Below are positions 1 through 61,972 of a stretch of 61,972 bases of DNA, piece after piece. Within the stretch, counting starts at the first letter, position 1. Every line of letters begins with the position of its first letter. The stretch is from Octopus bimaculoides (Eukaryota), in the NCBI RefSeq assembly GCF_001194135.2, contig NC_068987.1, forward strand, positions 37,438,867-37,500,838. The letters are read 5' to 3'. Both the position numbers and the translations under genes were made by a program. The notes beneath the pieces are model-generated. The model searched no databases and had not been told where the DNA came from. It saw nothing but the letters and a program-made list of their open reading frames with translations.

Positions 1-150
1 TAGGGTTATGATTATTTTTGCTATAACCTTAACCCTAACCCTATAACTCATAACCATAACCCTAACCCTAACCCTAACCCCAACCCTAACCCTAAAACCC
101 TAACCCTAACTCTAAAACCCGAACCCTAACCCTAAAACCCTAAACCCTTA
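1..150. repeat. Degenerate telomere-like (CCCTAA)n array, interstitial
   Basis: Runs of CCCTAA with variants (CCCTAAA, CCATAA, CCCCAA, CCCGAA). The window opens with the opposite-orientation TAGGGTTA. Confidence 0.9.
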
Positions 151-413
151 CTAGGGAATAATTATATACTTAAACAGGGAATAACACACTTGACACCGAA
201 CACCACTAACTGTATTCAGCTGAATAGACGTCAGTGAGTGGTTGAAATTACAGAAATACGACAACTTTAACATGAAATAACTTGTGATGTACAATTTTTT
301 TGTTAAGAAGGCTAAGAGAAAAAGTTGTTTTGTATGACACATTCTACCAGTGTCCCAAGTTTGAAAGTGTTTCGTTAAGAAAACAAGTGTTGGCCGTCAA
401 ATCATAAAGATCC
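1..413. mobile_element. Probable non-autonomous DNA element carrying the telomere-like array; left end outside window
   Basis: Non-coding sequence follows the array and ends abruptly at ...GGCCGTCAAATCATAAAGATCC before a TA microsatellite. The partner terminus is not visible. Confidence 0.35.
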
Positions 414-473
414 GTATGTATATATATATGTAAATATTTATGTAAATATATATATGCATGTGTATATGTTTGT

Positions 474-680
474 GTGTCTGTGTTTGTTCCCCCAACATCG
501 CTTGACAACCAATTATGGTGTGTCTACGTCCCCGTAACTTAGTGGTTCGGCAAAAGAAACCGATAGTATAAGTACTAGGCTTACAAAGAAGAAGTCCTGG
601 GGTCGATTTGCTCGACTAAAGGTGGTGCTCCAGCATGGCCGCAGTCAAATGACTGAAACAAGTAAAAGAGAGTAAAGAGT
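474..680 (+). mobile_element. SINE family A, 3' half
   Basis: Matches the reverse complement of 57119-57320 (…GTCCCCGTAACTTAG…GGGGTCGATTTGCTCGAC…CCAGCATGGCCGCAGTCAAATGACTGAAACAAGTAAAAGAG). Confidence 0.85.
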
Positions 681-708
681 ATGTAGATATATATATATAT
701 ATATACAT

Positions 709-730
709 GGGTTAGGGTTAGGGTTAGGGT
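709..730 (+). repeat. Short perfect (TTAGGG)n tract, ~3.7 units
   Basis: GGGTTAGGGTTAGGGTTAGGGT. Confidence 0.85.
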
Positions 731-810
731 CATACTAATATATACTTTTGTTATTTACACCACCTGTCCTCGTCTATTGTTATTTTTTGTATATTCTCCC
801 ATATATATAT
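731..810 (+). mobile_element. 3' tail fragment of the hammerhead-bearing repeat family seen at 12476-12640 and 23720-23880
   Basis: ATACTAATA…TACACCACCTGTCCTCGTC…TTTTTTG aligns by eye to the reverse complement of 12476-12560. Confidence 0.5.
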
Positions 811-1078
811 ACATGCATACGTATCAAACCCACACACCAAAAGATGATTTTATAAAGACACATGGGTTAGTTGGCTGGAACTTCGAAGTCATTGTCAACA
901 ACATTCTTATAGAAGAATAATGAATTTATTCTCTACAAAAGTATAAAGTAAGTTATCAGATTAAAATTGTTTTTATAACAGAGCGTAAAAACAAACATTA
1001 TTATTTCACACACACACACACACATGTATATATCAGGTTGAAATTGTTTTTATAACAGAACGTAAAAACAAACATTAC

Positions 1079-1109
<31 letters not shown>

Positions 1110-1599
1110 TATATCGGACAATGGATATGAGTTAGAATAAGAACAGTAATAAGCGAGTGAAGAACAAATATATAGTGTTTATTTGGGAAAAAAAAACAAA
1201 AACAGATAGAATTGACCGTCCTGAAATACAACAATATCTGTTCCAACATACGATTTCACATCAGGAGTCTTGCAACACACACTTCATAAACGTGTATATA
1301 TATATATATATAGAGAGAGAGAGATTATAAATGACGTAACATTTTTTAAAATGAACTTTTTATTTCCAGTTTTCCCTGTTATAGCATGAAACCGCACGGC
1401 CAGGGGGATCGTGAAGTTTTGTATAAAACAAAAGAACAAGACTTCTTTTCTTCAAGAGAAAGAAAAAGAGAAAGAAACAAAAAATACTAATAAATAGAAT
1501 TTTAAAATACAAACAAAGAGAACAGAGAGAACAGGATGAATAAAAAATAAACAAATAGAAGAAAATAAAATAGACTACACACTCAATCGTCAATCACTC

Positions 1600-2690
1600 A
1601 TAAAATCTTAATACAGTTCTACAAGAAGTGACACTAGAGGACTACCATGTGTTTACAGACTCATTGTAGAGCCTCCACCTTTTATAAAATTCCTCTTGCT
1701 TGCTTTCATTGTATGATCTGTTTCTTTCAATTAGATATCTGTCGTGCGCAAAGTATCTAAAAATGCTTGAAGTTGAGAGTGTTTTTTTTGCCACCTAGGG
1801 TTTTTATCTAATATTAGCAAGTCAAATATGCCAACAGTATATGTGGTTTTTCTGAATCCGAATAGAATGAGCTATGGGTCAAGTTTCATGTTGTGAACAT
1901 GGATGCACTTTTCATACAGCAAATCTAAGAAGCATTGTCAGAAGACTTGTACACATTTACAATACCAAAAAAGGTGTGACACCGTCTCCTGCCAAAAATC
2001 ATTCCGATAGTGTTAGCTAGTTTGCTCGGGAAAATGTTACCAAATACAGCTAAATTTTTCAGTTTTGTGGAGGAAGCATGGTATAAGAGTTTCCATTTGG
2101 ATTCACAGTGAATGTCCATCAACTTTCTCATCCAGGATAGTTTTAAAGAGTTGACGTAAGCAAAAGCTTCAACCATACCAAGTTCACCTTCTTTAACAGG
2201 CTTACAAGCAACAAGAGAAATTTAAATAATATTTTGTTTCGTTCCTGAAGAAATTTACCCGGTGGATTTGGTAGAGTAAGGAAGAGGCAGTTCAATTTTG
2301 AAATGAGTAGTGATATTATAACCGCAATTCTACCAAAATAATCACATACTGAGAACTAGATGGTAATAAACTTTGGAAGACAAGATTCAAAATTTCAAAA
2401 AATATCAGTGGATATTAATAATATATCTGTTTTACCCTTCTCTTGATTGGAAACCATTTTTGAGAATATTCAGCAGAGGATGTCAATAAACAAATAACTG
2501 TCTCTTTGGTTTACAGTGGACAAACTCATCTTCTTCTGTAGAATATATAAAGTGGTGGTGGAAGGGGGATCCCGTTCATCTGACGCAGGATGCGTTACTG
2601 AGAAGATAATTTGTTTATCCTACCATTGAAGCGATAATCCTTACAGTAAAGAGAGGTGTATTGTGAATTAATATTTGTCTGATTGAATAT
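1600..2690 (-). mobile_element. Decayed L1/Tx1-clade LINE ORF2 fragment (RT C-terminal region)
   Basis: ORF 1925-2176 reads GELGMVEAFAYVNSLKLSWMRKL, resembling the post-RT GGL..D......SLK..W motif. A degraded GDPL motif lies near 2560-2590. Many frameshifts. Confidence 0.6.
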
Positions 2691-2727
2691 ATAGTCAACT
2701 AATTGTCCAATATTTCTCTCTTCGTAG

Positions 2728-2880
2728 ATTTCTTGGAAAATATTGATCGGGCCAATCAGTTTTTGAAAATGAAAATGGTCGGAATAATATCGCGAACAAG
2801 TGATGATGAAGATCTTTTGTCAGATGCCGGAAGCGGAAATGGTGCGCCCGTTTCATCGAAACGCAATTTATACCTTTATA
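2728..2880 (+). CDS. Putative internal coding exon (phase 1-1) of a host gene, probably extracellular: (D)FLENIDRANQFLKMKMVGIISRTSDDEDLLSDAGSGNGAPVSSKRNLYLY
   Basis: Branch-like CTAAT, then TTTCTCTCTTCGTAG acceptor (AG 2726-2727) and TA|GTAAGT donor (2881). Length 153 nt, only one frame open, unique non-repeat sequence. Confidence 0.65.
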
Positions 2881-3373
2881 GTAAGTGTTCCTTCGCCAAT
2901 AAAACTTTATATTATATACGCATATGTATGTAAACACACACACGCACACACACACACACACGCACACACACACGCACACACATGCACACACACGCGCGCG
3001 CGCGCACACACACACACATATACATGTGTGTGTAAGTGTATATGCATATACATATTTCACGTTAAGTAACTTGATCTGAGATCGTGTGCTGAAACAAAAA
3101 CAGTTACAGCGAGGAAGGTGTTTATAAGCCATTTGAAAACACACTATTATATTATTTCCCATAAATGGTGTACAAAGAGGGGGACAGCACAAACAAATTT
3201 GAGGTCGACAAATGAGATAAAAATTTACATGGGATATGTGCTTAATCGAATGATAAACAGAAACAATAATTACAGACACAAGAAACAAATGAGACAAAAG
3301 TAAACAGGTATGCTCCGACCCCACAAGCCCTGTCTTTTCGTCGACACCTTGTTTTTTTTCCTTTATGACGCGT

Positions 3374-6300
3374 TCACGCAGGGTCTTTCCCACCCAGCAT
3401 CAGTGCAACACGCATCCATCGTTTTTTAAACACACTCTCAGACAGACATCTTATTTCCAACCCCATTTTTCTTTTCAAGTGACACTTAAAAAAGTCCACA
3501 TCTTGGACAGGTCGACGGCCCAGGCTGGCCGTGTCTGGTGAGTTTATCCCGAACCGGTAAAGGTCCTCTGTAATACTGCCAGGCCAAAGACTTTTGGAAG
3601 TTATCCAGTGTCTTCGGCCCGAGTGTTCTTCGGAACTGGTTGTCCAACAGAATATCATCGAGACCCAAAGTCCTTTCCAGGCCATCGTCATTTCCTACCT
3701 CTACCAACCCTCTATAAAAAAATGCGGTGGTACCGAGACCGCTGGCATTGCCCGAGTCCTGGAACTGGAGGAGTGCCGCAAGGCACTCCGTATANNNNNN
3801 NNNNNNNNNNNNNNNNNNNNNNNNNNNNNNNNNNNNNNNNNNNNNNNNNNNNNNNNNNNNNNNNNNNNNNNNNNNNNNNNNNNNNNNNNNNNNNNNNNNN
3901 NNNNNNNNNNNNNNNNNNNNNNNNNNNNNNNNNNNNNNNNNNNNNNNNNNNNNNNNNNNNNNNNNNNNNNNNNNNNNNNNNNNNNNNNNNNNNNNNNNNN
4001 NNNNNNNNNNNNNNNNNNNNNNNNNNNNNNNNNNNNNNNNNNNNNNNNNNCTCCGTATACCATGAAGCCAACTTTGATCTACGAGTAACCCAGTTTTCTC
4101 CAACGCCAAAACCGCTGATGCCGGGGAACAACCGTCTAGCGAGCGGAGATCACACCCGTTCACCATCCAGGTAAATCCAGAGGTGCCTCAGCCCCAACGC
4201 GTGTCTGCGCATCATCAGCCATGGCATCCCCAACCCACCCTTCAAAGGCTCCTGGCAGCAAATAGAACGTCTTACAAGTGGGGTGGCGCCCTTCCACAAA
4301 AAGCGAAAGATTAGCCTCTCCAACTTGCTTAACCACAAACGTGGACAAGGAACGATGGTCAGGCGGCAGGTGATGACCGATGCGATAAACACATTGGCCA
4401 CCTCCGCCCTCCCTTTCAAGGACAGCCACCGCCAAGACCAAGTTTTGACTATGTGGCCCAACTTGCCCGTTACCTTAGACCAGTTCTTTTCTATTTGGAG
4501 ATCCGGACCAATCCAGATTCCTAGCAACTTAACCGGGCCCTCCGTCCAGCGCCCTACAACGCTATTCAAAGGCATCGACTTGCTCCTCCAGGTGCCGAGT
4601 TGCAAGCCGACTGATTTTTCCCGGTTAATCTTTGCTCCTGCCACCGTCTCGTAAACCTTAATGGTTTCACCTACTTGATGCAGGTGTTCCATCTTGGTCA
4701 CGATGATAGTAATGTCATCCGCGTACGCCGTAGCAGATCCTCCACCTTCTGGGTTCGTCGGTATGTCACTCAGCTTTCTCAGCAATGGCTCGAGAGCCAT
4801 TACGTATAAAAGAGGAGAGAGTGTACACCCTTGGCGAACCGACCGTTTGATACGGAACGGCTTAGAAAGAAAACCGTTTACANNNNNNNNNNNNNNNNNN
4901 NNNNNNNNNNNNNNNNNNNNNNNNNNNNNNNNNNNNNNNNNNNNNNNNNNNNNNNNNNNNNNNNNNNNNNNNNNNNNNNNNNNNNNNNNNNNNNNNNNNN
5001 NNNNNNNNNNNNNNNNNNNNNNNNNNNNNNNNNNNNNNNNNNNNNNNNNNNNNNNNNNNNNNNNNNNNNNNNNNNNNNNNNNNNNNNNNNNNNNNNNNNN
5101 NNNNNNNNNNNNNNNNNNNNNNNNNNNNNNNNNNNNNNNNNNNNNNNNNNNNNNNNNNNNNNNNNNNNNNNNNNNNNNNNNNNNNNNNNNNNNNNNNNNN
5201 NNNNNNNNNNNNNNNNNNNNNNNNNNNNNNNNNNNNNNNNNNNNNNNNNNNNNNNNNNNNNNNNNNNNNNNNNNNNNNNNNNNNNNNNNNNNNNNNNNNN
5301 NNNNNNNNNNNNNNNNNNNNNNNNNNNNNNNNNNNNNNNNNNNNNNNNNNNNNNNNNNNNNNNNNNNNNNNNNNNNNNNNNNNNNNNNNNNNNNNNNNNN
5401 NNNNNNNNNNNNNNNNNNNNNNNNNNNNNNNNNNNNNNNNNNNNNNNNNNNNNNNNNNNNNNNNNNNNNNNNNNTGGGCAAAGTGCTCCTGAAACGTCTG
5501 ACACATCTCCTCTGGTTCGTTCACCGTATCACCTTGTGAGTTCACCACAGATTGAATTGTGGAATCATTTCCACGTTGGGCTTCCGCAACTCGTGCCCAT
5601 CCAGCGGCCCTGATGCCCTCGCTCCCCATTGCACGAAGTCTAGCTCTGACGATACAACCCATATGCTTGGCTTCGAGGTGCTGGTTTAATTCCAGTCTCT
5701 TCACCTTCACCTGAGATGCGTCGCCAGCCCTCATGGCTTCTTCTAATGCCTTAACTAAGTCCATTTTCTTCTTATGCCTTCTAGCCACTAAACCTGTACT
5801 ATATCTAATAGACTCAAATTTGATGGCTCTTTTGAGGGCGTACCACCATTTGTTGTTAATGATGGTACCAGTTAATGCCCTCTGTATTATTAACCTAATC
5901 CTACTCCTGTACTCCTCAATAGCCAAATGGGTTTTATTGAGTTTCCAGTAGCCAGACCCTCGCTACTTAACTTATCTAGATGCAGTTTGCATGTGATCAT
6001 TTTGTGATCACTGTAACTGACCAGATGAAGTTGTGGACACGTAACAAGTTCTTTATCTATTTTTCTAATAAGGATTCTATCTATGTAAGACTTAAAAGAC
6101 CCGTCGCTATTTTACCACGTCCACTGAGAAGCGTTCAGGAATTCCAGTCGGCAGGGATCTACTAGCTGAAAGCGACTTAGTAGATCATGGAAGCCACTGT
6201 TCGGTTTCCTAGAATTAGAGCCAATACTATCCACTCGCGCATCGAGAATAGCATTGAAGTCACCTAACACAACTATGGAACGTGACGTACCCAGAAACTT

Positions 6301-6471
6301 CTTCAAATCTCGAAAATACTCAGTCGAACTGCAATTGGGTGCATATATTGCCACCAACCTGATTTCTTTACCACAACTGAACTTCAGATCGAAGACGACC
6401 AGCCTACCTTCTGGATCAACAAAAAACAACTTTTTCTCTGAAACTCGGTTTCTTTTAAGGAGGACCAACAC
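3374..6471 (-). pseudogene. Tx1-like ORF2 (APE endonuclease, reverse transcriptase, C-terminal Cys motif), disrupted
   Basis: EN: RLVAIYAPN and VVLGDFNAILD. RT: SVRQGCTLSPLLY, AYADDITII, KINREKS, GGLGMP. C-terminal CPRCG. Confidence 0.9.
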
Positions 6472-6580
6472 CCCACCCCGCCTCCTGGACGGTGCGGAGA
6501 GACGAATCTCTCGTAGCCCTCGAGAAGCGGGAGCAGATCTCTTGGCCCCTTTAACCGAGTTTCAGTAGCAGCAATAGCAT

Positions 6581-7766
6581 CTAAACTACGTGACGTGACG
6601 TCGTTAAGGAAACGGCCCTGCTTCCAGCTCGATTGGGCGCCTTCGCTTTCTTGGGAGGCCGAGGTTCGATTCTCTCTCCTTCTTCTCTGAACGTACTTGG
6701 CCTCATTTTTCTTTTTAATTCTTTCATTTTCCAATCCTCCTTTGGGATTGGCGTATCGCTTCGTGCGCCCTCGTCTTCTGACGACACCTCTCGCAGTTGT
6801 ATCTTTCTTTTCTCCTCCTCCTTTTTGCAGTCTTGTCTTATGCCACACAAGAAACATCTCGGCTGGCGACCCTCCACCATGACTGCTAGACGGGTCTCCT
6901 CAACTGAGATGAACTCAGTTATGTCTTCTAGTGTTGCCTGTTCAGCCTGGATAGTGATTTTAATGCATTGGCCATGCCAGTTTTGGGCTTCCATTACTTC
7001 TGCGTCCAAAATTGTGATTTTTTCCTTCAAACCGTCTGTTACAGCTGCCACCACCCACTCTGGATCCATCTCTGGAGGCACACCTTTGATGTTGATTTTT
7101 GACGTCCTTCTACCCATGTAAATAGGTAGAAGAACAACGTCGTCGGTTTTTAAAGGGTTTATGGAGTGGAGACGGACCAGTTCCTCGTCTCCATCCTCAC
7201 CTCTATTGTGGAAAATTTCTTCCCTCCTGTCAAATATTTTATGTTTTGCCATATTGGCTTTAAACATTTTTCGACCTCTTTTTCTACCACAACATCGATC
7301 TTCTTTTGTTTCACATTCCAGGTTTGAATATTATTGTTTTTTTTTCTCTGTATTTTCTATTATTTCCTTTGGGGGTTTTCACTCTTGTTTCGTAACCATC
7401 TCTTGTAAGTAATTCTTTATATTTGTCTAGATTTTCCACATTAATATAAAGATTTTTTCCACCTGCGGCAGCAGCGAAATTTATAGTTGTTCTTTCGTTT
7501 TCATTATCGTTAGTTGCCAAACTTGCTACCTGAATATTTCTTCTTATATTTGTTCGTATTTTCTGTGCTTCATCGTCCGATTCTATCAATGTGTTCTCCA
7601 CTATTCTTTCCAACTCCTCTTCAGAAATGCTGGCTTCAATGCCTGCCATTGTTTTGGTTTTCCCCACACGGGGAGAAACCATAAACAATTTCACGTACAA
7701 AAACCAGAAATAACAATAAAGTTTAACAAATTTTCCACAAAAATAATCACTCCTCCACGACAACAC
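6581..7766 (-). pseudogene. Tx1-like ORF1 (RRM-like region plus degenerate zinc knuckle), frameshifted
   Basis: ORFs 7311-7766 and 6581-7267. KINIKGVPPEMDPEWVVAAV and PRCFLCGIRQDCK (knuckle lacking the His segment) lie upstream of the EN domain. Confidence 0.7.
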
Positions 7767-7924
7767 AACTCAATAACGCAACGCAATTTCAAAAATCCAA
7801 CACAGGCAAAATCCAGATGACATTTAAAAACAGACAAAAACCGTTAGATTCACTTCAATATTTAAATTTAATGTCATTGAACAGATACACACACGCACAC
7901 ACACACACACGCGCNNNNNNNNNN

Positions 7925-7973
<49 letters not shown>

Positions 7974-8089
7974 TGATTTGGATTTCGAATCCCAGTATGA
8001 GAGAGTGCTACATTGCTTGAATTGCAGTTACCATCGATCGGTTGTGAGTCCTGTACTCCGCCTTGTCCAGGCCATTGACCTCACTACCG

Positions 8090-8700
8090 CACACCCTATT
8101 ATATTTACACATAACTTACAGAACAAATTCCACTCTTGCTCACTTTCCACCCGTCACTTCTCTCTTTGAAATTCATTCGCAACTTCCAAATCGGACCCTC
8201 TGACTTCACAACTGCTCCAGCCTTTTCTGTATCACGTCTCCTCACCTCCAAGAAATGTAACAACTTGGGTAACCTCCTAGTTAGAAACTTCATAGTGTGC
8301 GGCCACACACATGTAGACACTTTTAAATGCACTCACTGATTCTACAACGACTGCCCTTACATTAACAACGCTACAAATATCACCGGTCCTAAGTTGCATC
8401 ATCACAAAACCTCTGCTGCGCATCTTCCAACCTCGTATATTGCATCATCTACAAATTTTCATCGCTCTTTACATTTCGAAAACAGCCCATCACCTTGCCG
8501 ATAGATTTCGTGTACACCTTCGAAGCACATTACCACATACGACCGGCCAACCCGTCACCACCCACTTCAGCGTAAGGATTCATTCCATTAACCATTTATC
8601 CGTGCGCAGCATCTCTGTATACCATCGATCTGCACACTAAAGATATCGGAAGTAACAACGTTTTATATTCAAAGTTGGAAGCGCATTTCCGGCGGTTTTA
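8090..8700 (+). mobile_element. Penelope-like element fragment (linker plus GIY-YIG endonuclease), decayed
   Basis: LTFHP…NLGNLLVRN linker (ORF 8136-8339) followed by LADRFRVHLRS…GQPVTTHFS (ORF 8440-8640). Confidence 0.8.
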
Positions 8701-9429
8701 AATAAAGTGCATGTCCTTCTACTCATTCACCTGCCTCTTAGTTCAGGAATCCTCGATTATTATCTTTCACCTTCACTCTTGCATAAAATTTTACCTCTAC
8801 CTCATTCCCGCCAGCTTCTTTTTCTCTTTACTTCTCTCTTTATCACCAAGCTTTTCTCTCCTTCTATTCATACCTACGTAGGCAGGTTCACGATATCTTG
8901 CGTTCTCCATCAGTTACAGCCAACCATAGAAGGTGTAAAACCCTACAGTCTTTTCTTTTCTCCCCGCTGGCATCTTAACTCTGAAGCAAGACTTTGATAG
9001 AAAGGTTGCATGCTTCAAACCCCACAACAATTTCACTGTATTATTTTTGTTTATTTTTCCAGATTATACAAATTCTGCAAATGCGGACCTTGATGCTACC
9101 TTGTATGTATGCACATCAGTCTGTCTGTCTGTCTGTCTGTATTATGTATGTATGTATGTATGTATGTATGTATGTATGTATGTATGTACGTGAGTATATA
9201 CACGTGCATATGTGTATATAGATTGACTTTCACTGATATCACAAACATCTCACTATGAAAGGAAGCTGCTCTTTCGTAAAGAAACTCTCCTACTTTTACT
9301 GGCCACCAAGTTTCCGATTATCCCCACCAAATTTAACAAGAAACATTTTATTTTAGTTTTGCTTTTGCCTTCGTTGGTCACCGAGTTATTTGCATCTATG
9401 TATTTGTTTCTCATGTAACATACGTGTAT

Positions 9430-9560
9430 TTTATCTTTTCCTTGTTTCTGTCATTAGATGTGGCAATTCTGGGGTACCACCTTAAAATCTTTTAGTCGAA
9501 TGAATCGACCCCAGTACTTTTTTCTTTAAAGCCTGCTACACATTCTATCGGTCTCTTTCT
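9430..9560 (-). mobile_element. SINE family A, diverged 3' fragment
   Basis: TTTTCCTTGTTTCTGTCATT…TTTAGTCGAATGAATCGACCCCAGTAC…TTCTATCGGTCTC. Confidence 0.6.
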
Positions 9561-9765
9561 GGTTTCTCCCTTCAGTGTAGTCTGTTGGTGTTTCTTAATT
9601 TCTCTACTTATATTTCACTTATTTATTGTTCATACGAAAGTCTATATGATACGATCTTGTTATTCAGCATAAATAGTTTAATTATCTGATGTTATTAAAA
9701 TTGTTAATAGTTAAATAGTTAAACCTTGTACCGGGATCACTGTGTTTTCATAAGAAAGACCACGA

Positions 9766-10600
9766 TACAAGGGTTATATCGAAACAAATGTAAAAGGGGG
9801 CATAACTTTAACTGACAGCGCGTTCAAATAGCTCATGTTGATGGAGCAACTCTTCTTTCTGGGCTACTAAAGAGGTTTCAAAAAGAAACAAGTGCTCTAT
9901 TCGAGTTCTTGACAGAAGAAGTATACAGGCAGCCGACATCCTCAGAGGGATATTGGTTGTTTAGTGAGAGAATACCATTTACAAGAGTAATGACAACAGT
10001 TAGATGAAGTTCAAAAAACGAAAAATCAGTTTTAAAAGCAATCCACGGGTAGGAGACCATTATATTACAATCACTGGCATGAATCGTCAGCGAGTGATCG
10101 AATTGATTCATGCGAACAATTGTGCAGGAAGCTCGGACTGTGGTCACCATGCATAAGAATAGACGGTGGAAGGATTTGATCACAGAAAAGTGGAGGCAAA
10201 GTTGATATCTCGACAGTTGACTCTTGATTTCAAGGACGGAAAAGTGAAAGTCTGCTCTGATACGCCGGAAACGTTTCAAGCTAATGAAGACGTATATTTT
10301 TCCCGATCTCCAACAAGCGCTGGAGCGTAGGCGTATCTTCATAGCATAAGAAGTTCAAGAACCACTGATCGACACACTAAATTATGATGACAGATTTTTT
10401 GAGATGACAAAGGCTCATTATCTTTTATTTTCATGAACGTGAATCTTCATTTCATTACGTACTTCATGCTCAAGGTAGGCAGAATGATGAAATCTCGTGT
10501 TTTCTACTCAAGCGTGATTTTATTACTTCATGGCACGAATTAAGTTTTTGGGAATAAAGTGCTTTGACGAATTCTTTTAGTTGTGCCAATATTACAGATA
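9766..10600 (+). mobile_element. Decayed mariner-type transposon
   Basis: TA-CAAGGG terminus-like start. Fragmentary readings resemble the mariner HTH (…ALFEFLTEE…), the GRP motif and K.M.T.FWDDKG. Many indels. Confidence 0.6.
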
Positions 10601-10874
10601 CTTTTCTCAAATGAAGCAAACTATCATTCAGTATTTGCTTGAGCGTCAACTTGGGATTCTGCATGAGCTAGACTCAAACACACGCTTCGATAGAAGTTTT
10701 GAATTATAAAGACAGGCACAAGCGAGCGCATATATACAAACACACGTACATACATACATATATACATACACACACACACTCATATATATATATATAGATA
10801 CACATACATACATGCATACATACATACATATATACATACATACATACATACATACATACATACATACACACACG

Positions 10875-10942
<68 letters not shown>

Positions 10943-11464
10943 CATGCATACATACATACACACATACATACATACATACATACATACATACATACACACA
11001 TACATACATACATACATATATACATACATACATAAAAGCACATCTGTGTGTAAACATTTGAATGTGTATGTGTGTATAAAACAATTCCATAATGTGCAAA
11101 TATCAATTAACACTTGACCTTTTTGTTTTCCAGCGTTTGTAATAATCTGTCCGCCTCAATCTGTCATGATGATTTCGCACGTGTTCGTGATACTAACCTT
11201 ATTAATGTGACCTACAAACTCATAGCAGCAATGCTTTGTGACCCTAATAATATACATTCTACACAGATGTACGCACACATATGCACAGATATACTCACGC
11301 ACACGCACGCACACAAACGCGACCGTGCGCGCAATTACACACACACTTACACACACACACTTACGCACTGAAATAGATGCAAATACATCAGAAATTCTTT
11401 GGGTTATATCTGTAAATATTCTGATATGCATGTGTATGTGTATGTATGTATCTTTCTGTCTGTT

Positions 11465-11520
<56 letters not shown>

Positions 11521-12475
11521 NNNNNNNNNNNNNNNNNNNNNNNNNNNNNNNNNNNNNNNNNNNNNNNNNNNNNNNNNNNNNNNNNNNNNNNNNNNNNNNN
11601 NNNNNNNNNNNNNNNNNNNNNNNNNNNNNNNNNNNNNNNNNNNNNNNNNNNNNNNNNNNNNNNNNNNNNNNNNNNNNNNNNNNNNNNNNNNNNNNNNNNN
11701 NNNNNNNNNNNNNNNNNNNNNNNNNNNNNNNNNNNNNNNNNNNNNNNNNNNNNNNNNNNNNNNNNNNNNNNNNNNNNNNNNNNNNNNNNNNNNNNNNNNN
11801 NNNNNNNNNNNNNNNNNNNNNNNNNNNNNNNNNNNNNNNNNNNNNNNNNNNNNNNNNNNNNNNNNNNNNNNNNNNNNNNNNNNNNNNNNNNNNNNNNNNN
11901 NNNNNNNNNNNNNNNNNNNNNNNNNNNNNNNNNNNNNNNNNNNNNNNNNNNNNNNNNNNNNNNNNNNNNNNNNNNNNNNNNNNNNNNNNNNNNNNNNNNN
12001 NNNNNNNNNNNNNNNNNNNNNNNNNNNNNNNNNNNNNNNNNNNNNNNNNNNNNNNNNNNNNNNNNNNNNNNNNNNNNNNNNNNNNNNNNNNNNNNNNNNN
12101 NNNNNNNNNNNNNNNNNNNNNNNNNNNNNNNNNNNNNNNNNNNNNNNNNNNNNNNNNNNNNNNNNNNNNNNNNNNNNNNNNNNNNNNNNNNNNNNNNNNN
12201 NNNNNNNNNNNNNNNNNNNNNNNNNNNNNNNNNNNNNNNNNNNNNNNNNNNNNNNNNNNNNNNNNNNNNNNNNNNNNNNNNNNNNNNNNNNNNNNNNNNN
12301 NNNNNNNNNNNNNNNNNNNNNNNNNNNNNNNNNNNNNNNNNNNNNNNNNNNNNNNNNNNNNNNNNNNNNNNNNNNNNNNNNNNNNNNNNNNNNNNNNNNN
12401 NNNNNNNNNNNNNNNNNNNNNNNNNNNNNNNNNNNNNNNNNNNNNNNNNNNNNNNNNNNNNNNNNNNNNNNNNNN

Positions 12476-12640
12476 TATATATAGGAAGAATTCACAAAAA
12501 AAGACAACTGACGAAGACAGGTAGTGTAGAAAACAAACAGATGTATTAGTATAACGCTCGGGAGTTGAAAAAGTCTTTAACGTTTCGAGCCTACGCTCTT
12601 CCACAGAAAGGAACACAGAAAGAAACAAGGAGAGAAAAAA
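12476..12640 (-). mobile_element. Penelope-type terminal-repeat (pLTR-like) fragment with hammerhead-like motif
   Basis: Same family as 23720-23880. Contains GAGCGTAGGCTCGAAACGTTAAAG. Confidence 0.6.
12575..12610 (-). ncRNA. Minimal hammerhead-like motif, core variant CUGUGGA
   Basis: CTTT-CTGTGGA-A-GAGC(GTAG)GCTC-GAAA-CG-TT-AAAG. Helix I is 4 bp, helix II is 4 bp, helix III is palindromic ACGT. Core A6 is replaced by U. Confidence 0.5.
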
Positions 12641-12744
12641 TGTGTGTAGTGACTAGCGATCTATCATGGCGACTGCCGGACAGAAGGGTCACACAGGAGA
12701 GCTAAGAAGAAGGGGAGATAACAAAGTAGTACTGATCACAACGC

Positions 12745-13165
12745 GATACACAATCTGTATCCTTATATTTTCGAACATGGGATGTTGGCACCCCCACCCA
12801 GTACAAAACGCCCGTTCGAAAATATATATAATTTTCTAAGTGACTCACAGTCAATTATCTAATAAATAGAGATATTGTTGTTCCTAAATCTCTCAACGAG
12901 ACATATTCAGATATTTGATCAGTGACTGTGAGTCACTTAGAAAATAATATATATTTTCGAACGGGTGTTTAGCAGCCAAAGAGATATTCTGTGCCGACGA
13001 AGGGAAATAACCCTGAAACCGTACCGTCCACAGATACTAATTTGTGCTGGGTGGGGGTGCCAACCTCCCTTGTTCGAAAATATAAGGACAAAGATCGTAT
13101 GTCGTACAACTGTGCTGCTACTAAATATCTCTCGTTGAGAGATTTAGGAACAACGATGTTCTATA
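12745..13165. mobile_element. Self-complementary retrozyme-like element: one monomer (12923-13165) plus an inverted, circularly permuted partial copy
   Basis: Inverted pairs 12753-12806/13041-13095, 12806-12853/12923-12970 and 12878-12901/13130-13153, with a hammerhead at 12989-13033. Confidence 0.55.
12989..13033 (+). ncRNA. Type I hammerhead ribozyme motif (U4C variant)
   Basis: CTGTG-CCGACGA-AGGG(AAATAA)CCCT-GAAA-C(CGTACC)GTC-CACAG. Helix I is 5 bp, helix II is 4 bp, and the GUC cleavage triplet is in the correct position. Confidence 0.6.
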
Positions 13166-13194
13166 TATATATATAATATGTGACAATTATTCGG

Positions 13195-13269
13195 TTGCCA
13201 TAATGAAACGCCGTGTTTCGGATGTCGGGGCGTAAACCTGCACCGGCATCTCTTCAGTTATGGAGGCAA
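13195..13269 (-). ncRNA. Degenerate hammerhead-like motif with long helix II
   Basis: CCATAA-CTGAAGA-GATG…CATCC-GAAA-CACGGCGTTTCA-TTATGG. Helix I closes, but the cleavage triplet register is non-canonical. Confidence 0.4.
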
Positions 13270-13419
13270 TTAAAAATATGCTACGAAAATGACCGTTAAA
13301 CAAAAGGAAATTACTATGTAATTGGCCGCTATTAAGACAACAGAGCTATCAGGGACAAAGCGAAGGGGAGGAAGTGAAATGTAAAGGAGTGAAAATGCTC
13401 ATAGCAGTCGCGTATGCGC

Positions 13420-13960
13420 GCACGCACACCCACGTACATGTGCATAGGCACATGCATACATTCACTGTGCACCTACTCATACGCCAAATAGTTGTACATA
13501 TATATGCAACCATGCATGTACACGTATACAAATCCACACGCGCGCACGCACACGTGCACATACTCATACGCGCACAATTAAAAATACGTACATGCTATAT
13601 GTTCGCTCACACTCGCGTGGAACACATGCATGTACACCCACACATACGTGCAACCATAGACACGTAGATATACATGTACATATATACATACCCGCACACA
13701 CGCACATACACACGCACGATGTACACATATGTATATCCGCACAAACGCGTGCACACACACACGTGCACGTACCTATACGCGCACAGTTATATTCAAATGC
13801 ACGTCTAAAATACGTACATGCTATATATACATATGCTCACTTACACTCGCGTAAAGCGCTTGCATTTACACCCACGTATATATGCAAACATACACATGTA
13901 CATGTACATATATACATACCTGCACACACGCGCACAAACTTTCATATACACGTCTATATA
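13420..13960. repeat. Complex alternating purine-pyrimidine repeat with an internal ~210-bp tandem duplication
   Basis: 13548-13712 recurs at 13756-13938 (…ATACGCGCACA…AAAATACGTACATGCTATAT…CACTCGCGT…TACATGTACATATATACATACC.GCACACACGC). Confidence 0.6.
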
Positions 13961-14283
13961 GGCTCATGCACAAGAAAAATGCAGGGTGGAAGATAAAATA
14001 CAGGAAAAAATGTGTAAATATATATAAAGCAATAAAAATATATCTCTATAAATATGTAAAAAATATGTAAAAATATATTAAAAATATATATAAAAAGTAA
14101 AGAGACATAAAAGGCTTGCATGTGGACAATACAAAAAGCAAGTTCTATCTATGATCTTGAGGTGGGGACCTAAAACGTTACAAATATTTAGCCACATGTG
14201 GACATGATCCAACAAGTTCAGTTCTTGAATTTAGACGTGTAGCGGGGTCTAAGCTGCTTTTCCAGATGAGCCATCTTTCCATA

Positions 14284-14720
14284 TCACAAAAGACCGCACG
14301 TTCCACTGCCGTTGGCGTAAGGCTTACACTTGGCTAAGATCTTCCAATGGATGTTGTAACTGACACCTTCACATTTTAAGGACCATATATGATTGGATAA
14401 TTTGGTCGTTTTCCTTTTATCCCAGTGCCCGAAGCTCAAGGTGTGATTGTTGAACCTGGCCTTGTAATTTCCCTCTGTAAGGCCCACATATTTCTTTGTC
14501 ACAATTGTGCCCTTAGTGGTTGTAGAGTCTACGGTGGCTTCATAAATGATGATCTTGGACATGCAAGCTCCATTTAGCGGGCACAAATGTTTATTTTTGC
14601 ATGAACAGCTGGTTTCATTTTGTGGTTTTTGTGTGTTGTGTGCGATTATATTTTGAAAAATTAGTAGTTGAGCTGAAATTGATTTTAAAGTTATGTCTAT
14701 TGAAGAGCTTTCTGTAACTA
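14284..14720 (-). mobile_element. Penelope-like element, GIY-YIG endonuclease fragment
   Basis: CSCKNKHLCPLNGACMSKIIIYEATV…KKYVGLTEGNYKARFNNH…LSNHIW…WKIL. Confidence 0.85.
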
Positions 14721-15313
14721 TGGTTGACTGGAAAATGTCTATCTATCAGTGCTAAGAAATACTTACCTATATTAAAGATCACTATACATATATAGGCATA
14801 TGACCGATAATCACAGGTATGTGAATTCGAGTCTCATGGCAGGCTGCAAACACATTTTTCTGCAATAAAAGGATGTTCTATTTTTATATATATGTATATG
14901 TATATGTATATGTATATGCATATGTATATATATATANNNNNNNNNNNNNNNNNNNNNNNNNNNNNNNNNNNNNNNNNNNNNNNNNNNNNNNNNNNNNNNN
15001 NNNNNNNNNNNNNNNNNNNNNNNNNNNNNNNNNNNNNNNNNNNNNNNNNNNNNNNNNNNNNNNNNNNNNNNNNNNNNNNNNNNNNNNNNNNNNNNNNNNN
15101 NNNNNNNNNNNNNNNNNNNNNNNNNNNNNNNNNNNNNNNNNNNNNNNNNNNNNNNNNNNNNNNNNNNNNNNNNNNNNNNNNNNNNNNNNNNNNNNNNNNN
15201 NNNNNNNNNNNNNNNNNNNNNNNNNNNNNNNNNNNNNNNNNNNNNNNNNNNNNNNNNNNNNNNNNNNNNTATCTATCTATCTATCCATATATATATAAAT
15301 ATATATATATACA

Positions 15314-15830
15314 ATGTATAGAATACAATGTAACAAATGCAACAAGTTCTATGTGGATAGCACAACAAGACCGTTACACGTCCGCATCAAAGAACATCTG
15401 AACACGAGAGCCTCCTCCTTCAGAAAACATCTAGACAGATGCCAGAACACTGAAAAAAGGATAACAGTCACAATTGAGGCGAATGAAAGAAATTTGGGCA
15501 ATTTAAGAATTAAGGAAGCCATACTCATACACAGACTAGGACCCCAAATGAACAACAGGCTGGACGTTAGTAATCAATATATTATTTAGCTACATCTGGA
15601 TGTGTGTAGGTTAATTCTTAATAACATGCTTATGTATTGTTTGTAACAAAAAAAAAGAAGAGGAAAAAAAAAAGAAGGAAAATAGGGAAACTGCATGTAT
15701 AACACAAAACTTAGAAGCAGCGCTACAGATGTACCAACACACACGAGATTGAGACATAGCCGACCTCACGCACTTCTCATGAGGAATTCCGGAAGGAGCT
15801 TCGTAAAACTAGTACTGAGACGCTTCCGAA
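15314..15830 (+). mobile_element. Penelope-like element 3' end: GIY-YIG fragment plus 3' region with degenerate hammerhead
   Basis: YRIQCNKCNKFYVDSTTRPLHVRIKEH…LRIKEAILI…PQMN. Hammerhead remnant at 15776-15819. Confidence 0.85.
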
Positions 15831-16418
15831 AAAATGAAAAGCCGTTGGAAAACAGATTATAGCAGCGACTCCATCTAAGAATATCTGAAGTAGGAATTTT
15901 ATTCCGAAATATCATCGGACTATAGATAACTAAATTACAACAGGTATATTGTCCATTTTTTTGTATTATAGTGCATTGTTGTACCATTCAAAACTTTTTA
16001 ATATATATGTATATATGTATATATGTNNNNNNNNNNNNNNNNNNNNNNNNNNNNNNNNNNNNNNNNNNNNNNNNNNNNNNNNNNNNNNNNNNNNNNNNNN
16101 NNNNNNNNNNNNNNNNNNNNNNNNNNNNNNNNNNNNNNNNNNNNNNNNNNNNNNNNNNNNNNNNNNNNNNNNNNNNNNNNNNNNNNNNNNNNNNNNNNNN
16201 NNNNNNNNNNNNNNNNNNNNNNNNNNNNNNNNNNNNNNNNNNNNNNNNNNNNNNNNNNNNNNNNNNNNNNNNNNNNNNNNNNNNNNNNNNNNNNNNNNNN
16301 NNNNNNNNNNNNNNNNNNNNNNNNNNNNNNNNNNNNNNNNNNNNNNNNNNNNNNNNNNNNNNNNNNNNNNNNNNNNNNNNNNNNNNNNNNNNNNNNNNNN
16401 NNNNNNNNNNNNNNNNNN

Positions 16419-16461
<43 letters not shown>

Positions 16462-16483
16462 TTATTTATTTATGCTTGACTAC

Positions 16484-17470
16484 CCGTGACCCGTTGGGTC
16501 ACCAATAGTTCAAGGTACCCGAAAAACTGCGTATCTCGGGAATCCGTGGTCTGATTTACGTGAAACGTCTGTTATTCTATGTGTATTCACATTTCAATTG
16601 TACCTTACTTTCAAAGCATCTTTTCCATTATACGCCAGTTTGGCTATTTATAAAGGTACCCGAAAAACTGCGTATCTCGATAACCCGTGGTCCGATTTAC
16701 GTAAAACTTGTTTGATTCGATTTGTATTCACATGAGCATTCGATTCATGATGCCTCCTGCTCCTGTCTCTTTCCCTCTGTTCCGCCAGACGCTCAGATCT
16801 TGCTTTATCAATCTCATCGACCCTTCTATTTGCATGCCTGTCCCAATTTTAGGTAAATATTTCGTAAAGGATCCGTTCGTACTTCGGTGTGAAATAATTT
16901 TTTCCACAGGATTTGCTTCGAGTGCATTCAACGTATCACATCTCCTAACCCATTTCTTCCGGAAAAGAAAGAGGAGAAGGGTCGTGGAAACCTCGGAGTT
17001 TCCCCGGGAAACTCTGAGTTTCCCACCAACGGAGTTTTGCTTCGTGAATTTTGTTTTCTTTTTCAGGTTATTTCGCATGCTTTCAACGAATGATATCGAA
17101 ATCACGCGTAAACGGTTCCTTTCCCCAGAAAAGGAAAGATTTGGCTGCTAATTCTTGCACACCCTGCTACCACGTAACAGGGATTTCGGGTCCTTTATCG
17201 CAAATCGCTATTACGTGGTAGCAGGGCATTCTAGAAATAGCAGCCAGATTTTTGGAAGTGAGATACGTTGAATACACTCGAAAAAAACAAACCTCATTGA
17301 AAAATTATTTCACACCGAGATTACGAACGGGTCTTTTACGAAATATTTACCGTATCTTTAAAGTCATTTTCACTTTAAAATATTTTCAAATATGCTAAAA
17401 AATATGCCCCATTATTAGACTATTTTCCTTAGTCATTTGCACGGTGATCGCTTTATGCTTATATAAAATA
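16484..17470. mobile_element. Unclassified non-autonomous element with 55-bp direct repeats and a long interrupted inverted repeat
   Basis: Direct repeats at 16512-16566/16653-16707. Inverted repeats at 16852-16941/17259-17351 and 17139-17188/17199-17249. Confidence 0.55.
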
Positions 17471-17471
17471 C

Positions 17472-17522
<51 letters not shown>

Positions 17523-18599
17523 TATGGACCGCTCATAATCAGTGTGCGTGTTTTTCTTGTTCGCTGGTTCATTGCGTTTGGTATAGCACTTTGAGGACGA
17601 TTCCCTGATAGATCTGATTGTTAAAACACCTGGAAGTCATAGACAGGCGAGACAATTCGCCTTTAATCCCATTCTGCAGTGATGGTTACCAATATTTTAC
17701 CGTTTTTTTTCTTTTTTGGCTTCACGTACCTGAATCGAATCCGGGACGAACTGAATCGCCAGTCTATGACCATATACAAATATACAAAACCACAGCGTGA
17801 TGTTGATAAGAAAAAAAAATGACGAAATACATACATACATACATACATACATCGAAAGGAGATGAAAAATCGCTTCGGCAGTGGCTAGCGAGGGAGCCAG
17901 ATGCATTTAAATCTTGTTGGACCTTGTGAATGACGCATAATCGCAGGCAGATTCCTACACAAGATTTGTTGCTTCTGACATATAAACTGTAAATAATTCA
18001 CCTACTGGTGCTACAAAATGCCGCGAGGCTGTCCATAACAAATTTTGTCTCGGACAAAAATCGCCTAAGCATGCCTGTGAACAGTGTGTATATGTTAAAT
18101 ATGATACATATTATAATTTAATACTCTTTCAATTGTGTACACAGGATTATTACTCAGTTCGACGGCTATTCGCAATACCAATGAATGTATTATTCGCTGT
18201 TTCTTATATTGGAAGCTCTGGATGTGGTTGGCTGAAAGTACCCGTCATTAACAAGGCCAATGAGACCGGAATGCATCCGGTAATTTCACTAACACCTACC
18301 GGGTCGATTTTCACTTTCCATCCGGTATACAACACAGCATGTCCTTAGGCAACTTTATCGCGGGTAACTTGCCTATCATTGGTGTATATACATTAAGCAT
18401 GATACATAGATAAGTATTATCTATTTTTCTATTTTCGATCACATTTTTTACATAGACGTATTCGTTTACTAAACGTCGTAATTTTCAGTGCTGACTCTAA
18501 TTTCTGCAGAAAATCTGTAGAGATAACTGTAAAAAGTGATAGGGATGTATACATACATACATACACACGCGCATACATATAACTACAAATCCCGCTCTA

Positions 18600-19100
18600 T
18601 CATCTTCTGGCTCTTCTACACTTCTTCAACCATCGCACCATCCTCCACTGTACTATAACTGCTTCTCTTTCTCAGGTGGGTTTGCTCACAACACATGGAC
18701 TGTCTTTTATTCGACAGAAATATCCCCACCCTAGTAACACTCGCTCTCACCCGAGTGTACCAAGTCGAGTGCTCCTCTATCTTTACCTCCTACTTCTCCC
18801 ACTCCCAGCTGCAACCCTTGCTTTTCCATTTCTCCCTATCACCCCCTACTGTCTAACCTATGATCTTTCGCGCATTCCGCCTCCTTCAGTCTAAACCTAC
18901 CATCTTCCTCTTTGCCCCATTATCCACTTTTTAAGCGTGCCCGTAACCTACGCGACTCAGTGGTTCCTAGCACCGTCCACACCTTTCTTTCACCCGACCA
19001 CCTTTGCATAATCCCCCATATATACCCACCTTCCAATTTCCAGTTAGTCAACACAGCATATAAACTAACTCCATGTAGCTGTTTTCGCCAGGATTGTGCT
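18600..19100 (+). mobile_element. Penelope-like element fragment (RT-to-endonuclease linker)
   Basis: Reads PLFKRARNLRDSVV.S (ORF 18912-19121), preceded by a frameshifted P…T…FRLLQS segment. Same region type as 8136-8339. Confidence 0.7.
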
Positions 19101-19109
19101 TTTAATTGT

Positions 19110-19417
19110 GAAGGCTCGTGACTTAGTGGTTAGGTTATTCAGCTCAGGATTGTAAGGTTGTGAGTTCGTTGTGTCCTTGAGCAAGACATTTTATTTCACG
19201 TTCGTCCAGGCCGGTCTGCTGTCAAGAATGGGCTGTACCTGTCATTCAAATGGCCAGACTTGTCACATTCTGTGTCACACTGAATCTCCTTGAGAACTAC
19301 GCTAAGGGTACGAGTGTCTATGGAGTACTCAACCGCTTACGCGTTAATGTCACGAGCAGGCTGTTCCGTTTATCGGATCAACTGGAACACTCGTCGTCGT
19401 AACTGATGGGGAGCCAG
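19110..19417 (+). mobile_element. SINE family C (tRNA-derived head)
   Basis: A-box-like TGACTTAGTGG and B-box-like GAGTTCG, then GTGTCCTTGAGCAAGACA. Head is related to 39470-39740. Confidence 0.65.
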
Positions 19418-19872
19418 GCCGTATGTCCCTAACAGGTCCTGATCGCAGTAGACCTGAGAACTATAGTAGCTAAGAAGTGGTTCTCCACTCCTCAAAACTC
19501 AAGGAATCTCGTACCAGGGACCCACTACCAGATGCAGTTTAAATCATACTCAGAGTCCTAGCTATGGGTTAACTAGTATGTGAACCACTGGGAATGAAGG
19601 GCCCCTAGTTCCCGTTAGAATTTCCTTCTAGAAGAAGGGAGGCTCATATAAAAAATCTGGAGAGCAGTCGGTTTCTGGTCGTCTCAACTGTTGTGCCTCT
19701 GATTTTATAGCTCATTTGGCTCGGTGCTGTGCAACGCTTTATTCACTCAAAAAAATATTCATGCACAGGAACTTCTTAGACTCTCGGAACGTTTGTATGG
19801 GCCTACTGTGTTTGGGGAGGGATAATACTCGGTCACGTGCTGACTTCCAAACACACGCGCACGCATACTCAT

Positions 19873-19944
<72 letters not shown>

Positions 19945-19970
19945 TGGCTTCTTCCATTTTCCGACTCCCG

Positions 19971-20103
19971 AATCCACTCTCACAAGTCTCTGGCCGGCCC
20001 AAAGCTATAGTAGATGACATTTGCGCAAGACACCATGCAATAGGACTGAACCCAACGCTTTGCGGTTGGGAAGCAAACTTCTTACAATACAGACACTCCT
20101 GCG
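19971..20103 (-). mobile_element. SINE family A, 5' half
   Basis: Matches 57480-57610 (CTCACAAG…GCTATAGTAGA.GACA.TTGC.CAAG…GGACTGAACCC). Confidence 0.7.
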
Positions 20104-20149
20104 TCTATATGTGTGTGTGTTTGTGAGTGTGCGTGCACGCGCGCATATC

Positions 20150-20680
20150 TGTATTATATACTACTTGTACTGCAGAACATTCCCTTCATCCGCTATCGGC
20201 TGGAGGTCACGATGAGTTCAGCATCTTCCTACAGCACCACTCCTACAAGCATTACCAATCCGCATTAATGCCAGCAAGGATTGCCTGTGTTATTTTGGCC
20301 TGCACTGTAACCCACTTTCTCTTTCCTTTGCAGTCATTGGGAAATTATCCCATGATGTCATTACACCAAACTGAGTGCAGTTGTACCCATTCTAAATAAC
20401 CTGCAAACATTTTTAATATTCGCTGGGGACTTATTCTAGCATCTAAGCTTTAGTTTGTCTCTCACATCTACAATATCGATGCTGAAGTATTTTCCGCTTC
20501 TCTTTGCAGCTTATGAATCACTTTCATCCGAAATCCTATTCCATTCATGCAGGATACTTTGGAAATAACCAAAGAACCATTCATTGTCAAAAGTTAAGCG
20601 GTACTTTTCAGTGTATTATAATGCATCAGAGAGAAGCTCAGAATTTCTAAATTCCTACCCTACTGCTAGATATTTATTGT
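20150..20680 (-). mobile_element. Highly decayed LINE remnant, probably RTE (Cys-rich post-RT region)
   Basis: Shares CTGAGTGCA.TTGTACCCA with 35585-35605. No intact motif is readable. Confidence 0.35.
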
Positions 20681-20977
20681 GCCTACAATGGGTTCACCTG
20701 TCGTCTGATAATTATTGCTTTTATTCTGTTTGTAATGGGCGTTTGTAATGGGGTTTGTAATGGGCGTCCTCGCTCTATGGTAACAGTACCAGTTTAATCA
20801 TGACTACTTGATCATCTAACATTGTACTGGGTTACATAAAGTGATCTCTTTCCCTCCTCTCTCTACCACTCTATCACCTCTCTCTCCCATACACATATGC
20901 ATTTACATGCACACTCATATGCATACACATGCATGTATATATGTGTATCTATATATATGCATGTTTCTAACTGAATG

Positions 20978-21021
<44 letters not shown>

Positions 21022-21189
21022 TGTATATATGTATATATATATGTGTGTGTGTGTATGTGTGTGTATGTATATATGTATATATGGATGTACATATATTTAT
21101 CTATATAAATACACACCTATATGTATGCATTTATGTATGTATGTATGTATGTACGTTTACCCCACTCGTGCTAAAATTCATTTTAGGCC

Positions 21190-21350
21190 CAGGCGTGGTC
21201 GTGTGGTAAGAACTTTGCTTCACAGCCACATGGTTCTGGATTCAATCCTACTGCATGGCACCTTAGACAAATGCCTTTCTTCGGGTATAGTCCCGAACCG
21301 GCAAAACCTTGTGAGTGGATTTGGTAGAGGGAGCTTGAAAAAATCCCATC
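21190..21350 (+). mobile_element. SINE family A, 5' half (tRNA-like head)
   Basis: GGCGTGGTCGTGTGGTAAG…GGATTCAATCC…GGCACCTTAG…CTTGTGAGTGGATTTGGTAGA. Confidence 0.75.
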
Positions 21351-21605
21351 ATGTATGTGGTTGTGTCTGTGCGTGCGTTTTATCTATATTATGCACAAAA
21401 GCATGAATTGGAACTGAAATAGATTTAAATTTTAAATATTTGAAATACTCACTGGGTGTGTAATAAGAATGTAAGTATATCTTTCTTCGTATACTATTGA
21501 TATGCGGGGAAAAATGCTGCAAGAGAGTCATGTATTTTCTGGACCATTTCTCAAAACCGTAATTCAGCTGTAATATAAAGCAGTTGTAAATTTGGCCAGC
21601 ACCAA

Positions 21606-21835
21606 GGCGGTGAGCTGGCAGAAACGTTAGCACGCCGGGCGAAATGCTTAGCGAGTATTTCGTCTGTCTTTATGTTCTGAGTTTAAATTCCACCGAGGTC
21701 GACTTTGCCTTTCATCCTTTCGGGATCGATAAATTAAGTACCAGTTGCGTACTAGAGTCGATCTAATCAACTGGGCCCCCCTCTCCAAAAATTTCGAGCC
21801 TTGTACCTAGAGTAGAAAAGAAACTTGGCCAGCAC
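21606..21835 (+). mobile_element. SINE family B (tRNA-derived), full-length
   Basis: GGCGGTGAGCTGGCAGAA head and GTCGACTTTGCCTTTCATCCTTTCGGG central block. Copies at 28012-28197 and 47495-47677. Confidence 0.8.
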
Positions 21836-22639
21836 AGTAGCCTAATTTGCATATTTGTGCTTTGATAGCTCACCAATAAGTAAACAATATTTATTTTATC
21901 CTCAACTTTGTGCCAGTACGTACGTGGATTTTGTGTGTTAGCATGTATGTATGTACAAACACGTAAGAATCTTTATAGATGTGTATACATATGTACATAC
22001 ATACATAACATCAATATTTTTGTGTTAATTACTACGTAACATTTCTAGAAATTTTAGGAAAATTATGTGTGATGCTTACTGGTGATATAAGAAAACAAAC
22101 TGAGAAGTTAATGACGCTTCACTGTTCCATCTGCCACTTGTTTTGTGCAAGGACTCTGAACGAGTATATTCCTCGCAGATTGATGCATCGAGTGTGTATA
22201 GATGTCATCTTTCAGTCAGATTGGTCACCAGCTCGTTAAATGAATGTTACGTTAACTTGCAGTTCTGAGCTCAAATCCTACTTAATGCGTTTCATAACCT
22301 ATAAAGTTGTAGGGGCAAGATTAAAGACTGTCATCATATAGTGTCAGCCTGAACAAACGAACTTGCTGTAAGTTATACATTGCAATGAATGAAACTATAA
22401 AACTGACAAAATTTTGCTAGTTTTGTCAGTTTTGACAAAGGGATTGTAGTTGAAAAGACGGGGACTGGCCCAGTAGACTGTAAAATGTTTGTCTTTCGTA
22501 GACGTAGTGAAATACCGAGGAGACGATAAATCTACCGCTGACGGCTTGTCTAGTTGTCGACAGCGCCATCTGCGTTGGTCTGACATATGAAAAAACTGAA
22601 ACAAACCACATTACATTTACACACTTTCATAAGTTCTGC

Positions 22640-22965
22640 CTTTTACTTACTTCACTCATTGGGCTGCGATAATGCTAGGGCACTCGTTGAAAGGTTTAGA
22701 TGACCAAATGGACACCAGTACTAATTTTTACGTCTGATACATTTTTTATCGTTAACTTGCTGAACCACAATGTTACGGGGACATAAACAAAACAACACCA
22801 GCTGTCAAGTGGTGGCACGGGACAAAAACAAAGACATTAATGTCACTTGCAAAGCATCGGTAGGTCCGGAACTATAGTAGAAGACACTTGCCCAAGGTGC
22901 CTTGCAGTAGGACTGAACCCCAAACCAAGTGGTTACAAAACAAACACCTTAACACCTCCACTGGC
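22640..22965 (-). mobile_element. SINE family A, diverged near-full copy
   Basis: Both halves are recognisable: GTTACGGGGAC…TGTCAAG and GAAGACACTTGCCCAAGGTGCC. Confidence 0.7.
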
Positions 22966-23149
22966 AGTCATGCCCGTTCCATCGTACATAAATATTTACA
23001 TACATCATACATACACATATATACATACATGTATGCATATAGACACATACTCTTACACATTTATTACATTCATTATGACATACATACATACATGCATATA
23101 TGATACATTCATGCACATAACAGTCACATACGTGTATGTGACCGCGTGT

Positions 23150-23355
23150 GCATCGTTGGCGATTTTCTTTCTCCGTCTTCCCTTCTTTGAACTTTTTCTA
23201 TATTTCTGATGAAGAGCTCCACTCGAAACATGAAATCCCCTTTGTTTTCTTTCCTTTCCTGAGCGTCCAATAACACTGTACTTATTCCACGTCCTCGCGT
23301 TGTTGTTTTTTTCGTGCTTTTTCTTGCTTGTTCACGTTTGGATTGACTCTATATA
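23150..23355 (+). mobile_element. Penelope-type terminal-repeat fragment with hammerhead motif
   Basis: Same family as the reverse complement of 39255-39460 (GAGCGTC…CCACGTCCTCGCGTTGTTGTTTTTT). Confidence 0.6.
23202..23236 (+). ncRNA. Minimal hammerhead motif, probably inactive
   Basis: ATTT-CTGATGA-A-GAG(CTCCA)CTC-GAAA-CATG-AAAT. Core is perfect, but helix III and the triplet are mutated (AUG). Confidence 0.5.
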
Positions 23356-23630
23356 TATAGCTTGGAAAGTATAAGGTTACTAAGGCACTCAAGTATCAGC
23401 CTTGCATCTTATACCAGAAACAGGTGTAAGCTAATGAAGTTCATGAAATAATCGATTATTCCTTCGTCATCTCATTTTTCTTATAACCGCTCTATACTCA
23501 TCTAACAATTTGATCTGAAACACACGTATATTGAGTTCTACACCAGGTTAGTCGCGCAATGCCTAAGCAAAATACTGATAATGATATAATATATGTGTAT
23601 GTGTGTGCGCGTGTGTGTGCATATATATAT

Positions 23631-23671
<41 letters not shown>

Positions 23672-23719
23672 TATACACACACACACACACACACACACAT
23701 ACACACACACACACATATA

Positions 23720-23880
23720 TATAGTTCAAATTTACGGAAAACAAAAGTCGAAGATAGGTGAAGGAGCAACAAGCAGGTGTATGTATTAGGTTAACGCTCT
23801 GAAAGAATGGGAAAGTCTTTGACGTTTCGAGCCTACGCTCTTTGACAGAAAGGATTAAGAGGGGAAAAAACGGGGAGAGA
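23720..23880 (-). mobile_element. Penelope-type terminal-repeat fragment with hammerhead-like motif (23817-23852, core CUGUCAA)
   Basis: CTTT-CTGTCAA-A-GAGC(GTAG)GCTC-GAAA-CG-TC-AAAG. Same family as 12476-12640. Confidence 0.6.
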
Positions 23881-24009
23881 AAAATGTTTTGGGATTAACG
23901 GTTCAACATGATGAAATGGCCGGAAAAAACAGCTTGTGTATATATGTGTGTGTGTATAAAATAAAGTTAACAAACTGGTATATTAATTAATTATATATTT
24001 ATTCATATT

Positions 24010-25560
24010 CTTTTATTCATTTATATATTTTGGACTAGTGGTTGCGGCCATGCTGGGTCTCCGCCATCGTAGTCACCTTTTAATTGGCCAGTTCTACGAG
24101 TTTGTCTTCTGGTGAAGGAGGGAGTTCGATATTCCTGCTCTGTTTTAAGTTTCCTGCCTTGATATTGGCTCATCTGGGATCTTGGATAGTAAATGGTCAA
24201 GTTGTTTCTTGAAAACATCTACTCCTACTCCATGGAGGTCACTCAGATGATTTGGCAAGGAGTTAAATAGCTGTGGGCCCTTGAATACCAAGCACACGAT
24301 CATCGCCCTAGATGAGACAGCTAGGACTTTTGGAACAGTGCAGTGACGTCCAACTCGAGGTCTGGTATAAATCTCAATTCCAAAGTTTGGTGCCAGCCCC
24401 TCCAGTATCTTCCATACATATATCACTGCGTACCTCTCCCCCTCTTCGCTCCAAGAAGTAGAATCGTAGCTCTTTCAGTCTCTCCCAGTAGTTCAGCTGT
24501 TCCATTGATGCATTCTTCTTCGTGTAGTATCTCTGAACCGCCTCAAGCCCTGCTATTAATCCTACAGTGTAGAGTGACTATAGTTGAGAGCAGTAGTCCA
24601 GACGGCTGAGGACAAATGTCCTCCATAGGACCAGCATAGTTTCCTGGTCCCTTGTTCTGAAGGTTCTCAGAATCTATCCGGCCATTCGCTTGCACACTGC
24701 GACCATCTTGGTGACATGTATGTGAAACGTGGCATTGTTGCTCATATCAATTCCAAGATCACCCACCGTATGTTATTCTTGGATCCCTGCTCCTTTTGGT
24801 TCACAATATCGTTGTTGTGACTTCTGAGCACTAATTAGTTGGTAGCAGAGGGCTTGGAATTTGTCTGCATTAAATTGCATGTTATTGGGCTCAGCCCATT
24901 TATATATGGCATCTAGGTCTTTCTGTAGAAGATTAGCATCAGAAGGTTCCTTGACTGCTTGTATTACTTTTGTGCCGTCGGCATAGCTAGTAAGTGTGGC
25001 TATCTGTGTAACTGATGGCATGTCTGAAGGAGCCATCATGAACAGTAGTGGTCTCGATACAGTTCCTTAAGGCACTCCACTTTCTATTACTGTCTCCGTG
25101 GAGAGGGCTCCGTTGGTTGCTACAGTCTGGCATCTGTCTTTTAAGAAGTCATGCAACCACTCTCCAATTCTCCCAGTTATGCCGAGTCTCCGTAGTTTGT
25201 GACATATCATCCCATGATCAACCTTATCAAAAGCCTTTGCAAAGTCAAGATATATCACATCTACATTTGAGCGATTCATTAATTGTTTCAACTCCCAGTC
25301 ATAGTGTTGCACAAGCTGTGTAAGACAGCTTCTGCCTGAGAGAAAGCCATGTTGAGTGTCAGGAAGCAAGTTATTATCTTCAAGGAATGCAATTAGTTTC
25401 TTCCTGACAATGCGATCCATGACTTTACTGACATGGGAAGTTATAGAGACAAGTCTATAATTCTTAGCATCTGCTCTGCTACTTCCCTTATGGGTAAGGT
25501 ATATAATGCCTTCCTTTAACTTTTTGGGAAGTCTCCCTGTTGTGAGGAAGATCTGAAAGA
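24010..25560 (-). mobile_element. CR1-clade LINE, 5'-truncated, 3' end intact
   Basis: NYRLVS.TSHV; QHGFLSGRSCLTQL; VIYLDFAKAFDKVDH; ESGVP; SYADGTKV; LQKDLDAIYKWA..NNMQFNADK; C-terminal IPDEP, then 3' UTR. Confidence 0.9.
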
Positions 25561-25900
25561 AAATCCATAAAATAGATATATGAATAAATAATTAATTGAT
25601 ATACCAGTTTCCATTCTTAACTATGTTTTATATTCTCTGTATATCATGTACTAAGGCAAAAGTAATTGTTGGAAATACTATATGGTCTTCGGTTCTGATA
25701 AACAAACAGATAGATTCTTGTACACATATGAAGCTACATACATACATACATACACACACACACGCACACACACGAACTTATATAGCCGTACACACTGATA
25801 TATTTGGCGGGCGAATCTATTTCGAGCGTTTCAATCAATTTGTTGTACCGATATTTTCGTATGACAGTGTAATCATGCAACTCTAGTAGGGCACCGGATA

Positions 25901-25920
25901 TCTTACGTAAGAACCACGTG
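25901..25920. promoter_or_regulatory. Candidate PAR-bZIP/D-box palindrome next to an E-box
   Basis: Perfect 12-bp palindrome TCTTACGTAAGA (25901-25912) and CACGTG (25915-25920) in a unique CpG-rich stretch. Motif match only. Confidence 0.3.
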
Positions 25921-28011
25921 ACCAGCGACCTTGCCTGCTTTTTGGTAAGTTGATATTAGAGTATTAAGAGTTGTTTACAGTAAATCTTTTAACCGTTTTA
26001 AGTTCGTTAATCCCTTATTATAAATAATTATTTAATATTTACTGACTCACGTTACCAACATGTGGTACCTATGTATATTATTGGCGTTAGAGATCGAGGT
26101 CACCGTAGTACTGAACGCCCCACGTTACAGAGATACAATTAGTTTTCGAATAACTTGTTCACTCCGTAAATATGTAAGCATGGCTGAGGTTTCTTTTAAC
26201 ATTGTGAACAGGAATAAACTAAACACTTAACGAATGACATGTAGCAATGTCCGATGAAGTTAATTAGCGGCGGAATTGTATGGTTTCGTGCCAATTTCCC
26301 AAATATATATACCTGTATCTCTACATATACCTGTATTGTTGCTATTATTTTTGTTGGTGCTTACCCATGTTATCTCGGATCCATCAACGACACTCCAGAC
26401 GTAGCAATCTGCCTAGGTGAAACTAGCCGAAGAGAACTAATCAAATTACGTTAACAAACGTAATTTTGTAAGTTCGAAATCTCGGTCCTAGATTATCCAC
26501 ATCTGGGTTGTACATTTATTTAATGTTCTTCCTACATATAAGATGAAATATTTTATGTTCGCCGCCCGCAAACGTCTTTGCTAGTATATATATATATATA
26601 TATNNNNNNNNNNNNNNNNNNNNNNNNNNNNNNNNNNNNNNNNNNNNNNNNNNNNNNNNNNNNNNNNNNNNNNNNNNNNNNNNNNNNNNNNNNNNNNNNN
26701 NNNNNNNNNNNNNNNNNNNNNNNNNNNNNNNNNNNNNNNNNNNNNNNNNNNNNNNNNNNNNNNNNNNNNNNNNNNNNNNNNNNNNNNNNNNNNNNNNNNN
26801 NNNNNNNNNNNNNNNNNNNNNNNNNNNNNNNNNNNNNNNNNNNNNNNNNNNNNNNNNNNNNNNNNNNNNNNNNNNNNNNNNNNNNNNNNNNNNNNNNNNN
26901 NNNNNNNNNNNNNNNNNNNNNNNNNNNNNNNNNNNNNNNNNNNNNNNNNNNNNNNNNNNNNNNNNNNNNNNNNNNNNNNNNNNNNNNNNNNNNNNNNNNN
27001 NNNNNNNNNNNNNNNNNNNNNNNNNNNNNNNNNNNNNNNNNNNNNNNNNNNNNNNNNNNNNNNNNNNNNNNNNNNNNNNNNNATATATATATATATATAT
27101 ATATACACAGTGAAGCTTTACTATAGCGTCGTATATTATCGTCTGCTGTTTCCAATAAATATTGGTGCATTGTTGTATCACTATCCTATATTTATACTTT
27201 AACCTGATGGTGCTTTGTTTCACTGGGATGCAATACTACTGTATTACCCTATTTAATAATTTAATATATATGTGTGTGTGTAACTGTGTACCTGTCTGTC
27301 TGTCTATCTGTCTGTCTGTCTGTCTGTCTGTCTGCCTGTCTGTCTGTCTGTCTATTTATCTATCTCTCTACATGTGCAAATATGTAAAGTATGTAATGTC
27401 TGTCAATATGTATCTGTATGTATGAGTGGATTTGTCTAGGTATGTACGTATGTCTGTATGTATATGTGTATATATGTATGTAATATCAGTATGCATGTGT
27501 ATGTATATATAGTGTTTCTTGTAGTTATTTCTGTACACTCGTTTCACGCTGGTATCCAGGAATTTGGACAGAGTGGCACCCAGCAGACTTTCTTAGTAGC
27601 TGAAGGAGCAAAAGCTCTTGTCTTTTGCTCCTCCAACTACTCAGAGGGCTTGCTTGTTTTACAAACGACTGAATTATTGAAATACTTTTTGCAGTAACCG
27701 TCGTAGAACATGCATCCTTATTTCAAATATTACAAGCTGTATTATCTGTCACTGTTAATTGAGATTTAGCGGATAAAATATTCCTATTATTAGTTCCACA
27801 GTTATAATTAACTTTAATATTATTTCTATGAAGCAACTTACCGAATCTCTGCTGAACAGGCAATGGTTATTAATATACAAGTTTCTAGGAAATATTAAAT
27901 TCATCATACTAAAAGAACTTTTAGTTATTACATTATAATAAGTAATTAATCTCCGATATATAAAGTTTTTTTAATTTATTTTGACAAATAATAATAGTAA
28001 TAATAATAATA

Positions 28012-28197
28012 CATCGTACTAAAGGCACAAGGCCTGAAATTTTGGGCCAGTGTTCAACTGGTACTTATTTTATCGACGTCGAAAAGAGAAAAGGCAAAGT
28101 CGACTCCGGCGACATTTGAACTCAGAACATAAGGCCCGATGAAATTCTGCTAAGCATTTCGCCTGCTGTGTTAAACATTCTGCCAGCTTGCCACCCT
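28012..28197 (-). mobile_element. SINE family B
   Basis: Reverse-complement match to 21606-21835. Confidence 0.75.
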
Positions 28198-28300
<103 letters not shown>

Positions 28301-28620
28301 AGACAACACCNNNNNNNNNNNNNNNNNNNNNNNNNNNNNNNNNNNNNNNNNNNNNNNNNNNNNNNNNNNNNNNNNNNNNNNNNNNNNNNNNNNNNNNNNN
28401 NNNNNNNNNNNNNNNNNNNNNNNNNNNNNNNNNNNNNNNNNNNNNNNNNNNNNNNNNNNNNNNNNNNNNNNNNNNNNNNNNNNNNNNNNNNNNNNNNNNN
28501 NNNNNNNNNNNNNNNNNNNNNNNNNNNNNNNNNNNNNNNNNNNNNNNNNNNNNNNNNNNNNNNNNNNNNNNNNNNNNNNNNNNNNNNNNNNNNNNNNNNN
28601 NNNNNNNNNNNNNNNNNNNN

Positions 28621-28697
28621 ACAGCACATACCCAAGGCACACAGAGCTGCGCTCGGTAGTGAAGTGAAAGCGCGTTATAAAAATAAAACTACTGAAC
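28621..28697 (+). mobile_element. Probable 3' end of a non-LTR element running into (TAA)n
   Basis: …GTTATAAAAATAAAACTACTGAAC is followed directly by (AAT)n. The upstream part is lost in a gap, so the family is inferred from context only. Confidence 0.35.
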
Positions 28698-28754
<57 letters not shown>

Positions 28755-28770
28755 TATAATAATAATAATA

Positions 28771-28860
<90 letters not shown>
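28697..28860. repeat. Compound (TAA)n(TGA)n(TAA)n microsatellite
   Basis: Direct reading. Confidence 0.95.
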
Positions 28861-28861
<1 letters not shown>

Positions 28862-31290
28862 GAGACAACACCGTTTAACATGTGAGAGCGATAAAACACT
28901 GCTCAGAAATCTATCCAAAAACATCGGGAATAAAGACAACAAATAGAGCCTGAAATAATTGACAAAGTGTTGGACTATGTCCGAGTAAGTAATACTCATT
29001 AAAATTTATTTCTATTTTCCAAATGAAATTATGTATTTTAACTGTGTATCCTCTCCATCACTCGCACAATACTTGTAAAGACGCTCACCACATTACGATC
29101 CAATCAACATCAGACCATCTCTGCCCCAACCACCATGCACAAATCATACCCGTATTATTCAACCCAAGGATAACCAATGGGAAGTACGTATTTTAAACTT
29201 GTTACACAAAAAGTACACGTGCAAAACCATTTAACACCTGGTATGAACGGACTGGTACCCTACGAAAATGATGACCATAGAAAATAAAGGGTAGGACGTT
29301 ATTCCTTCTGTCCCGCAAATAAAATCTAAAAAGCATAAATGAACATGTGGGGAATATATTTCAATCCTACACGCTTATTTTACAGCAGTGCTCTACCCAC
29401 AGAACAAAAACACAACAACATATACATATAAAATCTGGAAGAAAAATAGCCTAGATAAAGACTTGGATACAGCAACGAACGGAACTATATTCTCAAAACA
29501 AAAAAAGAAAAAATATCAGAAATAGAAATAGAACACTCAAAAGGAAAAATACATCAAGAAAACGTAGATAGTAACCACACAGCAATGTCAAATAATATCA
29601 CAAGCAGTGGGACTGTAAAATACGAAGACAGCCGTAACATGTCCAATAAAAACGAAGTAAACAACGAAAGAGAACAAACGCAGACGGTAGGAATGTATTA
29701 TGATGAGCAAAATGCACCAAACCAGAACACCACATACAAAAATATGAACGGAGGGAATACGGAATAAAGCTAAAACCTGGAAACAGTGAAGGTGAAACTA
29801 ATGATTATGATACTCTAAAAATGAGCATAATCAAAGAACTGAAAGCAGCAGATCTTAGTGGTTACTATCTTAGTGGTTACTATCTACGTTTTCCTGATGT
29901 ATTTTTCCTAATAGCCACAGAAACAAATGTCAATATGACCAGGCTAAATGATATAATATATGCAACAACCTCCGTGGCCATAAAAGAACCTGGATGCCCC
30001 CTAAAACCCATCCAAACAGATGCATCACCACTCAAACAAACCCAGTGGGTAAATAATATCCAGAAAAAAAAAGAAAAAAAAGAGAAAGGATCAGTCAATC
30101 TTTACTAAGCAACAAGAAGAGAAAGAAAATATTATGTAAATACAAAATTACAGAACAAGGTATACCTGAGGTAAAAGAACAGTTAAAGCAAGATATCCTT
30201 GCCAAAGCACAAAGAATCCACCGGTATGAGAAACGCCAACGTTTCTTTGAAAAAAACAAACAATTCAATTCCAGCTTTAAAAGATTCTAACCAAGAACTT
30301 GGCAAAAATAAAATAGAGATCAATGCAACACCAACAGTAGAAGAAGTGAAAGAATCTTGGAAAGAAAAGTGGTTGGCAAAGGAACAACCTCAGAGAAGGA
30401 CTATCAAAACAACGAACACAGCACTTGAAGAAATCTGGACCCCTATAAGAACTGAAGAAACTAAAAATCCCCAGCTTCAGGTTAAAATATCTAACACGAA
30501 CACATAAAAAGTTAGCTGAAAAATTTAAAGAAATACTAGCAGAGCCAGAGACAATGCTTGAATGGTTCACGGACGGGAAAACTATCTTAATTCCCAAATC
30601 CACCGAAACGGTGAACCCACAAAATTACAGACCGATAACTGGTCTCGCTACAATTTACAAAGCCTTTACTGTAATAATATCGCAGAGAATGAGCAAGCAT
30701 CTGGAAGAAAACACCCTGCTTCCAGAAGAGTATTTCTGGATGCTGCAAGGGCTCCTACGGCTGTAAAGAGATCAGCTACTGATTAATAAAGCCATAACTG
30801 AAGACAGCTGCAAAAAAAAAAGAATGGTCTAAGTATGACCTGGATCGATTACCGAAAGGCTTTTCATAGTATTCCCCACACATGGACCCTTGAAACACTA
30901 GCTGTGAACAAGGTAGCACCAATAATCCTAAAATATATAAAACATTCCATGAATAAATGGCAGACAGTGCTACAGCTCCAGACAAAAGAGGGACTCATGA
31001 AAACCAAAGCTATCCCCATTAGAAGAGGAATATTCCAGAGAGACACACTCTCTCCACTCTTTTTCTACTTGGCACTGACACCTTTATCTGACAAGCTAAA
31101 CAGAACTGGATGTGAATACAACTGTTACGGCAAAACAATCAACCACCTCTTATATATGGATGATCTAAAACTGTACGCTATAAATGATAAACAGCTATAA
31201 ACATTACTACAGACAGTACATAGATTTACCAAAGAAACAAATATGAAATTTGGCTTAGAAAAATTTGTCAAAACAACCTTTGAAAGATGA
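28861..31290 (+). mobile_element. R4/Dong-clade non-LTR retrotransposon, 5' region through RT, decayed
   Basis: EWFTDGKTILIPK…PQNYRPITGL.TIYK; WIDYRKAFHSIPHTW; RRGIFQRDTLSPL; INHLLYMDDLKLYA; N-terminal …AYFTAVLYP…YKIW. Confidence 0.85.
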
Positions 31291-31689
31291 ACGAATGAAA
31301 ATGCAAAACTGACCTCTGACTGTAAGGCACCGGAACAAATAGCAAATCCAATGATTCTGCCGCAAAACAACTTTGATGATATAAAAAAAAAAGCAATGGC
31401 AAGAAAAGCCGTAGAAATTTATCGAATAATCACCTGCTTCAATTTGTTATGGAAGTTACTCACATGAATTTTTCATATACAATTATTTGATTCAAATCAA
31501 AGTGCAAGTAACACTTAAAAGGCACCAGAGACTATCTGATCATTATCAAAATGGTAACGCAGAACTACAGGCGACAACAGACGCATTAGTGCATAGAATG
31601 GGTCGACTTTAGAAAGGCTTACGGTAATATGCCCTTTCTCGGATTGTGGAATCATCTAGTCATAGCTAGAAACTGCATTAACATCCTCT

Positions 31690-32130
31690 GAGGTAGTAAC
31701 GATGTTCTTGAAAACGAACTTGACGGTAGACATGAAATCATTAGCTTCTGCAGCCTTTAAAAGAGCTGATTCATTCTTCTTCTTCTTATTTGTTATCACG
31801 CTAACATTCATCAAGAAAATTCACCAAGGGCTACAAACTCCCAACAAATGCACCTTTTCTAAATCTTCTATTCTTCATAGAAGACCTGAAAATATTTGCA
31901 AAGTTTGAAAAAGAAATCAATTCACTTGTTAATATAGTAAAAGTGTGTTGCAGTGATATTGAAATGGAGTTTAGTGTATCAAAATGTGCAACTTTGGCCA
32001 TGAAGAGAGAGGAAAGAGCGCGATGGCATTCAAGTACGCTAGAAATAGATGACATTATGCATATGGAAATGAAGGAAAAGTGAAAGCTATATTTGAAGAG
32101 AGTAAAGCTTCTTTTCAGGTTCACTCATAA
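31690..32130 (+). mobile_element. Second R4-clade RT fragment (different family)
   Basis: Frameshifted readings LLFIEDLKIFAK.EKEINSLV and DIEMEFSVSKCATL.MKR, the R4-type RT6-7 region. Confidence 0.7.
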
Positions 32131-32589
32131 CTCAAGTCACTTAATATAGGGCGTCGGGACGATCTTCACAATGAGTCATACATGTGACAGCAGGTGTTCG
32201 ATATAACTCCGAAAGTCAGCCATACTCGGATACAGGACGAATAAGCGCAGAACACTTTTTGTCGCTCTGCGCGCCTCTCGGACGATCCTGCTGATAGCAC
32301 TTCCATGCTTGTCGAGTTTATCTCCAAACGGTTCAGCCACGATCCATGTGAAATAACCAGGTCAAATGATAATAGATCCTAATTTAGGCACGGAGTCAGC
32401 ATTTTTCAGTTCAGAGATAAGTCAACAGCAATGTCCTCAATGCTTGATTGGCACTTTATATTATGAACTCGAACGAATAAATAGCTCAGTGGATTTCAGT
32501 GGGATTTGAAGTCAAAACGCTAGGAGCCATAACAGAATTCCAGCAGACATTTTGTCCATCGACTTAATAACATCAATTCATCCAATCAT

Positions 32590-32640
<51 letters not shown>

Positions 32641-33085
32641 TACATACATACATACATACATACATACATACATGTGTAAACACATAAAAGTATGCTTGGG
32701 TTTTCAGAAAACAAAACCAGCCAGTCAACACGCACAAATACAATCTGTAAGCGGAATAGTAAAAATATTCAAGACTTTTCTCAAGTTCAAAATGTGAATT
32801 TGTTTTTGTGATGTACATTCCAACGATGCAGCTTTGCATCTTTGTGAGAAACGTGCTCCCTCTCAACAGAAAGCTTTCAGATAATTAAGAATAGAAAAAG
32901 CAAGCATATCACATATATAGATGTGTGTGTCTGTGTGTGTTTGTGTGTGTGTTTGTGTGTGTGTGTTTGTGTGTGTATGTGTGCGTTTGTGTACAAACAT
33001 GCATATCCATGTGCATACATACATATAAACGCACATATAAATGTAGATATGTACGTATGCATGTATGTTTGTGTCTGTGTCCGAG

Positions 33086-33124
<39 letters not shown>

Positions 33125-33467
33125 ATGTGATATGTATATGCAGTTGTATACTCATAATGGAAAGAGAAAATATAAGAAAATATAATTAAAACCGACACAC
33201 GGAAAAACATTAACTACTTGTCATAAACTACAATTTTAAATTCGCAATTAATACGAAATGTATTATACATATGTACAGACATATGTGTGTGTGCGTGTGT
33301 GTAACTAAGCCTAAAAAAATTAATGGAAATTATATAGTCCCATAAATCACAGCAATAAATTGACGCCATTTGCAGAACAATCAAGTATGTATGTACGTAC
33401 GTATGTATGTATGTATGTATGTATGCATGCATCTATCTATCTATCTATCTATCTATCTACCTACCTA

Positions 33468-33535
33468 TACTCTTTTACTCTTTTACTTGTTTCAGTCTTT
33501 TGATTGTGGCCATGCAGGAGCACCGCCTTTTAGCA
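33468..33535 (-). mobile_element. SINE family A, 3' tip
   Basis: CTCTTTTACTCTTTTACTTGTTTCAGTC…GTGGCCATGCAGGAGCACCGCC. Confidence 0.65.
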
Positions 33536-33691
33536 CCACCTATATATATATATATATATATANNNNNNNNNNNNNNNNNNNNNNNNNNNNNNNNNNNNNN
33601 NNNNNNNNNNNNNNNNNNNNNNNNNNNNNNNNNNNNNNNNNNAGATAGATATATAGATAGATAGATAGATAGATAATTATAGATATATATA

Positions 33692-34913
33692 CAGGCATGA
33701 CAGAAGTAAGACGACACCCTTATAATCATTAAAATTTATACAAAATCTGAAATTATACATTTAAATTATTAATTATTATAATCTCGTATTTAGTAGACAT
33801 GCCCTTTGCATTTTTCAATGCAAAGATTCTATAAGGCATGCTACTGATCAGATGACGAATATTCTCTTGGGAAATTTCTTACCAAGTTTCATGCAGTAAT
33901 CTCAAATGATCTGGCTTTGAGGAAGCTTTTTTAAAATCCTTTTTACGAAGTGTCCTGTCCATTATGCCCCATAGGTGTTCAATAGTGTACATATCTGGTG
34001 ACTGGCTTGGCCATGGAAGTTTTTTCATGCAATTCTTTTACAAACAATCTTGGGTCTTTTTAGCTGTGTGACAAGGAGCCCCATCTTCCCTAAATAGTCT
34101 TCTTTAATCGTTTCACCATTGGAGAAGACTGGAAGAAGCCCTTTCTGCAATATGGACACATATTTACCTGAGTTTATGATTCCATCACACTCCACCAGCT
34201 CTGATTTACCATTGCTCCCCATACCATCACAAAATAGCCGCCTTGTTTCATCGTTGGCAGCAATCTTCTCATGTCAAATTCTTGATCACAGCCTCTCCAG
34301 ACCAACACTCGACCGCTGTCAGAAAATTCAGCAAATCTGGACTCATCAGAGAATATGATAGTGTCCCAAAATGCTAGCGGCCACTCCATCGTCTCATTAA
34401 CCCAATCTTTTCTTCACTTGATATTGGCTGGTTGAAGAAATGGCTTCTTTCTTGCTGCTCTGCCATAGTAGCTAAGTTTGTGGAGATATCTGACAGCTGT
34501 TCTGAGACTAACATTAACTTGTTTTGCTATGTCAGAGGCCTTTCAATGAGGATTGTCATCCACACTTCACTTAACAAAGCAATAGATCTTATCAAAGGGC
34601 TCTGGTCGATCTGGACAATGTAATGTGGACTCCTTCCCCTCTCTGGTGAATTGCACAACTACTCTATTAACTGTAGAAAGCAGGACCCAAAGGTTCGCTG
34701 CGATTTTACGCTGACTAAGTCCACCTTCAGATTGACCTACAATACGACTTGTTTCAAATTTGGACAGTTCCAAGGTTTCTTTTGTACGTGACATGATTAA
34801 ACTGTCACATAGAGAACCTGAAACATAAAAATGTCAATTAAAAAAAAGTAAACTTTTTCAAGTTAAAATAAACATGCAACAATGCTTTATGGGGTATCTA
34901 TTTACTTCTGTCA

Positions 34914-34919
<6 letters not shown>
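33692..34919 (-). mobile_element. Tc1-family DNA transposon with both TIRs; transposase pseudogene
   Basis: TIRs TA-CAGGCATGACAGAAGTAA (33690) and TTACTTCTGTCATG (34902-34915). HTH IVGQSEGGLSQRKIA; IIFSDESRF; VMVWG; WPSQSPD..IEHLW. Confidence 0.85.
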
Positions 34920-35009
<90 letters not shown>

Positions 35010-35374
35010 CGTGTCTAAACGTCAGACCACTGAGCCGGAATTTGAGAAGTACAGGGTCCGATTTTCTGTAGACACTTGCTGGCTATTTTCTCCCGTCTTC
35101 TAAAGCGTTTTTACCCGATTTTCTAAGTTGTCTTCATAGCGATTCTGTGTTCGAGAATTTCACTATCTTCTGTAGAATACCAACTCACTCGGCGCTTATA
35201 CGTTTGTTTACAAAATATTCTCATACATACATACATATATATGTATACATACACACATACACACATCCAGATATACATATATATGTGTGTGAATGTATGT
35301 ATTTTTAGAACAGATGTATGTATATATATGAGAATATATNNNNNNNNNNNNNNNNNNNNNNNNNNNNNNNNNNN

Positions 35375-35410
<36 letters not shown>

Positions 35411-35429
35411 CACATTCAGCTGCCACTGC

Positions 35430-36420
35430 AATATATACTCCCTTTAACAGATTCCAGTGGTGTCTGTATCTTCCGAAACTATCACCCCCTACGGAGGCAA
35501 ACAACATTGATGCTATGCCAGGGATTATCGTAGTTTTTTAGCCCACCTTTTCTTTTTCCACTATCCTTGTTGTCACCACGTCACACTGAGTGCACTTGTA
35601 CCCACACCTACTGGCTAATAACAATCTTTTACTACTTGCTGACTATTTGTTCGTTCACCTCAACATCAGTTTTTCTTTTACATACATTAATGGTGAAACA
35701 ATTTCAGTTAATATCTTCAGTTCACAAGTCATTGCTTTGCTGCTTTCCGTGAGTTGAAATACCAGCTAGAGAGGGCATAGCAGTACTAGCTACAAATCCA
35801 AGACATCTCACTCTTACTTGATGTACCTTATGGTACTTTGCCTGTGCCCAACAGCATCCCTTATTTCATATTTTAGCCTCCTTTTTGTATACGCTCTATT
35901 GCCTTCCTAAAGCAATTCAACTCAACATTTTAGGATATTTACCAAGGAAATCCATTCGATACGGTCATGGTATTGCTTCACTATCACAATATGACTCGGG
36001 GCCTCTAGTGCCATCTTCAATTTCACCTATCCCTGCCAGTCATTAGCATCATTCACTAGTCTGTGCCTCATCTTCGTTGAGGCTTCTGTTTCTTTTCTCA
36101 CTATTCCTGTTGAAAGCTACAGAATACAACTTTGTGTTGATTCTCATTGTATTGATATCTCTGCATTGTGGTTTTAACAAGAATGCTGGTGAAATGCTAA
36201 TGTCGTCAGGCATTCTCTGCAAGGGATGTATGCACGCAGACAGAACATCATGCATCAATGATGCATAAATTCTGTATCATTGGCACTAAGTAGTGACACT
36301 CCAACCCCACTAATATTTGGATGGATACACATCGTACGATTCTCAGGAGTAATCGCAACCTGAAAGTCTCCAATTTCCATAACACTACATAGCACAACAA
36401 TAACACTACATAGCACTACA
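35430..36420 (-). mobile_element. Highly decayed LINE remnant, probably RTE
   Basis: Related to 20150-20680. Residual Cys-rich reading near 35580-35610; no clean RT motif. Confidence 0.35.
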
Positions 36421-36504
36421 ATAGCTTCATTTGCTCAGCTACCCTTCTCTCTTAGCCTCTCTCCCATTCTCTCTCTTTCCTTAAACACGCGCGCGCGCAC
36501 ACAT

Positions 36505-36544
<40 letters not shown>

Positions 36545-37099
36545 ACACACACACACACACACGTACACTCACAAAGAAAGAAAGGAAGAAAGAAAGAGAA
36601 AAGTAAGTAATAAAGAAGGAAAGAAAGAAGGAATGAAAGAATGTGAGAGTAAATAAGAGCTTATATATTAAGCAGAAAGGTGTATGTGTCATAATATAAA
36701 GGATGAGAGCGCACAATGCGTGTATGAAAATTTTTATTCTAAATAATGAATAGTGACAGAAGTAAATAATTAATAGCGACAATATTAATACCAAAAGATA
36801 ATATTCATCTTCCACTTATAAGTGAATGCTGTGTTAGAACACAGAATACTGTGTTAATTACCATGAGAAAACGTCTCGTATAGACTTGTGATACATACAA
36901 GCACACGTGTTTATGACGCTAGCGGGAGATAATCGTTTTCAATCGCCGCCTGGACTACCTTCTTTGGCTTTGTCGATGGCAGTCACCCGAGGTTAGTAAT
37001 AGCTGCGATTCCTCCAACGTCTGAAATTGACAACGTGAAGGAAGGCCAAAATCTTGTGATTTGGTAATCCTAATGGAAATAGCGGTGCTATTATTATCC

Positions 37100-37430
37100 T
37101 TTCCTTTCCAACACCACTTCTTTCACCGGACAAACTTCCGCACCTTCTACATTAGGGACTCTTTCCATTGCATCCTACTTCTCTTATCAACATTTTCGCG
37201 TGTTTCATGCATAATTCAAATTATAACGAGGAAATTAACTGCCAACTGCCCGACAGGTTTACAGAGCACCTCACAGACATCTGACTTGACAAAAGCTCAT
37301 CTGTACTCGACAGATTCCNNNNNNNNNNNNNNNNNNNNNNNNNNNNNNNNNNNNNNCCCCCCCCCACCGATCATTCAACCCAACTCATCTCGGTCTTCAG
37401 TTAGACGTCCACGACATATTTTTAATTTCT
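37100..37430 (+). mobile_element. Penelope-like GIY-YIG fragment
   Basis: TFYIRDSFHC followed by frameshifted …DRFTEHL.DI. Confidence 0.65.
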
Positions 37431-38267
37431 CGCTTCCAGAACTCTCTTTATGTCAATAAAGTTACAAGATTTCAGTTAAATTCTTACCTTCAATTTATCT
37501 AGCCTTAACTTCCAGACTGGCATCCTTACAATCCGTTCAATAAATACACACCGGCGCCTTTTTACTCTCCTCCCTTCCTCTTTCATACGTTTCGTATCAC
37601 ACCTCTACTTCTCACTCCACATCTACTCCACGCAATCACACTCAACATGAACACACACTCACACCATACATACTTCGGCATCTCCCTTCATAGACCAGTT
37701 CTGTTCTTACTTTACATACAGAGACACGCCTGTCACTTATACACACCTCCATTCAATGGCCATGTCTCGCACTTTGACACCCGCCACACACACACACGCA
37801 CATCTACTCAAATTTACTCTTCGATAAAAAAGTAATTAGATTTCACCGTTGATTCACTTACCTCTTTACACTGATGTCTGCTTACCACTGCCGACTCACA
37901 AACACACAAATACATTCTTCAGCTACTTCTTTTGTTAAAGCTGTCAAATAGAAAAAAAAACACATTTCTGTTTACCTTTTCTGCAGTCAACCGCTTTTTC
38001 ATCGCTCCAACTCGCATGCTGTTTCGGCCTATAAACACTTTCGTTCGTAGTATATTTCACGTTTACGGCTGTGATTTTGCCTCCTATTATTTCTCCTGTT
38101 TTTCTTCCCTTTCTTTTTGTACATGCGCTCATCTGTACACAAAAATAAACTTTTATGCTGGCTTTTCCAGTATAAGCACGCCCACTAACTCTGGGTAACA
38201 ATCCTGCACTTCCGTTATAGCATGATTTCTAATTACACACACACACGCACACACACACAGACACACA

Positions 38268-38309
<42 letters not shown>

Positions 38310-38627
38310 CACACACACACACACACATACNNNNNNNNNNNNNNNNNNNNNNNNNNNNNNNNNNNNNNNNACAGACACGCACACACACACACACACATAC
38401 ACACACACACACACGCACATACACACACACACACACACACAGACACACACACACACACACACACGCACATACACACACAAATATTGTACAAACTTTCAGC
38501 CTCCATATAACATCCTACAACAACGTCGTTACATTTATTTATATACGCGTATACACACACTCGCACAAAACGCACCAAACACATGCGTAAGTTTTCACAC
38601 TTACACATATCTACACACATACATGCC

Positions 38628-38730
38628 TACCACAAAGCAGGCACATGAACATTTCATTTCTACCTGAGGAAAGACTGACGTCTGAAACAGTAAGCTATTC
38701 CATTCTCTTACTAAGTGTTAAACTAACACC
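38628..38730 (+). mobile_element. ~105-bp short element with hammerhead-like core (38661-38692)
   Basis: TAC-CTGAGGA-A-AGAC(TGAC)GTCT-GAAA-CA-GTA. A second, inverted copy lies at 39541-39645. Confidence 0.55.
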
Positions 38731-38790
38731 TTATCCTCGTACTTTGTACTTTCCTTGATCTTTGATGTATTTTAAGTATTTTTGAATTTG

Positions 38791-38833
<43 letters not shown>

Positions 38834-39223
38834 NNNNNNNNNNNNNNNNNNNNNNNNNNNNNNNNNNNNNNNNNNNNNNNNNNNNNNNNNNNNNNNNNNN
38901 NNNNNNNNNNNNNNNNNNNNNNNNNNNNNNNNNNNNNNNNNNNNNNNNNNNNNNNNNNNNNNNNNNNNNNNNNNNNNNNNNNNNNNNNNNNNNNNNNNNN
39001 NNNNNNNNNNNNNNNNNNNNNNNNNNNNNNNNNNNNNNNNNNNNNNNNNNNNNNNNNNNNNNNNNNNNNNNNNNNNNNNNNNNNNNNNNNNNNNNNNNNN
39101 NNNNNNNNNNNNNNNNNNNNNNNNNNNNNNNNNNNNNNNNNNNNNNNNNNNNNNNNNNNNNNNNNNNNNNNNNNNNNNNNNNNNNNNNNNNNNNNNNNNN
39201 NNNNNNNNNNNNNNNNNNNNNNN

Positions 39224-39254
<31 letters not shown>

Positions 39255-39265
<11 letters not shown>

Positions 39266-39460
39266 AATCCCAACAAAGAAGAACAACAAACACAAAAAAC
39301 AACAACGCGAGGACGTGGTACATGTAAAATATTACCAGACGCTCAAAGAAGGAAAGAAAGATGGTTTAACGTTTCGAGCAAGGCTCTTCTTCAGAAACAG
39401 GAAAGTCCAATAGAGAGGATGGCAGAGGAAGAAAATCGCTAACGATTCACACGTGGTTAC
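39255..39460 (-). mobile_element. Penelope-type terminal-repeat fragment
   Basis: Same family as 23150-23355. Confidence 0.6.
39364..39398 (-). ncRNA. Intact minimal type I hammerhead ribozyme motif
   Basis: GTTT-CTGAAGA-A-GAGC(CTT)GCTC-GAAA-CG-TT-AAAC. All core positions are present, helices I and II are 4 bp each, helix III is palindromic ACGT, triplet GUU. Confidence 0.7.
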
Positions 39461-39469
39461 GTGTGTGTG

Positions 39470-39740
39470 TGAGGGCGCATGGCTCAGTGGTTAGGGTGTT
39501 GCACTCATGATCTAGTGATCATGATTTCAATTCCTAGACCGGGTGTTAGTTTAGCGTTTAGAAGGAAAATGGAGTTGCATACTGTTTCAGACGTCAGTCC
39601 TTCCTCAGGTAGAAAATGAAATGGTTATGTGTATGCTTTGTGCTTTGTGCGTTGTGTTCTTGAGCAAAACACTTCATCTCATGTTGTTCGGCGATCACTT
39701 CGACACCTGACACGTGGTACACTGTGCACCTGTTCAGAGG
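39470..39740 (+). mobile_element. SINE family C copy interrupted by a ~105-bp insertion
   Basis: Head GCATGGCTCAGTGGTTAG…TTCAATTCC to 39540; resumes at GTGCGTTGTGTTCTTGAGCAAAACAC (~39647). Confidence 0.65.
39541..39645 (-). mobile_element. Second copy of the ~105-bp hammerhead-core element (motif 39580-39611)
   Basis: Reverse complement aligns with 38628-38730 over its whole length. Both copies end at AAACTAACAC. Confidence 0.55.
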
Positions 39741-39775
39741 TCGAAAATGCTAAAATAATTTTATAAAAAACATTT

Positions 39776-39811
39776 CAGTACCGGTTTCGGTCATTGAGAC
39801 TTCTTCAACTG
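39776..39811 (-). ncRNA. Minimal hammerhead motif (C3U variant), palindromic helix III
   Basis: CAG-TTGAAGA-A-GTC(TCAAT)GAC-C-GAAA-CCG-GTA-CTG. ACCGGT palindrome, triplet GUA. Confidence 0.55.
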
Positions 39812-41030
39812 TAGGTATGGAAAACAATTAAATTTTGGAAAAATTAAATGCAAAGTGTTTTAAAAGAATATTTGCATAGTATTCAAATACAAGGGGCATT
39901 TTCCTTGTCTCTGCCTGTCTCTGTCTCTCTTGTTTACTCTTTTGGGTTCGAGGTCGTTGTGAATTCTTGGCAGAGAAGAAGAAGAAGAAGAAGAAGAAGA
40001 AGAAGAAGAAGAAGAAGAAGAAGAAGAAGAAGAAGAAGAATGAGGGAGTGTTATGATAGTAGTAGGATGTTAAATGGTCAAGTGCCCTGAAAGTGACTTG
40101 TTGTGGATGGTAGTAGTGACTGAATTCTTGAGATATCTCTTTTGAATGTATTGTTTATAATATTTGTGTAGGTATTATTCTAAACAGCATTTGTAGTAAA
40201 GTAAGGAAGGAGGTGGCGGAAAGGAAGAAGAAGACAAAGAAGAAAAAGGAGAGGAAAAGAAAAGAAAGAATAATAAAAGAATGCGGGATGGTATGATAGT
40301 AGTGGGATGTTAAATGGTCAAGCGACCTAAAAGTGGCTCATTGTGGATTATAGCAGTGATTGGGACTGTTTTTAATGAATTCTTGGGTATCTCTTTTGAA
40401 TGTATTATTTTTAATATTTGTGTGTGTGTTATTCTAAGGTCGTGGTGGATACGTCATTTGTTGTAGATGCGTTCAAAAGGGGTCTGCATTTTGTGATAAA
40501 GAAATACTCTTTACTAATTCTCTGGCTACAAGTTGTATCGTCCCTGAATTAATAGAGGGGAAAGTTCTGAAGCTTGGATTTTTGTTATTGGCGCAAATGT
40601 CGATGTGTTGGATGAATGCTATTTTTCTGTTTTTTTAAATTTTGATCTGGGATCTGTGCAGAGCCATCCTTTGACGTAGACAGTTTTTTGTTTGGCCTAT
40701 GTATTGCTCTTGACACCCAGAGCAGGTTAGTGCGTATATCAGGTTCTCCGAAGCACATGTGAAGTTGCTTTTCACTGTGAAACGTTGTCCCTGTTTGAAG
40801 GAGAACTCCGATCCCTCAAGTAAATTGACGCATATCCCACAGTTGGCCCTTCCGCATTTTTTACTGACGTTTTCAGTGTTGTTGTTGAGCGTATTCGGGG
40901 TTGTGTTAGGAGACTTTTCATAGATTTGGGCTATCTCTTGCCTTTTTATGAAGGTGTGTGTTTGGAAGATTAAGTTCATTCTGTGGTCCTTTTTCAGCAG
41001 GGGAATGTCTCGAAGGCTTCATTGTTAAGA
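39776..41030 (-). mobile_element. Penelope-like element 3' portion (Cys-rich linker, GIY-YIG, duplicated 3' region, terminal hammerhead)
   Basis: KCGRANCGIC…FTCASENLIYALTCSGCQEQYIGQT…LRQRMALHRSQI. Confidence 0.85.
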
Positions 41031-41861
41031 GGGTTGTGTGTGTGATGTATGGTAGGGTTGTGTATCTGAAAGGAGTGTCAATGGAAAAGAGAAGGAAAGA
41101 AAGAAAGAAAGAAGAAAGGAAGAAGAAGGAATTGTGTTTACATCTATACAGCTAGTTAGTTCAAAAAAGGAAGGAGACAAATATGAAAACCTAGTTAACC
41201 AGGTTCAATTCTAGTTGGCACAAAAATGTCCCACTATCTGGGTTTCTTGCCTTTTTTAGGCTCTGTTGTTCCAAAGTTGAATTTAAGATTAAGAATAATG
41301 AAATATTGTGATGAATCAATGAGTGAGGTATCTAAATATTGGTAAGTTCATTTTGTCATAGGCACGGATCAAAAATAAATATAAAATATNNNNNNNNNNN
41401 NNNNNNNNNNNNNNNNNNNNNNNNNNNNNNNNNNNNNNNNNNNNNNNNNNNNNNNNNNNNNNNNNNNNNNNNNNNNNNNNNNNNNNNNNNNNNNNNNNNN
41501 NNNNNNNNNNNNNNNNNNNNNNNNNNNNNNNNNNNNNNNNNNNNNNNNNNNNNNNNNNNNNNNNNNNNNNNNNNNNNNNNNNNNNNNNNNNNNNNNNNNN
41601 NNNNNNNNNNNNNNNNNNNNNNNNNNNNNNNNNNNNNNNNNNNNNNNNNNNNNNNNNNNNNNNNNNNNNNNNNNNNNNNNNNNNNNNNNNNNNNNNNNNN
41701 NNNNNNNNNNNNNNNNNNNNNNNNNNNNNNNNNNNNNNNNNNNNNNNNNNNNNNNNNNNNNNNNNNNNNNNNNNNNNNNNNNNNNNNNNNNNNNNNNNNN
41801 NNNNNNNNNNNNNNNNNNNNNNNNNNNNNNNNNNNNNNNNNNNNNNNNNNNNNNNNNNNNN

Positions 41862-41908
<47 letters not shown>

Positions 41909-42139
41909 GACACGTGCGAGCGCGTTACGGTACAGGATACATTAAAGAATTTAAGATGAGTTTAAGTTTGTAAAACCACACGCTGAGGATCTTTAAAGAT
42001 GTGGAAGCAAACCGTTACTCTCTTCGTAGAAAGGAAGATAAAGGAAACCGTATTAATGTCATACTGAATGTGCTTATATGTGTCTATATGTGTGTATGCA
42101 GGTATGAGTGTGTCAGTGTGTGTGTGTGTGTGCGTGTAT

Positions 42140-42188
<49 letters not shown>

Positions 42189-42464
42189 AGGGAGAGAAAG
42201 AGAGAGAGAAATGATATGTTTTTAAGAGATGATGGATATATTTCGTTAGTTTTTCTTTAGTTCATATATTTCCTGTTTGAAAATATCAGGTGTACGGCTG
42301 TAAGCATACTGTTATCGAGTAAATCATTCATCGACAACTAGATATGGTTTCATCTTTTACCAAAAATAGTTAAGATTTTACTTAACAGTTGATAAATAGA
42401 CAAAAGTACAATGAAGTATATTTAGATCTAGAAATTTACGTAATGCTGTGCATAAATGTATGTA

Positions 42465-42532
<68 letters not shown>

Positions 42533-43302
42533 GAGAAGCACTGCCCGTTCGGGATAAGCTCTGCAGGCACGATTCGAGACACACCGGATCGAGTTGCCCG
42601 AGATGAGGTCAGAACGACGAAATCGTTCTGCACGCACTCGTGCAGTGTCCAACCATTTCAGACCTGTGGGTTTATGCCGAACGGTTACTGTCACGTGTAG
42701 GACGAGACCACTTGTCGGCCGAATCTATCGTGAAAATTGCTCCGCCATGTTCCCTCAACCGGGAAGGCAAGGCACTGTTCATCGTACTGGTGGCCATGGT
42801 GAAAGAATGTGTGTGGTAGACTCGAGCGAAAGTTTAGAGACAATCACTTTCCTCTCTGGTCAATCGCTCATCAACTTTTTCAAGTACCACTTGAATAGGA
42901 AAGTGAGAATAGAGAGGCAAGTTTTGTCTCGTGAAAGTTGCAATAAAAGGTGGGTGAATGTAGCAAAGGTGGTACGCGCTAATGACGAAACCAATTTGAA
43001 CATGATCCTGCAAATCGAAAAGAGAGAGAGAGCACTTTGCTCTCATGTGTTTTTTTACCTCCGCGCCTGAGGTTACCGTTGTCTTTTCCGTAGGCTTTTC
43101 TTTCCACGGATAAACCTAATCTATTTTTCACATTTATGATATTTTCTGTGATACACGATCCCTTTTGATCGCTTTTTACACGATCCCTTTTGATCGCTTT
43201 TTACACGACCCCTTTTGATCGGATTTTTTTTTTCGAAAAGAAGAGCTCTACATTGTAATTTGTCCCCTCTGTGTTCAGCCCTGCGTGGCTAGTAAAGAAA
43301 CT
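42533..43302 (+). mobile_element. 5'-truncated Tx1-like LINE (ORF2 C-terminus and 3' UTR) within a (TATC)n tract
   Basis: FLSGQSLINFFKYHLNRKVRIERQVLSRESCNKRWVNVA resembles the C-terminus at 3374-3500 (FFKCHLKRKMGLEIRCLSESVFKKRWMRVA). (TATC)n lies on both sides. Confidence 0.75.
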
Positions 43303-43830
43303 TATCTATCTATCTATCTCATATGCATGCGTGTGTGTATGCATATATTAGTGATATATCAATATATTTATGTACACATGCCGAAATGTTTACACATGCC
43401 GAAATGTTTGTACATTTGTGTGCGTTTTCGTGCATTCGCGTGTATAGTAAAGTTTCTCCTGACTAAAACATTACTTTCCGCCTGACAGTTTATTCAAGCT
43501 GTCTTTCATTCTATTCCCAATCATTAAATATTTCTTTATTATTCCACAACTTGCTTTGATATCATAGAAAATAATGTGGAATAATACTATATAAACTAGG
43601 CACGATATTTGATATGCTCGACGGAACCGTTGAAGGCGATGTCCAGCATGACTACAAACCGATTTGTAGTAAAAGGGTGGATTAAATTAAGTTAAATTTA
43701 TTTATATTCTTACAACTGGAATAATTACTGTAGGATATTTGCAAATATTCTCGACAGACAGCGTCTATAGTTACACCCTTTACATATGTAATTATATATA
43801 CTTATTTGCAGAACACACACGCACAAACAC

Positions 43831-43875
<45 letters not shown>

Positions 43876-44654
43876 TACAAATATATGCATACAAAGAATA
43901 CATATATGCATATATATATATATATATATATATATTTCATTTTTGTGAGTTCGTGTGTTGAAGCATATTCTGTTGTCTGNNNNNNNNNNNNNNNNNNNNN
44001 NNNNNNNNNNNNNNNNNNNNNNNNNNNNNNNNNNNNNNNNNNNNNNNNNNNNNNNNNNNNNNNNNNNNNNNNNNNNNNNNNNNNNNNNNNNNNNNNNNNN
44101 NNNNNNNNNNNNNNNNNNNNNNNNNNNNNNNNNNNNNNNNNNNNNNNNNNNNNNNNNNNNNNNNNNNNNNNNNNNNNNNNNNNNNNNNNNNNNNNNNNNN
44201 NNNNNNNNNNNNNNNNNNNNNNNNNNNNNNNNNNNNNNNNNNNNNNNNNNNNNNNNNNNNNNNNNNNNNNNNNNNNNNNNNNNNNNNNNNNNNNNNNNNN
44301 NNNNNNNNNNNNNNNNNNNNNNNNNNNNNNNNNNNNNNNNNNNNNNNNNNNNNNNNNNNNNNNNNNNNNNNNNNNNNNNNNNNNNNNNNNNNNNNNNNNN
44401 NNNNNNNNNNNNNNNNNNNNNNNNNNNNNNNNNNNNNNNNNNNNNNNNNNNNNNNNNNNNNNNNNNNNNNNNNNNNNNNNNNNNNNNNNNNNNNNNNNNN
44501 NNNNNNNNNNNNNNNNNNNNNNNNNNNNNNNNNNNNNNNNNNNNNNNNNNNNNNNNNNNNNNNNNNNNNNNNNNNNNNNNNNNNNNNNNNNNNNNNNNNN
44601 NNNNNNNNNNNNNNNNNNNNNNNNNNNNNNNNNNNNNNNTATATATATATATAC

Positions 44655-44770
44655 AAGAGTTTGGTCGGTCTGAGGCTATAATAAAAGACACCCAAGTTGC
44701 CATACAGTGGAACTGGACCCGGAACCATGTGGTTGGGAAGCAAGCTTCTTACCACACACCCACACCTGCT
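44655..44770 (-). mobile_element. SINE family A, 5' half
   Basis: TTTGGTCGGTCTGAGGCTATA…GGAACCATGTGGTTGGGAAGCAAGCTTCTTACCACAC. Confidence 0.75.
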
Positions 44771-45348
44771 CCAATCTCACTTATCATCACATTATTTATC
44801 TCTGTCCAACTGTAGATGTTCTTCTTGTTCACAGGGACAGAGAAAAGGATGTAGTTTTAAACATAAATCTCTAGTAAATCATGTTCACAGCGCAGTTTCA
44901 ATTACCCTCAAACAACATAGATATGAACTTCATCAACATCCTACCACGATATTAGGGTTCTCAAGTTGTTAGTAGCAGGACATTGTATTTGTCACTAAGA
45001 GACTTCACTCTCACTAATCGCGTTAACTACAGCAGTGTAATATATTCCCTAGGATAAGCAGTAGCTCAGTGTAAGATTCCTGCATTATTCGTTAGTTTAT
45101 TACTCTTCTTTGAAGTCCTTGGGAAAATAAATAGCAAATATACTCCCACTTTCCTCCCTGCGTGAACACTAGGTCTTTGGTCGTAACCTGGTCATCTAGT
45201 TGAAATTACAGTCCCGTCAACGTTGTCCTTTAGCTGAAGTATGTACACCACACAGTGTTGCTCCTTCTTTTATGGAAAATGTAGGCTCATAAATCTGAGA
45301 CGAAAATTGTACTCTAAATTCTTATAATTTTCAAATTCCCTTTTACAG

Positions 45349-45881
45349 ATAATGCTGACCGTCCAAATGTGTGTTGCTATCTGGGACGAGTAGCTGGTGA
45401 ACGTGGTTTCCACTGCCATTCCGATGTCTATAAAGCCAGATACGACAAACGAAACCAGAATAGAATTCAATGGCTGAGAAAACATTTCACAGACAGCAGC
45501 AATGGTGGCAACTCTCAACTGAAATTCATTCGCAGGAAATTCGATGTGCGTGGTAACCGCCATTTGTCCAGATCAAGCAAGGTATCTCCTCTTTATAGAA
45601 TCTACAAAGACCACAAGAATGACGATGATGATGACGACGGTAGTAGCACGAACTATAACGGAAACGACTTAGAAAGGAAGAAAGTATGGGAGGAAAAGAA
45701 TGCAATTAAATCGTTGATGTTTAATTTTCAAAGTTGCGTCTTTCGAAGACCCCAAGATTTTCATCGATGCTGCTATACAGCCAGCTATCGGAAACAACAA
45801 ATGTACCGTTTTCACCGGCACAAACACTTCAGTCACGGTTACAATTCTGTAAACGGGCACGTGATAAACTATTTTTATTAA
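45349..45881 (+). CDS. Putative terminal coding exon: anaphylatoxin (ANATO)-like six-Cys module with a long insert, host gene of unknown identity
   Basis: Acceptor TTTTCAAATTCCCTTTTACAG (AG 45347-45348), phase 1. 533 nt open to TAA 45879-45881 in unique sequence. CCYLG-x9-C…C-x7-FHRCC. Candidate AATAAA at 46330. Confidence 0.75.
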
Positions 45882-46187
45882 AAGATACTATACAGTTTAC
45901 ATATATATATACATATATATATANNNNNNNNNNNNNNNNNNNNNNNNNNNNNNNNNNNNNNNNNNNNNNNNNNNNNNNNNNNNNNNNNNNNNNNNNNNNN
46001 NNNNNNNNNNNNNNNNNNNNNNNNNNNNNNNNNNNNNNNNNNNNNNNNNNNNNNNNNNNNNNNNNNNNNNNNNNNNNNNNNNNNNNNNNNNNNNNNNNNN
46101 NNNNNNNNNNNNNNNNNNNNNNNNNNNNNNNNNNNNNNNNNNNNNNNNNNNNNNNNNNNNNNNNNNNNNNNNNNNNNNNNNNNNNNN

Positions 46188-46226
<39 letters not shown>

Positions 46227-46963
46227 TTATGTATATGCATATATATGTGTGCGTGTGTGTGTGCGTGTGTGAGTGCGCGCGTATATGTATGTATTGCGAC
46301 AAAGATTATGTACACGAAATACATTAACAAATAAAACGAAATGAAGAAAATGAAGTTAATAACAATATAGTGCCAATTAAATCACTATAAACACACGCGT
46401 GCGCACGCACACACACACTTACCTATATACATACATACATACATACATACATACATACATACATACACACATACCTATATATATACATACATGCATACAT
46501 ACACACCAATACCTGTAATTTATCGAATGCACCATGCTCATAAATCTTTGTCTCCATTTAATGATGTATGTTTATATGTATATATATGCATATATATGTG
46601 ATAGTGAGTGTGTGTACAGGTACATATGTTGTATTGTGTCATGATACAGTGTGCTGAAGTCGTTTTGTAATCAAGGCCAGTAATTCTTTAAGCTGCTGCA
46701 TTCTTATTGAATAAGTTGGATTAGTCACAGCTTTAATGGACAAGCAAACAGAAGCAAACACGGTGACCTTCATCTTACAATATTTTATTTGGTAACTGGA
46801 AACAAGCTGACGTCTCTTATTTGCTATGTTTTCACTACGTTCTAGAATGAAATAAAAATGTGATTTTTTACACATCCCCTTCTAGGCTTTTGGGAATGTA
46901 AAAGACCAGTAAGAGAAGAATAAACAACCATAAATACTTCTTTGATACGTCAATAATAACAAA

Positions 46964-47010
<47 letters not shown>

Positions 47011-47388
47011 NNNNNNNNNNNNNNNNNNNNNNNNNNNNNNNNNNNNNNNNNNNNNNNNNNNNNNNNNNNNATATATATATATATATATATACATATATAT
47101 AGATATGGATATCCCTAATTGCATAATATTTTTATTTTGTGCTGTTAAATGTTTTAATTCTTTCTGTTTTCCTCACACACTGTTTTTCTCTGTTATCTTG
47201 GTGCGGTACGGTGGCTTGTTAAGCATCATTACGCTTCGTGCAAATTTATAATTCATAGCTATTTAATGCTATTGAGCCTGCGATCCACCTATGTCACTGC
47301 TGGTGATATCATCAATTTCAAAATTTATCCACAGATGATATGAACAGTAGTGGCATCTGATTTCAAATCTCAGTGTTTGAATGTTTTG

Positions 47389-47427
<39 letters not shown>

Positions 47428-47494
47428 CAGCTGCAAGTGACTTAAATCTTTGTGGGTGTGTGACGCCTCCATCTCATCAAATATCGCTTTAATA

Positions 47495-47677
47495 TTTTGG
47501 TACAAGGCCAGCAATTTGGGGGACGTGCAAGTCGATTACGTCGACCCAAGTGCTCAATTAGTATTTATTTTACCGACCCCGATAGGATGAAAAGCAAAGC
47601 CAACCAAGGCGGAATTTGAACTCAGAACGTAAACACGGTCGAAGTGCTGCTAAGCATTGAACCCGTCATGTTAATGC
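47495..47677 (-). mobile_element. SINE family B, diverged
   Basis: GGTACAAGGCCAGCAATTT…GGAATTTGAACTCAGAACGTAAA…CTGCTAAGCATT. Confidence 0.7.
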
Positions 47678-48167
47678 TGTGGAAGCGACACCATGTCCTC
47701 TATTGTTAGGCCCACGTGCTTTGACATGAAGTTGGCAATATGCTGTGCCACTCTGGCGGCAGGCTCCGATGTAGTGTATCCAACCGCATGAATTCTTTGC
47801 ACATAGTACGGTGGGTTATTGACGCGAGTCTGCTGTCCTTCAATGGACTATAAAAACATCAACGACAGCAATCTTTACCAAATTTGATGTTGTTACATTC
47901 ACTCCTCTCCGGATACCTGATGAGATGAACGCGTCCTATTCACCAATGAAATTTTAAGTCATATGTAACTGAATCAAATTGGTATTAAAAATATATGTAA
48001 CTACTACAAAATGTGTTGAGTATCACTTTCGTTTGTTCATTTACTCGTATGTGTGCGCGTGGGTGGGTGTATGTGTGTGTGCGCGTGTACCTGTGTCTGT
48101 ATGTATATATACATATTTATATATGTAATATATGTATGCATATATATATATATGTTTGAATATATAA

Positions 48168-48216
<49 letters not shown>

Positions 48217-48280
48217 GCATATTATATATTCAAACATACATGCATACACATTACACATTCATACACACACACACACACAT

Positions 48281-48314
<34 letters not shown>

Positions 48315-48423
48315 GTGCGTGTATATACATAAACAGAAACGATAGAATAGTATTTGCTTCATTATGTAGGCTGATATTGACATGTAGTCTATATTGTGTA
48401 TTGATATGCAACATAGTATATAC

Positions 48424-48620
48424 TCTTTTATTCTTTTATTTGTTTCAGTCATTTGACTGCGGCCATGTTGGAGCACCGCCTTTAGTCGAACAAATAGACC
48501 CCAGGACTTATTGTTTGTAAGCTTAGTACTTATTCTATTGATCCATTTTGCCGAACCGTTAAGTTACGGGGACACAAACACACCAGTATCGGTTGTCAAG
48601 TGATGTTGGTGGTGGGGACA
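48424..48620 (-). mobile_element. SINE family A, 3' half
   Basis: Reverse-complement match to 474-680. Confidence 0.85.
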
Positions 48621-49423
48621 AACATATGCATATATTGGATATATCATGTGTTGCATTTTAGAGTCACTAAATATTTCGAATCTTGCAACACACACTCTCT
48701 TATCTAAGTGATACAGTTGTGGTTGACTAAGTCTCAGCCTGTATCTATCTAACATTTTACTGACTCCACTCCTCTTAAACCAGAACCGTGTATATCCCTT
48801 CTCTGCTGTCTGTCAGTTGTTGGTGATGACTCTATTCCTGATCAGTCCTGTAATACCCAAAGCTCCATAAGCCTTATAATGGGAAAGACCTGCAAACCTT
48901 CGACTGCCCGCATACATGGGTATGCGCTTATGACTATAACATTCTCCCATTAATTTCTGGTATTTTACCCTATTGCGCATTATCTACCATCTCTCAATGG
49001 ACGGGTAGCAGTTTTGTGGTTTCAAAAATGAAAATGATGCCTTGTCTCGACAAGGTCTAAGCTATATATGAAAGAATTTTCAACCGTCAATTCAAGTCAT
49101 GCATTAACCAATCTCGTACTGTGGACAGAAAAAGTCTTAGTGATGTGCTTGAAGATATGCTCATGTTTCGAACGAGAGCGGTATTTGCCCACTTGTAGCG
49201 GTTGCCCAGGATATATTAAAAGGTCTCTGTGTTGGGGAACATGCAGAAGAGTGTTTGCACTATATCTCATGTAAATAAGTTGGATGAATTGGTACACACA
49301 AATACATACGTACAACCATATATATGTACATATATACGTGGGGCTTATGCATATATAGATACAGATATGTATCTCTCTGTCTGTTTGTGTGCGTGTGTGT
49401 TTGTTTATATATGCATACATACA

Positions 49424-49463
<40 letters not shown>

Positions 49464-49564
49464 GCACACACACACACATACACACACACACACACACACA
49501 AAATGATACGTATTTAATAGGGACATACCATACAATATATGTTGAAGTCACATAAAATATATAC

Positions 49565-49945
49565 ATTAATATGTTCTATTTAAAACTTGGCACAATGTTG
49601 GCTATTGTGTCTGGAGATAGTCTATTGAGCAAATCTTCAAAATGCTCCTTCCATCGATTTTTTTTTGTTCTAGAATTGATGTTAGCGTCCTGCCATCCTT
49701 CCCTTTTACTGCCTTTTCTACCCTTACTCACTTCCCGGATAGTAATTTAGTTGTGTTGTACAGTTCTTTCATGTTCTGGCGCTGAGCTGCACTTTCTGCT
49801 GTCGTTGCTAAATTTTCGAAATATTTTCGCTTGTCTCTTCTTAATTGTTTTTTAACTTTCTTATTTTGTTGGTTGTAATTTCGCTGACACCTATGTATCT
49901 CTACTTCTAAGCTTGCCGATAGTAATTTCACCTTTAGCTTCTTTC
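49565..49945 (-). mobile_element. RTE-clade LINE fragment (EN-RT linker)
   Basis: RRDKRKYFENLATTAESAAQRQNMKELYNTTKLLSGK…RWKEHFEDLLN. Confidence 0.75.
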
Positions 49946-50225
49946 TTACTTCTATGGCAAAGAACGAATCAAGTTTCGATTAGGGAGCAAATTTTTAACA
50001 AAAAGTGGAAGTGGATTGGTAGCACAATTAGAAAGGACCCACCAAATGCAGCGAAAAGTGCTTTACAGTGGAATCCGGATGGATATAGAAAGAGGGGTAG
50101 GCCTAAAAACTCGTGGCGTAGATCAACACAAAGGGAACTAGAGAAAGGAGGACATTCATGGCAGAGTATAAGTACAGAAGCGAAAAATTATGCGACAAGG
50201 AATTCAATTATAAGTGGCCTATACT
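49946..50225 (+). mobile_element. RTE-clade LINE 3' end
   Basis: LWQRTNQ.SIREQI..KKWKWIG..IRK…ALQWNPDG.RKRGRPKNSWRRS. Confidence 0.8.
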
Positions 50226-50279
50226 CCGCGTTGGAAGGTTAAAGACAAAAAAAAATATGTTCTATGTGATTGATGTGTA

Positions 50280-50417
50280 GGCGCTTGCGTGACTCTGTAG
50301 TAAGTTTGCTTCCCATTCAATCCCACTGCATGGCATATTAGTATAGTGTCTTCTGCTATAGCTTCGGGCTGATCAAAGACTGGTGAGTGCATTTAGCAGA
50401 GGGAAACTGAAAGGCGC

Positions 50418-50482
<65 letters not shown>

Positions 50483-51035
50483 CTAAAATTTGCTCCCCAC
50501 TAACTGTTACTGTATGAGCTACAAGCACGTATATTGCTAGAAATAAGAGTTAAACCACTTATAGCTGTGTAAAAGTACATTTATATATACTGACGGGGTA
50601 GATGACTGTCCCATGAGCAAATCAAATCAAGACTACTGGACTGCATAGTTTCATCTAAATGGGAATTCTCAACATTGGTTCAATGGAACAGCTAATTTTC
50701 TGTCAGTATCAATATATTTGCCATATATATTTATGGCTGATTTATCGAAATGACAAATTGTGCGCCCACATTATTTTAATACTATGTTGTGCGCGCGCGC
50801 GCGTGCGCGCGCACGCGTGTGTGTTTGTCTTTGCCATTGTGATAACCGGTGTTGATGTGTTTATGTTTCCGTAGCTTAGCGATTCGGCCAAAGAGGCCGA
50901 TAGAATATGTAGCAGGTTTTTAAAAAGTAAGTGCCAGGGACGATTCAACCTACTAAAAATTCTTCAAGTCGGTGCCCAAAGATTTCCACAGTCTAATGAT
51001 TAAAACAAGTAAATGAATAAAAGAATAAAAGAATG
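50280..51035 (+). mobile_element. Old SINE family A copy, halves (50280-50425, 50820-51035) separated by microsatellite and extra sequence
   Basis: Both halves are recognisable and collinear. Confidence 0.6.
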
Positions 51036-51402
51036 CAGCATATAATATATATTCGTATGTGGCATAAGAGAATTCAGGTTGGTATGTATCACATGATATA
51101 ATAAAATTTAAATGGCAATGCCCGAGCTAAACAGATTCAAACAGTTACGATATATACGTACACATATCAGTACTCAAATTATTTATTTCTTTGAGTCATT
51201 AGAATAAATGATAAAGTGACTAAATTGTATTTCGATCCATCTGACTATAAACGCATACACGCACATATAAACAATCCACTTAAAAAGATATAGGCATTAA
51301 CCTTTAAAAAAATAACGATATTAAGAAAGAAGCGTTTTACCGGACACTATCGTTCACAAAATCTACACTATACACAGATATGAACCAGCGCATCCACACA
51401 CG

Positions 51403-51466
<64 letters not shown>

Positions 51467-52714
51467 TTCTCTCTAACGCACTAACTCAGACACGTTCTCT
51501 TTAACACATACTATACAACAGAAACAAGCCCACACTCACGAACGCACACTCTTACATGTACACCGCCAACACACACATTGTTTCCTTTTTGTCTCTCTCT
51601 CTCTCTCTCTCTCTCACTCCGCCTCTGACACATACGTTCTCACCTAAATCCAACAATATAAGAAGCTACAAACTAAGAGACAGACAAACTGATCTGAAGC
51701 AGACCTGGAGTAGAGAGGGCATACCATTGATGAAGTCGCGAATGATGTCAAAAGGACTTTGACAAAGCTAACCGATTGATTAACCGAACGATTAATCAAT
51801 GAATTACTTAACAGGGCAGATAGTTAACTAATTGACAAAGGTTTTTTTTTAGAAATATTAATAAAGAAGTGAAACAGAATCAGTGCTTATGTTTATCATT
51901 GGAATAATGACCTCTCGAGATACAACAAAATATGTTTCAACACACGAATTCACAGCAAGTATCCTGTAAATCAAATATATAAAAGAAAAACTTACGTAAG
52001 GTTGGGTTTAAATACATATTTATAACGAATATTGACTGAATACAGAGACTAATATCTATTATATTTTATCAGCAGCAGCTTCAATGTTTTATTACTGGCA
52101 GTAACGTATTTAAACTGTTACATTTTGAACGAGTCATCACTGGTGAGACTCTGAAGACATTGTCCTTTCCATTTAGTATACATTTCGTATTCATAAAATT
52201 GCCAGTGGCCACCCGCGACCGATTATGACTTGGGAATATTACCATGCTTTCGTTAATTGCTTTTAGTGCTTAAGTATTCGTGAGTAAACATAGATATGTT
52301 CTCGACATTCTCTTTCTCTTGAGGGAGAGAGAGAGAAAAAGAAAGAGAGAAACGAGGAAAGGGAGAGAAAAACAGGGAGAGAGAGAGAGAGAGCGAGAAC
52401 TGCATAGAATGAAATGGAGACCCTTCTTCAAGTATACAACGCGTCGACTGGTCCAGAAATTGAACCATTGCTATATTGATCGCGAATCAAGCAACCTAAT
52501 CACTTGGTCACGTACCTTTACTCTTTTATATTCATTGATCGTATATGTGAATTCTATATTCATTGATCGCATATCTGACAGAAGCAATAATAGAGTGGTA
52601 AATGGCATAAATATTTTATTTTGGTTCAACTTCTCTTTAGCTATATGTTTTTGTAGTCAGTCACACACGCACACGTGTGTTTTTGTATGTACGTTTGTAT
52701 ACACTCATGTATTC

Positions 52715-52805
<91 letters not shown>

Positions 52806-52948
52806 TGAAAGGGTGTGTTGTCATATATACGTACATTCATAGATACATATGCGTACATCTTTTTATGTATGAGTGTGTGAGAAAGACAGAGAGAGAGTGA
52901 TGTCTAAGTGCACTCACTCTTTTTCTCTTTCTCTCTCTCTCTCTCTCT

Positions 52949-52986
<38 letters not shown>

Positions 52987-53558
52987 TACATACAAAAAAG
53001 ATGTACGCATATTTATTTATGCAAGTACGTATACATGACAACACACCCCTTCACTCACTCTCTCTCTCCCCCACACACACGCGCACATCCATTTCATATA
53101 CGCGTACGTACTTCCTGCTCTCTTTCACTTGAAGACGAAAGTAAATAAAGAAATTAAATTACGGAAATTAAAGAACAAAACCAGCTGTTAATTTTGGCAT
53201 TTCTGCGGGTTTAACCTAAAGAATGACAAAATATGCGACTGACAAAGAACATTTACCAGCAAATGCACAACGGCAGACAATATAAAAATTATTAGAATTG
53301 GAAATCAAATGTGAAAATATCAAGCGACTAGCAGAAAACCCTCCAGAGGGCGGACTTTCTGCTAGTATATGATAAGAAAAAGAACAACTTGATAAATGGT
53401 GCCACAGCTAACACATAACATTCAATTGCTGCTAAGAGTCTGTTATAGATATTTGTAATTCTGATTTCACTAAAGAAGGCCGTGTGACAGATGTTATTAA
53501 AGTGTATAATTTGAGGTGTCTACCTTCTCAAACTCAGAGAAACCACTTACGCCATATA

Positions 53559-53771
53559 CAATGGGGAGCTGAAAAGTTCCGGGCGTTGAGTAAAAGAAAA
53601 TACAGAGGGATCAGTTATTTATGATATTGTTCAACATATTCCCCTCTTAGATTCACACACTTATTGCAGCGGCCCTTCAATTTTTCTAGGCTCTGTAAAC
53701 TCGGGAGGTTGGGCCTTCAACCAGGCTTTTTGCGGTACCCTTAAAGCCAGGAACTTTTCAGCACCCCCTCG
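53559..53771. mobile_element. Mariner-derived MITE
   Basis: TIRs TA-CAATGGGGAGCTGAAAAGTTCCGGGC and GCCAGGAACTTTTCAGCACCCCCTCG. Confidence 0.75.
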
Positions 53772-54132
53772 TTCAACAAGACTGCAAATTTGGCAACTCT
53801 AAGCAGTGACCCAGGAGCCACGCGATTTTAGGAGTCCCGACATTCAGTTTTTAAAAATATTAAAGTTTATCATGAAATTCGTTTTATCTGGGACTTTGAA
53901 GTCTTGCCTAATCGTTTATTCCAGCAGCCTCAGGAAGTAAACTATCAAGCGAAACTTAGCGTCATTCAATACGAATTTTATATCAAAATTGATTCTATTT
54001 TAAGTTCTTATTTTTAAAAGTAACTTTAAATGCATATTTACGTTAGTTTATATTGATATCATTGTTGCTGCTACTGTTGTTGCTGCTTCTGTTGTTGCTT
54101 GCTCCTAATGTTGTTGTTGCTGTTGCTGCTGC

Positions 54133-54163
<31 letters not shown>

Positions 54164-55735
54164 GCTGCTGCTGCTGCTGCTGCTTTTGCTTGAAATCAAG
54201 CAGTTCTGTGGCACACAGCTGGTCAACCGAATGAATAATTGCGTGCCATAAGGCAGCTTGATCAGTTATACGGTGCTTCTGTCAGTGCGAGGATATCACT
54301 GAAACCCTAATATGCAGGGATGAAATGTGTAGGGTGCAGTGTGACAGTTCAGCTCCCTATTTTCCAGTCTATTTCTGTAAACCTACTGGTTCTGACAGTG
54401 GGCCACAATGGAGGTATGCAATAATTTACTAAACGTTCTTCCAATACACCAGAAAGTAATAAGAAATTAATTCAAATATAAATTATTGAATAATGAGCTT
54501 ATAAAATGAGATCTGAAGTCAGTGAATTGGAAGAAAAAGGTTAAAAGTAGGAATCCAGATTTTAAATAAAACGATGCATAAAAATGCAAGAAAGTAAAGT
54601 GTGTGCCTCATAAGATATTTCTACCGAACTGATTTTTTGTTGTTGTTTTTTCTTTTTTCAAGAAAGTGAAACATTTAAGGTGAAAGCATATCTTTCTCTG
54701 AACTCTCACCTGAGTAAACGTGGGGAAGTTGACGAAATATTTGTTGTCTGTTTTCTTTCGTTAGTCAGGTGAAAACACTGACTTTTATGAGTTTTGCTAA
54801 AGGTCTGAAACCAGGTCCAAAAATTTTTACTAACAAGATCTTATTGTTTGTTTGTTTATTTATTTATTTATTTATTTTTGTTCTTTGTTCTTTGAGAAGA
54901 AACCTAACTTCAAACTACTTTTTACAGATCACTTTTAGGCATTGTTTTCTAAATCTGAGAAAAGTAAGCAGGGCTACATATTCTGATTTTGCACTCCCAC
55001 AAAAATAGTAGGAGGAGGTTCGCTTGCACCCCTGCTCCCCTCTTTCCGGGCCCATGGGTATGAGCAAGGCTTGACCTGAGGATTTTGATTACAAGGAATT
55101 AATGAATGCATACAATTCTCAATGAAATCTGTGCTTCCTAGTGTTGAATTTGCACTCCAAATATTCATGTACATGATGGTAACCAATTTACCGAGGGACG
55201 TTCATTTTCTAGGTTGAAACTCACAAAGAATCCTCTTTACTGCACGACGGCTCAACAATGTTTGAAGTTGCTTTCGCTTATGTTCCTTGAAAATGATCTT
55301 ATAATTTTTCTTATAATTTTCTCAATGTACTGAGTGCGAGGAGAAAGGTTAGTAGCCTGAATACACTGCTTTGCCCGAGGGTTTCAAATACTAAGATGGC
55401 CCAGCATGAGATAATGCAGCACAAGATATATGACGAAGGTTAAATAACAATACATCAATGATTAAATAAAAAGAAAACAGTGAAGTGTGGGCTGATACAC
55501 TCAATGTACTCGCAATGAATACAAAAGTTGCTAATGTTGATGGGATAGCTACCAAGTGGTCACTTTTTTGACAGAAATAGCAGCCAAACCTCTGCATCCT
55601 ATATACAACTTTGAAAGAAAAGAAAGATAATGCAGTATTAAATAGGCAAATCCCAAAAGAAAGATGGAGTTGCCAGCGTTGGAATACCTTCACATATTTT
55701 CCCATCATAGTTGCACTCGTGGGTCAAATAATCAT

Positions 55736-56900
55736 ATCTAGAGGAGTACGTAGACGGTTCCGACCTTTCATTTCATCTACATTGAAAATCTTTATTTAAA
55801 ATTGAATATGTAATTCTGGCTGAATGGTGATTCACCTAACTTTGATAATATTCTATTTTAAAGGTTAGATTCTCATCATATTATCATCATTTACTTGCTT
55901 TTGTGCAAAAAATGTGTATATCGTGATCATTGTGTGCTTTGTGATTGCAGAGTGGTTTGAGTTAATTTTAAATGAACGAGAATAGTAATTTACTTACGCT
56001 TGTGTAAACTATGTTTATTGTGCTTATTGTGAGCTGTGGTCTGGATAAAGTTGTCTGTTTTTTTTTTGTTTTTTGTTTCCTTTTTTTTCTTTTTGTTAAT
56101 GAATGAGAATAGTAATTCTCAACATTAAATAATTCGGTATATTTTGATTAGCGAAATTATTAGACCATCGCAAGAGACGACAAATGGGCATTCGTTCCAG
56201 TTCTCTGCGTTATGAAATCTTAGGAAGTAGGTTTAATTTGTCACTCGGTTCAACACCATCAACAAATACTCGGTTACATTTAGTGGATTCCACTTCGTTG
56301 CAAGTGTTCTGACCAGGTCTCGGATTTGCTGAAAGCTTATTCCTTTCCTTGCATCTATTTTGAAGGCTTTGAGAAATTTAAAGGGCCATGGATGTTGCCG
56401 TTGTCTCTTCATTGGAAGGTAGATGTACAGGAAGTCTATCTGTTTCGGCTGTCACTTTTCTCGAATGACACTAATTCAACCTCATTTATATTGTTAATGC
56501 TCTTAAGCGAGGAATAAACATCACCCAAATTTATTTCATTATAGATTGTTTTGTCTCGTATTTCGGTAGTAAACTGCTGGTGTTACTAACGTTGTTTTAG
56601 TTGTTATTGTTTTCTTTCTGTTGTTTCAATTTTTGTTGTATCACATATTCAGATCATGTGCAACTAATTCAAAATTTCAGCAGCACTATCAAGGTTACAA
56701 TGTTTATTTCTGTGACAGGTTGTGGGTTATTGCCCGAAAAACTGAGAATTATAATGACATTGTTTCGTTCTCATATTACAAGAACTGCAAAAACGCGAAT
56801 GTGACTGGCAGATTGGACGCTGAAATCACTAGGAGCACGAGATTATGCTAGTTATGTAGAATAGTCTGGTTCTTAGTTGTCTGTATTATTACTGCCAATT
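55736..56900 (+). mobile_element. Highly decayed mariner-type element
   Basis: Fragmentary LGY..WIP (WVPHEL-like) near 56270-56300 and a degraded DNAR.H-like segment near 56750-56790. Confidence 0.4.
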
Positions 56901-57118
56901 ATAGAACTCCAAAGAATAAGCGGTATTACACGGTCCGACACAAAGAATTTTACCCCTGAGTAGCAGACGAACTACAAGGATATGTTGAAGTCATAATATT
57001 CTCTTCCTTGGAACAATGCACTGATTAAATTTTGAAGCTTCTCAGAAGAAATGATAAATTTTTGGCCATTGTATTCTTTATTAATCTCCTTAAATAAGTA
57101 TAACTGCATATTTTTTTA

Positions 57119-57336
57119 ACTCTTTTATTTGTTTTGGTCATTTGACTGCGGCCATGCTGGGGCACCGCCTTTGGTCGAGCAAATCGACCCCAGAACTTAT
57201 TCTTTGTAATCCTAGTACTTATTCTATCGGTTTTTTTGCCACACCGCTAAGTTACGGGGACGTAAACACACCAGCATCGGTTGTCAAGCGATGTTGGGGG
57301 GGACAGACACAAACAGACACGCATACATATAAACAC

Positions 57337-57367
<31 letters not shown>

Positions 57368-57610
57368 TACATACATATATATANNNNNNNNNNACATACA
57401 TACATACATACATATATATATACATATATGTATATATACACTTATATACGACGGGCTTCTTTCAGTTTCCGTCTACTAAGTCTACTCACAAGGCTTTGGT
57501 CGGCCCGAGGCTATAGTAGAAGACACTTGCCCAAGGTGCCATGCAGTGGGACTCAACCCGGAACCATGTTGTTGGTAAGCAAGCTACTTACCACACAACC
57601 ACTCCTGCGC
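57119..57610 (-). mobile_element. SINE family A, full-length reference copy (tRNA-like head, central microsatellite, CR1-like tail)
   Basis: Head GGAGTGGTTGTGTGGTAAG…GGGTTGAGTCCC, central (TATG)n, tail GGCGGTGCCCCAGCATGGCCGCAGTC. Confidence 0.9.
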
Positions 57611-58089
57611 ATAGTGACAAATATTCCATTCACTCACTCCGAGCAAAGACTAGTTAAAGACTTTTAACTTTCATGAATCAAAACTATTTCATTCAAAATT
57701 TACAATGGTTCACATAGTGCAGTCAATGCATTAACAGTATTTATGCTCAGACTAGAATATATACATACATGTGTGTATTCCATATATATCTGTGTGTGTG
57801 TGAGGGGAGAGAACATGTGTTTGTGCATGTGCGAGTGTGTGTCTAATTATATTCATTTATATGCATATACATATGTATATATCTGTTTGTTTTTATGTAC
57901 AGAGATATATAAAACAAGCATTAAATCGAAGTATCACTCAACTTCCAGTAGAGTAACATTTATTTTACACTTACAAAAGAAAAAGTTCATAATTACTTCG
58001 AAGTTTTAAATACATAGCTTTCATCAGATAATAAATTACTTTGGTTTTCCAAGTCTTATATATAAATTACGAGTGAGGTTTACACTGAT

Positions 58090-58460
58090 CTCAGTTTCTA
58101 AACTGAGCTGAACAAAGATTGTGCCATAAACATCAAACAGCCTTGCACAAAGTGGAAAATATACGAAAGGCGCTGGGCAAATAATCCTAACAAGTTTAAA
58201 ACCATCTGAGGCTGGAACCCCTGCCATATACACCTTACACAAATCGAACTTACAACACATAATCACATTGTGACATAACAATTTAGCTTTAAATGGACAG
58301 GTTTAACTTAACATTAGCTCGAAACAAATCAAGGAAGAAAAAATCCCTTAACTTCAAACGGTTCCTGGACAAATTCCTCCATAGAACACCTAACAAACTA
58401 CCTTTACATAGATGCGCTTAAGCCAACAACAATTCTCGATCTAAATGGGTAACGAAACAT
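58090..58460 (+). mobile_element. Decayed CR1-like 3' fragment
   Basis: FKRFLDKFL…PNK…NNS resembles the CR1 C-terminus. Confidence 0.4.
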
Positions 58461-58799
58461 ACGATCTGATCATGACTTAAACAACGTTACTAGGCGCTGT
58501 TGTAAATTTAGACACAGCTTCAACCAATATTTGCTAAAGCGTATCTTAGTTTATACATTCGTATACATACATATATACATGCATACATATATACATGCAT
58601 GCATACATACATATGTACATACACTAACATATACATACATAATAAATAAGTACATACATGTATACACACGCATACATACATACATACATACACATACATA
58701 CATCTATCCACACGCATACATACATACATACATACATACATACATACCGGTACAAGAGGCTAATTTTTTTAAATAGAAAACTCTTAATACGTATATTCA

Positions 58800-59760
58800 A
58801 AAGAATATGGAAGACCAGATTGACACTACATTGGCTTACCATAGCAGCTTCGTTTATGAAAAGTTGTTCGGCACATTCCCTCGATCCCTTCTTTCTACCT
58901 GCCAGTTCATCCTACACTATGTTGTTGGCTTCATAACGATCCTGGAAGAATTGACTGGAGCAGCTCGTATTCAGCTCGTACCCAAGCGATGGGCTATAGT
59001 CTTCTTTTATAAACGAAGCTGTACTGTCCGAAGTATGAAAACAGCCGTAGAAACCTGACAATACTGCTCAATTATAGGAAAGCATTTGACTCTATTCTCC
59101 ACTCATGGCTGCTGAAGTCTCTACACCTGGTAAAAGTACCTGCTACTTAGCTGCTGCTTCTAAGAGGCTCACAAAAATCTAAGCAACAATCATTATATAT
59201 ATAACTGAGAGTGAAACGATTAGTTTTGAAGTTATTTGTATATCAAAGGAAATATTCAGTCTGTAATTCTTTTAATTTGAGCATTAAATCCATTATAATT
59301 TCTGTTACAAAAGTCTAGTGGCTACATGCTTGGGTTGCGACTGCTAGAAATACTAATATAATCCTCCATTTTCTTTGTGGATGTCTTGAGAACCACCCTG
59401 TTATTGAATACTTGCATGTATATCAGCACAACAAATATTGGAAAAAACATTCCCATCAAAACTTCAGTCAAGTGAAAACAAATTGGGCCGGAAATTGTTC
59501 TTTGAGACAGACAGGAAAAAGAATGTATCATCATTGAAATTATCTGCACTGCTGATATGAACATCTCTTCTAAAATCAAAAAGAAAGAAAATAGCTATGA
59601 ACAACTGCTTCGAAACCTTTGCTTCTAAACCCAGATTATAAATTCACATTTATACAATAAAAATTGGTGCACTTGGTTTTATGAGTAAATGCTTAAGAGC
59701 CAATCTGGAAAAGCTGGAGTTTTCCTAAAATACAATCTGTAAGCTGAACAGCAAAAATAT
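58800..59760 (+). mobile_element. Decayed R4-clade element (RT fragment plus restriction-like endonuclease)
   Basis: NYRKAFDSI.HSWLLKSL near 59070-59130. PEIVL…CIIIEI.C.AD.NI..K…IGALG near 59490-59690. Confidence 0.7.
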
Positions 59761-59904
59761 GCAACTTGTTTTCTAGAATTCAAAATGTCAATTTGTTTTT
59801 GTTATTTACACTCCAATGATGGAGCTTTATATCTTTGTTAGAAAGTAGCTCCTTCATTGAAAGAAAACTTAAAAACAGAAGATAACACACACACACTCGC
59901 TCAC

Positions 59905-61870
59905 ATGATGATTGCCACTTCTTTACAGAAGAATGCCATCTCTTCAATTAATAAATACTGTCGTGAGATCTTACATGACTAGCAAGTCCTGTTCTTAACA
60001 AGCAAACTTTACTGCAGACCTTACAAATATTTCTAAGCAGATTAGTGTCTGGGATTGTAGTCAAGTCCTGTCTACGGAATGCTCGTTTCAAGATAGGTAG
60101 TTCAATTCTTCGAACTTCAAATGCTTTACATCTATTGTAGATCATTTGTTTCCAAACCGGTCGATCTTGCGTTATCTGCTCCTAGTCCTCAACTTTCACA
60201 TTAAGAGCTTTAAGGTTGCTTTTGACAGCATCCTTAAAACATTTCTTAGGTTTATGTCTCGGACATCTGCCACGCTGCAACTCCCCGTAAACAACTGCTT
60301 TGGCAACCTATCATCCTTCATCCTAGCAAGGTGCCCAACCCAACGCATCTGGTTACGTATGAGGATCATTTAAAAACTGGATATATTAGCATGCTGAAGA
60401 ACAACGGTGTCTGGTGTTAAAGACTTCTATTTAATGTCTAGTATCCGCCTTAGGCAAGTCTGATGGAATCTTCCTAAAGCCTTGATGTGACACCGATATG
60501 TCGTCCAGGTCTCAGAAGGGCACAAGAGAGCCGTTAAAATGCAAGATTCAAAGATACTAAACTTGATTTTGAAGGTGATACCTCTATCAGACCACACACG
60601 ATTTTCAAGCCTTCCAAATGCTTTGCTGACTTTTTCAATTCTCAGCTTTTATTTCAGAATCAAGGGATCGATCTCTAGAGAGAGAGAGTGCTGCCAACGT
60701 AGATGAACGAGTCAATCACGTTTAATCATGTACCCTGGACGAAGGTGTTAGGTTCCACATAGGGTTGGTCTGGTGGCTGAGAGAACATGATCATTGTTTT
60801 CTTTAGACTGATGGTGAGTCCAAAAGCGATACAAACTCTAGAGAAGAGATCCAATATAGCCTGAATGTCCCCCTCGGTGTGAGCAACGAGAACTACATCA
60901 TCAGCATAAAGGAGCTCTCGAACAAGGGCCTGGAATGTCTTCGACTTTGCATTAAAGCGTTTAACATCAAAGACCTTACCTGTGCTACTGAAGCCAATAT
61001 AGACGCCGATATCACAGTCTTGGAAAACGTGCAAGATACACCAAAATATATAGAAAAAAGTGTTGGAGCAGCAATATCACCTTGTTTAACTCCGTTATCG
61101 ATGGAAATTGGTTCCGATAGTGACTCATTGAAGTTAAGACAAGCTTACATATCACTATGAAGTTGCTTAAACAGATTGACAAATTGAGGTGGACATCCGA
61201 GTTTACCAAGAATGGTCCAGAGAACGATTCTAATAACAGTGTCGAAAGCTTTTGTTAAATCGACAAATACCTGGTAAAGAACCATGCATTTCTCCTGGAG
61301 GTGGCGAGCAGAAAAAAAACCATTTCCATTGTGCCACGACTTGATCTAAAACCACACTGACTCTCCGGGATAACATTGTTAGCCGATTAAGTAAAAGTTT
61401 TGCAGAAACCTTAGCGACTATTTCAAGCAGACTTATGCCTCTATAATTGCCACACTCGGATTTGGATACTTTTCGTTTGAACAATGAGATTAAAATGGCC
61501 TCAACCTAGTCCTGGGAAACAGGAGCACCCAACAAGATGTCTGATATTAGATGGTGGATCCCTACAGAAAGCCTATCAAGCCGTGGAGGAAAATTTCAAC
61601 AGGGATACCGTCAAGACCTGGTGCCTTCCCAGTATTTAATTATTTGATTATCTTTTTGATCTCATCTATAGTTGGATGTTCGATCATCTCATGAATGTTA
61701 TCCTTTTGGGGCAGATTACTGATGAAATTTTCATCAATAACTGAAAGACCATAAAAGAGATCAGTGAAGTGCTCGGTCCAACGTTTCATGATAACCTCAT
61801 GATCTTTGAAAAGAAAACAGCTGTCTTTAGACTTGAGTGGTTCCACAAATGAAGACCGAGGATCAAACAC
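59905..61870 (-). mobile_element. RTE (BovB-like) LINE, 5'-truncated, frameshifted, 3' end present
   Basis: RWTEHF; CGNYRGISLL; DLTKAFDT; RELLYADDVVLVAH; FGLTISLKKT; terminal C..C.K.C….GL.SH.RSH. Confidence 0.9.
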
Positions 61871-61925
61871 TTGTCCGATCAAGTGATATACACACACAAA
61901 TATAGACATACATACACACTTATAC

Positions 61926-61972
<47 letters not shown>

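Follow-up and report, generated by a model that had tools for sequence, protein, structure and literature searches.

The DNA at positions 45349–45881 of a 61,972-nucleotide stretch of the Octopus bimaculoides genome, to which we refer in its full length as the window, raises the question of what kind of protein ends in six cysteine residues arranged as CC-x12-C-x106-C-x10-CC and marked by the signatures CCxxG and FxxCC. An earlier note, made from the letters of the DNA alone, viewed this region as an anaphylatoxin-like (ANATO) module that is split by a 106-residue insert rich in dibasic sites, that is possibly processed like proinsulin, and that might represent an unrecognised secreted signalling or matrix peptide. 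Our computational follow-up identifies the region as the terminal exon of a gene for a secreted protein belonging to an ancient, unnamed bilaterian family; what is new is this family, not the insert.

Window positions 45349–45881 match (100%) the RefSeq gene LOC106874468 of O. bimaculoides, whose 275-residue product is listed as an 'uncharacterized protein', and they specify the C-terminal 177 residues of this product. The exact protein is on record solely in the genome. Its gene consists of three exons that are spread over 85.9 kb of chromosome CM046607.1 and separated by two introns of ~42.6 kb each. Coding exon 1 (L012 10001–10141, from CM046607.1; residues 1–47) lies outside the window, ~40 kb ahead of its first base, and provides the signal peptide, a hydrophobic sequence of the form MINSLVKFCELASALIFLLLL... 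Since this exon ends inside a conserved F-D-D-F-L motif (FDDFL at residues 46–50), the motif is interrupted by intron 1. Coding exon 2 (2728–2881, forward strand; residues 47–99), which was located by tblastn and through its splice sites (acceptor tcgtag; donor gtaagt following an exonic a), has split codons at both ends and contributes the end of the FDDFL motif, a helix, an acidic SDDEDLLSDAGSG stretch with Ser83, and the dibasic pair K92-R93. The last coding exon (45349–45881, forward strand; residues 99–275 plus stop codon) opens with the bases at behind the acceptor ttttacag, with a codon split into 1 + 2 bases, is closed by a TAA stop, and holds the whole six-cysteine domain together with a basic, His-rich tail; position 45349 is a true exon boundary. 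When the reading frame is followed from position 45351, it yields 176 residues, NADRPNVCCYLGRVAGERGFHC...FQSCVFRRPQDFHRCCY...NYFY, before the stop.

The window is AT-rich and studded with N-gaps that border on microsatellites of the (TA)n, (CA)n or (TATG)n type, examples of which are found at 11560–12480, 43990–44640 and 45926–46187. As the last of these gaps starts 45 bases past the stop codon, the 3' UTR of LOC106874468 is incompletely assembled. Intron 2 (2882–45348, forward strand; about 42.5 kb) is crowded with microsatellites and gaps in the assembly and includes a fragment of a reverse transcriptase; the latter is a broken ORF with N-gaps on the reverse strand (3486–5926) that matches the Pfam model RVT_1 (E = 6.7e-14) and probably represents a retrotransposon in decay. 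Next to this fragment are two further ORFs (228 and 151 residues; 6581–7267 and 7311–7766, reverse strand). Neither has a significant Pfam match, the best being a sub-threshold one to DDE_Tnp_1_6 (E = 0.005), and they may be part of the same or of another mobile element.

A word-indexed search returned three proteins: the octopus protein itself, one from Argonauta hians (69% identical; P0002, labelled 'LOC115214538 [Argonauta hians]' at its source, with the organism name as written there), and a more distant 256-residue sequence from an RNA-seq assembly. These three cephalopod proteins have all six cysteines in common and differ in the length of the loop between the two cysteine halves. An exhaustive HMMER search with a profile built from these three proteins only then yielded 43 proteins at a cut-off of E≤1e-3, with E values between 4e-17 and 1e-3 for members in other phyla. 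One sequence of 1414 residues with 22 matched stretches (P0038) was discarded as the spurious translation of a tandem repeat. Members are found among the Mollusca (Haliotis, Patella, Solemya and cephalopods, including Argonauta), Nemertea (Lineus), Annelida (Owenia, Capitella), Chelicerata (Limulus, Larinioides, Oppiella, Brevipalpus), Myriapoda (the centipede Strigamia) and Hemichordata (Ptychodera, Glandiceps), and insect and vertebrate members were absent among the sequences recovered with this profile of three cephalopod proteins. Every named member is annotated as 'uncharacterized' or 'hypothetical'. Pfam scans assigned no family to the octopus exon, to 10 full-length relatives or to 31 domain sequences, the only recurring match being a sub-threshold one to DNA_primase_S that we take to be a chance hit. 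No paper found in our literature search mentions the locus or accession names of family members, and the literature on ANATO modules in invertebrates does not describe such a protein.

The members share an architecture that consists of a signal peptide, the motif Y-x-x-F-[ED]-D-Y-L with a helix behind it, a linker that is acidic or rich in Ser/Thr, and a cysteine domain of ~90 residues. A scan of 45 sequences for the motif in the form F-[ED]-D-[YF]-L detected it in 29 of them and in most of those complete at the N-terminus. For the domain, the family consensus reads CC.LG.LAG.KGFHC...FYAARI..RN.NRAHNRK..F.G......YG..LM.TF..CV......FHKCC, and the octopus protein fits both [FY]Y..[RK]...RN.NR and F..C......F[HY].CC with its segments VYKARYDKRNQNR and FQSCVFRRPQDFHRCC. 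The cysteine spacing across the family is CC-x12-C-x41..45-C-x9..14-CC (modal values 12/43/10); x12 occurs in every member, and a central loop of x41–45 in 29 of the 37 genuine matches that show the whole cysteine framework.

On the translation of 45351–45881, the cysteine pattern and the CCxxG and FxxCC marks are exactly as the earlier note had described them for this last exon of LOC106874468, and so are the KR, RK, RRK and RKK sites (residues 132–133, 142–143, 160–162 and 208–210) and the D6 tract (residues 190–195; window positions about 45621–45638), which is encoded by a GAT/GAC micro-repeat. The note had named a cysteine pattern not kept in orthologues as grounds for refutation: in 31–35 aligned homologues from several phyla, the six cysteines, the Gly of CCxxG (CC+3) and the Phe of FxxCC (CC-3) are all invariant, and the pattern is thus not a product of chance. 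Viewed over the family, the invariant positions comprise the six cysteines, two glycines and two phenylalanines, and the loop motif RN.NR is nearly so.

All parts of the octopus domain lie on the forward strand. Its first cysteine half, C107-C108...C121 (CCYLGRVAGERGFHC; 45372–45416), is delimited by invariant columns and comprises helix 1 (residues 105–116 in an AlphaFold2 model) and a turn. It is followed by a conserved first loop part (residues 122–151; 45417–45506) that contains KR132-133 and RK142-143, that corresponds in our alignment (A4) to the family motif FYAARI..RN.NRAHNRK..F, and that is modeled as helix 2 (residues 123–147, pLDDT 80–94). Next comes a cephalopod-specific expansion (residues ~152–213; 45507–45692), whose boundaries are approximate and which faces gap columns in all non-cephalopod members. 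The second cysteine half (45693–45773) encompasses the last part of helix 3, in which C228 (codon 45735–45737) lies, an FHR sequence, and C239-C240 (codons 45768–45773) in helix 4. The basic, His-rich C-terminal tail (residues 241–275, ...RFHRHKHF...NYFY; 45774–45878) continues helix 4 at its start and ends in a YFY terminus that is kept among cephalopods. The AlphaFold2 model of the octopus protein, for which the input alignment held 35 sequences, positions four helices at residues 105–116, 123–147, 204–231 and 233–260; its pLDDT exceeds 90 in the cysteine-holding blocks and drops below 50 for residues 159–192 and 196–201. A family member with a short loop was likewise modeled with four helices. 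Both models predict a four-helix domain, at a confidence that is moderate overall (mean pLDDT 70 and 75) and from shallow alignments. A Foldseek comparison of both models with the PDB gave no match below E = 6, and sequence and profile searches of the PDB produced chance matches only (RLP24, ribosomal protein S9 and CHCHD5, E 0.3–2.3).

Placed in its family context, the 106-residue segment between the third and fourth cysteines does not support the earlier note's reading of an insert that splits the module. The family norm is already x43, with FYAARI..RN.NRAHNRK..F.G....YG..LM.TF in this position. The first ~30 residues of the octopus loop (HSDVYKARYDKRNQNRIQWLRKHFTD...) are the conserved FYAARI..RN.NRAHNRK..F helix and its last ~15 residues (...EKNAIKSLMFNFQS) the conserved YG..LM.TF..C segment, so that about 43 of the 106 loop residues belong to the conserved domain and only about 62 are lineage-specific and poorly conserved. 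In the family alignment, residues ~152–213 (window positions ~45507–45692) have no counterpart outside the cephalopods; the RRK160-162 site, the D6 run and the RKK208-210 site all lie within this low-complexity stretch. A comparison of insert lengths among mollusc orthologues, which the earlier note had recommended, shows that loop length varies considerably: it amounts to x77 in the decapodiform sequence P0003, to x68 in P0004 from Sepia esculenta, and to x106–107 in octopods. The middle of the loop is Gly-rich in the two decapodiform orthologues and of mixed charge in the octopods; octopus and Argonauta are 49% identical over residues 159–201, compared with 79–80% in the helices, and against P0003 the octopus middle loop aligns mostly with gaps and is essentially unalignable. 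The loop of the bivalve Solemya velum is enlarged at the same position and is very basic (RSRSRSRPRSRRRS), with a C3–C4 spacing of x76 in a Solemya-like sequence. The two sequences concerned, P0024 and P0036, stem from Solemya velum and a similar RNA-seq sequence; P0024 seems to be without the second cysteine half, perhaps through a gene-model error. Apart from the GAT/GAC run, no internal DNA repeats were found behind the loop. On the basis of the alignment, the low pLDDT, the Solemya sequences and the D6 micro-repeat, we regard the presumed insert as a lineage-specific, low-complexity enlargement of a long conserved surface loop. AlphaFold2 predicts this cephalopod enlargement to be disordered, and the helices and the six cysteines are not affected by it.

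Two other explanations of this loop have to be weighed against its interpretation as an enlarged surface loop. One holds that the exon is an artefact of annotation or assembly, or that the center of the loop is an unrecognised intron, and we give it next to no credence. In-frame GT...AG pairs are indeed available from the candidate donors at 45553 and 45582, and the window derives from a gap-rich draft assembly. However, the acceptors with which these donors would pair are purine-rich and devoid of a pyrimidine tract, the Argonauta protein is colinear across the whole loop (50% identity, no gaps), and the exon boundary at 45349 recurs in the gene call on a decapodiform contig (P0005). Expression evidence is provided by the cuttlefish orthologue P0004 from Sepia esculenta, for which an uninterrupted 720-nt coding sequence including the loop is present in ten RNA-seq contigs of 1.1–3.3 kb from ten sequencing runs; the coding sequence of a second decapodiform sequence is uninterrupted as well. 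Two of the ten runs are published Sepia esculenta larval transcriptomes (PMC10466719). Since the cuttlefish mRNA contigs retain the loop, it is not an intron, and the removal of the insert by splicing, against which the earlier note had cautioned, is excluded. According to the other explanation, the protein is a prohormone from which convertases excise the loop at dibasic sites to leave two disulfide-linked chains, as in insulin. The likeness to proinsulin-type precursors is real insofar as the protein has a signal peptide and two cysteine-bearing segments with a variable stretch between them that contains four dibasic sites; the AlphaFold2 model shows the loop as disordered and accessible in its middle, with RRK160-162 inside the disordered part, and every cephalopod compared has a further dibasic site ahead of the domain. 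Nevertheless, we find such processing unsupported and consider it very unlikely. With 23 Lys and Arg residues among its 106 positions, the octopus loop is, contrary to the earlier note, not enriched in dibasic sites: shuffling of its own composition leads one to expect 4.8 adjacent basic pairs and 3.8 dibasic sites, and 6 (P = 0.32) and 4 (P = 0.59) are observed, respectively. The sites are mostly not conserved either. Argonauta has RQ in place of KR132-133, the decapodiform sequence P0003 lacks both RRK and RKK, and RK142-143, the sole dibasic site common to the three cephalopods compared, corresponds in the family alignment to a position that is frequently non-dibasic (NAK, NMK, NLK, NRQ, NSK). 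Moreover, two of the four sites, KR132-133 and RK142-143, are embedded in the confidently modeled helix 2. In all other phyla the intervening segment is short, consists mostly of a conserved helix and ranks with the most strongly conserved stretches of the domain, which is the opposite of what one sees in a C-peptide. The cysteine pattern, too, is unlike that of insulin and relaxin: insulin-like hormones have C...C in the B-chain and CC...C...C in the A-chain, whereas the octopus halves read CC-x12-C and C-x10-CC. If a convertase acts on this protein, the K92-R93 pair directly in front of the domain, which is present as K/R-R throughout the cephalopods and unconserved in other phyla, would by its sequence be a more plausible site than the dibasic sites within the loop.

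Is the six-cysteine domain, then, truly homologous to the ANATO module of the fibulins and of complement C3/C4/C5, though highly diverged from it? If so, its C3–C4 loop would have grown from ~12 to ~43 residues early in the bilaterians and once more in the cephalopods, and the domain would work as a free-standing anaphylatoxin- or fibulin-type module. Four features of the family argue for this relationship: the cysteine order CC...C...C...CC, the CC-x12-C spacing, and the invariant CCxxG and FxxCC marks are all as in ANATO. ANATO modules are cationic, helical, extracellular and held together by three disulfides, and the same properties can be read from the AlphaFold2 models and the charge of the domain, with its disulfides presumed. 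In an hhalign comparison, the family profile matched fibulin-1 module 3, which we take to begin with CCLLGRAAQAQGQSC and to proceed through ...C... to FRACC, with a probability of 67.5% (P = 5e-5), and of 73.8% after deletion of the loop, for a template that consisted of a shallow alignment of eight fibulin-1 fragments and for a module chosen in advance for its likeness, which introduces a selection bias. P values ranged over 3–5e-5, and the match is limited to 21–22 columns of the first cysteine half, with the pattern CC.LG..A...G..C. When the cysteine columns were fixed and all others shuffled, 2 of 200 controls reached the real score. These likenesses are opposed by several negative results and by structural differences. 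Pfam PF01821 gave no match at E≤10 in more than 40 sequences, among them three octopus constructs from which the loop had been deleted, and thus the comparison with the Pfam ANATO model that had been proposed in the earlier note comes out negative both with and without the insert. Likewise, searches of the PDB with family profiles, whether intact or loop-deleted, retrieved neither fibulin nor complement chains at E≤10, although fibulin-2 (8r5w) is present there, and Foldseek retrieved no ANATO structure with either AlphaFold2 model. Because a fibulin-1 profile itself detects only fibulin-2 in the PDB and misses the complement chains, such negative searches constitute weak evidence. The framework differs as well. 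ANATO modules have ~10–13 residues between C3 and C4 and 6–7 between C4 and the final CC, spacings that we also found in real fibulin-1 sequences; the corresponding values here are 41–45 (68–107 in cephalopods) and 9–14 (modal 10). In ANATO, C4 and the final CC reside on the same last helix, with disulfides C1–C4, C2–C5 and C3–C6, and our models place them on separate helices. Furthermore, the domain occurs here singly and free-standing in a small protein and not as a module of a large mosaic protein. What stands of the ANATO-like assignment is the order of the cysteines, their first spacing (x12) and the two family-invariant signatures; the Pfam, PDB and Foldseek searches and the two other spacings do not bear it out. 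Taken together, the sequence similarity suggests at most a weak kinship with ANATO, and true homology is possible but doubtful; we do not classify the domain as ANATO. We attach a similarly tentative, if marginally greater, likelihood to the notion that the family constitutes an unrecognised ancient bilaterian class of free-standing, cationic extracellular proteins with four helices and three disulfides, either as stand-alone sister or ancestor of ANATO or as an independent class of ligands with a receptor or glycosaminoglycan partner of its own, to which the octopus loop adds a cephalopod-specific function.

What such a domain might do is suggested by its charge. The core is net positive in 45 of 45 members (mean +9.9, range +3 to +23, pI 8.6–11) and contains 2–9, usually 5–9, His residues, and 29 of these 45 proteins have an acidic N-terminal region. 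About 14 members, among them molluscs, the nemertean and hemichordates, contain a GSG sequence with acidic neighbors ahead of the domain; many linkers follow the consensus [ED]-G-S-G-[SD]-[ED], and its octopus form, SDDEDLLSDAGSG, resembles a glycosaminoglycan attachment site. The octopus Ser-Gly with its acidic flanks, DDEDLLSDAGSG, falls into a region of low pLDDT (41–51) in the AlphaFold2 model. Acidic clusters next to a Ser-Gly xylosylation consensus characterize part-time proteoglycan cores and glycosaminoglycan-bearing prohormones, and the acidic G-S-G motif (EGSGSE in many relatives) on a predicted flexible linker is a likeness to small secreted proteoglycan cores. Its differences from such cores are that the motif is a candidate by sequence only and not universal in the family, being missing from many members (arthropod linkers are Thr-rich, and that of Owenia is without SG), and that the conserved folded domain is without counterpart in known cores.

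The explanation that we judge, by a modest preference, to be the probable one unites these properties: a secreted protein of an ancient family would present a disulfide-locked, cationic helical bundle that binds polyanions, and the loop would serve as a spacer. Within this proposal, the protein would be exported and, to judge from its motif, carry a glycan on its linker, probably chondroitin or heparan sulfate attached to Ser83. Three disulfides would lock the helical bundle. From its composition and architecture, the cationic bundle would be the working part, acting as an extracellular ligand or a matrix-associated factor through the binding of glycosaminoglycans and possibly also of microbial surfaces; its polyanionic partners would be located in the matrix or on the surface of cells or microbes. 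For the octopus loop, the proposal envisages a flexible spacer that is tolerated, not a connecting peptide that is excised, and in cephalopods a convertase acting at K92-R93 may free the domain from the acidic N-terminal part. The same cleavage is central to another explanation, in which the cationic domain is an antimicrobial host-defence polypeptide that its anionic pro-region neutralizes until K92-R93 is cut, as in defensin-type precursors. The uniformly cationic, His-rich core behind a mostly acidic N-terminal region and the dibasic site at the cephalopod junction would suit such a role, and the complement anaphylatoxins, with their similar framework, are reported to be antibacterial. We nonetheless consider it unlikely: the motif FYAARI..RN.NRAHNRK hardly varies between hemichordates and spiders, a conservation unusually high for an immune effector; tblastn detects a single locus of the six-cysteine gene in the window, with no tandem expansion of the kind typical of antimicrobial peptide genes; and the dibasic site at the junction is unconserved outside the cephalopods.

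Returning to the secreted, polyanion-binding protein that we favor, that part of the earlier proposal is upheld which saw in this exon the C-terminal, cysteine-framed domain of a secreted, non-complement and uncharacterised protein; the signalling or matrix function that it envisaged falls within the conditional reading given above. The insert itself is an ordinary low-complexity expansion of a loop. Provided that it is what it seems, the family deserves attention instead, as it is conserved and secreted, extends from hemichordates to spiders and octopuses, and is without a name, a Pfam model or a literature, although nothing about it so far suggests an unusual mechanism. Families of this kind are a source of missing invertebrate ligands, matrix organisers and immune effectors. 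Should the link to ANATO be true, this family would also have implications for how the anaphylatoxin and fibulin type-I module originated.
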